Shown here: positions 1 through 64,000 of the stretch, in pieces
How the letters are laid out: each line of letters opens with the position of its first letter
Position numbering within the stretch: the first letter of the stretch is position 1
DNA from: an uncultured Gemmatimonadales bacterium
GTDB lineage: Bacteria > Gemmatimonadota > Gemmatimonadetes > Palauibacterales > Palauibacteraceae
Direction of reading: 5' to 3'
Assembly (NCBI GenBank): GCA_963783385.1
Contig: CAWANJ010000003.1
Location: 192,001-256,000 of the forward strand
Length of the DNA: 64,000 nt
Made by a program: the position numbers and the translations under genes
Notes under the pieces: generated by a model
The model's input: only the letters and a program-made list of their open reading frames with translations
What the model was told of the DNA's origin: nothing
The model's database searches: none

Positions 1-53
1 GCGAGGTCTTCTGGCAACTGCAGGACTACTTCGACAGGGCGGGTGTCCCACAT
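1..53 (-). CDS. 5' end of a small hypothetical protein (MWDTRPVEVVLQLPEDL...), runs off the window
   Basis: ATG at 53 preceded by a GAGGGGAAG RBS-like sequence (plus 62-70); frame is open to the window edge. Confidence 0.6.
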   Translation of the reverse strand, partial: MWDTRPVEVVLQLPEDL

Positions 54-225
54 GGGCGGCGCTTCCCCTCAAAAGTCGAGAATCTCCAAGTGAAGACGAC
101 GGCCCGGATATGGCCACGCCTCGGGTCGCGCGACCTGCCGCTTCCGACGTGCGGGGACGAGTATACCGGGCCTCTCGGGAGGGAGCAAGACCCGCTCGCC
201 GGCGGGGCTGCACGGCCTGTGATTC

Positions 226-308
226 TAAGCCATTGTTTGTCAGTCCGTTACAGATGGTGTCGAAAACCCGTCTCTGGTGTGGATTGCGATGTGAATCGTT
301 GTGGACAA
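226..308. promoter_or_regulatory. AT-richer regulatory patch with back-to-back IHF-like sites and one DnaA-box-like 9-mer
   Basis: AAACAATGGCTTA (minus 226-238) and TGTCAGTCCGTTA (238-250) resemble WATCARNNNNTTR; TTGTCCACA on minus at 300-308. Confidence 0.35.
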
Positions 309-675
309 CAGGGGGCGAACGTTCGTAATCCGGCCCGAACGGGGGAATTGGGGACGGCGCCTCTCTCACTCCAGGAGGCGGGTGTGCTGGAGTTTTCCCA
401 AAAATGTACACTCGCCGCGACGACTCTCGGGTCGGAGGAAGGGTGCCGCACGGGCGGCGGTCCGGAGCGTCCCCGGGCCGCCGTGCGTTCGTGGCGGACG
501 CTGTCCCGATGCCGGGCGAACGGCGCGGAGCCCGCCGACCGGTGACCGGGGGTGCGCGAGGGCCGCGCGTCCAACAGATTGGGCCCGGCGGGCCGGCACG
601 GCCGGACGCCGGGAGCCGGCCACGGGGGTCGGGGAAGCGAGCGGGACTGGCAGCGGAGCGGCACGGGAGCCTCAC

Positions 676-1488
676 ATGACGGACGACGGCAGGGGAGCGG
701 CCCTCATCCTGGGGGCCTCGAGCGGCTTCGGAGAGGCGACCGCGCGGGCGTTCGCCGCGGCCGGGTACGACATCTTCGGCGTGCACCTGGACCGGCGCGC
801 GGGCCTCGAGCACGTGGGGGAGATCCGCGACGCCATCGAGGCCGAAGGACGCGAGGCGACCTTCTTCAACGTGAACGCGGCGGACGCCGACAAGCGCGAT
901 GCCACGCTCGACGAGATCGCCGCTTCGGCGGGGGAGGGCTCGGTCACCATCCTCCTCCACTCCCTGGCCTTCGGGACGCTGCGCCCGCTGGTGGCCGACG
1001 AGCCGGGGGACGACGTGACCCCCAAGCAGATGGACATGACCCTGGACGTCATGGCGCACACGCTCGTGTACTGGACTCAGGGGGTGGTGCACCGGGAGCT
1101 GATGGGCCGTGACGGCCGCATCTTCGCGATGACGAGCTCCGGCGGGGACCGGGTGAGCCCCTCCTACGGGCCCGTGTCGGCCGCCAAGGCGGCGCTGGAG
1201 TCCCACTGCCGCCAGCTCGCCCTCGAGCTGGCGCCGCGAGGCATCACGGTGAACGCGGTGCGGGCCGGGGTCACGGACACGCCCGCCCTCCGGAAGATTC
1301 CCGGCTCGGAGGTCATGGTGCAGCAGGCCCTGCAGCAGAATCCGCACGGCCGGCTGACCACGCCGGAGGACGTGGCCCGGTGCATGGTCGCGCTGGCCTC
1401 GCCGGAGACCTACTGGATGACCGGCAACGTGCTCCGGGTCGATGGGGGCGAGGACTTCGTGGGCTCCAACGCCCGCCCGGACGCGTGA
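676..1488 (+). CDS. SDR family oxidoreductase, enoyl-ACP reductase (FabL/FabI-like)
   Basis: LILGASSGFG Rossmann motif; YGPVSAAK (Yx6K, enoyl-reductase type); VNAVRAGVTDTPAL; GRLTTPEDVA. Confidence 0.85.
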   Translation: MTDDGRGAALILGASSGFGEATARAFAAAGYDIFGVHLDRRAGLEHVGEIRDAIEAEGREATFFNVNAADADKRDATLDEIAASAGEGSVTILLHSLAFGTLRPLVADEPGDDVTPKQMDMTLDVMAHTLVYWTQGVVHRELMGRDGRIFAMTSSGGDRVSPSYGPVSAAKAALESHCRQLALELAPRGITVNAVRAGVTDTPALRKIPGSEVMVQQALQQNPHGRLTTPEDVARCMVALASPETYWMTGNVLRVDGGEDFVGSNARPDA

Positions 1489-1715
1489 GCCGCGGGAGCG
1501 CCGACCTCGCCGAGACGGCGGGGCGGCTGCTGCGGCCGGTGCGTCGGGCGGCCGAGCGCGAGGTGCGCCGGGCGCGGCACGAGCTGTCGGTGCCGTGGCG
1601 CGAGGGCGCGGAGGGCCCGGCTGCGGAGACGGGACGCTGGATCGGGGTGGCCCTGGCGGCCGGCGCGTTCCTGGTCGGCGTGATCGCGGCGGTGCGGGTC
1701 ACGCGTGGTGACTGA
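1485..1715 (+). CDS. small membrane protein, one C-terminal TM helix
   Basis: GTG overlaps the upstream TGA; hydrophobic WIGVALAAGAFLVGVIAAV. Confidence 0.55.
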   Translation: MSRGSADLAETAGRLLRPVRRAAEREVRRARHELSVPWREGAEGPAAETGRWIGVALAAGAFLVGVIAAVRVTRGD

Positions 1716-1730
1716 GTCCGGGCGAGGGCG

Positions 1731-3551
1731 ATGACCGCTCTCGTGAAGCTGTCCCTCCTGGTCCTCTCGCTCCTGCCGCTCGCCGTCGACGGCGCCGTCG
1801 CCCCGCCGGTGGGATCGGCGCCCGTGGCGGCGACCGCCCCCGGCCGCTCCGTCGTGGCTCGGGTCGCCCGGTCCGCGCCCGACACGGCCTTCGATCCTTC
1901 GCCCGGATTCGACGTTCTGGCGTACGACCTGTCGCTGGATCTGCGGGACGGGAGCGACTCGATCGTCGCTCTCCAGCGGGTGCGGGCCCTCGTCACGTCG
2001 AACACCCTTCGCTCCCTTCGTCTCGAGCTGCGCGGCCTGCACGTGGACTCGGCCTCGGTCCAGGGCCGCTCCGTCCGGGTGGATCGGCGGGGCGACACCC
2101 TGCTCCTCCCCCTGCCCTCCGACGTCCACCCGGTGGCCGGCGACACGCTGACGGCCATGGTGGCCTACCACGGGCACCCCGCCGATGGCCTCATCATGAA
2201 GCGCGACGTGCACGGCCAGTGGACGGCCTTCGCGGACAACTGGCCGGACCGCGCCCGCTACTGGTTCGCCTCCGTGGATCATCCGGCCGACAAGGCGGCC
2301 GTGACCTTCCGGGTCACGATGCCCGCCGATTGGACCTCAGTGGCCAACGGCGTGCGGGTCCTGGACCTTCCCCTCCCGGACGGGCGCCGACGAGAGGTAT
2401 GGGTCGAGAAGGTCGCGATCCCCGTGTACACGATGGTGGTGGGAGCCGGCCGGCTGGCCGTCGAGGACGGCGGGCTGGCCCGGGTCGGAGCCGGCCGACC
2501 GGCCGTGCCGATCCACTACGTGGCCTTCCCCGGGGACTCGGCCCGTGGCCCGGAGCTGTTCGGCGCGGCGGCCCGCATCGTCGAGGCCTTCTCCCGCCTG
2601 TTCGGACCTTATCCCTACCGCAAGCTCGACCTGGTCGAGTCGGCCACCCGTTACGGGGGGATGGAGAACACGACCGCGATCTTCTTCCCGCAGGAAGGCG
2701 TCTCGGAGGGGAGCGTGTCGGAGTCCACCGTGGCCCACGAGATCGCGCACCAGTGGTTCGGCGACGGCGTCACGGAGGCCCGGTGGCGGGACCTGTGGCT
2801 GAGCGAGGGCTTCGCCAGCTACGGCGATGCGCTCTGGCAGGAGGCCTCCCGGGGACGGGACGCGTATCGCCGCCGGATGGCCGAGTTCGAGGCCCGGTAC
2901 CTGGCCTCCGACGCGGTGGAGCGGCCCGTGCTGGGTCCGGTGCCGGCCGACCTCACGCGCCTCCTGGACGCCAACGCGTACCAGAAGGGAGCCTGGGTGC
3001 TCGGCATGCTCCGCGGCCTGGTCGGGGACTCGGCGTTCTTCGGCGGTCTGCGCCGGTACTTCGCCCGCTACCAGGGCGAGTCGGCTCTCACGGCGCAGCT
3101 CGAGTCCGCGGTCGAGGACGCCTCGGGTCGGCGCCTCGGGTGGTTCTTCGACCAGTGGCTTCGCCGGCCGGGCGCCCCGCGCGTGGAGGTCGACTGGTTC
3201 TGGGACGCCGGCCGGGGCGTCCTGGAGCTGGACGCGTGCCAGACCCAGCCGGGCGAGCCCTACCGACTCCGCGTGCCCGTCCGGCTGGCCGGGGCCGGAG
3301 GGAAGGAGACGACCGTGGTCGTGCGCATGGAGGGCCGCGCCGCCACGCTCCGCGTCCCGTTCGCGGCCGCCCCGGACTCGGTCGCGGCCGATCCCGACGA
3401 CACGATCCTCGGCCCGGTGACAGCCCGGCGGGCCCCCGCCGGGGCGGCGGAAGCCTGCCGGCCATCCGGAGGCGCTCCCGGGAAGGCGTCCCCGGAGGCG
3501 CGGCGCGAGTCCGGTGCCGCGTCCCCCCGCCACCGCACGGGGCGTCCATGA
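1731..3551 (+). CDS. M1 family metallo-aminopeptidase, secreted
   Basis: GGMEN, HEIAH-x18-E (WLSEGFA), YQKGAWVL motifs; signal peptide. Confidence 0.92.
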   Translation: MTALVKLSLLVLSLLPLAVDGAVAPPVGSAPVAATAPGRSVVARVARSAPDTAFDPSPGFDVLAYDLSLDLRDGSDSIVALQRVRALVTSNTLRSLRLELRGLHVDSASVQGRSVRVDRRGDTLLLPLPSDVHPVAGDTLTAMVAYHGHPADGLIMKRDVHGQWTAFADNWPDRARYWFASVDHPADKAAVTFRVTMPADWTSVANGVRVLDLPLPDGRRREVWVEKVAIPVYTMVVGAGRLAVEDGGLARVGAGRPAVPIHYVAFPGDSARGPELFGAAARIVEAFSRLFGPYPYRKLDLVESATRYGGMENTTAIFFPQEGVSEGSVSESTVAHEIAHQWFGDGVTEARWRDLWLSEGFASYGDALWQEASRGRDAYRRRMAEFEARYLASDAVERPVLGPVPADLTRLLDANAYQKGAWVLGMLRGLVGDSAFFGGLRRYFARYQGESALTAQLESAVEDASGRRLGWFFDQWLRRPGAPRVEVDWFWDAGRGVLELDACQTQPGEPYRLRVPVRLAGAGGKETTVVVRMEGRAATLRVPFAAAPDSVAADPDDTILGPVTARRAPAGAAEACRPSGGAPGKASPEARRESGAASPRHRTGRP

Positions 3552-4411
3552 CGCTGCGCCTGTGCGGAGCGCAGATCGACCCGCGCCTGGGCCGCGCGGC
3601 GCACAACGCCGCCCGGTGCGCCGATGAGATCCGGGCGGCGGCGTCGGAGGGCGCGCGCCTGGTCGTGCTGCCCGAGGCGTCCCTCACCGGCTACGTGTTC
3701 GACAGCCTGGAGGCCGCTCTCGAGGGAGCGGTCGAGGCGGGAGGGGCGGAGCTCCGGGCCGTGACCGACGCGTGCGCGGAGACGGGTACGTGGGCCGTCG
3801 TCGGCGCGCTGGTCCGCGAGGCCGGGCGCCTCCACAACTCGGCCTTCACGATCGGCCCCGAGGGGATCGTCGGGGAGTACCGGAAGACCCACACGCTGTG
3901 CCTGGGGATGGACCGGTTCACCGAGCAGGGTCCGGGGCCCCTGCCGGTCTACGACCTGCCGTTCGGCCCGGTGGGCGTCCACATCTGCGCCGACGGCAGC
4001 TACCCGGAGACGGCGCGCGCCCTGCGGCTGGCCGGCGCTCGTCTGCTCCTCCTCCCCACCAACTGGCCCAACCTGTACCTGAAGCGGGAGATGGTGCGGG
4101 TTCGGGCCCAGGAGAACCGCGCCTTCTACGTGGCCGTGAACCGGGTCGGCGAGGAGGGGGGCGTCACCTTCGAGGGCGGCAGTTGCGCGGCCGGCCCCGG
4201 CGGCGAGCTCCTCGCCGAGGCCGGGTCGGCGCCGGGGCGCTTCCACCTCGAGCTGGACCTCGAGCGGGCCGCCAGCTCGCTGGTCGTGGAAGCCGAGGGC
4301 CAATACGAGTACGACCGGCTGGCCGACCGGCGCCCCGAGCTATACGGGGCGCTGGTCGAGCCGAACGATCCGGCGCGGCGGACCGGCGGCCGGCGCAGGC
4401 CCAGGGACTAG
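3548..4411 (+). CDS. carbon-nitrogen hydrolase (nitrilase superfamily)
   Basis: E-K-C triad: LPEASLTGY, YRKTH, ICADGSYPE; DRRPELY C-terminus; ATGA overlap with the M1 gene. Confidence 0.9.
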   Translation: MTLRLCGAQIDPRLGRAAHNAARCADEIRAAASEGARLVVLPEASLTGYVFDSLEAALEGAVEAGGAELRAVTDACAETGTWAVVGALVREAGRLHNSAFTIGPEGIVGEYRKTHTLCLGMDRFTEQGPGPLPVYDLPFGPVGVHICADGSYPETARALRLAGARLLLLPTNWPNLYLKREMVRVRAQENRAFYVAVNRVGEEGGVTFEGGSCAAGPGGELLAEAGSAPGRFHLELDLERAASSLVVEAEGQYEYDRLADRRPELYGALVEPNDPARRTGGRRRPRD

Positions 4412-4492
4412 CGAGCCCGGAACCGGCCGACCGCGACCGCCCGGCCCCGGCGCGAGTCGCCGCCGGCCGTGGAAGGACCGCCCGTTACCGCC

Positions 4493-5965
4493 TCAGGAGC
4501 CCTCCCAGCCCGTCAGATCCACCCGAATGTCAATGCGCCGGTTCTTGGCGCGCCCCTGGTCCGTGTCGTTGCTGGCGATCGGCTGGCTCTCGCCGTAGCC
4601 CTTGGCTGTGATGCGATCGACGCTCAGCGCCATGTTGGCGAGCAGGTAGTCGCGCACGGCCTCCGCGCGCTTCTCGCTGAGCTGCTGGTTGTAGTCCTCG
4701 TTCCCCCGTGAGTCCGTGTGGCCGGTGATCGTGATCGACTGGTCGGGGAACTCGCGCAGCACGCGCTGCACCTTGGTGAGGAGCGAGAAGTTGTCCGGCT
4801 TGATCTCCGCCGAGGCCGAAGGGAACTGCAGGCCGTACAGACGGATGATGAGCTCGCCGCCGCTCAACAGGACCTCGGCCTCGTTCGAGTCGAAGATGGC
4901 CTGGATCTCCCGCAGCTTCTGCTCCGTCTGCTGGCGCTTCTGGAGCTCGGCCGTGACCTGCTGCTGCTTCTCGCCGAGCTGGGCGAGGCGCGTCTCGAGG
5001 GAGTCGGAGTGCGTGCGGGCCTGCTTGAGGTCCTGGCGTAGAGACGCGGTCTGCTTCTCCAGGTTGGCGCGGTCCTCGTGCAGGCTCTTGATGGAGGCCA
5101 GGATCTGCTGGGTGGCCGGGCCCAGGCCATCCGTGAAGTCGGGCTCGTAACCGACCGAATCGGCGATCCGGGAGACCTGGTCCTCGGCGCGGAGCACGAG
5201 CGCCTCGATGCCCGCATCACGGTTCCGGAACGTGTCCGCCACGGCCGCCAGCCGCGCCGCGTGCTGGTACTGGGTCGCCGCGTTCTCGGCCAGCTCGCGG
5301 GCCTGCGCCTGGCGGGAGGGATCGCTCTTGAGGATCTGCTCGGCCTGGCCGAGGAGCGTGTCCGCGTGGGCCAGGGTGCGGGGCGCACGGTCGTTGGCGT
5401 TGGCCCGCAGGGCCTGCTGCCTCAGGTCGCGGGCACGCCCGAGGACGTCCACCTCGATGGCCCGCTGCTCCGCCTTCTGGTAACGCTGGGCCGCCTCCGC
5501 GCCCTTGTTGCGGGCGTCGTTCTGGTTCCCGTCCTCCACCTTCTTGCCGGCGTCCTCCATGGCCGACTCGGCGTCGGACCACAGGTCGGGTGCGAACTGG
5601 GGCGCGTTGGCGGCCAGGGCGTCCCTCCGCGCCGCGAGCGCGTCCTTGAGGAGCAGCTTGCCGACGTCCTCGAGCTTCTCGGCGCGGGTCAGGTTGTCCG
5701 CCACCTCGGCCAGCCGCTTGCGGATATCGCTGATGCTCCCGCCCTGGGCGAGCATCCGCTGCGCCTCCAACAGCTTCTCGGAGGCCTTCTGGAAATTGCG
5801 CGGGGCGATGAGGTCCAGGTGCTTGGCGCGATCCTGGTTCACCCGATCGCCCATCGACTTCACCTGCGACTCGACGTTCTGCGCGACGACCGGCGTCGGG
5901 GCGAACAGGCCGATGCCCGACACGAGCAGGGCGAGACCCAGGGACACGGCTACTCGGTGGCGCAT
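4493..5965 (-). CDS. OmpA-family peptidoglycan-binding protein with long helical/coiled-coil N-terminus
   Basis: C-terminal GHTDSRG...NQQLSEKRAEAV...GYGESQP...NRRIDI; signal peptide. Confidence 0.9.
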   Translation of the reverse strand: MRHRVAVSLGLALLVSGIGLFAPTPVVAQNVESQVKSMGDRVNQDRAKHLDLIAPRNFQKASEKLLEAQRMLAQGGSISDIRKRLAEVADNLTRAEKLEDVGKLLLKDALAARRDALAANAPQFAPDLWSDAESAMEDAGKKVEDGNQNDARNKGAEAAQRYQKAEQRAIEVDVLGRARDLRQQALRANANDRAPRTLAHADTLLGQAEQILKSDPSRQAQARELAENAATQYQHAARLAAVADTFRNRDAGIEALVLRAEDQVSRIADSVGYEPDFTDGLGPATQQILASIKSLHEDRANLEKQTASLRQDLKQARTHSDSLETRLAQLGEKQQQVTAELQKRQQTEQKLREIQAIFDSNEAEVLLSGGELIIRLYGLQFPSASAEIKPDNFSLLTKVQRVLREFPDQSITITGHTDSRGNEDYNQQLSEKRAEAVRDYLLANMALSVDRITAKGYGESQPIASNDTDQGRAKNRRIDIRVDLTGWEGS

Positions 5966-6150
5966 GGTTCGCTCCAGTGCGGGATGAACGCGCCCGCGGG
6001 GGGCGCGGGCGCTCGCTCATTGCGAAAGAAGATGTATGACTCGGGAGCGGCGCGGGCGGGTCGGCAGCTTCCCGCGTCCGCCCCGGATCGTCCGCTTCCG
6101 TGGAGGCTTCGATCCCAGTTCCACCGCAAACGCCGGGCCGCGGGCGGCGC

Positions 6151-6708
6151 TCAGCCCCCTCGGCCCGGCGCCGCCAGCACGTCGATGAGCTCGCGGAGCG
6201 TGGTCTCGCCACCGTCGCGGGCGTACCAGCGGCGGGCTTCCTTGTAGATCTCGTCCACCGGGCGCTCGCCGCGCCGCTTCTCGCCAAGGACGAAGTCCTG
6301 GAGCTCGGCGGGCCTCGGGCCCCAGCGGCCGACGGGCTCGAAGTCCTCGTCGAGCACGATGGCCAGCGGGATGGACTGGCTCCCGTTGGTGAGGTAGGCG
6401 TCCATGAGGTCCGGGTACGCGTCCCGCTTCACGATCCGCAGGTCCAGGTTGGAGGCGGCCTCGGCCAGCCGCGCCAGGACCGGGACGGTGTTCGACGCAT
6501 CGCCGCACCAGTCCTCGGCGATCACGAGCAGGCGCCAGGGCCCGCCCGTCTCCTGGACGCGCGCGGCGGCCCACTCCGGGGTGTCGTGCGTCCGGTAGAT
6601 GCCACGCCACAGCTCCGGGTGCTTCTCGACTTCGTCCTCCAGGTACGTCTTGAACGGGAAGCCCGCGTCCCAGTACTTGGTGTAGTCCAGGTCGGTCGTG
6701 GTCGTCAT
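6151..6708 (-). CDS. thioredoxin-like protein (single-Cys WCGDA type)
   Basis: IAEDWCGDASNTVP, YLTNGSQSIP, GRWGPRP. Confidence 0.85.
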   Translation of the reverse strand: MTTTTDLDYTKYWDAGFPFKTYLEDEVEKHPELWRGIYRTHDTPEWAAARVQETGGPWRLLVIAEDWCGDASNTVPVLARLAEAASNLDLRIVKRDAYPDLMDAYLTNGSQSIPLAIVLDEDFEPVGRWGPRPAELQDFVLGEKRRGERPVDEIYKEARRWYARDGGETTLRELIDVLAAPGRGG

Positions 6709-6867
6709 GATGTTGGCCTCGATCTTGAAACAGCGTACCATGCGGCCGCCGCGCCGGCGGTACCCCTCACGAGGATGCAGGAACGGTTCCGCCGGGTGGG
6801 GTCCTGTCGAAGCGGTCCCCGCAGCCCACGCGGAAGAGTCTGTCACGAAGACAAAGGAGCGAGCGCT

Positions 6868-8595
<1,728 letters not shown>

Positions 8596-8711
8596 GGCGA
8601 AGGGAAGGCCGCAGGGGGCCGCGCGTCGCGGCTCCCCGCAACGGCCGCGTCCTCGCCGGGTAGGAGCACCGGTCAGGACGCCGGGATCCGTTGGGCGGCC
8701 CGTTCCGCCCG

Positions 8712-8742
8712 TGCTAGATTGACCCGAGGCACGGTGTACACC
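8712..8742 (+). promoter_or_regulatory. extended -10 promoter and palindrome upstream of the paa-like operon
   Basis: TGcTAGATT at 8712-8720; GGTGTACACC palindrome at 8733-8742 just before the AGGAGG RBS. Confidence 0.4.
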
Positions 8743-8756
8743 CAGGAGGAGACGGC

Positions 8757-9695
8757 ATGGCGCGATTCACCGACGAAGAGCTGCAGCGCAAGGTCAAGGA
8801 CGGCTTCATCGTCGAGTCCGAGGCCGACATGACGGAGGGCTACAAGAAGGCCCTCATCACGCAGCTCACCGTCCAGGGGGACACCGAGCTCATCAGCGCT
8901 CCCGCCTACTTCATGGCCGCGCGGGACGCGCCCTCGACCAACACCATGGTCTCGGCCACCGCCATCATCCAGGACGAGCTCGGGCACGCCAACATCGCCT
9001 ACCGACTCCTGGAGGACCTGGGCATCGACCGCCACTGGCTCCTGTACGAGCGGCCACCCGAGAAGTTCAAGCACCCGTATGGCTTCGACCAGCCGCTGGA
9101 GAACTGGGCCGAGCTGGTGACCGCCAACGGACTGTACGACCGGGCCGGCATCACGCTCCTCGGCGACGTCTACCGGAACACCAGCTACGGGCCCCTGAAG
9201 CGGGCGCTCGTGAAGGTGGACATGGAGGAGAACTTCCACCTGCGCCACGGCGAGGTGTGGATGCGCCGGCTGGCCGAGTCGGGCGGCGAGGCCCGCGACG
9301 CCGTGCAGCACGCGCTCGACTGGATGTTCCCGATGGGGGTCGAGTGGTTCGGGATGCCGGACGACAAGAAGCGGCACAACGCGCAGCTCGACTTCAAGCT
9401 CAAGGGCATGACGAACGACCAGCTCCGGCAGACGTGGCTCAAGGCCGTGGTGCCGCTGTGCGACGAACTGGGGCTCGACGTGCCGGCCCACGTCAACCCG
9501 GACACCGAAGAGGTCGAGCTCGAGTTCGAGTTCCCCTGCCAGTACGACCCGGACGCCAAGCGCTGGCTGTTCGAGGAGACCATCACCTGGGACCAGGTCT
9601 GGGACCGCTGGCGGGGACGCGGGCCCATGAACCAGCAGTACGTCGAGTCGGTGCGGAAGAGCCGCTACGACGTCGAGGACCTGCTGGCGGCGTGA
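8757..9695 (+). CDS. PaaA-like di-iron oxygenase subunit (PaaA/PaaC ferritin-like family), divergent
   Basis: QGDTE...DELGH...EENFH (E, ExxH, ExxH ligands); TNDQLRQTW; RGRGP near the C-terminus. Confidence 0.85.
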   Translation: MARFTDEELQRKVKDGFIVESEADMTEGYKKALITQLTVQGDTELISAPAYFMAARDAPSTNTMVSATAIIQDELGHANIAYRLLEDLGIDRHWLLYERPPEKFKHPYGFDQPLENWAELVTANGLYDRAGITLLGDVYRNTSYGPLKRALVKVDMEENFHLRHGEVWMRRLAESGGEARDAVQHALDWMFPMGVEWFGMPDDKKRHNAQLDFKLKGMTNDQLRQTWLKAVVPLCDELGLDVPAHVNPDTEEVELEFEFPCQYDPDAKRWLFEETITWDQVWDRWRGRGPMNQQYVESVRKSRYDVEDLLAA

Positions 9696-10201
9696 AGCCA
9701 CGGGAGCTCGTCCGGATCCAGCCGCGGCCGGCGCGCGGGACGGGGGCGAGCGCGCCCGGTGCGGGGCGGTCGGCCATCGGCCGGGCCCGCTACGAGGAGG
9801 GGATGGACTTCGGGGCGGTGCTGCGCGCCACGCAGGGCCGGCGGGAGGAACTGCCGCCCGCGCCCGACTTCCCGGAGCCGCCCGCCGACCTGGCCGCCCG
9901 CGCCCGGCGGGCGCTGTACGAGGTGGCGGATCCGGAGTTTCCCATCTCGCTCGTCGACCTCGGGCTCGTGTACGACGTGCGGGCCGACGAGGCGTCGGGC
10001 GCGGTGACCGTGGACCTCAGCTTCACGGCCACGGCATGCCCCTGCATGGACTTCATCCAGTGGGACGTACGGGATCGACTGCTTCGGGAGCCCGGCGTGG
10101 AGCGGGTCGAGGTCCGAACCGTGTGGGACCCGCCCTGGACGACGGCGCGGATCACGCAGCGGGGCCGGGAGCTGCTGCGCCGAGCGGGCGTGTCGATCTG
10201 A
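9692..10201 (+). CDS. PaaD-like DUF59/SufT metal-sulfur cluster assembly factor (start may be 9803)
   Basis: VADPEFPISLVDLGLVYDV, FTATACP, VWDPPWT. Confidence 0.88.
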   Translation: MKPRELVRIQPRPARGTGASAPGAGRSAIGRARYEEGMDFGAVLRATQGRREELPPAPDFPEPPADLAARARRALYEVADPEFPISLVDLGLVYDVRADEASGAVTVDLSFTATACPCMDFIQWDVRDRLLREPGVERVEVRTVWDPPWTTARITQRGRELLRRAGVSI

Positions 10202-10214
10202 CGAGAGAGGACGC

Positions 10215-10523
10215 ATGAGGCGGGACAATCCGATCGAGGGCGTCGACCGCGTCTACGAGGTGTTCGCCCGCAAGGACCGGGCGGACCGGTTCGAGCACGT
10301 GGGCACGGTGCAGGCGCCCAGCGCGGAGCTGGCGCGGGTGTACGCCTGGCAGACGTACGACGAGGCCAAGTGGTTCGAGATGGCCGTGGCCCCGCGCGAC
10401 GCCTTCTGCCGGGTGAACCGCGACGAGGCCCCGTTCACGCTGGGCGGCCCGCCGCCGGTGGGGGAGGGCTCCCAGGCCGACTTCGACACGCCCGCCGGGT
10501 ACGGCGGCGCGCTGGCCCGATGA
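10215..10523 (+). CDS. PaaB-like small subunit
   Basis: YEVFARK...HVGTVQAPSAELA...Y motif of the PaaB family. Confidence 0.75.
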   Translation: MRRDNPIEGVDRVYEVFARKDRADRFEHVGTVQAPSAELARVYAWQTYDEAKWFEMAVAPRDAFCRVNRDEAPFTLGGPPPVGEGSQADFDTPAGYGGALAR

Positions 10524-10539
10524 CGACGCTGGAGAGGCG

Positions 10540-11391
10540 ATGAGCGACGGGGACACCGCGGTGAGGACCTTCAAGGCGCCCGAGGACCTTCCCGACGCCG
10601 TCCGGGAGCCCATGGGCGAGCTCCTGCTCGTCCTGGCCGACAACAAGCGCCTGCTCGGCATGCGCTACGCGGACTGGATCCTGGGCGCGCCCGCCCTCGA
10701 GGCCGGCATCGCGTGCTCGGCCATGGCCCAGGACGAGTGGGGCCACGGCCGCATTGTATACGCCATGCTGCGCGACTTCGGCTTCGACCCCCACCACCTC
10801 GAGCACGAGCGGGACGCCGACGAGTACCGGAGCAGCGAGCTCCTGGACCGACCGGCCCAGGGATGGCCGGAGCTCCTGGCCCTCAACCTCCTGCTGGACA
10901 CGGCGCTCTCCGTCCAGTTCGAGGCCATGGCCGAGAGCAGCTTCGAGCCGGTCCACTACAAGGTCCAGAAGCTCCTGGACGAGGAACGCTTCCACTTCGA
11001 GCACGCCCGCGGCTGGACCGCGCGCCTGGCCACCACACCCCAGGGGCGGGAGAGCCTGGAGCGGGCGTTCGCCCCGGCGTGGGCCGCTTGCCTGCGCTGG
11101 TTCGGGCCGTCCGACGACCCGGTGGACGCCGCCCTCGAGGGAGCGGAGATCATCGACGCGGGACCGGATCTCCTGCGGGCCCGCTGGCTGTCCCGCGTCG
11201 GTCCGGTGGTCGCCGGGGCGGGCCTCGAGCTGGCCGAGGAGTCGGGAGACGGCTGGACGACCGACGCCGACCTGACCTGGGACGACGACTGGAAGCCCGG
11301 CTGGCGGAGGAGCGCCGAGGCCGAGGGGCCCGACGAGGATACGCTCCGACGCGTGCGCGGGGACAAGAACCGTCCCCTTCTGCTGGACTGA
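10540..11391 (+). CDS. PaaC-like ferritin-fold subunit
   Basis: LADNK...GAPALEAGIACSAMAQDEWGH...DEERFH. Confidence 0.85.
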   Translation: MSDGDTAVRTFKAPEDLPDAVREPMGELLLVLADNKRLLGMRYADWILGAPALEAGIACSAMAQDEWGHGRIVYAMLRDFGFDPHHLEHERDADEYRSSELLDRPAQGWPELLALNLLLDTALSVQFEAMAESSFEPVHYKVQKLLDEERFHFEHARGWTARLATTPQGRESLERAFAPAWAACLRWFGPSDDPVDAALEGAEIIDAGPDLLRARWLSRVGPVVAGAGLELAEESGDGWTTDADLTWDDDWKPGWRRSAEAEGPDEDTLRRVRGDKNRPLLLD

Positions 11392-11405
11392 TCGGGCACG
11401 GATTC

Positions 11406-11612
11406 ATGGACGAATCGGCCGGTCGCAAGGGCGGGAGCGCGCGAGCCGCGGACGAGACGCTACACACCGACGCGCTGCCCGAGCACGTCACCTGCCCGTT
11501 CTGCGGCGGCGAGGACACCGAGCAGTTCGCGGTGTTCGGCTCGGCGCTCTCGGTGAGCCAGTACTACTGCCGCCCCTGCCGGACGGTGTTCGAGTACATG
11601 AAGTGGCGCTGA
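11406..11612 (+). CDS. stand-alone PaaD-type zinc-ribbon protein
   Basis: CPFCGGEDTEQFAVFGS...YYCRPCRTVFEYMK matches the PaaD C-terminal Zn ribbon. Confidence 0.8.
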   Translation: MDESAGRKGGSARAADETLHTDALPEHVTCPFCGGEDTEQFAVFGSALSVSQYYCRPCRTVFEYMKWR

Positions 11613-11659
11613 GCGCCGCCTGGCGCTCTCAGCGAAGCCCATCGTCACAGGAGCATCCC

Positions 11660-12724
11660 ATGTCCGAAGTGCGCCGAATGCCATCATCCGTGGAGCCGCG
11701 CGCCCGTTGCGCCGTCCTCCCGCTCCTTCTCGTCCTGGCCTCGGCCTGCGGAGGCGGGGGCGCCGGAGCCGGTGGCTCCGGGACCGCGGCGTCCGCCGGC
11801 TCCGGGACCGGCTCCCGGCCCGACACGGTCCGGGCTACCGTCCCGGGCCTCTACCCGGAGGGCGTCGAGTACGACTCCGTCCACGGGCATTTCCTGCTGA
11901 GCTCGCTCAGCCACGGGACCGTGACGGCCGTAGACGACCGGGGCGCTGTGACTACACTCGTAGACGATTCGGGGAACGTCTCGTCGGTCGGCCTGCAGGT
12001 GGCCGGGGACCGTCTCCTGGTGGCGCTGTCGGACGTGCGGGCCGCGCTCGACACGACCGTGGCGGGCCGCGCCGGGCTCGGGGTCTACGACCTGGCCTCC
12101 GGTCGGCGGCTCCACCGGGTCGACCTGGGGGGCCTGTTCCCGAACGGCCGGCACTTCGCCAACGACATCGCCGTGGACGCGGACGGGAACGCCTACATCA
12201 CCGATAGCCTGTCCCCGGTGATCTACCGGGTGACCCCCGACGGGAAGGCCTCGATCTTCGTCCGGGACACCCTGCTCGGCGGCCGCGGCTTCGGTATGAA
12301 CGGCATCGACTACGACCCGAGAGGCTTCCTGCTCGTGGCCATGGACCAGCAGCGCGCCCTGTACAGGATCCCGATCGCCGCGCCGGACAGCCTGGAGCGC
12401 GTCGACCTGAGCGAGCCGCTGGCGGCCGACGGAATGGTCCTCGGCCCGGGCGGACACCTGGTCGCCGTGGCCGCCACCTTCCCCGGGGGCGGTCCCCGCA
12501 AGGAGGAGCTGGTCGAGCTGACCAGCGGCGACGGATGGCAGTCGGCCACGATCACGGCCCGCGCTCCGCTGGACGCCTCCGCTTCGCCCACCACCGTGGC
12601 CCTGCGCGACGGCGACGCTTACGTGATCCAGGCGCACCTGTCGGGCATGGGGCAGGCGGAGCCGGTCCGGACGTTCGAGATCGTGCGCGTACCCCTGTCG
12701 CCGGAGAGTGCCACGGGCGGCTGA
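11660..12724 (+). CDS. SMP-30/gluconolactonase-like beta-propeller lipoprotein
   Basis: lipobox LASAC; YPEGVEYD, FANDIAVDADGNAYITDS, MNGIDY, ADGMVL blades. Confidence 0.75.
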   Translation: MSEVRRMPSSVEPRARCAVLPLLLVLASACGGGGAGAGGSGTAASAGSGTGSRPDTVRATVPGLYPEGVEYDSVHGHFLLSSLSHGTVTAVDDRGAVTTLVDDSGNVSSVGLQVAGDRLLVALSDVRAALDTTVAGRAGLGVYDLASGRRLHRVDLGGLFPNGRHFANDIAVDADGNAYITDSLSPVIYRVTPDGKASIFVRDTLLGGRGFGMNGIDYDPRGFLLVAMDQQRALYRIPIAAPDSLERVDLSEPLAADGMVLGPGGHLVAVAATFPGGGPRKEELVELTSGDGWQSATITARAPLDASASPTTVALRDGDAYVIQAHLSGMGQAEPVRTFEIVRVPLSPESATGG

Positions 12725-12862
12725 TGTAGGGCGCCCGCCGCACCCCTCCGGGGCCCTCTCCCCCCATCGCGCCGCCGCGCCCCCCGATCGCCGGGGGCCG
12801 GCGGCGCCTTCGCATCGTCGCTTCGCGATCGCCGCCTCGGGACCGGATGTGCGCCGGGGACG

Positions 12863-12887
12863 TTGATGGCATATCGTATACCATCGA
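12863..12887. promoter_or_regulatory. 25-bp imperfect palindrome, candidate GntR/FadR-type operator upstream of susC
   Basis: TTGATGGCATATCGTATACCATCGA, AT-rich dyad in GC-rich intergenic DNA. Confidence 0.5.
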
Positions 12888-13213
12888 CAGATCGGCCGAC
12901 GCCCCGAGCGTCGAGCATCGCCGCCTTCGACAGGGAGCCCAACGGGTCGCATGGGAGTGAGGGGCCCCACCGTAGACAACTCGGCAAAAAGCGACACACC
13001 CGCCCGACGCCCCCTCCCGCCGCGCCGCTTCCCGGGACCCCGCATCGAGCCCGGCCGCGTGGCCGCCCATGTCGGCGCAACGCCCGACCCCTGCGCCGGA
13101 TCCCGAGTCCACTCCGAAGTCCATCTGCCATCCGCGGGTGCCGATCCTGGCGATCGGCATCGTCACACCCGCCGATCGAGGATCGGCGGGTCACTCACAC
13201 GGAGGGAGGCGCG

Positions 13214-16200
13214 ATGAGAGTCCGCCGCAGTCCCTGGTCCGCTTTCACGGCGTCCGCCGCCATCGCCCTGGCCGCGTTGTTGTGCGCGGCTCCGGCGAGG
13301 GCACAAGAGGGAACCCTGCAGGGCACGGTCTCCAATCAGACGGGTGCGGCCGTGGTCAGCGCCAGCGTGCGCGTCGTGGGCGCGGAGAGCGGTGCCATCG
13401 TCGACGCGAACGGTCACTACACGCTGCGCCTGGCACCGGGGACCTACCGCATCGCCGCCCGGGCGCTGGGCTACCGGAGGATGGTCAAGTCCGTCACGAT
13501 CCAGGCGGGCCAGGCGCAGACCCTGGACTTCATCCTCCAGGTGTCGGCCGTCCAGCTCGACGAGGTCGTCGCCTCGGTCACGGCCGGCCAGACGAGCCGG
13601 AGAGAGGTCGGAACGGACATCGCCACGATCAATGCGGCGCAGCAGGTCCAGGAGGGCGCCGTCACGAACTTCTCCCAGCTCCTGCACGCGCGGGCCACCA
13701 ACGTGACCGTCACCGAGACGTCCGGGGCCGTCGGAGCGGGCTCCCGGATCCGCGTTCGAGGCATCAACACGCTCACGGGCAACAACAACCCGCTCCTCAT
13801 CATCGACGGCGTTCGCGTCGACAACGAGACCGGGCTCCTCGGCATCAACCGGGGACAGACGTTCTCCCGCTTCAACGACATCAACCCTCAGGACATCAAG
13901 AGCATCGAGGTGGTGAAGGGGCCGTCGGCCACCGCGCTGTACGGGAGCGAGGCCTCGCCTGGCGTGATCATCATTACCACGAAGAGCGGCAGCGGCCAGA
14001 AGACCGGCATGCGCGCCACGATCGGCACCGAGCAGGGCTTCCAGCGCGACGTCACCAGCTATCCGACCAACTACGCGGATGTGACGCCCTACGTGACCGG
14101 GGCCAACGATTCGAAGCTGAGCCAGTGGCCGGTGGCGACCAACGCGACGACCGGCCAGGTGTTCGTCACCGACAACCCGTTCATGGACGCCAGCACGCGG
14201 CCCTTCCGGACCGGACTCCAGAGCGGGTTCTTCGGCAACCTGCGGGGCAGCTCCGACAACTTCAGCTACTACACCTCGGCGCGGTTCGATGACGATCAGG
14301 GGGTGATGCCCAGCAACTACTCCCACAAGCTGGACTTCCGCGCCAACTTCCAGGGGCGGCCCAGCGACATACTCACGGAGGACATCAGCGCCGGGTACAC
14401 CAGCTCGAAGACCAACCTCCCCAAGAGCGGGAACAACACGAGCGGATACGCGGCCAACGGCTTCGCGGGACGGCCCTTCTCGTCCCTGGGCACCGGCGGA
14501 GACTGTCTGGCCACCGTCCTGGCCGGTACCGACCCCAGCTTCTGTGACAAGAACGGCAACGTCCGGGCGGGCTTCGACAAGATCAAGCCGATCCTGAGCC
14601 TCGACAACGTGGAGCGGTTCACGATCTCGTCGATCACGACCCTGACGCCGGTGTCGTGGATGGTGAACACCGCCAAGGTGGGCGCCGACATCACGAACGA
14701 GACCTTCCAGGACGCGATCCCCTACGACCCGGACATCCCGTTCAGCTTCGCCGCCGGCGGGCAGAACTTCCTGACCACGCCGCAGACGCGCACGTACACG
14801 GCGGACCTCTCGACCCGCCTGTCCTACAAGCTCCGTGACGACCTCACGGCCCAGACGGCGGGCGGGGCCCAGTACTTCCAGCACAGGATCTCGACGGTTT
14901 CCTGCCAGGGGTACGTGTTCCCGAACGACAAGGCGACCGCTTGCGACGCGGCCGTGACCGGCCTGGGCTTCTCGGACTTCACCGAGAAGGTCGAGATCGG
15001 GGCCTACCTGCAGCAGCGCTTCTCGTACAACGACTACCTGTTCGTGACCGGCGCCATGCGGGTGGACGACAACAGCTCGCTGGGCTCCCAGCAGGGGGCG
15101 ATCTGGTCGCCGAGCGCGAACGCGTCCTTCGTGGTGAGTGACCTTCCGTCGTGGAAGGTGGACTTCATCAACGAGCTCCGGCTGCGGGCCGCGTGGGGCG
15201 AGGCGACGCAGGCTCCGCCGCAGTACGCCGCCGACCGCACATACGTGACGAGCGCGCTGCACGGAAGCACCGCCGGCCTTAGCCCCCAGGATCCCGGCAA
15301 CCCGGACCTGGGTCCCGAGCGGGACAAGGAGTTCGAGGCCGGATTCAACGCGGGCCTGTGGGACAGCCGGGTGGGGCTGGACTTCACCTACTACGATCGC
15401 ACATCCAACGACGCCATCGTGCCGCGGTCCGTCGCGCCCTCCACGGGCTTCCCGAACGTGCAGTACGTGAATCTGGGCCAGATCAAGAACCACGGCTTCG
15501 AGGCCAGTCTCGACGCCCAGCTCCTGCAGCGCGACAATCTGGACTGGACGGCTCGCCTGCAGTGGTCCACGACGAACTCCAGGGTCACGAAGCTGGGGCT
15601 CAGCACGCCCATCTTCCTGGGCTTCTCACAGGTGATCGCCGAGGGCTACGCCCCGGGGGCCTACATCAGCCGTGTGATCACCAGCGCGGCGCGCGATGCC
15701 AACGGGAACATCATCCCGAGCTCGATCCAGTACGCGCCGGGGGACCTGGGGGATGGCAGCGGCCGCGTGGTCGTGGGTCAACCTACGCCCACGAACATGG
15801 AGAGCTTCCAGACGACGGTTCGGCTGCTGGGACACCTGACGCTCTCCACCCTGTTCGACCGGGAGGCCGGGCACCAGGTCTACAGCACGGAGGTGGCCGG
15901 CAGGAACCCCAACAACCTGGGCGGCATCAACTCGAGCTTCGGGGACATGTGGGCGTACCGCCAGACGCGGTCCTCCCCGGTCCAGCAGGCCATGATGGAG
16001 CAGAACGAGCTCCTGGGCGACCACGCCGGCGTGTTCATCTACGACGCCAACTTCATCAAGTGGCGAGAGCTCACGCTGAGCTACGAGGTGCCCGAGCGAC
16101 TGACCCGCAAGCTGGGAGCGGCGACCGCACGCCTGTACGGCGGAGCCCGCAATCTGGCCACGATCACGAACTTCCCCGGAGTCGACCCCGAGGCCAACCA

Positions 16201-16291
16201 GAACGGGGCCCGTGACAACCTCCGTGTGGTCGAGGGCAACACCTTCCCCGCGCCGCTGACGTTCTACGGCGGCCTCACGCTCACCTTCTGA
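13214..16291 (+). CDS. SusC/RagA family TonB-dependent outer membrane receptor
   Basis: N-terminal carboxypeptidase-regulatory-like domain; plug IRVRG...PLLIIDGV...DINPQDIKSIEVVKGPSATALYG; GNPDLGPER; terminal F. Confidence 0.95.
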   Translation: MRVRRSPWSAFTASAAIALAALLCAAPARAQEGTLQGTVSNQTGAAVVSASVRVVGAESGAIVDANGHYTLRLAPGTYRIAARALGYRRMVKSVTIQAGQAQTLDFILQVSAVQLDEVVASVTAGQTSRREVGTDIATINAAQQVQEGAVTNFSQLLHARATNVTVTETSGAVGAGSRIRVRGINTLTGNNNPLLIIDGVRVDNETGLLGINRGQTFSRFNDINPQDIKSIEVVKGPSATALYGSEASPGVIIITTKSGSGQKTGMRATIGTEQGFQRDVTSYPTNYADVTPYVTGANDSKLSQWPVATNATTGQVFVTDNPFMDASTRPFRTGLQSGFFGNLRGSSDNFSYYTSARFDDDQGVMPSNYSHKLDFRANFQGRPSDILTEDISAGYTSSKTNLPKSGNNTSGYAANGFAGRPFSSLGTGGDCLATVLAGTDPSFCDKNGNVRAGFDKIKPILSLDNVERFTISSITTLTPVSWMVNTAKVGADITNETFQDAIPYDPDIPFSFAAGGQNFLTTPQTRTYTADLSTRLSYKLRDDLTAQTAGGAQYFQHRISTVSCQGYVFPNDKATACDAAVTGLGFSDFTEKVEIGAYLQQRFSYNDYLFVTGAMRVDDNSSLGSQQGAIWSPSANASFVVSDLPSWKVDFINELRLRAAWGEATQAPPQYAADRTYVTSALHGSTAGLSPQDPGNPDLGPERDKEFEAGFNAGLWDSRVGLDFTYYDRTSNDAIVPRSVAPSTGFPNVQYVNLGQIKNHGFEASLDAQLLQRDNLDWTARLQWSTTNSRVTKLGLSTPIFLGFSQVIAEGYAPGAYISRVITSAARDANGNIIPSSIQYAPGDLGDGSGRVVVGQPTPTNMESFQTTVRLLGHLTLSTLFDREAGHQVYSTEVAGRNPNNLGGINSSFGDMWAYRQTRSSPVQQAMMEQNELLGDHAGVFIYDANFIKWRELTLSYEVPERLTRKLGAATARLYGGARNLATITNFPGVDPEANQNGARDNLRVVEGNTFPAPLTFYGGLTLTF

Positions 16292-16372
16292 ACGGTGAGG
16301 AGGCACGCCATGAACCCGACGAACAATGCAGCCGCGGTGACAGAGCGAATCCAGCAGCAGAGGGAGCGCACC

Positions 16373-17665
16373 ATGCGATCGCCTCGACGTGGCCGAAAGC
16401 TCGGCCGATATCGTCCCTCCGGCAGGATCGTCGGAGCGATCCTCGCCGGTACGATGCTCCTCCTGACGGCATGCAACCAGCTCCTGGACGTTCCGCCGAA
16501 CCCGAAGACGGTTCCGGGCTCCGAGCTGACGGATCCGAACTCTCTCGATGCCCGGATGACGGGCGCCGAGGCGGACTTCTGGTTCGCCTACGACATGGCC
16601 ATCGTGTACGGCGGCCTGTTCACCGACGAGCTCGTGGACGGCACGGGCCTGACGGCCGTGGACGAGCGCCGCGTCCAGCCCGACAACGCGCTCATCGGCT
16701 CCACGGACGAGGCGCCCGAGGGCATCGACGGGCTGTGGACGCCCATGCAGCGGTCGGCGGCGACATCCAAGAGCGCCGAGGTCGATATCGGCGCGGGGAA
16801 GTACGGCGACCGGATACCGGATCCGGGCAATTCCGACGCCGAGGCCCGCATGTCCCTGTTCGCGGGCTATTCGCGGCTGATCCTCGGCGAGCTGTTCTGC
16901 ACGACCGCGTTCGACGGCACCGGCCCGGAGTACTCCTCCGCCGAGACCTACCAGCTCGCCGCCGACCACTTCACGGTCGCCATCCAGGCGTCCAACGCGT
17001 CCTCGGACGTGGTGTACGCGGCCACCGTGGGTCGAGCGCGCGCGGAGCTGCAGATGGGCGACGACGCCAAGGCGAAGGCCGACGCGTCGAACGTTCCCCT
17101 CGACTTCGCCCTCATTGGAGATGTCTACTCGACGAATTCGGAGAAGGAGAACAACGACATCTGGAACATGCTCACGCTGTCGCAGCGGTTCAGCGTGGGA
17201 CCGCCCTTCCGGGGCCTGGTGATCGACAACACGAGCACGCCCGACCCCCGGGTCGACGTGTTCCAGGACCCCAACGACCAGTATGCCATCGACGGCTCGA
17301 CGCCCCTGTACCAGTCGGCCAAGTACCTGAAGGCCGATTCACCCATTCGGCTGGCGAGCGGGTACGAGGCGGCCTACATCGTGGCCGAGATCGAGGGCGG
17401 GCAGACGGCCGTGAACCTCATCAACCAGATCCGGCAGGCCCAGGGCATCAGCCAGCAGTTCTCGAGCACCAACGAGGACTCCATCCAGGCCAAGGTCCGG
17501 GACGAGCGCCGGCGCACTCTGTTCCTCGAGGGGCAGCGCATGGGGGACCTGCGGCGCTACGATGCGCGCTACGGTCTCGATCTGTTCCCCACCGGTCCGA
17601 ATTTCGGGACCGAGACCTGCTTCCCGCTCCCCAACGCGGAGCGTGACAACAACCCGGACATCTGA
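16373..17665 (+). CDS. SusD/RagB family nutrient-uptake lipoprotein
   Basis: lipobox LTAC; ERRRTLFLEGQRMGDLRR; FPLPNAERDNNP; directly follows susC. Confidence 0.9.
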   Translation: MRSPRRGRKLGRYRPSGRIVGAILAGTMLLLTACNQLLDVPPNPKTVPGSELTDPNSLDARMTGAEADFWFAYDMAIVYGGLFTDELVDGTGLTAVDERRVQPDNALIGSTDEAPEGIDGLWTPMQRSAATSKSAEVDIGAGKYGDRIPDPGNSDAEARMSLFAGYSRLILGELFCTTAFDGTGPEYSSAETYQLAADHFTVAIQASNASSDVVYAATVGRARAELQMGDDAKAKADASNVPLDFALIGDVYSTNSEKENNDIWNMLTLSQRFSVGPPFRGLVIDNTSTPDPRVDVFQDPNDQYAIDGSTPLYQSAKYLKADSPIRLASGYEAAYIVAEIEGGQTAVNLINQIRQAQGISQQFSSTNEDSIQAKVRDERRRTLFLEGQRMGDLRRYDARYGLDLFPTGPNFGTETCFPLPNAERDNNPDI

Positions 17666-17805
17666 TCGCGACCCGTCCGGTGAGCGCGCGGCCGAAGGCC
17701 GCGCCGCAGGGGGGCCGGCGCCTTTCGGGTGCCGGCCCCCGTGTTTATCGTCAGGCGGCCCACGAGCGGGCCGTGACGCTCCGTACGACAGGAGAAAGAT
17801 CTTCC

Positions 17806-19311
17806 ATGCACGCCATCGAGCATCTCTCCCCGGCCGCCACCGCTTCGCGCCTCGCCTCCCTCGTCCTGGCGGCCGGCCTGGCGCTGGCCGTCCGACCGGG
17901 GCCGGCCGCGGCCGCGACCCCCGGCGTCCCGTCCGCCCGCGCCGCCGCGTTCGACACCGGCGCGGCAGCCCCGGCCCCGCCGTCGCGGCAACCCGTCCTG
18001 CGGAGCATCGCGAACGCCGTGTCGGCGGACTCCCTGCGGGCCGTGCTCACCAGGCTGGTGAGCTTCGGCACCCGCAACACGCTGTCCGACACGCTCTCGG
18101 ACACTCGGGGCATCGGGGCGGCCCGCCGGTGGATCAAGGGCCGCATGGACACGCTCTCGGAGCGGTGCGGCGGCTGCCTCCAGGTCTTCTACCAGAGGAA
18201 CCTGGTGCCGCCCGGGCGCCGCGTCCCGGACACCACCGCGGTGGTCAACGTGGTGGCCGTGCAGCGCGGCACGACGGACCCGGGGCGCTACGTCCTCATC
18301 ACCGGCCACTACGACTCGCGCGTCTCCGACGTCCTGAACGACACGTCGTTCGCTCCGGGCGCCGACGACGATGGCTCGGGGGTAGCCGCCGTGCTCGAGG
18401 CGGCGCGGGTCCTGAGCCGGCACCAGTTCGCCGCCACCGTCGTGTACGCGGCCCTGGCGGGGGAGGAGCAGGGGCTGTTCGGCGGGAAGGGGCTCGCCGC
18501 CTACGCCCGCGAGCACGGCTGGCGGATCGAGGCGGACCTCAACAACGACATCATCGGCAACATCGAGGGGATCGACGGGATCATCGACAACACCACGGCT
18601 CGCGTGTTCTCCGAGGGGACGCGGGCCACGGAGTCCGCGCGCACCGCCCGTATCCGGCGCTACACGGGGGGCGAGGTGGACTCCCCCTCGCGCGAGGTGG
18701 CCCGCTACGTGGCGCGGATGTCGGACTACGTGCGCAACCTCCACGTCACGCTCATCTACCGGCTGGACCGGTTCGGTCGCGGGGGCGACCACAGCGCCTT
18801 CAACGACGCGGGCTACCCGGCCGTGCGCATCACCGAGCGCAACGAGAACTACCATCGCCAGCACCAGGACGTGCGGGTCGAGGACGGGATCCACTACGGG
18901 GACGTGCTCGCTGGCGTGAACTTCCCGTACCTGAGGAAGATGGCCGCGCTCAACCTGGTCTCACTGGCCTCCATGGCCTGGGCTCCGGCCCCGCCGGAGG
19001 GGGTCCAGATCGGGGGGGCCGTGCGGCCGAGCACGACGCTGAAGTGGGACGCTGTCGACCCCACCCGCGCCCCGGAGCTGGCCGGCTACAGGATCTACTG
19101 GCGCCCGACGGACGCGCCCCGCTGGCAGAAGAGCGTGTGGGTGGGCGACGCCATCCAGCGCACGCTCGAGGACGTGGTGATCGACAACTACACGTTCGGA
19201 GTGACGGCCGTCTCGAAGGACGGGTTCGAGAGCCCGGCCGTCTTCCCCGGTCCGGTCGGCGACTTCGCGCCACCGCCGGATTCCGCGGGGGCCGGACGGG
19301 GCGGCCGCTAG
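17806..19311 (+). CDS. M28 family metallopeptidase with C-terminal FN3-like domain
   Basis: GHYDS, PGADDDGSG, GEEQGLFG, NNDIIG, RGGDH, HQDVR. Confidence 0.92.
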   Translation: MHAIEHLSPAATASRLASLVLAAGLALAVRPGPAAAATPGVPSARAAAFDTGAAAPAPPSRQPVLRSIANAVSADSLRAVLTRLVSFGTRNTLSDTLSDTRGIGAARRWIKGRMDTLSERCGGCLQVFYQRNLVPPGRRVPDTTAVVNVVAVQRGTTDPGRYVLITGHYDSRVSDVLNDTSFAPGADDDGSGVAAVLEAARVLSRHQFAATVVYAALAGEEQGLFGGKGLAAYAREHGWRIEADLNNDIIGNIEGIDGIIDNTTARVFSEGTRATESARTARIRRYTGGEVDSPSREVARYVARMSDYVRNLHVTLIYRLDRFGRGGDHSAFNDAGYPAVRITERNENYHRQHQDVRVEDGIHYGDVLAGVNFPYLRKMAALNLVSLASMAWAPAPPEGVQIGGAVRPSTTLKWDAVDPTRAPELAGYRIYWRPTDAPRWQKSVWVGDAIQRTLEDVVIDNYTFGVTAVSKDGFESPAVFPGPVGDFAPPPDSAGAGRGGR

Positions 19312-19358
19312 CCCGCGACCGTGCGGCCGGGCGGCCCGGCCACGCCGGCCGCCGCGTC

Positions 19359-20042
19359 TCACGTCCGGCTCCACGCGCGTCGCAGGAGCCACGCGCATAC
19401 GATCAGGGAGACCGTGATCCACGCCAGGCCCCATACCAGCGCGGGGATGCCGGTCATGCGGGCCAGGGCCGTGGCGTCGGAGGGCAGGCCGGGGCGGTCC
19501 AGGATGTCGCTCTTGATGTCCAGCACCGCGTACAGGCAGCTGGTGAGCCCGAGCGCGGTGAGCAGCAGCTTGCGTCCCTGGGCTTCCAGCCGGAACGCCG
19601 CGAGGACGAGGGCCGCCCCGGCCGCCAGGCACAGGAAGATGGCGAAGCCGGAGCGCACCGTGAGCAGTCCGAGGGCCAGGATCCCCGCGCCCAGCAGCCC
19701 GAGCAGCACCCGCGACGTGCGTCCCCCCGACCGGCCGACCTCGATGAACAGCGCCCCCCACGCGAGGCTTCCCAGGTAGCCGGCCGACAGCGTGAGGAAA
19801 GCGTTCCCTCCCGGGCACCGGCAGAAGCCGCCCTGGTCGGGGCTCAGGCCGATCTCGCGGATCGTACCCCCCGTGGCGATCGCCACGAGGCCGTGGCTGA
19901 GCTCGTGGAGGAGGACCACGAACATCTGCACGGGCCACACGAACACGGTGTCCCACAGGAACCACACCGCGATCGCGTACACGGCCAGGCCGGCCAGGAA
20001 GCGAAGGCGACGCTTCCCCCGGGACGGGGCGGCCGGATTCAC
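19359..20042 (-). CDS. M50B-like membrane metallopeptidase
   Basis: HELSH, SAGYLGS, SDATALA; multiple TM helices; GTG overlaps the upstream stop. Confidence 0.85.
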   Translation of the reverse strand: MNPAAPSRGKRRLRFLAGLAVYAIAVWFLWDTVFVWPVQMFVVLLHELSHGLVAIATGGTIREIGLSPDQGGFCRCPGGNAFLTLSAGYLGSLAWGALFIEVGRSGGRTSRVLLGLLGAGILALGLLTVRSGFAIFLCLAAGAALVLAAFRLEAQGRKLLLTALGLTSCLYAVLDIKSDILDRPGLPSDATALARMTGIPALVWGLAWITVSLIVCAWLLRRAWSRT

Positions 20043-21028
20043 AGGAGCACCGCCAGCGCCACGCCACACACCACCAGGCCGGCGAGGGCGAGGGCGGGCC
20101 ACGCCCGGTCGAACGCCGCCCGGCAGAAGGCGAACACGCCCAGGAACAGGCCGAGGGCGGCGTACACGGAGGCCAGCAGCGACCGCCACAGCGAGCTGTC
20201 GTGCAGGACGAGGATGGCGACGGCGCTCACCGCCGCGGCCAGGAAGAGCGTGTGCTCGGTGAGGACCTCCCTCATCCGCACGCGCCGCGCGGCCGGGAGC
20301 TTCCCGGTCAGCGCCACGGGGAGGAGACCGACCGCCTCGGCGGCCAGGGTCGCGAGCCACGCGGTGCGGGCCGGTCCCGGTCCCGTGAGGGCGTCGGAGA
20401 GCGCCGCGAAGCCGAGCGAGGTCACCGCCACGGCCCCCAGAAAGTAGATGCCGTACGCAATGATCCGGGAGGACACCAGGTTGGCGTAGTAGGTACCGGG
20501 CTCGTCGCGGCGTAGCCGCAGCGTGGCGATCGACTCGAGTGGCCAGTCCTCCACTTCCCGCGGTGGCCACGCGCCGCTCCGGGCCCGGTCCAGCAGTCTC
20601 CGGGCCGTCTCCCGTGTGCGCTCGGCCTCGTCGCGTTCGATCGTCCCTTCGGCGCACGCCCGCTCCAGCTCCTCCTCGTCCAGCAGCTGCGTGTCGCCGT
20701 CGACGGGCGTCCACAGGTCCAGGAACTGGTCCACGATGCGCCACCGACCGTTCTCGAACGTGGGGGGGCGCACCAGGTTGGTGTAGTGGCCCAGGAGCTC
20801 GCCGCCCGGGCCGTACAGCGCCGCGATCTCGTAGGGACGGTCCGGATAGGTGAACCACACCAGCGAGGAGCCGCCGGGCAGGACGACGGGGCCGACGCGC
20901 AGGGTGTCGGCATCGGGTGGGCGCTCGAGGAGCGTGATCTTGATGTCGCGCCCGTCGTGGAGGAGCTCCTGGCGGAAGCGCTCGACCCGGTCGGGCGGAC
21001 GATGGTATTCGATCTCGACGGTCGGCAC
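20039..21028 (-). CDS. DUF402 domain protein fused to a multi-TM C-terminus
   Basis: GHYTNLVRP...IVDQFLDLW...LLDEEELE DUF402 motif, then about 5 hydrophobic helices. Confidence 0.75.
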   Translation of the reverse strand: MPTVEIEYHRPPDRVERFRQELLHDGRDIKITLLERPPDADTLRVGPVVLPGGSSLVWFTYPDRPYEIAALYGPGGELLGHYTNLVRPPTFENGRWRIVDQFLDLWTPVDGDTQLLDEEELERACAEGTIERDEAERTRETARRLLDRARSGAWPPREVEDWPLESIATLRLRRDEPGTYYANLVSSRIIAYGIYFLGAVAVTSLGFAALSDALTGPGPARTAWLATLAAEAVGLLPVALTGKLPAARRVRMREVLTEHTLFLAAAVSAVAILVLHDSSLWRSLLASVYAALGLFLGVFAFCRAAFDRAWPALALAGLVVCGVALAVLL

Positions 21029-21065
21029 CTCGTCCGGGTGCCGGAACCGGGACCGAACGCGGCGC

Positions 21066-23228
21066 CTAGACGGCGACAGGGGCCGTGAAGGTGTCGCCGG
21101 CCTCCGCCATCCGGACCAGACGCGGGGCGGGCTCGAAACGAGGTCCGACCCGGCCGGCCAGCTCCCGGAGACACTCGACGATCGAGGCCAGGCCCTCGCG
21201 GTCCGCCCAGCGCAGGAGCCCGCCGCGGAACGGGGGGAAGCCCGTGCCCATCACCATGGCCAGGTCCACCGCCGCGGCGCCCTCCACGACCTCCTGTTCG
21301 AGCGCGAAGGCCGCCTCGTTGACCATGATGTACAGGCAGCGATGGCGGATCTCCTCGTCGTCCGGGGGGGTGCCGGCGGGACTGGGGAGGAGGCGCCGGA
21401 GGTCGGAGTCGACCCCCTTCTCGCGCCCGTCCTGGTAGATGTAGAAGCCGAGCCCGTTCTTCCTGCCCAGCCGGCCGTCCTCCAGGAGCCGCTCGATCAC
21501 CCCGGACGGCGTCAGGCGCTCGCCCAGCTCGCGCCCGAGCTCCGAGGCAACGTGGCGCGCCACGTCGAAGCCGACTTCGTCGAGGAGCCGGCAGGGTCCC
21601 ATCGGCATCCCGAAGTCGGCGACCGCATCGTCGAGCCTGCGGACCGGCACGCCCTCCTCGAGCAGGTAGCCGGCCTCGTTGAGGTAGGGGCCCAGGAGGC
21701 GGTTCACCAGGAATCCGGGGGAGTCCCGCACGATGACGGGCTTCTTGTCCATGTCCAGCGCGAAGCCGAACGCGGTGGCCAGGGCCTCGTCCGAGGTCTC
21801 GGGCGTGCGGATCACCTCCACGAGCGGCATGCGGTGGACGGGGTTGAAGAAGTGGAGGCCGACCACGCGCGCCGGACGGGCGGCCCCCGAAGCCAGCTCG
21901 GATACCGACAGTGACGACGTGTTGGTGGCGAACACGGCGCGCTCGGGGAGCGCCGCCTCCGCCTCGCGGAGGACCTGCTTCTTCACGGCCATGCGCTCCA
22001 CGACCGCCTCGATGGCCAGATCCACCTGGCCGAACTCCGCGTAGTCGAGGACTCCCTGGATGCGGGCGAACTTGAGGCCGGCCTCCTCGGCGCCGAACAC
22101 GCCCTTGCTCGCGGCCTTCTCCAGCAGCGAGTGGGCGTGATGGAGCCCCGCATCGAGCGGTCCCTGCTCGATGTCCTTGAGCACGACGTCGACATCCTTC
22201 GAGGCCGCCAGCTCCGCGATGGCCCCGCCCATGACGCCCGCCCCGATCACGCCCACGCGCTCGACCGGGCGCCGCTTATCCCGGACCGCGGCCGGGAGCG
22301 CGTCGCGGGCTCCCGTCGACAGCTGGAAGATGCGGATGAGGTTCTTGCACACCGGGGTGACGGCCAGCTCGCCGAGGGCGCGTGCCTCGATCTCCAGGGC
22401 CTGGTCGATCTGGAGTCCGTGCGTGCGCTCGACGACGTCGAGCGCCACCATGGGCGCCGGATACCGTCCCCCGGTGCGTTTCGCCGTGCGGCCGCGGGCC
22501 ATGGAGAACAGGAGCTTGCGGCCCAGGCCGGTGTCCTCGAGGAGCTTCTCCGTGAAGGACTTCTCGTACACGGACGGCTTCACGCGCCCGGTGATGATCT
22601 GCCGGATGAACGCCCGCACGCCGTCCCGGAACCCGTCCGCGGGCAGCACCCTGTCCACGAGCGCCATGCGCCGCGCCCTGTCGTGCTTCACCGGGGCCCC
22701 CGTCAGGATCACGTTCAGGGCGTTCTGGATGCCACACTGCCTGGGAAGCCGCACCGTGCCCCCGAAGCCGGGCAGGATCCCGAGCTGGGTCTCCGGCAAA
22801 CCGATGCGGGTGGAAGGACGGTCGGAGGCCAGCCGGTAGTCGCACGCCAGGGCGAGCTCCGTGCCACCCCCGAGGCAGGTGCCGTCGATCGCGGCGATCG
22901 TGGGAACGGTGAGCCGCGACACACGGGCGAACACCTTCTGACCCTTACGGCTCTTGGCCGCGGCGTCGTCCACGTCGGTGAGGGCCGCGATCTCGTTCAC
23001 GTCGGCACCGGCGATGAACGAGCCCGGCTTGTCGCTCCACATCACCACGGCGACCAGCTTACCGGTGGCGATGCGTGACTGCAGCTCGGTGATGAGCGCG
23101 TCCAGGCGCTCCATGATCGCGGTCGTGAGGAGGTTGACCTTCGATCCGGGTCGATCGAAGGTCAACCACCCGATGTTGTCGTTGTCGACCGCGAGGGTGA
23201 GACCCTCCTCCTGTAAGTCCTTCGGCAT
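21066..23228 (-). CDS. fadJ: fatty acid oxidation complex alpha subunit (enoyl-CoA hydratase / 3-hydroxyacyl-CoA dehydrogenase)
   Basis: FIAGAD, CLGGGTELALACDYR, GAGVMG, ATNTSSL, HFFNPVHRMPLVE, GFPPFRGG. Confidence 0.93.
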   Translation of the reverse strand: MPKDLQEEGLTLAVDNDNIGWLTFDRPGSKVNLLTTAIMERLDALITELQSRIATGKLVAVVMWSDKPGSFIAGADVNEIAALTDVDDAAAKSRKGQKVFARVSRLTVPTIAAIDGTCLGGGTELALACDYRLASDRPSTRIGLPETQLGILPGFGGTVRLPRQCGIQNALNVILTGAPVKHDRARRMALVDRVLPADGFRDGVRAFIRQIITGRVKPSVYEKSFTEKLLEDTGLGRKLLFSMARGRTAKRTGGRYPAPMVALDVVERTHGLQIDQALEIEARALGELAVTPVCKNLIRIFQLSTGARDALPAAVRDKRRPVERVGVIGAGVMGGAIAELAASKDVDVVLKDIEQGPLDAGLHHAHSLLEKAASKGVFGAEEAGLKFARIQGVLDYAEFGQVDLAIEAVVERMAVKKQVLREAEAALPERAVFATNTSSLSVSELASGAARPARVVGLHFFNPVHRMPLVEVIRTPETSDEALATAFGFALDMDKKPVIVRDSPGFLVNRLLGPYLNEAGYLLEEGVPVRRLDDAVADFGMPMGPCRLLDEVGFDVARHVASELGRELGERLTPSGVIERLLEDGRLGRKNGLGFYIYQDGREKGVDSDLRRLLPSPAGTPPDDEEIRHRCLYIMVNEAAFALEQEVVEGAAAVDLAMVMGTGFPPFRGGLLRWADREGLASIVECLRELAGRVGPRFEPAPRLVRMAEAGDTFTAPVAV

Positions 23229-23983
23229 CACATCTTCAAACGCACCTGGGCGTTCTCACGCGTCAGCTTGAGCGTGTCCGACTTCATCGTGTCGATCCGG
23301 ATGTTCCAGTACAGCTCCTCGAAGGGCAGCGTGTAGCGGGCGTAGACGTACCAGGGGTCCCCCTTGATGTTGCCCGTGGCGTAGCCCTGGGCGTCGGTGG
23401 TGTCCGCCGCGACCTTCTTGCCACGCTGCTTCAGGAGGCTGTCCGCTATGGCCGCGTAGGGTGCGAAAGCCTGATCCTCCCAGCTGTTCTCCACGGCCCG
23501 CATCGAGTCCGAGCGCTCGATGGTGAGCTTCTGGAGGCTGTCGAAGCTCGCGAACAGCCGCTTCTTGCGCTTGTCGAGCGTCGAGACCTCGGCGTCCAGC
23601 GAGTTGAACCGCTTGTAGAGCGGCAGGTACTTGGGGTCCCGGCGGTCGAGCTTCTGAAGCTCCGCGGACAGCTTCTGGAGGCTGTCGCGCTTGTCCGACC
23701 AGACCGTCTCGGCCGCGTGCCACGTCTGGTTGAGGTCGGCGACCTGCTGCTTCTCCGCCTTGAGGTCCTCGGGCACCTGGGGCTGCGGCTCCGACGCGCT
23801 CCTGGTCAGGGCGTCGAAGATCGAGTCCCGGTCGTATGGCAGGAACTCGACCGAGATGTCCTTGGCCGGTGTGGCCACCGAGTCCTGGGCGGACCTGGGG
23901 AGGACCTGGACGGTCACGCTGCGTCCACAAGCCGCGGTCATGGCGGCTGCCGTCAGGAACAGCGGTAGGGCTCGAGCGCGCAT
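23228..23983 (-). CDS. hypothetical lipoprotein with coiled-coil insert
   Basis: lipobox TAAC; GGAGAG RBS; strong codon bias. Confidence 0.75.
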   Translation of the reverse strand: MRARALPLFLTAAAMTAACGRSVTVQVLPRSAQDSVATPAKDISVEFLPYDRDSIFDALTRSASEPQPQVPEDLKAEKQQVADLNQTWHAAETVWSDKRDSLQKLSAELQKLDRRDPKYLPLYKRFNSLDAEVSTLDKRKKRLFASFDSLQKLTIERSDSMRAVENSWEDQAFAPYAAIADSLLKQRGKKVAADTTDAQGYATGNIKGDPWYVYARYTLPFEELYWNIRIDTMKSDTLKLTRENAQVRLKM

Positions 23984-24188
23984 TGACTCTCTCCGGTCTT
24001 GGGAGTACCGCTTTCGAACGGTCGGGTCCCTCCCCGCAGCGCGCCGCGACCCTCCGACACAGGGCGGAGAGCCACCACGGTAGGCGAGCAGACCCGAGAC
24101 GAGGAAGCTAGACCGCCGGAGGCGCCGAATCAACGGCGACGCGGCCGGGGTGGGAGGGAGCGGGGAGGAGGGTGGGGCTCCCGGACGG

Positions 24189-25129
24189 CTATTCGAACAG
24201 GTGGTCGCCGAGCAGGTAGGGACGCGGGTTCACGTGGTGGCCGTTGATGAGGACCTCGTAGTGGAGGTTCGGTCCGGTGGCCAGCCCGGTCTCTCCGACC
24301 CGCGCGATGACCTCGCCGCGCTCGACGTGCTCGCCCTTGTGGACGAGGATCCGGGAAGCGTGCGCGTAGCGAGTTTGGTAACCATACCCGTGGTCGATCT
24401 CGACCATGTTGCCGTAGCCCTCGTCCTTGCCGGCGAACACCACTCGCCCGGGTGCGGCGGCCCGGATGGGGGCGCCCAGCGGCGCCGACAGGTCCAGGCC
24501 CTCGTGCGGACGGTTGTAGAGCAGGATGGGATGGTAGCGGCTGCGGCTGAAGCCGGAGCTGATCCAGGACTCGTCCGCCGGGACGGGCCGGATGGAGGGA
24601 CGGGCCAGCATGACCGCGCGGTGGACGCGCAGGGAATCCGTCGCCTCCGAGAGGCTGGTCGTGAGCAGCCGGGCGCGGCGCAGGAGCACGTCCAGCGTCG
24701 AGGCCACGTCCTCCGTCTCCCCCCCGCCCGCGGGTCCAGCCTGGCCAGCGCCTGGTGCACCGGGTCCGAGACGGGCGGACCTCCGACGCCCACCGCCTGG
24801 ACGTCGGGGTCGAGGAGGGGGAGGCCCGCCGCGAGACGGTAGCGCTCCTCCCGGCTCGAGAAGTCGTCCATGGCCCGGGTCAGCGAGCCCACGCGCCCCT
24901 CGATGTCCCGCAGGCTGACCAGCAGCGTGCGGTTCTCCGAGCGCAGACGGGAGGCCTCGGCGGCCCGCCAGGACGTGCGTACCAGGAAGAACAGGCCCGT
25001 GCCGGCCGCGAGCACGACGAGGAGCGCCGCCGCCAGCAACAGCCGGACGGTCCGCTTCCGGATGCGGAAGTTGCGCGAAACGCCGTCGGCGCTGTGGGGC
25101 AGGATCTGGACGGTCCAGCCTGGCTTCAT
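24189..25129 (-). CDS. M23 family peptidoglycan endopeptidase; frameshift in a G7 run at 24719-24725
   Basis: N-terminal TM plus coiled coil in one frame; HEGLD, YAH, TGPNLHYEV in the next frame. Confidence 0.88.
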
Positions 25130-25191
25130 GCTCACGTCGCGGTTAGAGCCGTGCCCGGATGAAGCTCGAGAAGGATGATGTTCTCCAGCAA

Positions 25192-25311
25192 TCCGTGCAC
25201 CACCGCCGTATACGGACGATCGCAAGCCTATGGGAGCCCCTGTGTTGACGGTTTCATCACCGGGGACTTTGGGCTCCCCGTGCCTGGCCGCGACCTGCAC
25301 CGGTTGCAGGA
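25192..25311 (-). ncRNA. candidate structured RNA in the M23 leader (unclassified)
   Basis: three nested stems: 25192-25205/25301-25311, 25220-25228/25286-25293, 25232-25239/25271-25278; lies downstream of a sigma70 promoter. Confidence 0.45.
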
Positions 25312-25338
25312 CGTGTGAAAAAGGTGCGCAGTGCGAGC

Positions 25339-25367
25339 AGGTTATGTTGCAGGATCGAGGCCGTCAA
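25339..25367 (-). promoter_or_regulatory. sigma70-type promoter TTGACG-N17-TAACCT
   Basis: -35 at 25362-25367 overlaps the metG stop; -10 at 25339-25344. Confidence 0.6.
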
Positions 25368-26890
25368 GCGTCGTCCCGCGGAAACAGGACGGCTCCGCCC
25401 GCCACCCGGGTCAGGCCGGCGGCTCGATCCTCCAGCGCGTCGAAGGACGGGACGGGTCCCTCTCCACCCAGCCGCTCCCAGAGCGTGCGCGACTTCCCCG
25501 GGAGGAAGGGGGTCAGCATGACGGCGGTGGCGGCCAGCGCTCGCAACAGCGAGCCCAGGGAGGCGTCCAGGGCTCCGGGCCCGGCACCCTCGTCCCGCTC
25601 GGCCCGCGCCAGGTCCCACGGCCTGGACCGATCGACGAAGCCGTTCGCCTCGCGGACCAGGTCGAGCGCGGCCTGCGCGCCCCGGTGCAGGAGGAGCGCT
25701 TCCATGGAGGCGTGGTAGTCGGACAGGGCGGCGCGCCGCGCGTCGTCCAGCTCCGTGTCGTCCCCGGCCGGGACGCGGCCCTCCCGGTACTTGCGTACCA
25801 TGGCCACGACCCGGTTCAGGAGGTTGCCGAGGTCGTTGGCGAGCTCGGCGTTGTAGCGCTCGTCGAAGCTCGCCAGCAGCTGGGCCGGTGACCCGAAGTC
25901 GCGGTCGCCGTCCCAGGGCGTCTCGCGCAGCATGAAATAGCGGAACGCGTCGGGCCCGTGACGCTCGACCAGGGCCTCGAGCTCCAGGCGGGCCCCGGCC
26001 GACTTGGAGATCTTGCCGCCCTCGACGCTGACGAAGCCGTGGCCCCACACCGAGCGAGGCAGCTCGATGCCGGCCGACAGGAGCATGGCGGGCCAGATGA
26101 CGCAGTGGAAGCGGGTGATGTCCTTGCCGATCACGTGCAGGTCGGCCGGCCACCACTCGCGGTACGCGTCGTCGGGGAAGCCGACGGCCGACAGGTAGTT
26201 GGTGAGCGCGTCCAGCCACACGTACACGGTGTGGTCCTCGGCCCCCGGGAAGGGGATGCCCCACGGGATCCGGGAGCGGGAGGCCGACACGTCCTCGAGC
26301 CCGCCCTCCAGGAGCCGCACGATCTCGTTGCGGCGGCTCTCGGGACGGATGAAGTCCGGGTGGGCCTCGATGTGCGCGAGCAGGGGATCGCGAAAGCGGG
26401 ACAGCCGGAAGAACCAGTTCTCCTCCTCCGTCCACGCGATCTCGCGGTCCGGGTGCAGCGGACAGCGGCCGTCCGCGAGCTCGTCCTCGGCGCGGAAGGC
26501 CTCGCAGCGCACGCAGTACCAGCCCTCGTACGTCCCCATGTAGAGGTCGCCGGCCTCCCGCACCCGCTCGACCAGCGCCGTGACCGCGCGGGCGTGCCGC
26601 GACTCGGTGGTTCGGATGAAGTCGTCGTAGGAAACGCCGAGGCTGTCCCACACGGCCCGGAAGCGGGCGGCGAGCTCGTCCACGAGCTCGGCCGGCTCGA
26701 TGCCCCGCCGGGCGGCCTCCTGGGGGATGCTCTGCCCGTGCTCGTCCATGCCGATGACGAAATGCACGCGGTCCCCGCGCAGGCGACGGTACCGCGCGAT
26801 GGCGTCCGCGCCGATCTTCTCGAACGCGTGGCCGGCGTGCGGCTCGCCGTTGGCGTAGTCTATGGCGGTGGTGATGTAGAAATGGCCCAT
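25364..26890 (-). CDS. metG: methionine--tRNA ligase (short form, no C-terminal tRNA-binding OB domain)
   Basis: YITTAIDYANG, HAGH, YVWLDAL, IGKDITRFH, KISKS, LANDLGNL. Confidence 0.96.
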   Translation of the reverse strand: MGHFYITTAIDYANGEPHAGHAFEKIGADAIARYRRLRGDRVHFVIGMDEHGQSIPQEAARRGIEPAELVDELAARFRAVWDSLGVSYDDFIRTTESRHARAVTALVERVREAGDLYMGTYEGWYCVRCEAFRAEDELADGRCPLHPDREIAWTEEENWFFRLSRFRDPLLAHIEAHPDFIRPESRRNEIVRLLEGGLEDVSASRSRIPWGIPFPGAEDHTVYVWLDALTNYLSAVGFPDDAYREWWPADLHVIGKDITRFHCVIWPAMLLSAGIELPRSVWGHGFVSVEGGKISKSAGARLELEALVERHGPDAFRYFMLRETPWDGDRDFGSPAQLLASFDERYNAELANDLGNLLNRVVAMVRKYREGRVPAGDDTELDDARRAALSDYHASMEALLLHRGAQAALDLVREANGFVDRSRPWDLARAERDEGAGPGALDASLGSLLRALAATAVMLTPFLPGKSRTLWERLGGEGPVPSFDALEDRAAGLTRVAGGAVLFPRDDA

Positions 26891-27840
26891 CAGCGGCGGT
26901 CGGTCCCCTCCGCCCGCCCGGGATTCCCGGGACGGCCACGGGCCTCGCGCTTGAGCTCCTCGAGCGGCAGGGTGCGTCGCTCTCCGTGATCGTCCTTCAG
27001 GGTCACCGTCTCCTTGAACAGGTTCCAGCCCACGACCGTCTCCTGGCCCCGCGAGGTGCCCAGCGTCTGGCCCTCCCTGGGGAAGCGCTTACGGGCCTGC
27101 AGGTAGGCCTCGTGCTCGTAGTGGAGGCACGACATGAGCCGCCCGCACGCGCCCGAGATCTGGGCCGGATTGAGGGAGAGCCCCTGGTCCTTGGCCAGCT
27201 GGAGCGTGACCGGCTGGATCTCCGGCAGCCAGGCGCGGCAGCACAGCTCCCGCCGGCAGCGCCCTATCCCGCCGAGGCGCCGGGCCTCGTCGCGCACGCC
27301 GATCTGGCGCAGCTCGATCCGGGTGCGGAACTCGCCCGCCATGTCGCGCACCAGGGCCCGGAAGTCCACCCGCTTGTCGGCCGTGAAGTACACGGTGAGC
27401 TTGTTGCGGTCCCACTGCCACTCGGCCTCGCTCGCCTTCATCTTGAGGCCGTGCTTCTCGACCAGTTCGCGAGTGCGCGTCCGCACATCGGCCTCGTGGG
27501 AGCGGAGCTCGAGCAGCCGCTCCACGTCCACGGGCGCCGCCCGGCGCAGGACGCGCCGGGGCGGCGGGATGACGGGCCGATCCCCGGCATGCTCGCATCC
27601 GCCGTCGCAGGTCAGCTCGTCCGCGTGGGCGGCCCGGTGCACCCACCCCAGGTCGCGGCCGCGATCCGCCTCGACGATGACGTGCTCCCCTTCGACGAGG
27701 GGGACCGCCTCGCGAGCGGCGTAGTACTCTCGCCGCAGACCCTTGAACTGGACCTGCACCACCTGTACGTCCCGCTCCGCCGCGACGGGGCGGGGCCCCG
27801 CCGGGCGTGGCGCGACCGGCTCCGGGACGCCGGGGCTCAA
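26890..27840 (-). CDS. ricT: PSP1/RicT (YaaT) family regulatory iron-sulfur protein
   Basis: RVDFRALV, RIELRQIGVRDEA, GRCRRELCC, ISGACGRLMSCLHYE. Confidence 0.9.
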   Translation of the reverse strand: MSPGVPEPVAPRPAGPRPVAAERDVQVVQVQFKGLRREYYAAREAVPLVEGEHVIVEADRGRDLGWVHRAAHADELTCDGGCEHAGDRPVIPPPRRVLRRAAPVDVERLLELRSHEADVRTRTRELVEKHGLKMKASEAEWQWDRNKLTVYFTADKRVDFRALVRDMAGEFRTRIELRQIGVRDEARRLGGIGRCRRELCCRAWLPEIQPVTLQLAKDQGLSLNPAQISGACGRLMSCLHYEHEAYLQARKRFPREGQTLGTSRGQETVVGWNLFKETVTLKDDHGERRTLPLEELKREARGRPGNPGRAEGTDRR

Positions 27841-28787
27841 GCCTCCTCCCAGGCGCCCATCCCGTAGTACTTCTCGCGGCGGAGCCGGACGAGCTCCTCG
27901 GGGTCCAGCGCCGTGAGCTCGTCCAGGTTACGGGCCAGCACCTCGCCGACTGCCGTGGCCGTCTCCGCCGGACCGGTGTGCGCGCCGCCCGGCGGCTCGG
28001 GGATGATCTCGTCGATGACCTCGAGCTCGAGGAGGTCCTGGGCGGTGAGCTTCAGCGCTTCGGCCGCCTGCTCCGCCTGGTCGCGGCTCCGCCACAGGAT
28101 GGCGGCGCATCCCTCGGGCGAGATCACCGAGTAGATGGCGTTCTCCAGCATCAGCACCCGGTCCGCCACCGCGATGCCCAGCGCGCCGCCGCTTCCGCCC
28201 TCCCCGATCACGCAGGTGATGATGGGCGTGCGCAGGCCGGCCATGACGAGGAGGTTGCGGGCGATGGCCTCGGCCTGCCCGCGCTCCTCGGCGCCGATTC
28301 CCGGGTAGGCCCCCTGGGTGTCGACGAAGGTGAGGACGGGGCGGCCGAACTTCTCCGCCAGCTTCATGAGCCGTTGGGCTTTGCGGTAGCCCTCCGGGTG
28401 CGGCGAGCCGAAGTTGCGGGCCAGGTTCTCCTTCATGTCCCGGCCCTTCTGGTGGCCGATCACCATGACGGACCGGCCGCCGAAGGTGGCCCAGCCCCCC
28501 ACGATGGACGGATCGTCCCGATAGTGGCGATCGCCGTGGAGCTCGATCCAGTCGTCGCACAGGCGCTCGATGTAGTCGAGCGTGAACGGTCGCTCCTGGT
28601 GGCGTGCCAGCTTCACCCGGTCGTAGCGGGACAGCTCCGCGAAGGCGTCGGCCTGCTCGGCGTCCAGCTGCTCCTCGAGCCTCTCGATCTGTTCGGACAT
28701 GTCGATCCCCTCGCGGCTCGAGAGCTCTCTCAGCTCCGTGAGCCGTTCGCGCATCTTCTCGAACTTCTCGCTACGCTCGAGCGCCAT
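27837..28787 (-). CDS. accA: acetyl-CoA carboxylase carboxyltransferase alpha subunit
   Basis: LARHQERP, GHQKGRD, RNFGSPHPEGYRKA, GEGGSGGALG, SVISPEGCA. Confidence 0.96.
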   Translation of the reverse strand: MALERSEKFEKMRERLTELRELSSREGIDMSEQIERLEEQLDAEQADAFAELSRYDRVKLARHQERPFTLDYIERLCDDWIELHGDRHYRDDPSIVGGWATFGGRSVMVIGHQKGRDMKENLARNFGSPHPEGYRKAQRLMKLAEKFGRPVLTFVDTQGAYPGIGAEERGQAEAIARNLLVMAGLRTPIITCVIGEGGSGGALGIAVADRVLMLENAIYSVISPEGCAAILWRSRDQAEQAAEALKLTAQDLLELEVIDEIIPEPPGGAHTGPAETATAVGEVLARNLDELTALDPEELVRLRREKYYGMGAWEEA

Positions 28788-28839
28788 CGCCGTGTCCCCG
28801 TTTCCGTCTTCTCTCCGGGCCCATACCGATCCGCGCGTC

Positions 28840-32304
<3,465 letters not shown>

Positions 32305-32362
32305 GTCACTGCCTGTGGCGTCCGCGGCTTCCCGGCGGCAGGGTCCCGGACGCCGGCGGCTC

Positions 32363-33379
32363 TCAGCCGCCGGCGCCGCAGGAGAAGGAATCCAGGATGT
32401 CGCGGACCTGGATCACGTACTGGTACTTGCTCTTGCCCGGGGCATACACCCAGCCGTCCAGGAAGTAGGTCCGGTCGGGGCACTGGACGAGGCGAGCGAT
32501 GAAGGGGCCTCCGGCGGGGTAGCCGGTGCCGACGTCGTGCCACGCACCGGTGGCCTCCAGCGCCGGGCGTCCGTGCTGTTCGATGCGCGCGGCCATGCCC
32601 CCGGTGGTGTCGATCGCCTGGGGCACCCCGTAATAAACGGTGTCGACCGCGCGACGCCAGTCGTAGGCCGCCGCCGCCGTCAGCGTGTCCACGGAGGGAC
32701 GCCAGGCGACGAGCACGGACCGGATGAGCTCAGAGGGGTCAGGGTTGTCGTTGACCAGCACGACCACGCTGTCCGTCAGCGTGTCCACCCGGAAGACGCT
32801 CGGAAACCGGATGCGGAAGCCCAACGCCTGCAGGAGCCTCGCCTCGTTCGCCGTGTCTTCCCCGCTCACGTACATGCTCAGGTGCACGTAGGAGCGGTAC
32901 TCGGCGTCGACCAGCGAGTCGAGCTCGGGCAGCTGCGCCTTCCAGCTTCCCGCCTCGTCCGTCGGGTCCAGGATGACGGCCGTGGCCAGCTGATCGGTGG
33001 CCCACACGTCCCGGGCCTGTATCACCGAAGGTGCCGTGGGCGGCTTCCCGGTCGCGGACGCGATCTTGCGCACCAGGCCGTTGTCGGGCGTGCCGAACAC
33101 GACCACCTGCCGGAACAGCTTGAGCTGGGCCACCTGGGAGTCGGCCGTGTCGGCCTGCTCGACATAGAACTTCTGCTCCGCGCGCACCGTGAACACGGTC
33201 GGCTCGAGGGCCGCTCGCGTGGTATCCTCGAGCTGCTTCCACAGCGAGTCGTTGGCGGTGAGCACGACCAGGGTGTCGACCTTGCCCATCGCGGGGGACT
33301 TGCCGCACCCCGCTGTCCCGAGGCCGGCGGCTAGGACCGCGACCACCAGGCCTGGATGGGGGAGGATGGGACGTTTCAA
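32363..33379 (-). CDS. DUF4837-like lipoprotein (start approximate, TTG)
   Basis: lipobox TAGC; ARDVWATDQ, GGPFIAR, YAPGKSKYQY. Confidence 0.7.
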   Translation of the reverse strand: MKRPILPHPGLVVAVLAAGLGTAGCGKSPAMGKVDTLVVLTANDSLWKQLEDTTRAALEPTVFTVRAEQKFYVEQADTADSQVAQLKLFRQVVVFGTPDNGLVRKIASATGKPPTAPSVIQARDVWATDQLATAVILDPTDEAGSWKAQLPELDSLVDAEYRSYVHLSMYVSGEDTANEARLLQALGFRIRFPSVFRVDTLTDSVVVLVNDNPDPSELIRSVLVAWRPSVDTLTAAAAYDWRRAVDTVYYGVPQAIDTTGGMAARIEQHGRPALEATGAWHDVGTGYPAGGPFIARLVQCPDRTYFLDGWVYAPGKSKYQYVIQVRDILDSFSCGAGG

Positions 33380-33628
33380 GGTCGCTCCAGGGGCCGGGTT
33401 CACGCTGATCGCGGGGCGGGAATGCAACCCCCGCGCCGGTCCCGCAAGGTACGAATCGGCGCGACCCGCAGCAACGGGCCGCGGCCTGCCCGGAGGGCCC
33501 CTCGACGACCTCGCTTCGGCCCCCGAGAACATCGCCTTCGGGTCCGGGTAGGAGGACGACCCACAGCGCTCGACGGAGGGCGCTCCGGGCCTTTCATCTT
33601 CCGATGCCATAGGGAGTTTCGTACGGTC

Positions 33629-35464
33629 GTGACCTTGATCCGCAACATCGCGATCATCGCGCACGTCGACCACGGGAAGACCACGCTCGTGGACCGGATG
33701 CTCCAGTCCACCGGGACCTTCCGGGTGGGCCAGGAGGTGCGCGAGCGCGTCATGGATTCGGATCCCCAGGAGCGCGAGCGCGGGATCACCATCTTCTCCA
33801 AGAACGCGGCCGTCCGGTGGCGCGACCCCGACGGTCGCGAGTTCAAGCTCAACCTGGTGGACACGCCGGGCCACGCCGACTTCGGGGGCGAGGTCGAGCG
33901 CATCCTCCGCATGGTGGACGGCGTGCTCCTGCTGGTGGACGCGTTCGAGGGGCCCATGCCCCAGACGCGGTTCGTGACGCGCAAGGCGCTGGAGCTGGGG
34001 CTGCAGCCCGTGGTGGTGATCAACAAGGTCGATCGCGCCGACGCCGAGCCGCTGCGGGTGCACGACGAGGTGCTCGAGCTGCTCATGGAGCTCGAGGCGG
34101 GCGCCGCGCAGCTGGACGCGCCCTTCCTGTACGCCTCCGCGCGCGAGGGGTGGGCGGGAGAGGAGCCCGATGTCCGGGACCGGGGCCTCGAGCCGCTGTT
34201 CCGGACCATCGTGCGGACCGTGCCGCCCCCTCCGGGCGACCCCGAGCAGCCGTTCCGGATGCTGGTTTCGACGCTCGACTACTCGCCCTACCTGGGCCGG
34301 CTGGCCATCGGCCGCATCGAGGGCGGACACATCGCGGTCGGGGACCGGGTGGCCGTGTGGCCGCTGGACGAGGAGGAGCCCACGGCCACCGACCGCGTGC
34401 CCAAGCTGTACGTGTTCGAGGGACTGGAGCGCCGCGAGGCCGAATCGGTGGTGGCCGGGGAGATCGCGGCGGTGGCCGGTGTGGAGGGGGCGGAGATCGG
34501 GACTACCCTGTGCGACCCTGTGCGACCAGGACGTCTGGAGGGGATCGCGGTCGAACCGCCCACCATCGCGGTCGAGCTGCGGCCGAACGACTCGCCCTTC
34601 TCGGGGCGGTCCGGCCGCTACGTCACCTCCCGCCAGATCCGGGAGCGCCTGGAGCGCGAGACCCTCAGCAACGTGGCGCTCCGCCTGGAGCCCACGGGCG
34701 ATCCGGACCGCTTCCGGGTGGCGGGCCGCGGCGAGCTCCACCTGGCCGTCGTGATGGAGAGCATGCGGCGCCAGGGCTACGAGTTCACGGTCTCCCGCCC
34801 CGAGGTGATCACCCAGCAGGGGCCGGAAGGCCTGGAGGAGCCGTACGAAGAGGTCGTGATCGACGTGCCGGCCGTGGCCATGGGGGTCGTGATCCAGAAG
34901 CTCGGCGAACGACGCGGCGAGATGGTGCACATGTCCCGGGAGCTCGGCGGCACCGTGCGCCTGCGCTTCCTGGTCCCGTCGCGGGGGCTGACCGGCTACC
35001 GCTCCGAGTTCCTGACCGACACCCGCGGGGAGGGGATCCTTCATCGCCAGTTCGCGCGGTACGGGCCCTGGGCCGGGAGCATCGAGGCCCGGAGGACGGG
35101 AGCCCTGGTGTCCATGACCGAGGGGACCGCGACCGGCTACGCACTGTTCAACCTGCAGGACCGCGGGCGGCTGTTCGTGGGCCCCGGCGACGCCGTGTAC
35201 GACGGCATGATCGTCGGAGAGCACGCCCGGGAGAACGACCTCGAGGTCAACACGATCCGTGGCAAGAAGCTCACGAACATGCGGGCCGCCGGGTCCGACG
35301 AGAACATCCTGCTCGAGCCTCCCAGGGAGGTCACCCTGGAGTTCGGACTCGAGTTCATCCGCGAAGACGAGCTGGTCGAGGTCACGCCGGCGGCGATCCG
35401 CCTGCGGAAGCGCGCTCTGACGGCCCACGGGCGGAAGCGGGACCGCCGTCAGGCCGCGACTTGA
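33629..35464 (+). CDS. typA: translational GTPase TypA/BipA
   Basis: IRNIAIIAHVDHGKTTL, DTPGHADFGGEVER, GRGELHL, KKLTNMRA, DELVEVTP. Confidence 0.97.
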   Translation: MTLIRNIAIIAHVDHGKTTLVDRMLQSTGTFRVGQEVRERVMDSDPQERERGITIFSKNAAVRWRDPDGREFKLNLVDTPGHADFGGEVERILRMVDGVLLLVDAFEGPMPQTRFVTRKALELGLQPVVVINKVDRADAEPLRVHDEVLELLMELEAGAAQLDAPFLYASAREGWAGEEPDVRDRGLEPLFRTIVRTVPPPPGDPEQPFRMLVSTLDYSPYLGRLAIGRIEGGHIAVGDRVAVWPLDEEEPTATDRVPKLYVFEGLERREAESVVAGEIAAVAGVEGAEIGTTLCDPVRPGRLEGIAVEPPTIAVELRPNDSPFSGRSGRYVTSRQIRERLERETLSNVALRLEPTGDPDRFRVAGRGELHLAVVMESMRRQGYEFTVSRPEVITQQGPEGLEEPYEEVVIDVPAVAMGVVIQKLGERRGEMVHMSRELGGTVRLRFLVPSRGLTGYRSEFLTDTRGEGILHRQFARYGPWAGSIEARRTGALVSMTEGTATGYALFNLQDRGRLFVGPGDAVYDGMIVGEHARENDLEVNTIRGKKLTNMRAAGSDENILLEPPREVTLEFGLEFIREDELVEVTPAAIRLRKRALTAHGRKRDRRQAAT

Positions 35465-35488
35465 CAGGCACGACGCCCCCTGTACCTT
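35461..35488 (+). promoter_or_regulatory. sigma70-type promoter TTGACA-N16-TACCTT for the acidic ORF
   Basis: perfect -35 overlapping the typA stop; AGGAGG RBS follows. Confidence 0.55.
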
Positions 35489-35532
35489 GGCGCTTGTTCG
35501 CTCCCTGCCCCGAACCATCCAGGAGGAGTCCC

Positions 35533-35775
35533 ATGTCGCGCTCGATGCTGGCCGAGTCTCTCCTCGTCGAAGAGGACGTGCTCGCCCCCCGTTCCGAGTG
35601 GGAGGACGAAGACGAGGACGAGGACTTCGACGACGACTTCGATGACGAAGAGTTGGACGAGGATTGGGACGATGATTGGGATGACGACGAGGACGACGAC
35701 TGGGACGAGGACGAGGAAGAGGACGAGGGGTCCGATGAGGACGACTCGGATCGCGCGGCCCCGGAGGACTGGTAG
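35533..35775 (+). CDS. 80-aa hyper-acidic protein (48 of 80 residues Asp/Glu)
   Basis: AGGAGGAG RBS, own promoter and downstream hairpin. Confidence 0.65.
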   Translation: MSRSMLAESLLVEEDVLAPRSEWEDEDEDEDFDDDFDDEELDEDWDDDWDDDEDDDWDEDEEEDEGSDEDDSDRAAPEDW

Positions 35776-35812
35776 CGCCCGACGCTCCCGGGACCCTCTT
35801 TCGTCGGTAGTG

Positions 35813-35842
35813 CGAACGGCCCGCTAGCAGGCGGGCCGTTCG
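35813..35842. terminator. 12-bp perfect hairpin between convergent genes
   Basis: CGAACGGCCCGC-tagcag-GCGGGCCGTTCG; no long U tract. Confidence 0.6.
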
Positions 35843-35887
35843 TGCGTCGGGGTCCCGGGTGGCCGACCCCCGGCCGGCGCGCCTCTC

Positions 35888-36694
35888 CTAGAGCTGGGTG
35901 ACCTGCAGGCTGAGCGAAGACGCGATGTTGCCGGCCACCAGCGCTTGCAGAGAGTCGCTGCTCGCCACCGTCGCGGGATCGATGAGCTGGCCCGTGGCGG
36001 GGTCCTTGAACCAGCTCAGGACGTCGAACGTGACCCCGAGCCCGAGCTGCGAGCCGTCGCCGAGGACGGTCGGGTTCTGGAAGGTCAGCTTCTCCGTCTG
36101 CTCCACGGAGAGTCCGACCTTGAAGGCCGTTCCGTTGAACGTGCCGCTGACGACGACGCTGGCGCCGTTGAGCTCCGGCCGCTGGTTGAGCAGCGACTGG
36201 TCGTTGGCGTCGTTCGGGTCCAGGCGGTGCAGCCGGAACCAGAAGGACGAATAGGTCTGCTTCTCGGCGAAGCCGAGCGCCACCTGAGTGGGGCTGCCGG
36301 GGGTCTGGATCGGGAAGTCGCTGATCAGCGGGCCCAGGGAGAACTCGTCGCACTGGTCCGAGTCCGACGTCTCACCCGTCGGCGTGACCGTGCAGTCGCC
36401 GGTCGCCGAGGACCGCTGCAGCTCCATCTCCTTGAACACCGCCTCGACCGCGTTGACCGTCAGCGTCGTGTCGCCCTGCTTGGACGAGATGATCGGTCGG
36501 AGCCCGGTGGACGCGGTCGACATCCGGACCAGGTGACTCCCCGTGGAGGCCTGTCCGTTCTGCTGGGGCACGGCGATGGCGAAGGAGATGGCGGGGGGGC
36601 CGGTGTTGGTCGTGGTGACCTTCAGGCTGCTGCACGACGTCAGCCCCAGGGTCGCGGCTGCGCACAGGGTTCCGAACGCGAGTAGTCGTCTCAT
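35888..36694 (-). CDS. hypothetical beta-rich lipoprotein (DUF4382-like)
   Basis: lipobox LTSC; one Cys pair; FDVLSWFKD...LIDPAT. Confidence 0.7.
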   Translation of the reverse strand: MRRLLAFGTLCAAATLGLTSCSSLKVTTTNTGPPAISFAIAVPQQNGQASTGSHLVRMSTASTGLRPIISSKQGDTTLTVNAVEAVFKEMELQRSSATGDCTVTPTGETSDSDQCDEFSLGPLISDFPIQTPGSPTQVALGFAEKQTYSSFWFRLHRLDPNDANDQSLLNQRPELNGASVVVSGTFNGTAFKVGLSVEQTEKLTFQNPTVLGDGSQLGLGVTFDVLSWFKDPATGQLIDPATVASSDSLQALVAGNIASSLSLQVTQL

Positions 36695-36849
36695 GAGCCT
36701 CCGGCCGTCCTCGAGGTCCACCGGCCCGGGCGCGCGCGGAGACACACGGAAAAAGCCGCGCTCGCGCCAAGCACGATTCTGGGTTGCGTGCAACACCCGT
36801 GGGCCGCGAGAGGTTCCTCTGGAAGAGCCGCTGCCGGGGCGCGTCGAGC

Positions 36850-36877
36850 TTGACTTCACCGGGCCCGGTCTTAGGTT
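36850..36877 (+). promoter_or_regulatory. sigma70-type promoter TTGACT-N16-TAGGTT for tRNA-Ile
   Basis: about 35 nt upstream of the tRNA, followed by a GC-rich discriminator. Confidence 0.5.
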
Positions 36878-36911
36878 GCCTGCCCCCCGGCGGCTCCGGC
36901 CGCCACCACGA

Positions 36912-36986
<75 letters not shown>

Positions 36987-37054
36987 CTCACGAGACTCTG
37001 TCCGGCGCCCGGCTCTCCACCCTGCAGCACGAGTCCTCCCCGTCCCGCCCGGGC

Positions 37055-37456
37055 TCAGAAGGCGGCCAGGTACCAATCCATTTTGGTGGCGGTCCCCCGT
37101 TCCCTCCAGCCCAGGATCTGCGTGTACCGTACTCGATAGTACCGGAGCCGTCGGGTGCCTGGAGGCAGCGCCGGGTTCGGGCCCAGCTCCACGCGAACCA
37201 CGGCGTTGCTCAAGGGACCGCGGACCGCGAGCGACCGGATACGGATGGACGATGCACCCACGGCCGCGGCGCCCCGGTCTGCCAGCGAGCGGGTCGTGTC
37301 CGCGAGGATGGGTCGGATCATCTCGTCCTGGACCCACGTCTCCAGCGCGGCGCGCCCCTGGGTGTCGAGCCTGGTGCGCGCCGTCTCGATTCGGAAGACG
37401 CCCACCCCGACGAGCAGAGCCAGAGCGAGCGCCGCCTTCCAGCCGGTGAGCGTCAT
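37055..37456 (-). CDS. small membrane-anchored hypothetical protein
   Basis: N-terminal TM WKAALALALLVGVGVF; GGAGG upstream. Confidence 0.6.
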   Translation of the reverse strand: MTLTGWKAALALALLVGVGVFRIETARTRLDTQGRAALETWVQDEMIRPILADTTRSLADRGAAAVGASSIRIRSLAVRGPLSNAVVRVELGPNPALPPGTRRLRYYRVRYTQILGWRERGTATKMDWYLAAF

Positions 37457-37561
37457 CTTCGTACCGGGCACGTCGCCTCCCGAGTCGGTTGCGATGGGCG
37501 GATGTCCCACGAAACGCCCCACACCTGACCGCGCTGCGACGGTAGACCCGTGCTCACCGGC

Positions 37562-38617
37562 CTACCTCGCCTCCCTGACTAGGCCGTCCACGAGCCAGTC
37601 GGCCACGGCCTGGCGATTCCTCGCCCGGGTCAGCCGTTGCTGGTCCAGCGAGTTGCGGATGTTGCCCAGCTCGACGAGGACGGCTACCGGTCGGGTGTGC
37701 CGCAGCACGTACAGGTTCCGGACGTCGATGGTGCCGTCGTAGCCCCGCCCCGGTTGCACCCGGGCGTACTGGTGGCGGAACGCGGCCCGGAGGCTACGGG
37801 CCATGCGCCCCCCCCGCCGGCTGGCCACCAGGAAGTGGACGTCGATCTGCGGCTTCCTCCTGGAGCCCCGCGCGTCCACGTGGACGGACAGCACGCGCTG
37901 GGGGGTGGCCGCGCCGCCGTTGTCGGCGTACAGGCGATTGACGATGCGGACGCGGTCGCGCAGCCGCGCGAGCTGGCTCAGGGAAATCCGTCCGCCTCCC
38001 AGGTAGCGTTCGTCGTGGTCCAGGGGGAACCGGCTCCCGTCGCGGATTCCGTCGTCCGGGTCCTGGACGACCAGGTAGACCGTGGCCCCCTCCTCCAGGA
38101 GCCGCCGGGCCAATCGCAGCGAGACGTCGTAGGCGATCTCATCCTCGGGGAGCCGCCGGCCCGCGTACCGGCCGACGGTGCCGGGGTCCGGACCGCCGTG
38201 GCCGCTCACGATGTAGTAGATCCGGCCCGAGAGGCGGTCCGATTCACGCTGGACCTTCTCGTACTCGGGTCCGAAGATGGGGAAGGTGCCCATGCGCGAG
38301 CCGCTGGCGGAGATGGTGTAGGAGCGCCCCGCGAGGAGCTCGTCGCCGTGGATGAGGCGGCTGTGGTTGCGGCGCTTGAACGCCTCGATGGCGGCCGGCG
38401 TCGGCTGGACGCCCGCCCGCTGGAGCAGGTCCCAGATGCCGTCGCCTCGCGCGGCCTCGAGGGTCGTGATGCTGTCGACGGCGGCCGCGTCCTCGAGGGT
38501 GAGGGCGTGGGACGCCGGCTGCGCGCTCGCGGGCCGAGGGGCGGCCACGAACGCCAGGGTCGCCACGACGGTACAGCGCGCCCGCACCCGGGCGCGGGCT
38601 CTCAGGTGGCTCGCCAT
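37562..38617 (-). CDS. N-acetylmuramoyl-L-alanine amidase (Amidase_3) with LysM-like N-terminal segment
   Basis: SGHGGPDPG, EDEIAYDV, SVHVD, LYVLRH...VLVELGNI. Confidence 0.87.
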   Translation of the reverse strand: MASHLRARARVRARCTVVATLAFVAAPRPASAQPASHALTLEDAAAVDSITTLEAARGDGIWDLLQRAGVQPTPAAIEAFKRRNHSRLIHGDELLAGRSYTISASGSRMGTFPIFGPEYEKVQRESDRLSGRIYYIVSGHGGPDPGTVGRYAGRRLPEDEIAYDVSLRLARRLLEEGATVYLVVQDPDDGIRDGSRFPLDHDERYLGGGRISLSQLARLRDRVRIVNRLYADNGGAATPQRVLSVHVDARGSRRKPQIDVHFLVASRRGGRMARSLRAAFRHQYARVQPGRGYDGTIDVRNLYVLRHTRPVAVLVELGNIRNSLDQQRLTRARNRQAVADWLVDGLVREAR

Positions 38618-38747
38618 GCCTTCCGCTCCCGGAACGGAGGTGATGGCGAATGGGGGGGACGCACCAAGCCTAAATGGCGTCACGACGCCAGGTCAAGGTG
38701 AGGGTATCTTCCGTACGCGGTGGAGCAGGAAGATCAGGAGGTCGAGC

Positions 38748-39635
38748 GTGCCACGCATGAACTCACGCGAACGCAGGATCGCCCTTCGCGACGGGCTCAG
38801 CGTCCGCGTCGTCGAGCGCCTGACGGACGGGACGGCGCTCCCGGTCCTCCTCCTGCACGGCTTCACCGGCTCGGTGGGGGCGTGGGGGGAGGAGCTGCTG
38901 GAGGGGATTGCGGCGACGGGACGCCGGGTCGTGGCGGTCGACCTGCTCGGTCACGGCCGGAGCGACGTCCCCGCGGAGCCGTCGCGCTACGCCATGGAGA
39001 GGCAGCTCGACGACCTCGAGGAGGTCCTGGACGCGCTGGGGCTTGAGCGGGCGGTGTGGGCCGGCTATTCCATGGGGGCGCGGCTGGCCCTGGGAGGCGC
39101 CGTGCTTCGGCCCCGGCGCGTGGCGGCGCTGGTGTTGGAGAGCGGCTCGCCGGGGCTGGCCACCGGGCCCGAGAGGCGGGCGCGGCGGGCGGCCGACGAG
39201 GCGCTGGCCGCCCGGCTCGAGGAGGCGGAGCCGGAGGCGATGACCCGCTTCGTGGACGAGTGGATGGAGCAGCCCCTGTTCGAGACGCAGCGGCGGCTCC
39301 CCGCGGACGTGCGCAAGCGACAGCGGCGTCGGCGGCTGGCCGCCCATCCCCGGGGCCTGGCGGGGGCCCTGAGGGGGCTCGGCACCGGCGCCCAGCCGTC
39401 CCTGTGGGAGCGCCTGCCCGAGGTCGAGGTGCCGGCCCTCCTCCTCACGGGCCGGCTGGACGTGAATTTCGAGGCCGTCGCCGACCGCATGGCCGAGCGC
39501 ATGTCGGCCCCGGTTCGCGCTTCGGTGCCCGACGCCGGGCACGCCGTGCACCTGGAGCGGCCCCGATCGTGGCTGGCGCGGGTGAAGGCCTTCCTGGCGG
39601 AGGCGGAGGCGGAGGCCGACGCCGACGCCGAATGA
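38748..39635 (+). CDS. menH: MenH-like alpha/beta hydrolase (SHCHC synthase)
   Basis: LHGFTGS, GYSMGARLAL, LESGSPG, RRAADEALA, GTGAQPSLW. Confidence 0.82.
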   Translation: MPRMNSRERRIALRDGLSVRVVERLTDGTALPVLLLHGFTGSVGAWGEELLEGIAATGRRVVAVDLLGHGRSDVPAEPSRYAMERQLDDLEEVLDALGLERAVWAGYSMGARLALGGAVLRPRRVAALVLESGSPGLATGPERRARRAADEALAARLEEAEPEAMTRFVDEWMEQPLFETQRRLPADVRKRQRRRRLAAHPRGLAGALRGLGTGAQPSLWERLPEVEVPALLLTGRLDVNFEAVADRMAERMSAPVRASVPDAGHAVHLERPRSWLARVKAFLAEAEAEADADAE

Positions 39636-39714
39636 GGCCGACGCGGGCGCCCAGGTTGAGGTGCCACGGCCATGGCCGCCCCGACACCGAGACTCGAAGG
39701 AGACGAAGGACCTC

Positions 39715-40074
39715 ATGGACGTGAAGCTCACTGGGCAGGTCAAGCAGGTGCTGGAGGAGCAGTCGGGCGAGGGGCGGAACGGCCCGTGGCGCAAGCAGGA
39801 ATTCATCCTGGAGACGGAGGGCGACTACCCGAAGGAGGTCTGCATCGTCCAGTGGGGCGAGAAGATCGAGGAGCTGGGCGTGAAGGAGGGCGAACGGCTC
39901 ACGGTCCACGTGGACATCCAGAGCCGCGAGTACAACGGGCGGTGGTACACGGACGTCAAGGCGTGGAAGGTCGAGCGCGAGGCGAGTGCCGTCCCCTCCG
40001 GCCCGCCCCCGGTCGAGGAGCCGTTTCCGGCGCCGTCCGACCCCGGGGCTCTCGACGACGACCTTCCGTTCTGA
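39715..40074 (+). CDS. DUF3127 family OB-fold protein with SSB-like acidic tail
   Basis: WRKQEFILET...YPKEVC...SREYNGRWYTDVKAWK; ends DDDLPF. Confidence 0.88.
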   Translation: MDVKLTGQVKQVLEEQSGEGRNGPWRKQEFILETEGDYPKEVCIVQWGEKIEELGVKEGERLTVHVDIQSREYNGRWYTDVKAWKVEREASAVPSGPPPVEEPFPAPSDPGALDDDLPF

Positions 40075-40176
40075 GGTCGGCCCGGAAATCCGACTCCGGC
40101 GTCGTGGCTCGGCCCGTGGCGCCCGGAGGGTCCCGCGGGCGGCCACTCGACTTCCCTGCCAGCCCGGGATGATCCC

Positions 40177-41151
40177 ATGAGACGAACCTGGTTCGCGCTC
40201 GTCGCCCTCGTCCTCCTCCCGGCCTGTGGCTCGGGTGGGCGAGGCCCCGATTCGGCGCCCGACACGGCATCCGGGGCCGGCGCCCGCACGGACACCCTCC
40301 TCGCCGTGAACGGCACGCACCTGTGGGTGCACCGGGAGGGTTCGGGCGACCCGATCGTCGTGGTGCACGGCGGGCCCGTCCTCGATCACGGCTACCTGGT
40401 CGCGCCCCTGCGCCCGCTAGCGGCCGACCACCAGCTCGTGTTCTACGACCAGCGCCTCAGCGGACGCTCCGACGGGACGGTGGACAGCGCCTCCGTGACG
40501 CTCGAGAACTTCGTCGAGGACATCGAGGCGCTCCGTAAGGGGCTCGGGCTCGGCAAGATCGACCTCCTGGCCCACTCCTGGGGGGGGCTCCTGGCCATGG
40601 AGTACGCTCTCGCGCACCCTTCGAGCCTGCGCTCGCTGGTGCTGGTGAGTCCCATGCCGCCGTCCTCCGCGCTGTGGCAGGAGCAGCAGCGGTTGGCGGC
40701 CGCCGCCCTCGAGCCCGGGGACACGGCGGGAATGGGAGCGCTCCGCGCATCGTCGGCGTACCGGGCCGGAGATCCCGCGGCCATCGAGCGCATGCTCCAG
40801 CTCTCCTTTCGGAGCGAGCTGGCCCGCCCGGCCCTGGCGGACTCCCTGCGGTTCCACATCGAGCGGGACTACCGGGAGCGATCGCGGGAGTTCGGGCTGC
40901 TGGTGCCCGATCTATCGACGTACGATCTAACGGGCCGGCTGCCGGAGCTGCGCGTGCGGACACTCGTGGCGTTCGGCGCCGCGGAGACGGGAGCCCGGCG
41001 CGAGGCCGACACGCTCCGGTCGCTCCTCCCCCGCGCCGAGATCGAGGTGATCCCGGGGGCGGGCCACTTCTCCTTCCTGGAGCGCCCGGAGATGTTCCGG
41101 GGGATCGTGCGCCGCTTCCTGCGCGAGACGGCACCGTCGGACCCGCGCTGA
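40177..41151 (+). CDS. alpha/beta hydrolase lipoprotein (proline iminopeptidase-like)
   Basis: lipobox LPAC; HGGP, YDQRLSGRS, AHSWGG, AGHF. Confidence 0.85.
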   Translation: MRRTWFALVALVLLPACGSGGRGPDSAPDTASGAGARTDTLLAVNGTHLWVHREGSGDPIVVVHGGPVLDHGYLVAPLRPLAADHQLVFYDQRLSGRSDGTVDSASVTLENFVEDIEALRKGLGLGKIDLLAHSWGGLLAMEYALAHPSSLRSLVLVSPMPPSSALWQEQQRLAAAALEPGDTAGMGALRASSAYRAGDPAAIERMLQLSFRSELARPALADSLRFHIERDYRERSREFGLLVPDLSTYDLTGRLPELRVRTLVAFGAAETGARREADTLRSLLPRAEIEVIPGAGHFSFLERPEMFRGIVRRFLRETAPSDPR

Positions 41152-41155
41152 CGCG

Positions 41156-42559
41156 CTAGGACGTGGGAGCGGGCTCCCCGGCGCCGGTCTCCGCGAGCCG
41201 CTCCCACAGCCGGGCCCAGGCCTCCAGCCCCTCGTGCAGCCTGCGCACCCGGAAGAACTCGTTGGGGGCGTGGAAGTCCTCGTCCGCGGTGGAGAAGGAG
41301 AAGAACAGGGTGCGGAGCCCCATGTGCCGCTCGAACAGCTCCGAGATCGGCACGGTGCTCCCCACCCGCACGAGGAGGGGCTCGGCGCCGTAGACCTCGG
41401 AGAGCGCCCGCCGTGCCGCCCGCACCACGAAGTGGTCCGGCTCGATGCGGGCGGCGCCGGCGCGGCCCGCGCCGGGCGTGACCGTGAGGCGCACCCCGGC
41501 CGGCACGCGGGACTCCAGGTGGCGGGCCACCAGCTCCACGATCTCGCCGGGGTCCTGGTCGTGCACCAGCCGGCAGGTGAGCTTGGCGTGCGCCGCGGCC
41601 GGGATCACCGTCTTCCCGCCCGGCCCCTGGTAGCCGCCCCACATGCCGTTCACCTCGAGCGTGGGACGGATCCACTGGCGCTCGAGCGTGGAGTAGCCGG
41701 CCTCGCCGACGGCCGCCGGAGCACCCAGCTCGGCCAGGTAGGCCGCCTCGTCGAAGGGCATGGCACGGATCGCGTCGCGCTCGGCCGCCGGAAGGTCGCG
41801 CACGCGGTCGTAGAAGCCCGCGACGGCCACCCGGCCGTCCGGCCCGTGCAGGCTGGCGACCAGCTCGGCCATGGCGTGGAGCGGGTTGGCCACGCCCCCT
41901 CCGTGCCGCCCGGAGTGGAGGTCCTTGGCCGCCCCGGTGAGGGTGAACTCGAGCGCGGCCACGCCCCGGCTCCCCAGGACGAGCGACGGCTCGTCGGGGC
42001 GCCACATGGCGCCGTCGGCCGAGAGCACGGCGTCGGCCGCCAGGAGGCTCCGGTGCTCGCGGATGAACGCATCCAGGCTGGGGCTGCCGACCTCCTCCTC
42101 GCCCTCGAACATGAACTTCACGTTCACGGGGAGCGCGCCGTCCGTCTCGAAGAAGGAGCGCGCCACCTCGATGGGGATGAGCATCGGGCCCTTGTCGTCG
42201 GACACGCCCCGCGCGTACAGGCGGCCGTCCCGCAGGGTGGGCGTGAAGGGGGGGGTCTCCCAGCGCTCGACGGGATCCTCCGGCTGCACGTCGTAGTGCC
42301 CGTACACGAGCAGGGTGGGCTTACCGGGCGCGCCGAGCCACTCGCCGTACACCACCGGCTGGCCCTCCATCTCCACGAGCCGCGCCGACAGGGGCCCCGC
42401 CGCCGCCAGCCGGCCGGCCACCCAGCGGGCCGCCTCCCGCATCCGCGCGGCGCGGGCGGGATCGGCGCCCACGCTCGGGATCGCCGCGAACTCGATGAGC
42501 GCCTCCAGGATCTCGTCGTGGCGGGAGCTCAGGTGGGTGAGGACGTCCTCCAGCGCCAT
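41156..42559 (-). CDS. M20 family dipeptidase/deacylase
   Basis: YGHYDVQP, ARGVSDDKG, EGEEEVGS, DLHSG, HAPNEF. Confidence 0.93.
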   Translation of the reverse strand: MALEDVLTHLSSRHDEILEALIEFAAIPSVGADPARAARMREAARWVAGRLAAAGPLSARLVEMEGQPVVYGEWLGAPGKPTLLVYGHYDVQPEDPVERWETPPFTPTLRDGRLYARGVSDDKGPMLIPIEVARSFFETDGALPVNVKFMFEGEEEVGSPSLDAFIREHRSLLAADAVLSADGAMWRPDEPSLVLGSRGVAALEFTLTGAAKDLHSGRHGGGVANPLHAMAELVASLHGPDGRVAVAGFYDRVRDLPAAERDAIRAMPFDEAAYLAELGAPAAVGEAGYSTLERQWIRPTLEVNGMWGGYQGPGGKTVIPAAAHAKLTCRLVHDQDPGEIVELVARHLESRVPAGVRLTVTPGAGRAGAARIEPDHFVVRAARRALSEVYGAEPLLVRVGSTVPISELFERHMGLRTLFFSFSTADEDFHAPNEFFRVRRLHEGLEAWARLWERLAETGAGEPAPTS

Positions 42560-43329
42560 CACTTCCCTCCGTCGATCGACAGCACCTGTCCGGTGATCCA
42601 CCCGGCCTCGTCCGAGGCGAAGAACAGGACGCCGTGGGCGATGTCCTCGGGGCGTGCCCAGGCGCCGGAGCGCGATGCGCTCGACGAGGGCGCGCTGCCC
42701 CTCCTCGCCGTAGGACTCCCACTGGCGCTCGGTGGTCGGGTTGGAGCGAACGAAGCCGGGCGCGATGGCGTTCACGGTGATGTCCCAGGGGCCCAGCTCG
42801 TGGGCGAGCTGGCGGGTGAGGCCGATCTGGGCCGCCTTGGCGGCCGCGTAGGCCTGGATGCCGGTGAGGCTGACGCCCAGGCCGGCGCCGCTCGAGATGT
42901 TGATGATGCGCCCCCGGCGGGCGGCCTTCATGGCCGGCGCGACGGCCCGGGAAAACCAGAACGTCGCCATCCGTGTTGACCTGCGAAGATCGCCTTCCAC
43001 TCGGCGGGTGTGACCTCCTCGAGCGGCCGGCCCACCTGGCCGAGCACGCCGCCGGCGTCGTTGACCAGGATGTCGACCCCTCCGTCCGCGCCGAGCACCT
43101 CGCTGACGAACGCTTCCACGGCCTCCGGGTCGGAGACGTCCACGACGCGGCCCTCGCAGCGCCCGCCGGCCTCGGCGCACAGCCGGGCCGTCTCCGCCAG
43201 CTCCGCTCCCAGGATGTCGCAGGCCCACACGCTCGCCCCGTACCGGGCCAGCGCCCGCGCGATCGCCCGCCCGAAGCCGTGCGCGGCGCCGGTGATGACC
43301 GCCGTGCGGCCGGTGAAGTCGTGGGTCAT
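42559..43329 (-). CDS. SDR family oxidoreductase; apparent +1 indels near 42980, 42965 and 42650
   Basis: TGAAHGFG, YAAAK, VNAIAPG, WITGQVLSIDGG recovered by stitching frames. Confidence 0.85.
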
Positions 43330-44381
43330 GTCGGCGACTTCCCCGGGGCGAGGTTCACGGCCTCCCCGCCGCCCGCGGCGGCCGCCAGCTGGTCCAGCGT
43401 GCCGTGCGACTGCGGGCGGGCTCCGCTCTCGACCTCGTGGATCAGCTCCACCAGCCGGGCCGTGAGCGGGGTGGCCGCGCCTGCCTCTGCGCCAAGCCGA
43501 ACGACGACCGCGAGCTGCGCGTCGACCTCGGTCGGACGCTCGCGGACCGCCAGGTCGCGCCAGATGCCGCTGTGCGTCTTGGCCGAGCGGCTGTTGAAGG
43601 CCACCAGGGCGTCGAGCGACGCCCCGGCGGCGCCGGGGTCGGCCGAGGGCAGGTAGGCGGCCGGATCGAAGCCGTCGAACGGCTCGGGCGTCACGCCGCG
43701 GGCCGCGGCCACGGCCAGCACCTCGCGGGCCAGCGCCACGTACAGGCCGCGTCGCTCGGGACGCGCCAGCGCGTCGGCGATGGAGTCGTTGGTCAGCGCG
43801 GTGGCGAACAGCATGGCGCCGTAGGCCTCCTTGCCCCACAGGTAGCCCCACAGGTTGTCCGTCACGATCGCGCCGTCATCGAAGTCCGCCCAGACGTCCC
43901 GCAGCGCCCGCAACCGCGGCGTGATCCGGCCGTCGGTCTCTCCCAGGACCACCGCGCCGCGCCCGCCGAAGTGGATGAGGCCCGGCTCCAGGTAGTCCGC
44001 GCCGAAGTTGACGAACGCCCCGACCGTCCGGTCCGCGCCCACGGCCGCGGCGATCTCGAGCTCGTTGAGCCCGTTCTGCGCCGAGACCACGCAGCCGGAG
44101 GGGGCCAGGTGCGGGAGGAGCATGGGGAGGGCTCCCGCCGTATGGTGCGCCTTGGTGGCGAGCACGACCGTGTCCCAGGCGCCCTCCACGCCGGCGGGCG
44201 TGAAAGCGGGCGGACGCACGTCGAACGCGTCGATCGGACCGGTGATGCGGAGCCCGCCGCGCCGGATGGCCGCCACGTGCTCCTCGGCCGCGTCGACGAG
44301 GGTGACGTCGTGCCCGGCCCGCGCCAGGAACGCTCCCAGGGTGCCCCCAATGGCGCCGGCGCCCCAGATGAGACAGCGCAT
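43326..44381 (-). CDS. ketopantoate reductase (PanE/ApbA) family protein
   Basis: WGAGAIG, ATKAHHT, SAQNG, LWGK, SGIWRDL...TEVD. Confidence 0.88.
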   Translation of the reverse strand: MRCLIWGAGAIGGTLGAFLARAGHDVTLVDAAEEHVAAIRRGGLRITGPIDAFDVRPPAFTPAGVEGAWDTVVLATKAHHTAGALPMLLPHLAPSGCVVSAQNGLNELEIAAAVGADRTVGAFVNFGADYLEPGLIHFGGRGAVVLGETDGRITPRLRALRDVWADFDDGAIVTDNLWGYLWGKEAYGAMLFATALTNDSIADALARPERRGLYVALAREVLAVAAARGVTPEPFDGFDPAAYLPSADPGAAGASLDALVAFNSRSAKTHSGIWRDLAVRERPTEVDAQLAVVVRLGAEAGAATPLTARLVELIHEVESGARPQSHGTLDQLAAAAGGGEAVNLAPGKSPT

Positions 44382-44395
44382 CGGAGCCGGCCCGG

Positions 44396-45103
44396 CTACG
44401 GGGCGCCCCAGGTGCCGTCGAGGATCGCGCGCGTCTCCTCGACCGCCACCCGCCACACGGACAGTACGTCCTCGTCCGGGCGCTGGTAGAAGCCGCCGAA
44501 GTTGCCGTCGCCCAGGTAGTCCCGCACGGCGGCCGGAGCCAGGGAGCGCACCCGCGCCAGGTCGGTCATGGGCTTCTGCTCGGCGGGCATCTGGACCCCG
44601 GGAAGCCGCGTCCAGGGGAAGTTCTCCATCCAGGACGCGTGTGAGGCCACGGGGTCGATCTCCTGGACCCGGGCCCAGGTCTTGGGAGCCTTCCACCAGT
44701 CGTGCACGACCAGCCGGCAGTCGGGATGGTCCGCCGTCCACTCCGGCACGAGCTGGTGCACCGCCCCGTTCCCGCCGTGCCCGTTCACCACCAGGATGCG
44801 CCGGAAGCCGCTGCCCGCGATGCCATCCAGGACGTCGCGCACCACGGATAGGTGGGTGGAGACCCGGAGAGAGACGGAGCCGGGATAGGCGCTGAAGTAG
44901 GGGCTGACGCCGTAGGCGAGGACCGGGAAGACGGGGACTCCGAGCGGCTCGGCGGCCTCGGCCGCCACCCGCTCGGGCAGGATGCAGTCGACGGTGAGCC
45001 GCAGGTGGCCGTGCTGCTCGGTGCTGCCGAGCGGGAGCACGGCGCGGTCGTCCCGCTCCAGGTAGGCCTCTACCTGCATCCAGTTCATGTCGCCGATGCG
45101 CAC
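44396..45103 (-). CDS. creatininase family amidohydrolase
   Basis: PLGSTEQHGHL, VD, VNGHGGN, SHASWME. Confidence 0.9.
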   Translation of the reverse strand: MRIGDMNWMQVEAYLERDDRAVLPLGSTEQHGHLRLTVDCILPERVAAEAAEPLGVPVFPVLAYGVSPYFSAYPGSVSLRVSTHLSVVRDVLDGIAGSGFRRILVVNGHGGNGAVHQLVPEWTADHPDCRLVVHDWWKAPKTWARVQEIDPVASHASWMENFPWTRLPGVQMPAEQKPMTDLARVRSLAPAAVRDYLGDGNFGGFYQRPDEDVLSVWRVAVEETRAILDGTWGAP

Positions 45104-45302
45104 GTCACGCCCTCCCTCTGGAGTCGGCGGACAAGCTACGGGAGGGCTCCGGCGGCGGCGAGGGCGGGGCGGGTCCCCGGGAGGCCGGTTGCGCCGTCGG
45201 TCCCGGGTCGCGAGCGTCCGTGGGGACGCGCGGCCGGACGCGTGCGCCTCGCGTACAGGGAGCCGGTCCTCCGGCCGCCGTCTCCACGACCGCGGTGGTT
45301 CC

Positions 45303-46115
45303 ATGCCCGCCTACATCTGCGAGACCTGCGGCACCCAGTTCGCGCCCGGGGAGAGCCCTCCCAATGCCTGTCCGATCTGCCTCGACGAGCGACAGTTCGT
45401 GGGCTGGGAAGGGCAGACCTGGACCACGCTCGCCGAGCTGCGGAGCGGGCACCGTTGCCGCGTGGAGGCGGTCGCCCCCGGTCTGACCGGCCTCGGGATC
45501 GAGCCGGCTTTCGGGATCGGCCAGCGGGCCCTCCTGGTCCGCTCCCCGGGCGGGAACGTGCTGTGGGACTGCATCAGCCTGGTCGACGAGGCGGTCGTGC
45601 AGGAGGTCCGGGAGCTGGGCGGGATCGCCGCCATCGCGATCTCCCATCCCCATTACTACAGCGCCATGGTCGAGTGGAGCGAGGCCTTCGGCGGCGTGCC
45701 GATCCACCTGCACGCCGCCGACCGAGAGTGGGTCATGCGCCCCGATCCGACCATCCGGTGGTGGGAGGGCGATCGCCTGGACCTCCACGACGGCATGACG
45801 CTGGTGCGCTGCGGCGGACACTTCGAGGGGGGCGCGGTCCTCCACTGGCCGGCGGGCGCCGCCGGCCGGGGCGCGCTCCTCACCGGCGACGTCCTGCAGG
45901 TGACCATGGACCGGCGCCACGTGAGCTTCATGTACAGCTTCCCCAACTACATCCCGCTGTCGGCGGCGGCCGTCCGGCGCATCGGAGAGTCCGTGGACGA
46001 CCTCGTCTTCGAGGAGGTGTGGGGCGCGTGGTGGGGACGCCGGATCGCATCGGACGGGAACGAAGCCGTCCGGCGCTCGGTCGAGCGCTACGTGGAGGCG
46101 CTGGCGGGCTCCTGA
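45303..46115 (+). CDS. MBL-fold metallo-hydrolase with N-terminal Zn ribbon (YmaE-like)
   Basis: CETCG...CPIC; ISHPHYY; GGHFEG; TGD; FMYSFPNYIP. Confidence 0.88.
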   Translation: MPAYICETCGTQFAPGESPPNACPICLDERQFVGWEGQTWTTLAELRSGHRCRVEAVAPGLTGLGIEPAFGIGQRALLVRSPGGNVLWDCISLVDEAVVQEVRELGGIAAIAISHPHYYSAMVEWSEAFGGVPIHLHAADREWVMRPDPTIRWWEGDRLDLHDGMTLVRCGGHFEGGAVLHWPAGAAGRGALLTGDVLQVTMDRRHVSFMYSFPNYIPLSAAAVRRIGESVDDLVFEEVWGAWWGRRIASDGNEAVRRSVERYVEALAGS

Positions 46116-46280
46116 GCCCAGCGCCACGTATCCGCGGCGCCGCCCGATCCGGCGCGCCGCGCGTCCGCGGCAGGAACCCATCCGTCGCCCCGGACGATTC
46201 TCGCTTCGTAACCCTTTCGCCTCCAGGCGTGTCACAGGACCTGGAAGCGACCCACGGACGCCTTCTTTCCTCGGGATGGT

Positions 46281-46822
46281 GTGCGAGAGCCGGAACTGAT
46301 CGAACGGGTGCTGGTGGGCGATGCCGCGGCGGAGCGCGAGCTGTACGACGCGCACGTCGACCGGGTCTACCGGCTGGCCTACCGAATGACCGGCGAGGAC
46401 GACCTGGCGCAGGATTGCACCCAGGAGACGTTCCTCCGGGCGTTCGAGCGCCTGGAGGAGTTCCGGGGCGACGCGGCCCTGGGCACCTGGCTCCACACGG
46501 TGGCCACCTCCGTGATCCTCAACGCGCTGCGCAGGCGGAAGCGGCGCTGGAAGCGGGAGGTCGACATGCACAAGGCCGGGCCGCTGGGCCGCCGGGAGCC
46601 GAGGGGCGACGTAGGACTGCGGCAGAGGCTGAAGGCGGCCATCGACGCGCTGCCGGACAAGTACAGGATGGTGTTCGTGATGCACGAAGTGGAGGGCTAC
46701 ACGCACCGGGAGATCGGGTCCGCCCTCGGGATCGAGGTGGGGACGTCCAAGGCGCAGCTTTCCCGGGCCAAGTCCCGGCTGCGGGAGGAGCTCTGGCGGT
46801 CTACGCGGGAGAGGTGGCGTGA
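46281..46822 (+). CDS. ECF sigma-70 factor (2-nt indel near 46792; inferred true stop at 46822)
   Basis: AQDCTQETFLRAF, TWLH, EGYTHREIG...GTSKAQLSRA. Confidence 0.9.
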
Positions 46823-47502
46823 GCGGCGAGGATCAGCTGGACGAGCGGATCCGGGCGGCGGCGTCCGACTACCGGGAGCCGCCCGAGACGCCCCGGGAGG
46901 CGATGTGGGAGCGCATCCAGGCGGCTCGCGCGGGACGAGAGCTGCGGGACGCCGCCGCCCGCAGGCGCCGGGGGCGCTGGATGCGCTGGGGCATCGGGAT
47001 CGCCGCCGTGCTCGTGGCAGGGATCGCCGTCGGCCGCCTGTCCGCTCCCTCCGGCTCCCCGGCCCCGCAGGTGGCGACGACGCCGGCCGGGAGCTCCCCG
47101 ACCGGCGTGGCGGCCACCGGCCCGGCGGGGGCCGGGCAGCTCACGGCCTACCGGCTGGCGGCGGCCGAGCACCTGGGACGGGTGGAGGCGTTCCTGACGC
47201 TGTTCCGTCGCGAAGCCGAGGCGGGCCGCGTGGACCAGGACCTCCGCGCCCCGGCCCGGAGCCTCCTGTCCGAGACGAGGCTCTTCCAGGCATCGCCGGC
47301 GGCCGATGATCCCGCACTCCGGGAAGTGCTCGGCGACGTCGAGCTCGTCCTGGCGCAGATCTCCCGGTACACGGAGCAGCCGTCCAGGCGGCAGGACCTC
47401 CGATTCATCGACGAAGGCATGGAGCAGCGGGGGGTTCTCCTCGAGCTGCATACCGTGGTCACAGCGGCGAGCCCGGCCGGGCTTGCGCAAGGAGCTCTCT
47501 GA
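46819..47502 (+). CDS. putative single-TM anti-sigma factor
   Basis: overlaps the sigma stop; PPETPREAMWERI, TM WGIGIAAVLVAGIAVG, helical periplasmic part. Confidence 0.7.
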   Translation: MSGEDQLDERIRAAASDYREPPETPREAMWERIQAARAGRELRDAAARRRRGRWMRWGIGIAAVLVAGIAVGRLSAPSGSPAPQVATTPAGSSPTGVAATGPAGAGQLTAYRLAAAEHLGRVEAFLTLFRREAEAGRVDQDLRAPARSLLSETRLFQASPAADDPALREVLGDVELVLAQISRYTEQPSRRQDLRFIDEGMEQRGVLLELHTVVTAASPAGLAQGAL

Positions 47503-49054
47503 TGAAATCGACGACGTGGTGGACGGCGGTGGTGTGCGCGGCGGCTCTCGGGGCCGGCGCCGTCGCGGCCCGGGCCCAGGACATGGCGGGGCGGACGCAC
47601 GCCAACGGGCCGGCGGCGGCCGCGGGCCGCACGGTGGCTTCGGCGGCGGCGCTCGCGGCGCGACCGCACCGGGCGCTGCTTGAGCGCTGGCTCCCGGGCG
47701 ACGCGGCGGACTCGCTGTACCGCCTGGCACGCCGGGAGCTCAACGCGGGTGACTACGAGCAGGCCGCCCGGCACTTCCGCGAGGTCCGCGAGCGGTTCCC
47801 CAAGTCGGGGTACGTGGCGGACTCCTACTACTGGGAGGCGTTCGCGCTGTCGCGTACGGGCTCCAACGACGACTCCCGGCGCGCGCTCGACGTGCTCGCC
47901 GAGCGCCGCCAGCGCTTCCCGAAGGCGGCGGGCGCGCAGGACGCGCGTGACCTCGAGACCCAGATCCGCGGGCAGCTGGCCCGCGGGGGCGACGTCGAGG
48001 CCGCCGAGGTCCTGGCCCGGCAGGCCGCGACCGTTGCCTCCCAGGGCGCCGGCGTGGCGGCGCAGGCCGCGGCGGCCGAGGCGGAGGTCGGGGCGGTCGC
48101 CCAATCGATCGCGGCGGGGTCTGCGGGCCTCGAGGCGATCGGGACGGGCCTGCAGGCGCTCGGAAGCGGATCGTGCGACGACTCGGACGACGAGCGCCTC
48201 ATGGCGCTGAACGCGCTCCTCCAGATGAACTCCGACCAGGCCGTGCCCCTCCTCAAGAAGGTGCTGGAGCGACGGGACGAGGGCTCGGTGTGCCTGCGGC
48301 GGAAGGCCCTGTTCGTGCTGGCCCAGAAGCGCACGCCGGAGATCGAGGACGTGCTCCTCCAGGCGGCGGGCTCGGATCCGGACGCCCAGGTGCGCGAGAG
48401 CGCCGTGTTCTGGCTCTCGCAGGTGCACACGACCCGCGCCACCGCGGCGCTCGACTCGATTCTCCAGCACTCCCAGGACGAGGCCATCCGGAAGCGGGCC
48501 GTGTTCGCCCTCTCCCAGCAGCACAGCGACGCTTCGTCGAAGGCGCTGCGGGACTACCTGCAGGGATCGCGGGGGCTCGGAGAAGCTCAAGGAGAACATC
48601 GTCTTCTGGCTCGGACAGCAGCACAGCGAGGCCAACAGGACCTTTCTTCGCCAGTACTACCGGCGGGCCACCAGCGAGTCGATCAAGAAGAGGATCGTGT
48701 TCTCCGTGGCCCAGTCGGCGGACAGCGCCGACGGCCTGTGGCTGCTGGGGATCGCCCGGGACCCGAAGGAGTCGATGGAAGCGAGGAAGAACGCCCTGTT
48801 CTGGGCCGGGCAGACGCACGCGATCGACGTGGCGCAGATCGCCGACCTGTACGACGGTCTCCAGAGCCCGGAGCTCAAGGACCGGCTCATCTTCGTCCTG
48901 TCGCAGCGGCAGGAGGCGGTGGCGGTCGACAAGCTCATGGCCATCGCCAAGAACGACCCTGACCGACGAGCTCCGCAAGAAGGCGATCTTCTGGCTCGGC
49001 CAGTCGCACGACCCGCGGGCGGCCAAGTTCCTCATGGACATCATCGGACAGTGA
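47502..49054 (+). CDS. secreted TPR + HEAT-repeat protein (indels near 48570 and 48964)
   Basis: signal peptide; YfiO/TPR-like ADSYYWEAFAL; repeats ALFVLAQ, AVFWLSQ, AVFALSQ, IVFWLGQ, ALFWAGQ, AIFWLGQ. Confidence 0.82.
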
Positions 49055-49062
49055 GGTGCGCG

Positions 49063-49816
49063 ATGAAGGGCGAGACGCGTGGCACGCCGGCGCTCGTCGC
49101 CGTGCTCGGGATGCTGGGCCTGCTGGCCGCCCCGGTCCGGGCCCAGTCGCTGGACGCGCGTGTCCAGGCGGTGCGGGACGGGCGGGTGCGCATGAGCTTC
49201 GCGGCGCGCCCCGGCGTGTGCGGCAACGGCCGCAACATCACCGCCTACCGGTCCAACCGGGACTGGGAGAGCGACTGCGAGCACGGGCCGGTGCGCGTCG
49301 TGCTCACGCGCCGTGACGGGAAGGTCGTCGACGTCGACACGTACGTCGGCGGCCACTGGCGCGCCGCCTCGGACGCCCGGGACCTGGGCACGGTGTCGGC
49401 GCCCGTGGCGGCGCACTACCTGGTGTCGCTTCGGGTCAAGGGCGCCGTCGTTCCCGGCGACCCTCGCCGACAGCGTGGTGATCTGGCCGCAGCTCCTGTC
49501 GCTCGCAAAGGACGACTCTGCGCCGCACGCGGTGCGCAAGCAAGCCGTGTTCTGGCTGGGCCAGGCGGCGGGCGAGGCCGCCACGAAGGACCTGGCGACT
49601 CTGGCGGACTCGAGCGACCGGGACGTCCAGAAGGCGGCCGTGTTCGCCCTGTCGCAGCTCCACGACGGCGCCGGGGTGCCGGACCTCATCCGGATCGCGC
49701 GCACGCACCCGGACCCGGCGGTTCGCCGTCGGGCGATGTTCTGGCTGGGCCAGTCGCACGACCCGCGGGCCCTGTCCCTGTTCGAGGAGATCCTCGAGGC
49801 GAAGGGCGAGCGGTAG
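49063..49816 (+). CDS. secreted HEAT-repeat protein with Cys-pair N-terminal domain (indel near 49450)
   Basis: signal peptide; ARPGVCGNG...CEHGPVRV; AVFWLGQ, AVFALSQ, AMFWLGQSHDPRA. Confidence 0.82.
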
Positions 49817-49859
49817 ATCGGAGGCGGGCGTCCGTCCGGGCCGGACGTCGGGGCGGAAG

Positions 49860-50806
49860 CTAGCGGCCGCCGCCCGGGGGGCGGCGCGCTCCCCGCGGCG
49901 GCCGTCGCCTGCGGGAGGGCTCCAGGCCCCGGCGGATCGCGTCGCGGGTCTCCGGCAGGACCCGTCCGGCGAAACAGCCCAGCGTGTACGGGTACTCCCG
50001 GGTCATGTGGTAGGCGTAGACGTAGGCGCGCCCGTCGACCGTGACCACCTCCTTCCGACCGTGGCACGCGTCCAGGTCGGCGTCGGTCAGGTCGCTTCCG
50101 GCCGCATCCCTGAGTCCCAGGATCGGGAACCCGTCCAGGGCCCAGCCCACCAGCGAGTCGCTCTCCACGCCGGGGATGCAGGGCGAGGCGCTGTGGTAGT
50201 GGTACTGGGCGTTGGCCTGGGGATGACCGTCGCAGTCGTCCTGGATCTCGTGGGCCGCCGCGTCGCGGCCGGCGTCGTCGAGCGCGTTGAACAGCGCCAC
50301 GCCGGTCGTGGTGAAGCCGACCATGCCCATCGGCAGGCAGCCCGGCCGGTCGGCGAGGACGGGCGCCGCGGGAATGGGGAAGTCCAGGCGCTGCGCTCCC
50401 ACGTGGTTGGGGTTGGTGTCGTACCGGTAGACGCTGTCGCCGGGCGAGATCGGGAACGCGCCCGTGGGCTCGCGGACCGGGAGCCCGTCGCCCGTCACCT
50501 CCACCTCGTCCCCGGCTGGCGTGAGGGTCAGGAAGGCACCGGGCCACATGACGTGGCCCGAGACGTGGGGCTTCTCCGAGGGGTCCCAGCGGTCGCCGTC
50601 CATCCAGGGGCCCGCGTGCCTGGCGCCGCCGCCACGGAAGCTGGTGCGGCACGCGTACACGTCGCCCCGCGCGGGACCACCGGACACGTGGCCGTCGCCC
50701 AGCGGCAGCGACTGCGCCGCGAGCGCTCCCGGGACGGCGGCGCACAGGCAGGCGAGGGCGAGAGCGCGCGGCGGAGCCGCGGCCCTGCGGCGCGGCGGGG
50801 TCGACG

Positions 50807-50810
<4 letters not shown>
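49860..50810 (-). CDS. secreted YHYH-domain protein
   Basis: GVALFN, DDCDGHP...YHYH, GWALDGFPI, LDACHG, YAYHMTREYPYTLGCF. Confidence 0.88.
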
Positions 50811-52196
<1,386 letters not shown>

Positions 52197-52200
<4 letters not shown>

Positions 52201-54008
52201 GACGCATCCTCCCCGGTCCCAGCCGCGCCGCGGGGCGCGCCGACCGCGGGCAGCCGGATCACGAAGCGGGCGCCGCCCTTCGCACGGTTGGCGGCCAGGA
52301 TGTCCCCTCCGTGCCTGCGCACCAGCCCCTGCGCCACGAACAGGCCGAGCCCGACGCCCTGCACCTCGTCCTTGGTCGTGAAGAACGCGTCGAAGAGCCT
52401 GGAGCGCGCCTCCTCGTCGAAGCCCGGTCCGCTGTCGAGCACCTCGATCCGGACCCATCCGTCCTCGTCCGCCGCCTCCCTTCCCGAGACGACGATCTCG
52501 ATGCGGCCCCGATCGGCGGAGGAGCCGCCCTCGATCGCCTCGGCGGCATTCTCGACGAGGTTGAGGAGGACCTGCTTGAGCGTGTCGGGCGCCACGGCCA
52601 CCTCGAGGTCCGGGGAGCCCCGCACGGTCACTGGGGGGCCCCCACCGTTTCGCGCCATCCCGGCCAGCTCGGCCACCTTGGCCGCCACGTCCGCCGGCCG
52701 GCAGACCTCGGCATCGGGGTCCAGCGGCCGGTAGGCGTCCAGCATCTGCTCCGAGAGCCGGTGCATCCGCAGCAGCTCGTCGATCGCCATGGAGGAGAAC
52801 TCCCGGAGGTCGGAGTCATCGCCCAGGCGGCGGTGGATTAGCTCGAGGCAGTTCCGGACGCTCGCCACCGGGTTGCGGATCTCGTGGGCCAGCTCGGTGA
52901 TGATGCGGCCGGTCGCCGACAGCCGGTCGCGCTGGATGAGCTCCGACTGCAGGGCCTGCAGACGCGCCTGTCGCTCCTCGAGCTGCTCGTTGGCTGCCGT
53001 GAGCTGGCCGATCTTCTCCTGGAGGCGCGAGCGCATCTCCCGGAAGGCCCGGCCCACCTGCTCGAGCTCGCGAATACGCGAGCCGGGGACGGGGGCCTCG
53101 AAGTCCCCGGCGGTGAGCCTCCGCGAGGCGTCCGACAGGGCCTGGACCGGCCGCGTCATCCTCGCGGCCAGGACGCCCCCCACCGCGAGGGCGAGGACGA
53201 GGGCGATGGCGACGGCCAGCAGAGCGCTGCGCCGGAGCTCGGGGAGCAGGGCGAGCTCGTCCGACACGCTGCGCAGGAAGGCGGCCTCGCCGGCCGCGCC
53301 CAGCGGCGCGACCGCGGCCCAGTAGCGCCGCCCCGACGCGTCCGACAGCTCGTGGACCGTGTGCGCCGCGCGCGACCACGCCGCGGCCGAGTCGGCGAGC
53401 ACGGCCGGCGCAGGCGCCCCGGCGGTCGAGGAGAACACGCTGCCCTCGGGACCGAGGAGCACGACCTCCGAGCGGGTGAGGGCGGCCAGCTCCCCGGCCA
53501 CCCGCGGACCCATGGGCGACAGGACGCCGGCCGCTCCCACCCAGCGTCCGTCCACCCGGAGCGGAGCGAGCGACAGCCGGTAGGGGGCCAAAGCCGAGTG
53601 TCCGAACACCACCGGCATGGCGCCGCCGCGGGTGCGCGTCACGACCCCGGGATCGGGGGCGGGATCGGTCCACGGCTCGCCGTCGGGTCCCACCACCACC
53701 GGCTCCTCGTCCGGACCTTCCACCGAGGCCCGGGCGATGCCGAGCGCCGCGGAGCGGCGGCCGGCGGCCACGGCCTCGGCCAGCCCGCCCGCCTGGGCCA
53801 GCTCCTTGGCCCGCATCATCAGGGCGTCCGAGCGGCCGGCGTTCCGGTCCTCGAGGATCATCGGCGTCATGGCCAGGTCCGCGCGCGCCTGGTGCTCGAG
53901 CTCGGCCGCCAGCCGCCGGTCCAGGGCGATGCCGCCCGGGACCAGGCCCAGCAGGAGGGCTCCACCGATCAGCGCGATCCACGCCCGGCGCAGGGATATC
54001 GTACGCAT
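52197..54008 (-). CDS. membrane sensor histidine kinase (Cache-like, HAMP, HisKA, HATPase)
   Basis: two TMs; LAHEIRNP; NLVENA; DSGPG; FFTTK; GLGL. Confidence 0.93.
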
Positions 54009-54134
54009 GGCTCCCGTCGGTCGATGCACGGTCCGGTCCCCTCCGGCCCGCGCGGGCCGGAGGGACCGAAGCCCAGTCGTGGCGCGCATCGCGGCCCACC
54101 GCGGGCCGGCTGCGTGCCGCCACGGGCTCGCGCC

Positions 54135-54289
54135 TGAAACGTCGCGCTGCCCGGCATGAAACATCTGAAACGTTGCACGAAACGGTGGCCATGGGGAAGC
54201 CCCCGCTGCGGCCGCGGCCGCTTATGCCTTGCGTTACAAGGAGATCGGATCGCCCTTCGGGCCACAACCGGGAGGGATCGTGGCTTGCA
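54135..54289 (+). promoter_or_regulatory. putative sigma54 promoter with upstream (T/C)GAAAC repeats
   Basis: TGAAAC at 54135, 54157, 54166 and CGAAAC at 54178; GG-N10-GC (gGGatcgtggcTTGCa) at 54274-54289. Confidence 0.5.
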
Positions 54290-54357
54290 CCCGGACCGGC
54301 GCACTACCGCGTCGAACGGCGCGACCGAGGATTCCACGAGCCCGGCGGAGGTACCCC

Positions 54358-55518
54358 ATGCACGTCTCGAGAAAGCTCACGGCCCTGGCGCTGGCGCTCG
54401 GCGCCGGCGCCCTGCTCGCGGGCTGTTCCGATCAGCCCTCGCCCACGGCCCCGGAGGCGAGTCTCCACCCGGGCGCCAGCCTGTCTCATGCGGAGCGTCA
54501 CCCCGGCTCGGGCATGGTGTATCTCATGTCCAACGCGGACGGTCCCAACGAGGTTCTGGTGTTCAGCCGCTCCACCGACGGCTCCCTCACGGCGGAGAAG
54601 CCCGTGCCCACGGGCGGCCTCGGGACCGGCGGCGGCCTGGGGAACCAGTCCGCCGTCGTGCTCTCGAGCGACGGTCGCTGGCTCCTGGTCGCCAACCCCG
54701 GCAGCGACGACGTCACCGTATTCCGGGTGCGGAACGGTGAGCTGGAGCGCACGGACGTGCAGGCCTCCGGCGGCGACATGCCCGTGAGCATAGCCATGCA
54801 CGGCTCCCTGGTCTACGTTCTGAACGCCGGGTCCCCGAACAGCGTCACCGGCTTCCGGCTGTGGCACGATGGCTCGCTGCGGCCCATCCCCGGCTCGTCC
54901 CGGCCGCTCAGCGCCGCCTCGACCGGCCCGGCCCAGGTGGGCTTCGATCCCCGTGGCCGCGTCCTGGTGGTAACCGAGAAGGCGACGAACACGATCACGA
55001 CCTTCGCCGTGAATCGCGGCGGCCTCCTCTCGGGTCCCAACTCCCAGGCGTCGGAGGGACAGACCCCCTTCGGCTTCGGCTTCGATCACCGCGGCCTGCT
55101 GATCGTGTCGGAGGCCACGACGGGCAGTGTCTCCAGCTACCGCGTGGGTCCGGGCGGCGGGCTCACGGCCATCAGCGCCGCCGTGTCCACGACCGAGACG
55201 GCCGCCTGCTGGATCGCGGTGTCGCGGAACGGCCGATACGCCTACTCCACCAACGGCGGAAGCGGCAGCGTGACGGGCGTGCGGATCGGGCACGACGGAA
55301 GCCTGCACCTGCTGGACGCCGACGGGCGCACCGGGGTGACCGGTCCGGGGAGCGTCCCGCTCGATGCGGCGTTCAGCCTGGGCGGGCGCTACCTGTACGT
55401 GCTGAGCTCCGGCCTGCACGAGGTGAGCGTCTTCCGGTTCGGTCCCGACGGCAGCCTCACCCCGCTTCCGGGGGCCTCGGGCCTTCCGGCCACCGCCAAC
55501 GGAATGGCCGTGCGCTGA
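54358..55518 (+). CDS. lactonase-family 7-bladed beta-propeller lipoprotein
   Basis: lipobox LAGC; repeated blades (DGRWLLVAN, YVLNAG, AACWIA, GRYLYVL). Confidence 0.82.
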   Translation: MHVSRKLTALALALGAGALLAGCSDQPSPTAPEASLHPGASLSHAERHPGSGMVYLMSNADGPNEVLVFSRSTDGSLTAEKPVPTGGLGTGGGLGNQSAVVLSSDGRWLLVANPGSDDVTVFRVRNGELERTDVQASGGDMPVSIAMHGSLVYVLNAGSPNSVTGFRLWHDGSLRPIPGSSRPLSAASTGPAQVGFDPRGRVLVVTEKATNTITTFAVNRGGLLSGPNSQASEGQTPFGFGFDHRGLLIVSEATTGSVSSYRVGPGGGLTAISAAVSTTETAACWIAVSRNGRYAYSTNGGSGSVTGVRIGHDGSLHLLDADGRTGVTGPGSVPLDAAFSLGGRYLYVLSSGLHEVSVFRFGPDGSLTPLPGASGLPATANGMAVR

Positions 55519-55542
55519 GCGCCCGGTCCCTCCCCTCCCACC

Positions 55543-55576
55543 ACGGCTCCCCGCCGGTCGCCCGGCGGGGAGCCGT
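55543..55576 (+). terminator. 15-bp perfect hairpin after the lactonase gene
   Basis: ACGGCTCCCCGCCGG-tcgc-CCGGCGGGGAGCCGT. Confidence 0.65.
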
Positions 55577-55794
55577 CTCACATCCGACCCCTCCGGATCA
55601 CGCCCGGGGCGCGTGCGGCGGCAAGCCGTCCGCGAGGAACCGTGCGCCGACGGCCGGGGCTCCCGGGGGCGTGCCGCTGGCCGGATCGCCGCGCCGTGCC
55701 GACTTTACGAACTCGTCGCCGCGGCACGTCGCGGACCCGATCGCATCCGGCGCCGCCGGTAACGGGGCGCGGGCGCCAGGGAGAGGGAGGCCAC

Positions 55795-57219
55795 GTGTAC
55801 CAGCCCCGCGTCGCAGTCGTCGGCTCCGGCCCGAACGGCCTGGCCGCGGCGGCCGCCCTCGCCCGGGCCGGACACCCGCCGATCGTGTTCGAGGCCGACG
55901 CCGAGATCGGGGGCGGCCTGCGGAGCGCCGCGCTCACCCGGCCCGGCTACCTCCACGACGTGTGCGCGGCCGTGCATCCCCTGGGGGTCGCGTCCCCCTT
56001 CTTCCGCGGCCTTCCCCTGGCCGAGCACGGCCTGGAGTGGGTCCATCCCGACGTGCCAATGGCCCACCCGTTCGACGACGGCACGGCGGCCGAGCTGAGG
56101 CGCTCCCCCCGCGAGACGGCGGACACGCTCGACGCCTCCGACCGCCGCGCTTACACGTCGCTGGTCGAACCGTTGCTCGAGCGGTGGGACGCGCTGCTGG
56201 AGGACGCCCTGTCGCCCCTGCTCCGGGTACCGGATCACCCGCTCCTCATGGCCCGGTTCGGCCTCTCGGCGCTCCGGTCCGCCGTCGGGCTGGCCCGGAG
56301 CCGGTTCTCCGGACCCCGGGCTCGGGCCCTGTTCGCGGGGCTGGCCGCGCACACCTTCGAGCCGCTCGAGTCGGCCCCGACGGCCGCGTTCGGGCTCGTG
56401 CTCGGCCTGGCCGGGCATGCCGTAGGGTGGCCGTTCGCGCGCGGCGGATCGGGCCGAATCGCCACGGCGCTGGCCGGCGTCATAGGGGAGCACGGGGGCG
56501 AGATCGTGACCGGGAAGGAGGTCACCTCGCTCGGGGAGCTCGGGGATGTGGACACGGTCCTCCTGGACCTCACGCCCCGCCAGGTCCTGCGCGTGGCGGG
56601 CGAGCGACTGCCCGCCGGCTACCGGCGCGGCCTCGGCCGCTACCGCTACGGGCCGGGCGTCTTCAAGGTCGACTGGGCCCTGTCGCAGCCGATCCCGTGG
56701 CGGGCCGAGGCCTGCCGCCGAGCCGGGACCGTGCACCTGGGCGGCACCCTCGGGGAGATCGCCGCCTCGGCCCGCGGCGCCTGGGAGGGCCGCGACCCCG
56801 AGCGCCCCTTCGTCCTGGTGGCGCAGCCCACCCTGTTCGACCCCTCCCGGGCGCCCGAGGGGCGGCACGTCGCCTGGGGCTACATCCACGTGCCCCATGG
56901 CTCGGACCGCGACTTCACGGACCGGGTCGAGGCGCAGATCGAGCGCTTCGCTCCCGGCTTCCGGGACGTGGTGCTGGAGCGCGCCGCGCGCACGGCGGCC
57001 GGGCTCGAGGCCTACAACCCCAACATGATCGGGGGGGACATCAACGGCGGCGCGGCGGACCTCGGCCAGCTCCTGTTCCGGCCGGCCGCACGGCTGGATC
57101 CGTACGCCACGCCGGTCGACGGGCTCTACCTGTGCTCCGCCTCCACGCCCCCGGGCGGCGGGGTGCACGGCATGTGCGGCTTCCACGCCGCCAGCTCGGC
57201 GCTGCGCAGGCTGGGCTGA
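55795..57219 (+). CDS. FAD-dependent oxidoreductase, phytoene dehydrogenase-like
   Basis: VGSGPNGLAAA, HDVCAAVHP, GGDINGG, SASTPPGGGVHGMCG. Confidence 0.9.
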   Translation: MYQPRVAVVGSGPNGLAAAAALARAGHPPIVFEADAEIGGGLRSAALTRPGYLHDVCAAVHPLGVASPFFRGLPLAEHGLEWVHPDVPMAHPFDDGTAAELRRSPRETADTLDASDRRAYTSLVEPLLERWDALLEDALSPLLRVPDHPLLMARFGLSALRSAVGLARSRFSGPRARALFAGLAAHTFEPLESAPTAAFGLVLGLAGHAVGWPFARGGSGRIATALAGVIGEHGGEIVTGKEVTSLGELGDVDTVLLDLTPRQVLRVAGERLPAGYRRGLGRYRYGPGVFKVDWALSQPIPWRAEACRRAGTVHLGGTLGEIAASARGAWEGRDPERPFVLVAQPTLFDPSRAPEGRHVAWGYIHVPHGSDRDFTDRVEAQIERFAPGFRDVVLERAARTAAGLEAYNPNMIGGDINGGAADLGQLLFRPAARLDPYATPVDGLYLCSASTPPGGGVHGMCGFHAASSALRRLG

Positions 57220-57375
57220 GACCGCCGGGGCGATGCGTACGGCCATGCCGAGCGCCGATCGAGCCTCCTCGATTCAACGTTTCCTCGGTCCACCTGTAGG
57301 GTAGGGTGAACGGCGGCCGCGAACGAGCATCGCCAGCGAGCCCGCTGAACCCGGAACTTGGTCGAGGAGAATACA

Positions 57376-57966
57376 ATGTCCCCGTGGAAGCGATGGACGA
57401 CAATGGCGGCCGCCGCAATGTTCGTGGGGCTGACGATGCAGACGGCCCTCTCCGCGCAGGAGCCGACGCTGCCGAAGGACGGCAAGGCCCTGGCTTCGCA
57501 GCTCGGGCTCTCACAGGATGAGGCCACCAGGCTGATGCCCGACCTGAACCAGCTCGCGAGCGTGCTGACGCAGCACGAGCAGATGCTGCAGCAGGCCCGG
57601 TCGGTCCGGACGGAGCTGCACGAAGCCCTCACGAAGGTGGCGCCCACCCTCACCCCCGAGCAGCGCCAGGCGCTCATGGGGCTGGTGTGGCAGGGGAACG
57701 GTTCGGGCTATGGCATGCGCGGCGGCATGGGCCAGGGGATGCGCGGCGGCATGGGCCAGGGTATGCGCGGCGGCATGGGCCAGGGGATGCACCAGGGCAT
57801 GGGTCAGGGCATGCACCAGGGCATGCGCGGCGGCATGGGCCAGGGCATGCACCAGGGCATGGGTCCCGGAGCGAACGGCATGGGCCCGGCCAACTGCCCG
57901 TACCTGAACGTAAAGCCGCAGGGCGCTGACTCGACGAGCGCGGGCGGCGCTCCGCAGGGCCGGTAG
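57376..57966 (+). CDS. periplasmic Spy/CpxP-like protein with Gly-Met(-His) tail
   Basis: signal peptide; LSQDE and LTPEQR (LTxxQ) motifs; GM repeats. Confidence 0.75.
   Translation: MSPWKRWTTMAAAAMFVGLTMQTALSAQEPTLPKDGKALASQLGLSQDEATRLMPDLNQLASVLTQHEQMLQQARSVRTELHEALTKVAPTLTPEQRQALMGLVWQGNGSGYGMRGGMGQGMRGGMGQGMRGGMGQGMHQGMGQGMHQGMRGGMGQGMHQGMGPGANGMGPANCPYLNVKPQGADSTSAGGAPQGR
57712..57864 (+). repeat. in-frame 12-nt tandem repeat encoding GMRG/GMGQ/GMHQ (12 units plus a partial)
   Basis: read directly from the sequence. Confidence 0.9.
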
Positions 57967-58079
57967 CCCGACGGTCGATCGAGGCCGCATCGTGCGGCGC
58001 GAGGGAGGGTGGATCGGTGCCTCGCGGCCGGATCCGCCCGCCCACAGTATCCTGAGCTCGACATGAACGACGAAGGGCG

Positions 58080-58682
58080 ATGGCGGGAGGCGGACACGGC
58101 TCCGACAGCACGCCGGAGGGCGAGGGGCTCGGCACACCCGACGAGCTCCTGGCCCGCCGCGTCCAGGCGGGCGAGCGCGAGGCGTTCGCCGAGCTGGCGC
58201 GGCGGTACCTGCGTCCGATCCACGCCGTGGTGGGCTCCTTCCTCTCCGAGCCCGCCGATGTCGAGGACGCCTCGCAGGAGACCTTCCTGCGGGCGCTCGA
58301 GGCGATCGCCGGCTTCGATGCGGACCGGCCGTTCGCTCCATGGCTGTACCAGATCGCCCGGAACGTGGCCCGAAACCGCCTCGACCACCGGAGACGGTGG
58401 CGAACCGAGGACGCAGGGGACGACCTGGCCTCCGCGTCGGCGAACCCCGGTGTCTCGGTGGAGCGGACGGAGATTCGCTCCCTGGTCGACGGGGTCCTGG
58501 CGCGCATGCCGGACAAGAGACGCACGGCCTTCCGCCTGTTCGATATCGAGGGCTACACCTCGGCGGAGACGGCCCGGTTGATGGGGATCTCCGAGGGAAC
58601 CGTGCGATCGCACGTGCACCACGCACGGCGAACGCTGAGGAGCGAGTTGGAGCCCCTCATGGGGGGAGACGAGGGACGATGA
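58080..58682 (+). CDS. ECF sigma-70 factor
   Basis: EDASQETFLRA, PWLYQIARN, EGYTSAETA...GTVRSHVHHAR. Confidence 0.92.
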   Translation: MAGGGHGSDSTPEGEGLGTPDELLARRVQAGEREAFAELARRYLRPIHAVVGSFLSEPADVEDASQETFLRALEAIAGFDADRPFAPWLYQIARNVARNRLDHRRRWRTEDAGDDLASASANPGVSVERTEIRSLVDGVLARMPDKRRTAFRLFDIEGYTSAETARLMGISEGTVRSHVHHARRTLRSELEPLMGGDEGR

Positions 58683-59104
58683 GGCACGATACGCCCGAAC
58701 CATTGCCGCCCGAGTGGCTGCCGGATCCGGTCGGACCGGCCCGCGGTGGCGATCCCGGCGTGTGGGATCACCGTCTCCGGGAGCTCATGAGCGCCGCCGA
58801 GCCGCGTCTGGCCGAGCTGGCTAGACAGGGCGCACATCGGCCGGCGCCGCGCGTGGCGACGACCTGGTGGACATTGCTCGCGGCGCGCTGGCGGGCCGCC
58901 GTCGGAGCGGCGGCGCTCGCGGCCGCGGCCGCCATGCTCGTGGTGCAGGTGCTCCCGTCGCCCTCGTCGCCTCCGGCCGAGGCCGGGACCTTCAGCCTGA
59001 CCGCGATGGCGGGGGAGGGGACGGCCGTGGCGGTGTGGCAGGGGCTGGGGAGCGAGGCGGATCCGACGCTGGCCCAGATCGTCCTCCAGGGAGCCTCCCG
59101 ATGA
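58679..59104 (+). CDS. putative small single-TM anti-sigma factor
   Basis: ATGA overlap with the sigma gene; one TM (AAVGAAALAAAAAMLVV). Confidence 0.6.
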   Translation: MRHDTPEPLPPEWLPDPVGPARGGDPGVWDHRLRELMSAAEPRLAELARQGAHRPAPRVATTWWTLLAARWRAAVGAAALAAAAAMLVVQVLPSPSSPPAEAGTFSLTAMAGEGTAVAVWQGLGSEADPTLAQIVLQGASR

Positions 59105-59628
59105 GCCCGTGGAGCCCGGGGCCTCGCTGGCAGGCGGGCCTCATCGCCGCGGTCCTGTTCGGGCTCGGCGTCGTGGCCGGGGTCGTGGCCGATCGCGCCT
59201 GGATGGCCCGGTCGGCGGGAGCGGCCCCGGCTCCGCCTCTCACCGTCGCGAGCATGGCCGACGCGCTCGGACTCGACGGGGCCACGCGGGAGCGGGTGGC
59301 TGCGCTGCTGGACAGCCTGCAGCCCGAGATCGCGCGGGCCGCCGCGGTCGGCCCCGATTCCCTGCGGGGGGCCACGATGCGCGCGCACGCCCGCCTCATG
59401 GAGGCCCTCCCGCCGGACCGCCGGGCCGAGTTCCAGCGCTGGCTCGACGCGCGCCACGCGCACATGCTGGAGCGCATGCATCACATGATGCCGGGCATGA
59501 TGGGACCGGGTGGACGTCCGGGCATGAGTCCGGGCATGGGGCCCGGCATGATGCGTCCCGGCTCCGCCGGCGTGCGGCCCGGCGGGATGGAGCCGGGGGC
59601 GCACCGGCCCGGACCTAGCCGCCGCTGA
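59101..59628 (+). CDS. membrane-anchored periplasmic sensor, CnrX/Spy-like, His/Met-rich tail
   Basis: N-terminal TM; ALGLD...LPPDRRAEF; HAHMLERMHHMMPGMMG. Confidence 0.65.
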   Translation: MSPWSPGPRWQAGLIAAVLFGLGVVAGVVADRAWMARSAGAAPAPPLTVASMADALGLDGATRERVAALLDSLQPEIARAAAVGPDSLRGATMRAHARLMEALPPDRRAEFQRWLDARHAHMLERMHHMMPGMMGPGGRPGMSPGMGPGMMRPGSAGVRPGGMEPGAHRPGPSRR

Positions 59629-59896
59629 CGGAGGGCAGCACCAGGATCTCGGCGTCGGGCTCCAGGGGGGTGTCCAGCCCGCCCGTCCGCCGCACGCTGT
59701 TCGTCCCCACGAACAGGTTGACGTGCTGCCGGACCTCGCCCTGCTCGGTGACAATGCGGTCGTAGACCGCCGCGTGCTCCGTCCGCAGGGCCGCGAGCGC
59801 CTCGCCGACCGTCTCGGGACGTCCCGCCAGCGTGACCGACGCTTCACCTCCCGCCAGCTCCCGGAGAGGCGCCGGGAGGACCACGACCACGCTCAC
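59615..59896 (-). CDS. MoaD/ThiS family ubiquitin-like protein
   Basis: LPAPLR...TVGEAL...HVNLFV...ILVLPSVSGG with free C-terminal GG. Confidence 0.9.
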   Translation of the reverse strand: MSVVVVLPAPLRELAGGEASVTLAGRPETVGEALAALRTEHAAVYDRIVTEQGEVRQHVNLFVGTNSVRRTGGLDTPLEPDAEILVLPSVSGG

Positions 59897-61023
59897 GCCG
59901 CGCCCACGACCGACGCTTTGACGCACACGACCGGGGGGAGCTCCTCCTGCAGGGCCTCCCACGACTCGCCCTCGTCCCGCGAGGCGTATACGCGGCCGCT
60001 CCGGGTGCCGAAGTACACGCCCGCCGCGTCCAGTGAGTCCACGTCGAGGGCGTCGCGCAGCACCGTCTCGTAGGCGTTCTCCTGGGGGAGCCCCCGGGTC
60101 ATCGGCTCCCACGAGGTCCCGGCATCACGCGTGCGGTACACCCGGAGCTGCGCCCCCGGCGTGCAGCGGAATCCGTCCGATTCGAGGGGCACGATATAGG
60201 CGGCGTCGGGGTCGTGCGGATGGACGGCCATGCAGAAGCCGAAGTCCGAGGGGACGCCGTCCGCCACGTCCTTCCACGAGTCGCCCCAGTCGTCGCTCCG
60301 GTACAGCCCCCAGTGGTTCTGCAGGAAGAGCCGCTCGGGCCGGGCCGGGTGGTGCGCGACCTTGTGCACGCACTGTCCGAACTCCGGATACTTGTCCGGC
60401 AGGAACTCGGCCCGCACGCCCGCGTTGCGGGCCCGCCACGTGGCGCCCCCGTCGTCCGTCCGGTACACGCCCCCCGTGGATTGCGCGATCAGCATCCGCT
60501 CGGACGAGGACGGATCCGGGAGGATCGTGTGCAGGCACAGGCCCCCGTTGCCCGGCGTCCAGTGGGCCCGGTGCTCGTGGTCCAGGTGTCCGGCCACGGC
60601 GGTCCAGCTCTCGCCGCCGTCGGTGCTCTCGAACAGGCAGGTGGGCTCGACCCCCAGGAAGAGCCGGTCCGGCTCCCCGTCTCGGCCGGGCCGGATCTGC
60701 CAGATTCGCTTGAGCGAGAGGCCGGAGGTCTCCGGGAAGCGCACGGGTCGCTCGTCCTTCCCGGACCAGGTGGCGCCCCCGTCGACGGACTTCCGGAGGG
60801 TCGTCCCGAAGAAGGCGCTCCCGGGCGCGGCCCACAGGTCACGCCGCCCGCCGCGCTGGTCGAAGGCGAGGGCGTAGACTTCCTCGCCCGGGAAGTGCGG
60901 GCCGTCCATCTCCCAGCGCTTCCGATCGGCGTCCGACCGGAACAGGAAGGCGCCCTTGGTGGTCCCGACCATCAGGAGGACGTCGCCCTCCCGGAGCTGG
61001 AGTCCTCGTGGCGTCTCGGGCAT
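59893..61023 (-). CDS. cytoplasmic BNR/Asp-box beta-propeller protein (sialidase-like fold)
   Basis: repeated S/TxDxGxT/SW; GTTKG; GGLCLHTI; GQCVHK; QNHWG; PSDFGF; no signal peptide. Confidence 0.88.
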   Translation of the reverse strand: MPETPRGLQLREGDVLLMVGTTKGAFLFRSDADRKRWEMDGPHFPGEEVYALAFDQRGGRRDLWAAPGSAFFGTTLRKSVDGGATWSGKDERPVRFPETSGLSLKRIWQIRPGRDGEPDRLFLGVEPTCLFESTDGGESWTAVAGHLDHEHRAHWTPGNGGLCLHTILPDPSSSERMLIAQSTGGVYRTDDGGATWRARNAGVRAEFLPDKYPEFGQCVHKVAHHPARPERLFLQNHWGLYRSDDWGDSWKDVADGVPSDFGFCMAVHPHDPDAAYIVPLESDGFRCTPGAQLRVYRTRDAGTSWEPMTRGLPQENAYETVLRDALDVDSLDAAGVYFGTRSGRVYASRDEGESWEALQEELPPVVCVKASVVGAA

Positions 61024-61182
61024 GGGCTCGCTCCCGAAGCTGGGGTGACGACGGCGGGGTCCGGGCCCGACCGGGGAAGGTCGGACCGGCGATTCCCTCC
61101 AGCCTAATCAAGCGGCCGCGTGAGATCCAGATCGGGCCGGGGCGCGGTTGCCGGAGCGCCCGCCCCCGCGTCTAATGTCGGC

Positions 61183-62767
61183 ATGTCCTCCGCGCCGCGT
61201 CCGCTCGCCGACCCCCACGCGCACGGGTCGATCCCCCGCCTGCTCGAGCGCCGCGCGGCCGAGCGGGCGGATGGAGACTTCCTCCGCTTCGAGGGACGGA
61301 GCGTGACCTTCGGCGCGGTCGCCGAGGAGAGTGCCCTGCTGGCGGCCGGGATCGGAGCCCTCGGCCTCCGGCCCGGCGACCGCATCGCCCTCATGCTTCC
61401 CAACGGGATCGACTTCCCGGTGGCGTGGCTGGCGGCGGCGCGGGCCAGGACGCCCGTCGTGCCGGTGAATCCCGGCTACGGCGACGAGGACCTCGCCCAC
61501 GTGCTTTCCGACTCGGGCACGCGGGCCGCGCTGGCCGGACCCGAGGCGGCCGCCAAGCTGGAGGCGCTCGGCGCGCGCTGCCCCGAATGTGGGGTGGGTC
61601 GGTGGTCCCGGCGAGCTCCGGGCGCGCGGCGTGGAGTCGGGGCAGGCGCCTCCGCCCGTCGACGGGCCGGATCTGGACACGGCGGTGAGCGTGCAGTACA
61701 CGTCCGGCACCACCGGCTTCCCGAAGGGCTGCGTGCTCACGCACGGCTACTGGCTCCGGCTGGCCGCCACCATGCAGGCATACGGGCGGTTCGGACCGCA
61801 GGACGTGGCCCTCACCGCCCAGCCTTTCCACTACATGGACCCCACCTGGAACCTGGTCCTGTGCCTGGTGGCCGGGATGCCGCTGGCCGTGCTGCCGCGC
61901 TTCTCGGTCTCGACCTTCTGGCGACAGGTCCGCGACGCCGGGGCGACCTTCTTCTACTGCATCGGCACGATGCCCTCCTACCTGTTTCGGAGTGCGCCCG
62001 ACCCGGAGCTCGACCGCGGACATCGGGTGCGCCTGGTCCTGTGCTCCGGCATCCCCGCGGACCGCCACGCTGCCTTCGAGGCGCGCTGGGGCTGCCCGTG
62101 GCGGGAGACGTACGGCACCACGGAGCTCGGCGTCGTGCTCATGGCTCCGCTGGAGGACGCGGGCTCGGTCGGATCGGGCACCATGGGCGAGCCGGTGCCG
62201 GGGCGCGAGGTCCGGGTGGTGGACGGGGCGGGCCGTCCCGTGGCCGACGGGGAGGAGGGAGAGATGCAGGTGCGCGGACCCGACACGATGCTGGGCTACT
62301 GGTCCGGAGAGGGACCCGACACCGGGTGGCTCACGACGGATGGCTGGGCCCCGACCGGGGACCGGGTGCGCCACGAGGCCCACGGCTACCGGCACCTCGG
62401 CCGCCTCAAGGACGTCATCCGCAGGGCGGGCGAGAACATTGCGGCCGCCGAGGTCGAGGCGGCGCTGCGGACCCACCCCCGGGTGCGCGAGGCCGCATGC
62501 GTGGCCGTGCCCGACGACCTGCGGGGCGAGGAGGTCCGGGCCTACGTCCAGCTGGTCGAGGGCGTCGACCCGACCGCCACGCCACCCGAGGTCCTGGCGG
62601 CGTTCGCGGAGGGGCGGCTGGCGTCCTTCAAAGTGCCCCGCTACTGGAGCTACGTGGATCGCTTCCCCCTCACGCCATCGCAGAAGATCGCCAAGACGAG
62701 GCTGGCCGCGACGGACGCGGACCCGCTCACGGGTGCGTGGGACCGACGGGAGGGGAGGTGGCGGTGA
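61183..62767 (+). CDS. acyl-CoA ligase (CaiC-like), +1 indel near 61588
   Basis: YTSGTTGFPKG, YGTTE, TGD, GRLKDVIRRAGENI, KIAK. Confidence 0.88.
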
Positions 62768-63597
62768 AGGACTCCGGAAGCGTCACGTGGGAGCTGCGAG
62801 GTCGGGTCGGCGTGATCACGCTGGACCGGCCCGGGTCGCTCAACGCCCTGTCGGGAGCCATGCTGCGCGAGCTCCTCGGTCTGCTCGGCGACGCCGCGGG
62901 CCGCGATGGCGCGGCGGTCCTGGTGCTCACCGGAGCGGGGAGGGCGTTCTCGGCCGGCGTCGACCTCTACGAGCTCGAGGCGGCCAGGGCCGCGGGGGAG
63001 AGCGAGGCCGAAGCCCGGCGGCGCCTCGAGCGGCTGCAGGATGTCACCCGCCGCATCGTGGACGGCCCCGTCCCGGTGGTGGCCGCCCTCAACGGTCCGG
63101 CCGTGGGGCTGGGGGCGGAGATCGCCGCCGCCTGCGACGTCAGGATCATGGCCCGCGGCGCCACGATCAGCTTCCCGGAGGCGCGCCGCGGGCTGTCGGC
63201 GACCAACGGGGCCTCGTACCTCCTGCCGCGGCTCGTGGGCTCCGGCCGGGCCCTCGACTGGCTCCTCACCGGGCGCGAGGTGGAGCCCGAAGAGGCGCGG
63301 GCGGCCGGCTTCGCCTCGGCGGTGGTGTCCGAGATGGACCTGCGGGCGAGGGCGCTCGAGGTGGCCGACATCATGGCGAGCGCCGCGCCCGGCGGGGTGG
63401 CGGCCGCCCGGCGTCTCCTCCGAGAACCCGTCCGCGAGGCGCTGGAGGAGGCGCTCCGCCGGGAAGTGGAGGTGGTGCTGGAGGGAATGCGCTCGCCCGA
63501 GTACGAGGCGGGGCTGCGGGGTTTCGTGGAGCGGCGCGGCCCGGAGGCCGCGCCGCGCGGCCAGGATCGAGGGGGACGCCGACCGGCTTCCGACTAG
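62764..63597 (+). CDS. enoyl-CoA hydratase/isomerase family protein
   Basis: LDRPGSLNAL, AFSAGVDL, NGPAVGLG, PEARRG; GTG overlaps the ligase stop. Confidence 0.9.
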   Translation: MKDSGSVTWELRGRVGVITLDRPGSLNALSGAMLRELLGLLGDAAGRDGAAVLVLTGAGRAFSAGVDLYELEAARAAGESEAEARRRLERLQDVTRRIVDGPVPVVAALNGPAVGLGAEIAAACDVRIMARGATISFPEARRGLSATNGASYLLPRLVGSGRALDWLLTGREVEPEEARAAGFASAVVSEMDLRARALEVADIMASAAPGGVAAARRLLREPVREALEEALRREVEVVLEGMRSPEYEAGLRGFVERRGPEAAPRGQDRGGRRPASD

Positions 63598-64000
63598 CGG
63601 GTGACGCTCATCGTCACCTTCTGGGAGATCCACACGGCGATGGGCTGGTCCCGGTTGATGGCCGGCTTGAACTGCATCTGCTGGACCACCTGGGCCGCCG
63701 CCGCGTCCATGTTCGGATAGCCGCTCGAGTCCTTGATGAAAGTCTTGAGCACCTTGCCCTGCACGTCCACGTACGCCCACACGACCACGGCTCCCCCGAT
63801 GCCCACGTCGCGGAGCGAGGCCGGGTAGAGCTTCACCAACAGCCGCTCGATCTCCCCTTTGTTCAGGAGCCTGGGCGGCACGTCGAACGGGATGAACGTG
63901 GGCCGGTCGGCCGGGTTTCCTCCCACGGCGGGCGGAGGAGGCGGCAGGGCGGAGGCCGGGTTCGCCTCCAGGGTCGTCGGCGCGATCGTCAGCTCTGGGC
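63594..64000 (-). CDS. energy transducer TonB, C-terminal part (start outside the window)
   Basis: Pro-rich linker; YPASLRDVGIGG; SSGYPNMDAAA; FKPA. Confidence 0.85.
   Translation of the reverse strand, partial: PELTIAPTTLEANPASALPPPPPAVGGNPADRPTFIPFDVPPRLLNKGEIERLLVKLYPASLRDVGIGGAVVVWAYVDVQGKVLKTFIKDSSGYPNMDAAAAQVVQQMQFKPAINRDQPIAVWISQKVTMSVTR

Follow-up and report, generated by a model that had tools for sequence, protein, structure and literature searches.

The stretch that leads from the end of metG into the M23 peptidase gene of this Gemmatimonadota genome is probably an ordinary, lineage-specific 5′ untranslated region of the peptidase gene, provided with its own sigma-70-type promoter, and not a riboswitch. 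As judged from the comparison of orthologous sequences, the leader appears to be confined to one genus-level clade of Gemmatimonadota, and within it selection would be visible only on the promoter, on a T-rich block together with a short hairpin (P1), on three TTG(C) islands and on the last 20 nt ahead of the start codon. The original prediction had proposed a switchable cis-regulatory RNA of the riboswitch type, a proposal that the comparison does not support: no aptamer-like core shared by the leaders, no second copy in the genome and no trace of the element in orthologous leaders of other genera were found. The features of the region are the following, with positions counted in the window, that is, the whole 64,000-nt stretch of DNA that was analysed.

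25364 to 26890, minus strand: metG, methionyl-tRNA synthetase (ORF; Pfam tRNA-synt_1g, E 2e-99), the upstream neighbour, with its stop codon TGA at 25366-25364
25339 to 25367, minus strand: putative sigma-70-type promoter of the M23 gene, −35 TTGACG at 25367-25362, 17-nt spacer, −10 TAACCT at 25344-25339
25130 to 25338, minus strand: putative non-coding 5′ leader of about 209 nt, filling the space between the −10 element and the M23 ATG
25314 to 25329, minus strand: T-rich block GCGCACCTTTTTCACA, immediately 5′ of P1, conserved across the five distinct leaders
25294 to 25310, minus strand: predicted hairpin P1, a perfect DNA palindrome (CCTGCA-ACCGG-TGCAGG) whose stem is invariant in the five distinct leaders
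25223 to 25293, minus strand: predicted nested rod with arms TCGCGGCC/GGCTTGCGA, GGGAGCCC/GGGCTCCC and CGGT/ACCG
25187 to 25202, minus strand: conserved block TGGTGCACGGATTGCT, similar in sequence to the 3′ arm of P1 and potentially able to pair with the 5′ arm
25130 to 25148, minus strand: conserved block CTCTAACCGCGAC followed by GTGAGC, which adjoins the ATG and whose GAG is a weak SD-like element
24189 to 25129, minus strand: M23 peptidase gene, LytM-domain, MepM/ShyA-like, with an N-terminal transmembrane segment and a coiled-coil-like region; ATG at 25129-25127

The genome of this window (G000, 3.54 Mb) was compared with 60 relatives by a DNA search using an 801-nt query that included the leader and part of metG. 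The leader was matched in two genomes only, both of the same genus: G003, 95% identical over the 801-nt query, and G001, 70% identical. In four other genera the match was limited to the metG part of the query, and the leader was unmatched in G002, a same-genus genome whose 70% completeness means that absence is not implied. Scanning metagenomes with the G003 protein gave 19 loci. Among them, L112 and L113 carry the G003 leader, L114 that of the window and L115 that of G001, while L116 and L117 bring new leaders, with protein identities of 75% and 74%. The alignable set comprises five distinct leaders from three lineages, {G000, G003}, {G001} and {L116, L117}; the leaders of G000 and G003 are 94% identical. 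Beyond this set nothing similar was detected. A BLAST search of the 3.54-Mb genome with the 238 nt from −35 element to start codon returned the self-match and no second copy; an nhmmer profile of the five leaders, run against the genome and all loci, gave 12 rows, all of them training sequences and duplicates; and neither P1 nor the conserved blocks occur in any other orthologous metG-M23 spacer (62 spacers across the phylum).

The TTGACG of the promoter overlaps the TGA stop of metG. Both hexamers are kept in G003 and G001, and L116 and L117 read TTGACG-N17-CAACGT. The metG-then-M23 gene order is widespread across Gemmatimonadota, with a spacer of 34 to 466 nt at the 62 loci that have a direct spacer of up to 700 nt and a separation of about 1.1-1.3 kb at a few further loci. 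The motif TTGACN-N16-18-TANNNT was found on the sense strand of 54 of these 62 spacers (53 of the 60 distinct ones), in contrast to none of the 62 antisense spacer strands and none of 62 control stretches of 600 nt from the M23 coding sequences on either strand. Three of the eight motif-less spacers (L033, L034, L043) have a TTGACA box accompanied by a close variant of the −10 element (e.g. CAGTTT) or by an off-spacing TAGCCT. The distribution of the motif between spacers and controls thus argues for a separate promoter of the M23 gene throughout Gemmatimonadota, and it is only such comparative evidence that makes the TTGACG-N17-TAACCT promoter of the original prediction credible. To call that promoter canonical was an overstatement: its −10 element agrees with TATAAT at only three of six positions, and for this reason a generic consensus promoter scan, which reported no promoter between 24000 and 27000, misses it.

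From this promoter, transcription would probably start near 25333-25331. The leader measures about 210 nt, the promoter having been described as lying about 200 nt before the M23 start, and the ribosome-binding site is as weak as had been described, consisting of a GAG at −6 to −4 with no good SD sequence. Leader length downstream of the promoter ranges from 9 to 278 nt in the phylum, and the sequences are unrelated between genera. Within the clade, the identity of the spacers can be set beside that of the third codon positions of the flanking genes:

G000 and G001: spacer identity 0.66; third codon positions of flanking genes 0.52-0.62
L116 and L117: spacer identity 0.86; third codon positions of flanking genes 0.78-0.89
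G000 and L116: spacer identity 0.57; third codon positions of flanking genes 0.56-0.58
G001 and L116: spacer identity 0.48; third codon positions of flanking genes 0.53-0.58

By this measure, the leader as a whole diverges about as fast as third codon or synonymous sites. Alignments of the five leaders show that between the conserved islands the sequence turns over completely.

The leader could not be assigned to a known RNA family, in agreement with the original prediction. At the gathering scores of Rfam 15 (4227 models), cmscan of the whole window identified only a tRNA at 36912-36986. At E≤10 the region 24950-25550 gave a single entry, P35, at 25396-25436 inside metG, whose 19.1 bits fall far short of its gathering score, 70, and whose E-value is 2.3; the cyclic-dinucleotide riboswitch families were not matched in this region at that threshold. 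The resemblance to ydaO and to 6S RNA that had been suggested finds no echo in these searches, since neither model matched even at E≤10. In Actinobacteria and Firmicutes, genes for cell-wall hydrolases are controlled by the c-di-AMP-responsive ydaO-yuaA riboswitch in their 5′ UTRs. Weinberg et al. (2017, PMC5737381) refer to this control in general terms. What the present leader shares with ydaO-yuaA is the position in a 5′ UTR before a cell-wall hydrolase gene; it differs in having neither a covariance-model match nor a conserved core across orthologs. The likeness to 6S RNA lies in the long imperfect rod with an internal bubble in the minimum free energy fold of G000. 6S RNA is an independent stable transcript of about 180 nt with defined ends. 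The leader differs from it in that no model matches, G001, L116 and L117 do not keep the rod, and the sequence continues directly to a start codon, the leader containing no terminator-like site; it also lies where a leader would lie, and not as a free-standing gene.

By position and gene, the closest known thing is the M23 RNA motif. This motif is presumably among the Rfam 15 models searched. It is reported from what are presumed to be the 5′ UTRs of M23 peptidase genes and is stated not to bind c-di-AMP (Weinberg et al. 2017, PMC5737381). The two resemble each other in being candidate cis-regulatory elements of such 5′ UTRs with no known ligand. However, the consensus of the motif is there supported by covariation over many sequences, a kind of consensus that the G000 leader does not have, and no Rfam 15 model matched the leader at E≤10; the comparison with the motif is one of position and gene, not of consensus. 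Among the papers listed by a full-text literature search, none was on such an M23 leader in Gemmatimonadetes.

The predicted fold of G000 is stable. A 221-nt stretch folds with −92.2 kcal/mol (z −3.00; one of 200 dinucleotide shuffles as good), and the 212-nt leader has a z of −3.62, with none of 100 shuffles reaching its stability. With 100 shuffles each, the z-scores of the other leaders of the clade were −0.59 (G003), +0.65 (G001), −0.27 (L116) and +0.12 (L117), and ten leaders of other genera ranged from −1.52 to +1.22. Excess folding stability, as calculated, is limited to the G000 leader among the five and is absent even from its 94%-identical sister G003. The strong G000 value remains, and nothing marks it as a mere accident. 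The nested stems that the original prediction had drawn, GGGAGCCC/GGGCTCCC, TCGCGGCC/GGCTTGCGA and CGGT/ACCG, are indeed present in G000, where all 36 pairs are standard, and the downstream hairpin GAGAA..UUCUC was confirmed at 25185-25168.

When this nested structure was placed on the alignment of the five leaders, 70.6% of the cells were paired, compared with 64.2% in shuffles and 35-41% when the structure was slid along the alignment. Pairs changed on both sides were no commoner than in shuffles (six, compared with 4.4, and 117 of 500 shuffles reached six), a comparison of low power with three lineages. Helices 2 to 5 are 62.5-75% paired over the five sequences, chiefly through G000 and G003, which have them by construction, and the nested stems are broken in the three others (G001, L116, L117). 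The run ACCGTCAAC...GGCTTG at 25252-25223, inside the rod, is conserved in sequence. In G001 the 3′ arm of the rod, GGGGCTCCC, is kept while its 5′ partner is gone, which argues that the conservation of this run is not due to the rod helix. The RNAalifold consensus of the five leaders is weak, with −29.58 kcal/mol, composed of −33.5 from folding and a covariation penalty of 3.92. An aptamer-like conserved core with covariation was not found in the five orthologous leaders, a search of low power over three lineages. The rod-with-bubble structure and its stability thus belong to G000 and G003 and not to the element as such. The original prediction had itself named a lack of conservation or covariation among orthologous leaders as grounds for refutation, and this applies to every part of the proposed structure save the small hairpin, which keeps its stem but shows no covariation.

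This hairpin, P1, at 25294-25310, is the only helix of the original prediction that is kept in all five distinct leaders. Its loop varies (ACCGG, ACCGA, GGC, GCC) around a constant stem, CCUGCA(A)/(U)UGCAGG; five of the six pairs never vary, there is no covariation, and the two cells that appear unpaired in the five-leader alignment are an alignment gap. The predicted probability of P1 is 0.77-1.0 in G003, G001, L116 and L117; in G000, with the long-range fold as a competitor, it is only about 0.17. The invariance of the stem suggests recognition of its sequence, as RNA or as DNA, more than the action of a purely structural stabiliser. An intrinsic terminator or attenuator at P1 was also considered and rejected, given that no T-run follows the stem on either strand; the terminator scan of 24000-27000 lists no site there or elsewhere in the leader, its one terminator-like site being inside the M23 coding sequence.

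The start region is conserved together with the CTCTAACCGCGAC block (25148-25127). Positions −12 to −1 are predicted to be mostly paired in the five leaders, with a mean unpaired probability of 0.03-0.44, values to be read with no baseline for GC-rich RNA. The GCTCGC at 25338-25333 can pair with the GTGAGC at 25135-25130 in a closing helix of five pairs, which is 80% paired over the alignment and has three of its five pairs changed on both sides; the proposal of this helix came from RNAalifold, run on this very alignment of five leaders and three lineages. It has a covariation score of 0.52, compared with 0.18 in shuffles (two of 500 reach it) and at most 0.16 when slid, again on the same five sequences. 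A closing helix between the 5′ end of the leader and the start-codon region is thus a possibility, for which the predicted pairing offers a weak hint.

Taking these elements together, the most likely explanation would be an ordinary post-transcriptional tuning of the M23 gene. In the model, P1, a hairpin of 6-7 bp located about 25-45 nt into the transcript, may be recognised by a protein or an RNase as an element of stability or processing. The weak ribosome-binding region would be kept largely paired, in part with the 5′ end of the leader, and this pairing of the start region would limit how much of a potentially lytic enzyme is translated. In G000, the large rod would be a by-product of a few lineage-specific substitutions in a GC-rich RNA and not a ligand-sensing aptamer. 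Bacterial mRNAs are known to carry stabilising stem-loops near their 5′ ends, as in the hairpin of the ompA 5′ UTR, and leaders that occlude the ribosome-binding site. Like these, the M23 leader is long, with a short stable hairpin close to its 5′ end, and its start region is predicted to be structured. It differs from them in the place of P1, estimated at 20-25 nt (G000-type) or about 40-45 nt (L116, L117) from the likely 5′ end, and in the invariance of its stem. If this ordinary tuning is the true explanation, little changes: one more lineage-specific structured 5′ UTR is added to those on record.

An invariant stem with a variable centre would fit a DNA operator equally well, and control at the DNA level is the main rival, though an unlikely one. 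The palindrome CCTGCAA-N3-TTGCAGG, which lies a little downstream of the promoter and in this genome has the form CCTGCA-N5-TGCAGG, might be bound as an operator by a dimeric transcription factor that represses as a roadblock, and the islands GGCTTG and GGATTGC might be further protein sites. Such a site would explain that the bases of the stem are invariant while the centre varies, passing from a 7-3-7 into a 6-5-6 arrangement as is typical of half-site recognition, and also the lack of covariation, which a hairpin acting only as RNA would tolerate. In its favour, too, the TTG(C)-containing islands recur three times in each lineage. However, the distance from the −10 element to the palindrome changes from 28 nt in G000, G003 and G001 to 47 nt in L116 and L117. 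A regulon is not visible either: the relaxed palindrome CCTGCA-N5-TGCAGG has four sites in the genome, compared with one for the reversed control, and the other three have different centres. Nor does a regulator gene adjoin the locus, whose same-strand neighbours are accA, a PSP1-domain gene and metG upstream, and an ORF without Pfam match and a fadB-like gene downstream.

A narrowly distributed new riboswitch or RNA switch, the idea closest to the original prediction, we hold to be distinctly unlikely. Here the 5′ arm of P1 would pair either within P1 or with the block at 25187-25202, and the two states would open or close the start region in response to a cell-wall or second-messenger signal. 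Equally doubtful is the fuller form of the proposal, in which P1 would make up a clade-specific two-state switch with two conserved blocks, the one similar to its 3′ arm and the one ahead of the start codon, and a putative ligand or RNA-binding protein, by shifting the balance between P1 and the long-range pairing, would expose or hide the weak ribosome-binding site. The mutually exclusive pairing that had been described is possible in the sequence, and both partners of the alternative helix are conserved; over the five sequences this helix (helix 1 of the nested structure) is 78.2% paired, with four of its 11 pairs invariant. It weakens in L116 and L117, where pairs are lost. The G000 ensemble favours the long-range fold and its relatives favour P1, from which it would follow that the two states are energetically close. 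In other phyla, M23 and lysM genes carry cis-regulatory RNA motifs, as reported by Weinberg et al. (PMC5737381), and no known family accounts for the present leader. Against a switch, on the other hand, are the missing multi-helix core, the normal stability of four of the five leaders, the restriction to a single locus in a single clade and an overall divergence near neutral; the region between P1 and the 25187-25202 block changes completely between lineages. Positive support for two states appears to reduce to the conserved complementarity across the three lineages. Were the switch real, it would represent a new, very narrowly distributed class of regulatory RNA for cell-wall remodelling in Gemmatimonadota and offer a way to approach the control of a potentially autolytic enzyme in a phylum that has received little study.

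It is quite improbable, in our estimation, that the promoter alone matters and that the remaining spacer is functionless, its islands being due to short divergence times and chance. The overall identity of the leaders, equal to that of third codon positions, is what such neutrality would produce; leaders of other genera vary in length and sequence as noted above, and at four loci only 34-37 nt separate metG from the M23 gene. Yet three lineages whose neutral sites are only about 50-60% identical share, without any change, the block ahead of the start codon and thirteen positions in the stem of P1, a coincidence whose improbability was estimated and not computed.

The weakest alternative, that the stretch is coding, as an N-terminal extension of the M23 protein or as a conserved upstream small ORF, is very improbable: the M23-register frame is open across the whole spacer in G000 (from 25363) and G003 and for 213 nt in G001, and the codons GGT GCA CGG ATT GCT GGA differ from those of G001 at third positions only, but substitutions fall about equally on the three codon positions, whatever the frame, and are mostly non-synonymous, an in-frame stop lies 41 codons upstream in L116 and L117, indels of 1 nt lie between the conserved blocks, the small ATG ORFs are absent from G003 and G001, and all M23 orthologs begin a few codons before a conserved W-T-V-Q motif. 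Between G000 and G001, the substitutions in frame 0 number 27, 24 and 26 by codon position, with seven synonymous and 35 non-synonymous codon changes, and no comparison of leaders showed codon periodicity in any of the three frames; the open part of the upstream frame can be as short as 51 nt in other genera. On this comparative evidence the leader is non-coding, and an extension or upstream ORF is rejected because of the spread over codon positions, the stop in L116 and L117 and the indels. A long non-coding leader with its own promoter, as originally proposed, thus stands on the lack of codon periodicity, on those stops and on the motif in 54 of 62 spacers.

Several results go beyond the leader itself. 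A strong folding z-score from a single sequence can vanish in a sister that is 94% identical. For an uncultured phylum, the analysis has provided a well-supported promoter consensus, TTGACA-N17-TAnnnT before the M23 gene, at 54 of 62 loci, as well as a metG-M23 gene pair conserved across Gemmatimonadota. It has also corrected a false frameshift in the M23 gene. In the window, the reading frame is broken near 24718, with the N-terminal part in the frame 24230-25363 and the LytM domain in the frame 24189-25142. The orthologs of G003 and G001 are unbroken, with 313 amino acids each; the intact G003 protein matches Pfam Peptidase_M23 (E 1.7e-35), and its NCBIfam matches (MepM, ShyA and others) concern the domain only and lie far under the family cut-offs. 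Contigs from four of four public DNA runs, belonging to four studies, all read one more C behind 24718 than the assembly does. The missing C marks the frameshift as an assembly error, and the gene is intact.

The metG-M23 gene pair is kept across Gemmatimonadota, and a promoter-like motif, TTGACN-N16-18-TANNNT, occurs in 54 of the 62 metG-M23 spacers searched (loci among L002-L103) and in 0 of 62 sequences in each of the controls. TTGACA...TAGCTT is a frequent form of the motif in these spacers, and TTGACN-N16-18-TANNNT provides a promoter consensus usable for Gemmatimonadota.

Downstream of the promoter, two kinds of short feature were located in the leaders of the M23 gene, which encodes a LytM-domain peptidase:

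About 6 nt after the -10, orthologous leaders of a sister clade (L033, L034, L036-L038, L042, L043, L119-L125): 5' element GTCCCGCYCGG.

25257-25228, minus strand, leader of the window's own genome (G000): short upstream ORF, ATG plus 8 codons and then TAG.

The sister-clade element is invariant and opens the leader, being followed by an apparent hairpin in which, as judged by eye, both arms of the stem change together, from GCTCGG/CCGAGC to GCCCGG/CCGGGC. Taken together, the element and the apparent hairpin constitute a different conserved 5' element placed on the same M23 gene. The leaders of the metagenome loci L116 and L117, which form a third lineage, also carry a short upstream ORF, ATG-x-CTG-TAA. 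The upstream ORFs are not conserved, since no ATG is found at the corresponding place of the leader in G003 or G001, the same-genus relatives.

The beginning of the M23 protein may differ in other clades. In L035, L039, L044 and L049 a conserved in-frame stretch, L-Q-L-E-F-F-Q-(K/S)-E-K, is located upstream of the M23 start, about 20 codons ahead of the conserved W-T-V-Q motif, which suggests that in these clades the gene uses an earlier (TTG) start and the protein has a longer cytoplasmic tail. In the peptidase domain, canonical M23 enzymes contain P-H-x-H where the aligned orthologs (alignment A1) have an invariant P-N-L-H-Y-E (residues 287-292 of the G003 protein). All six of these orthologs have Asn in place of the first histidine, so that their domain may have changed in its catalysis or may serve as an activator.

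One C is absent from the assembly at window position 24718 (minus strand), splitting the M23 gene into two frames. This frameshift is an assembly error, and a pseudogene is ruled out, because the extra C is present in contigs of all four public DNA runs (four studies) and the orthologs of G003 and G001 are intact. Population variants were also observed: C>T at 24978, in contigs of three of the four runs, and A>G at 25162, within the leader, in one run, the variant G being identical to the G003 base.
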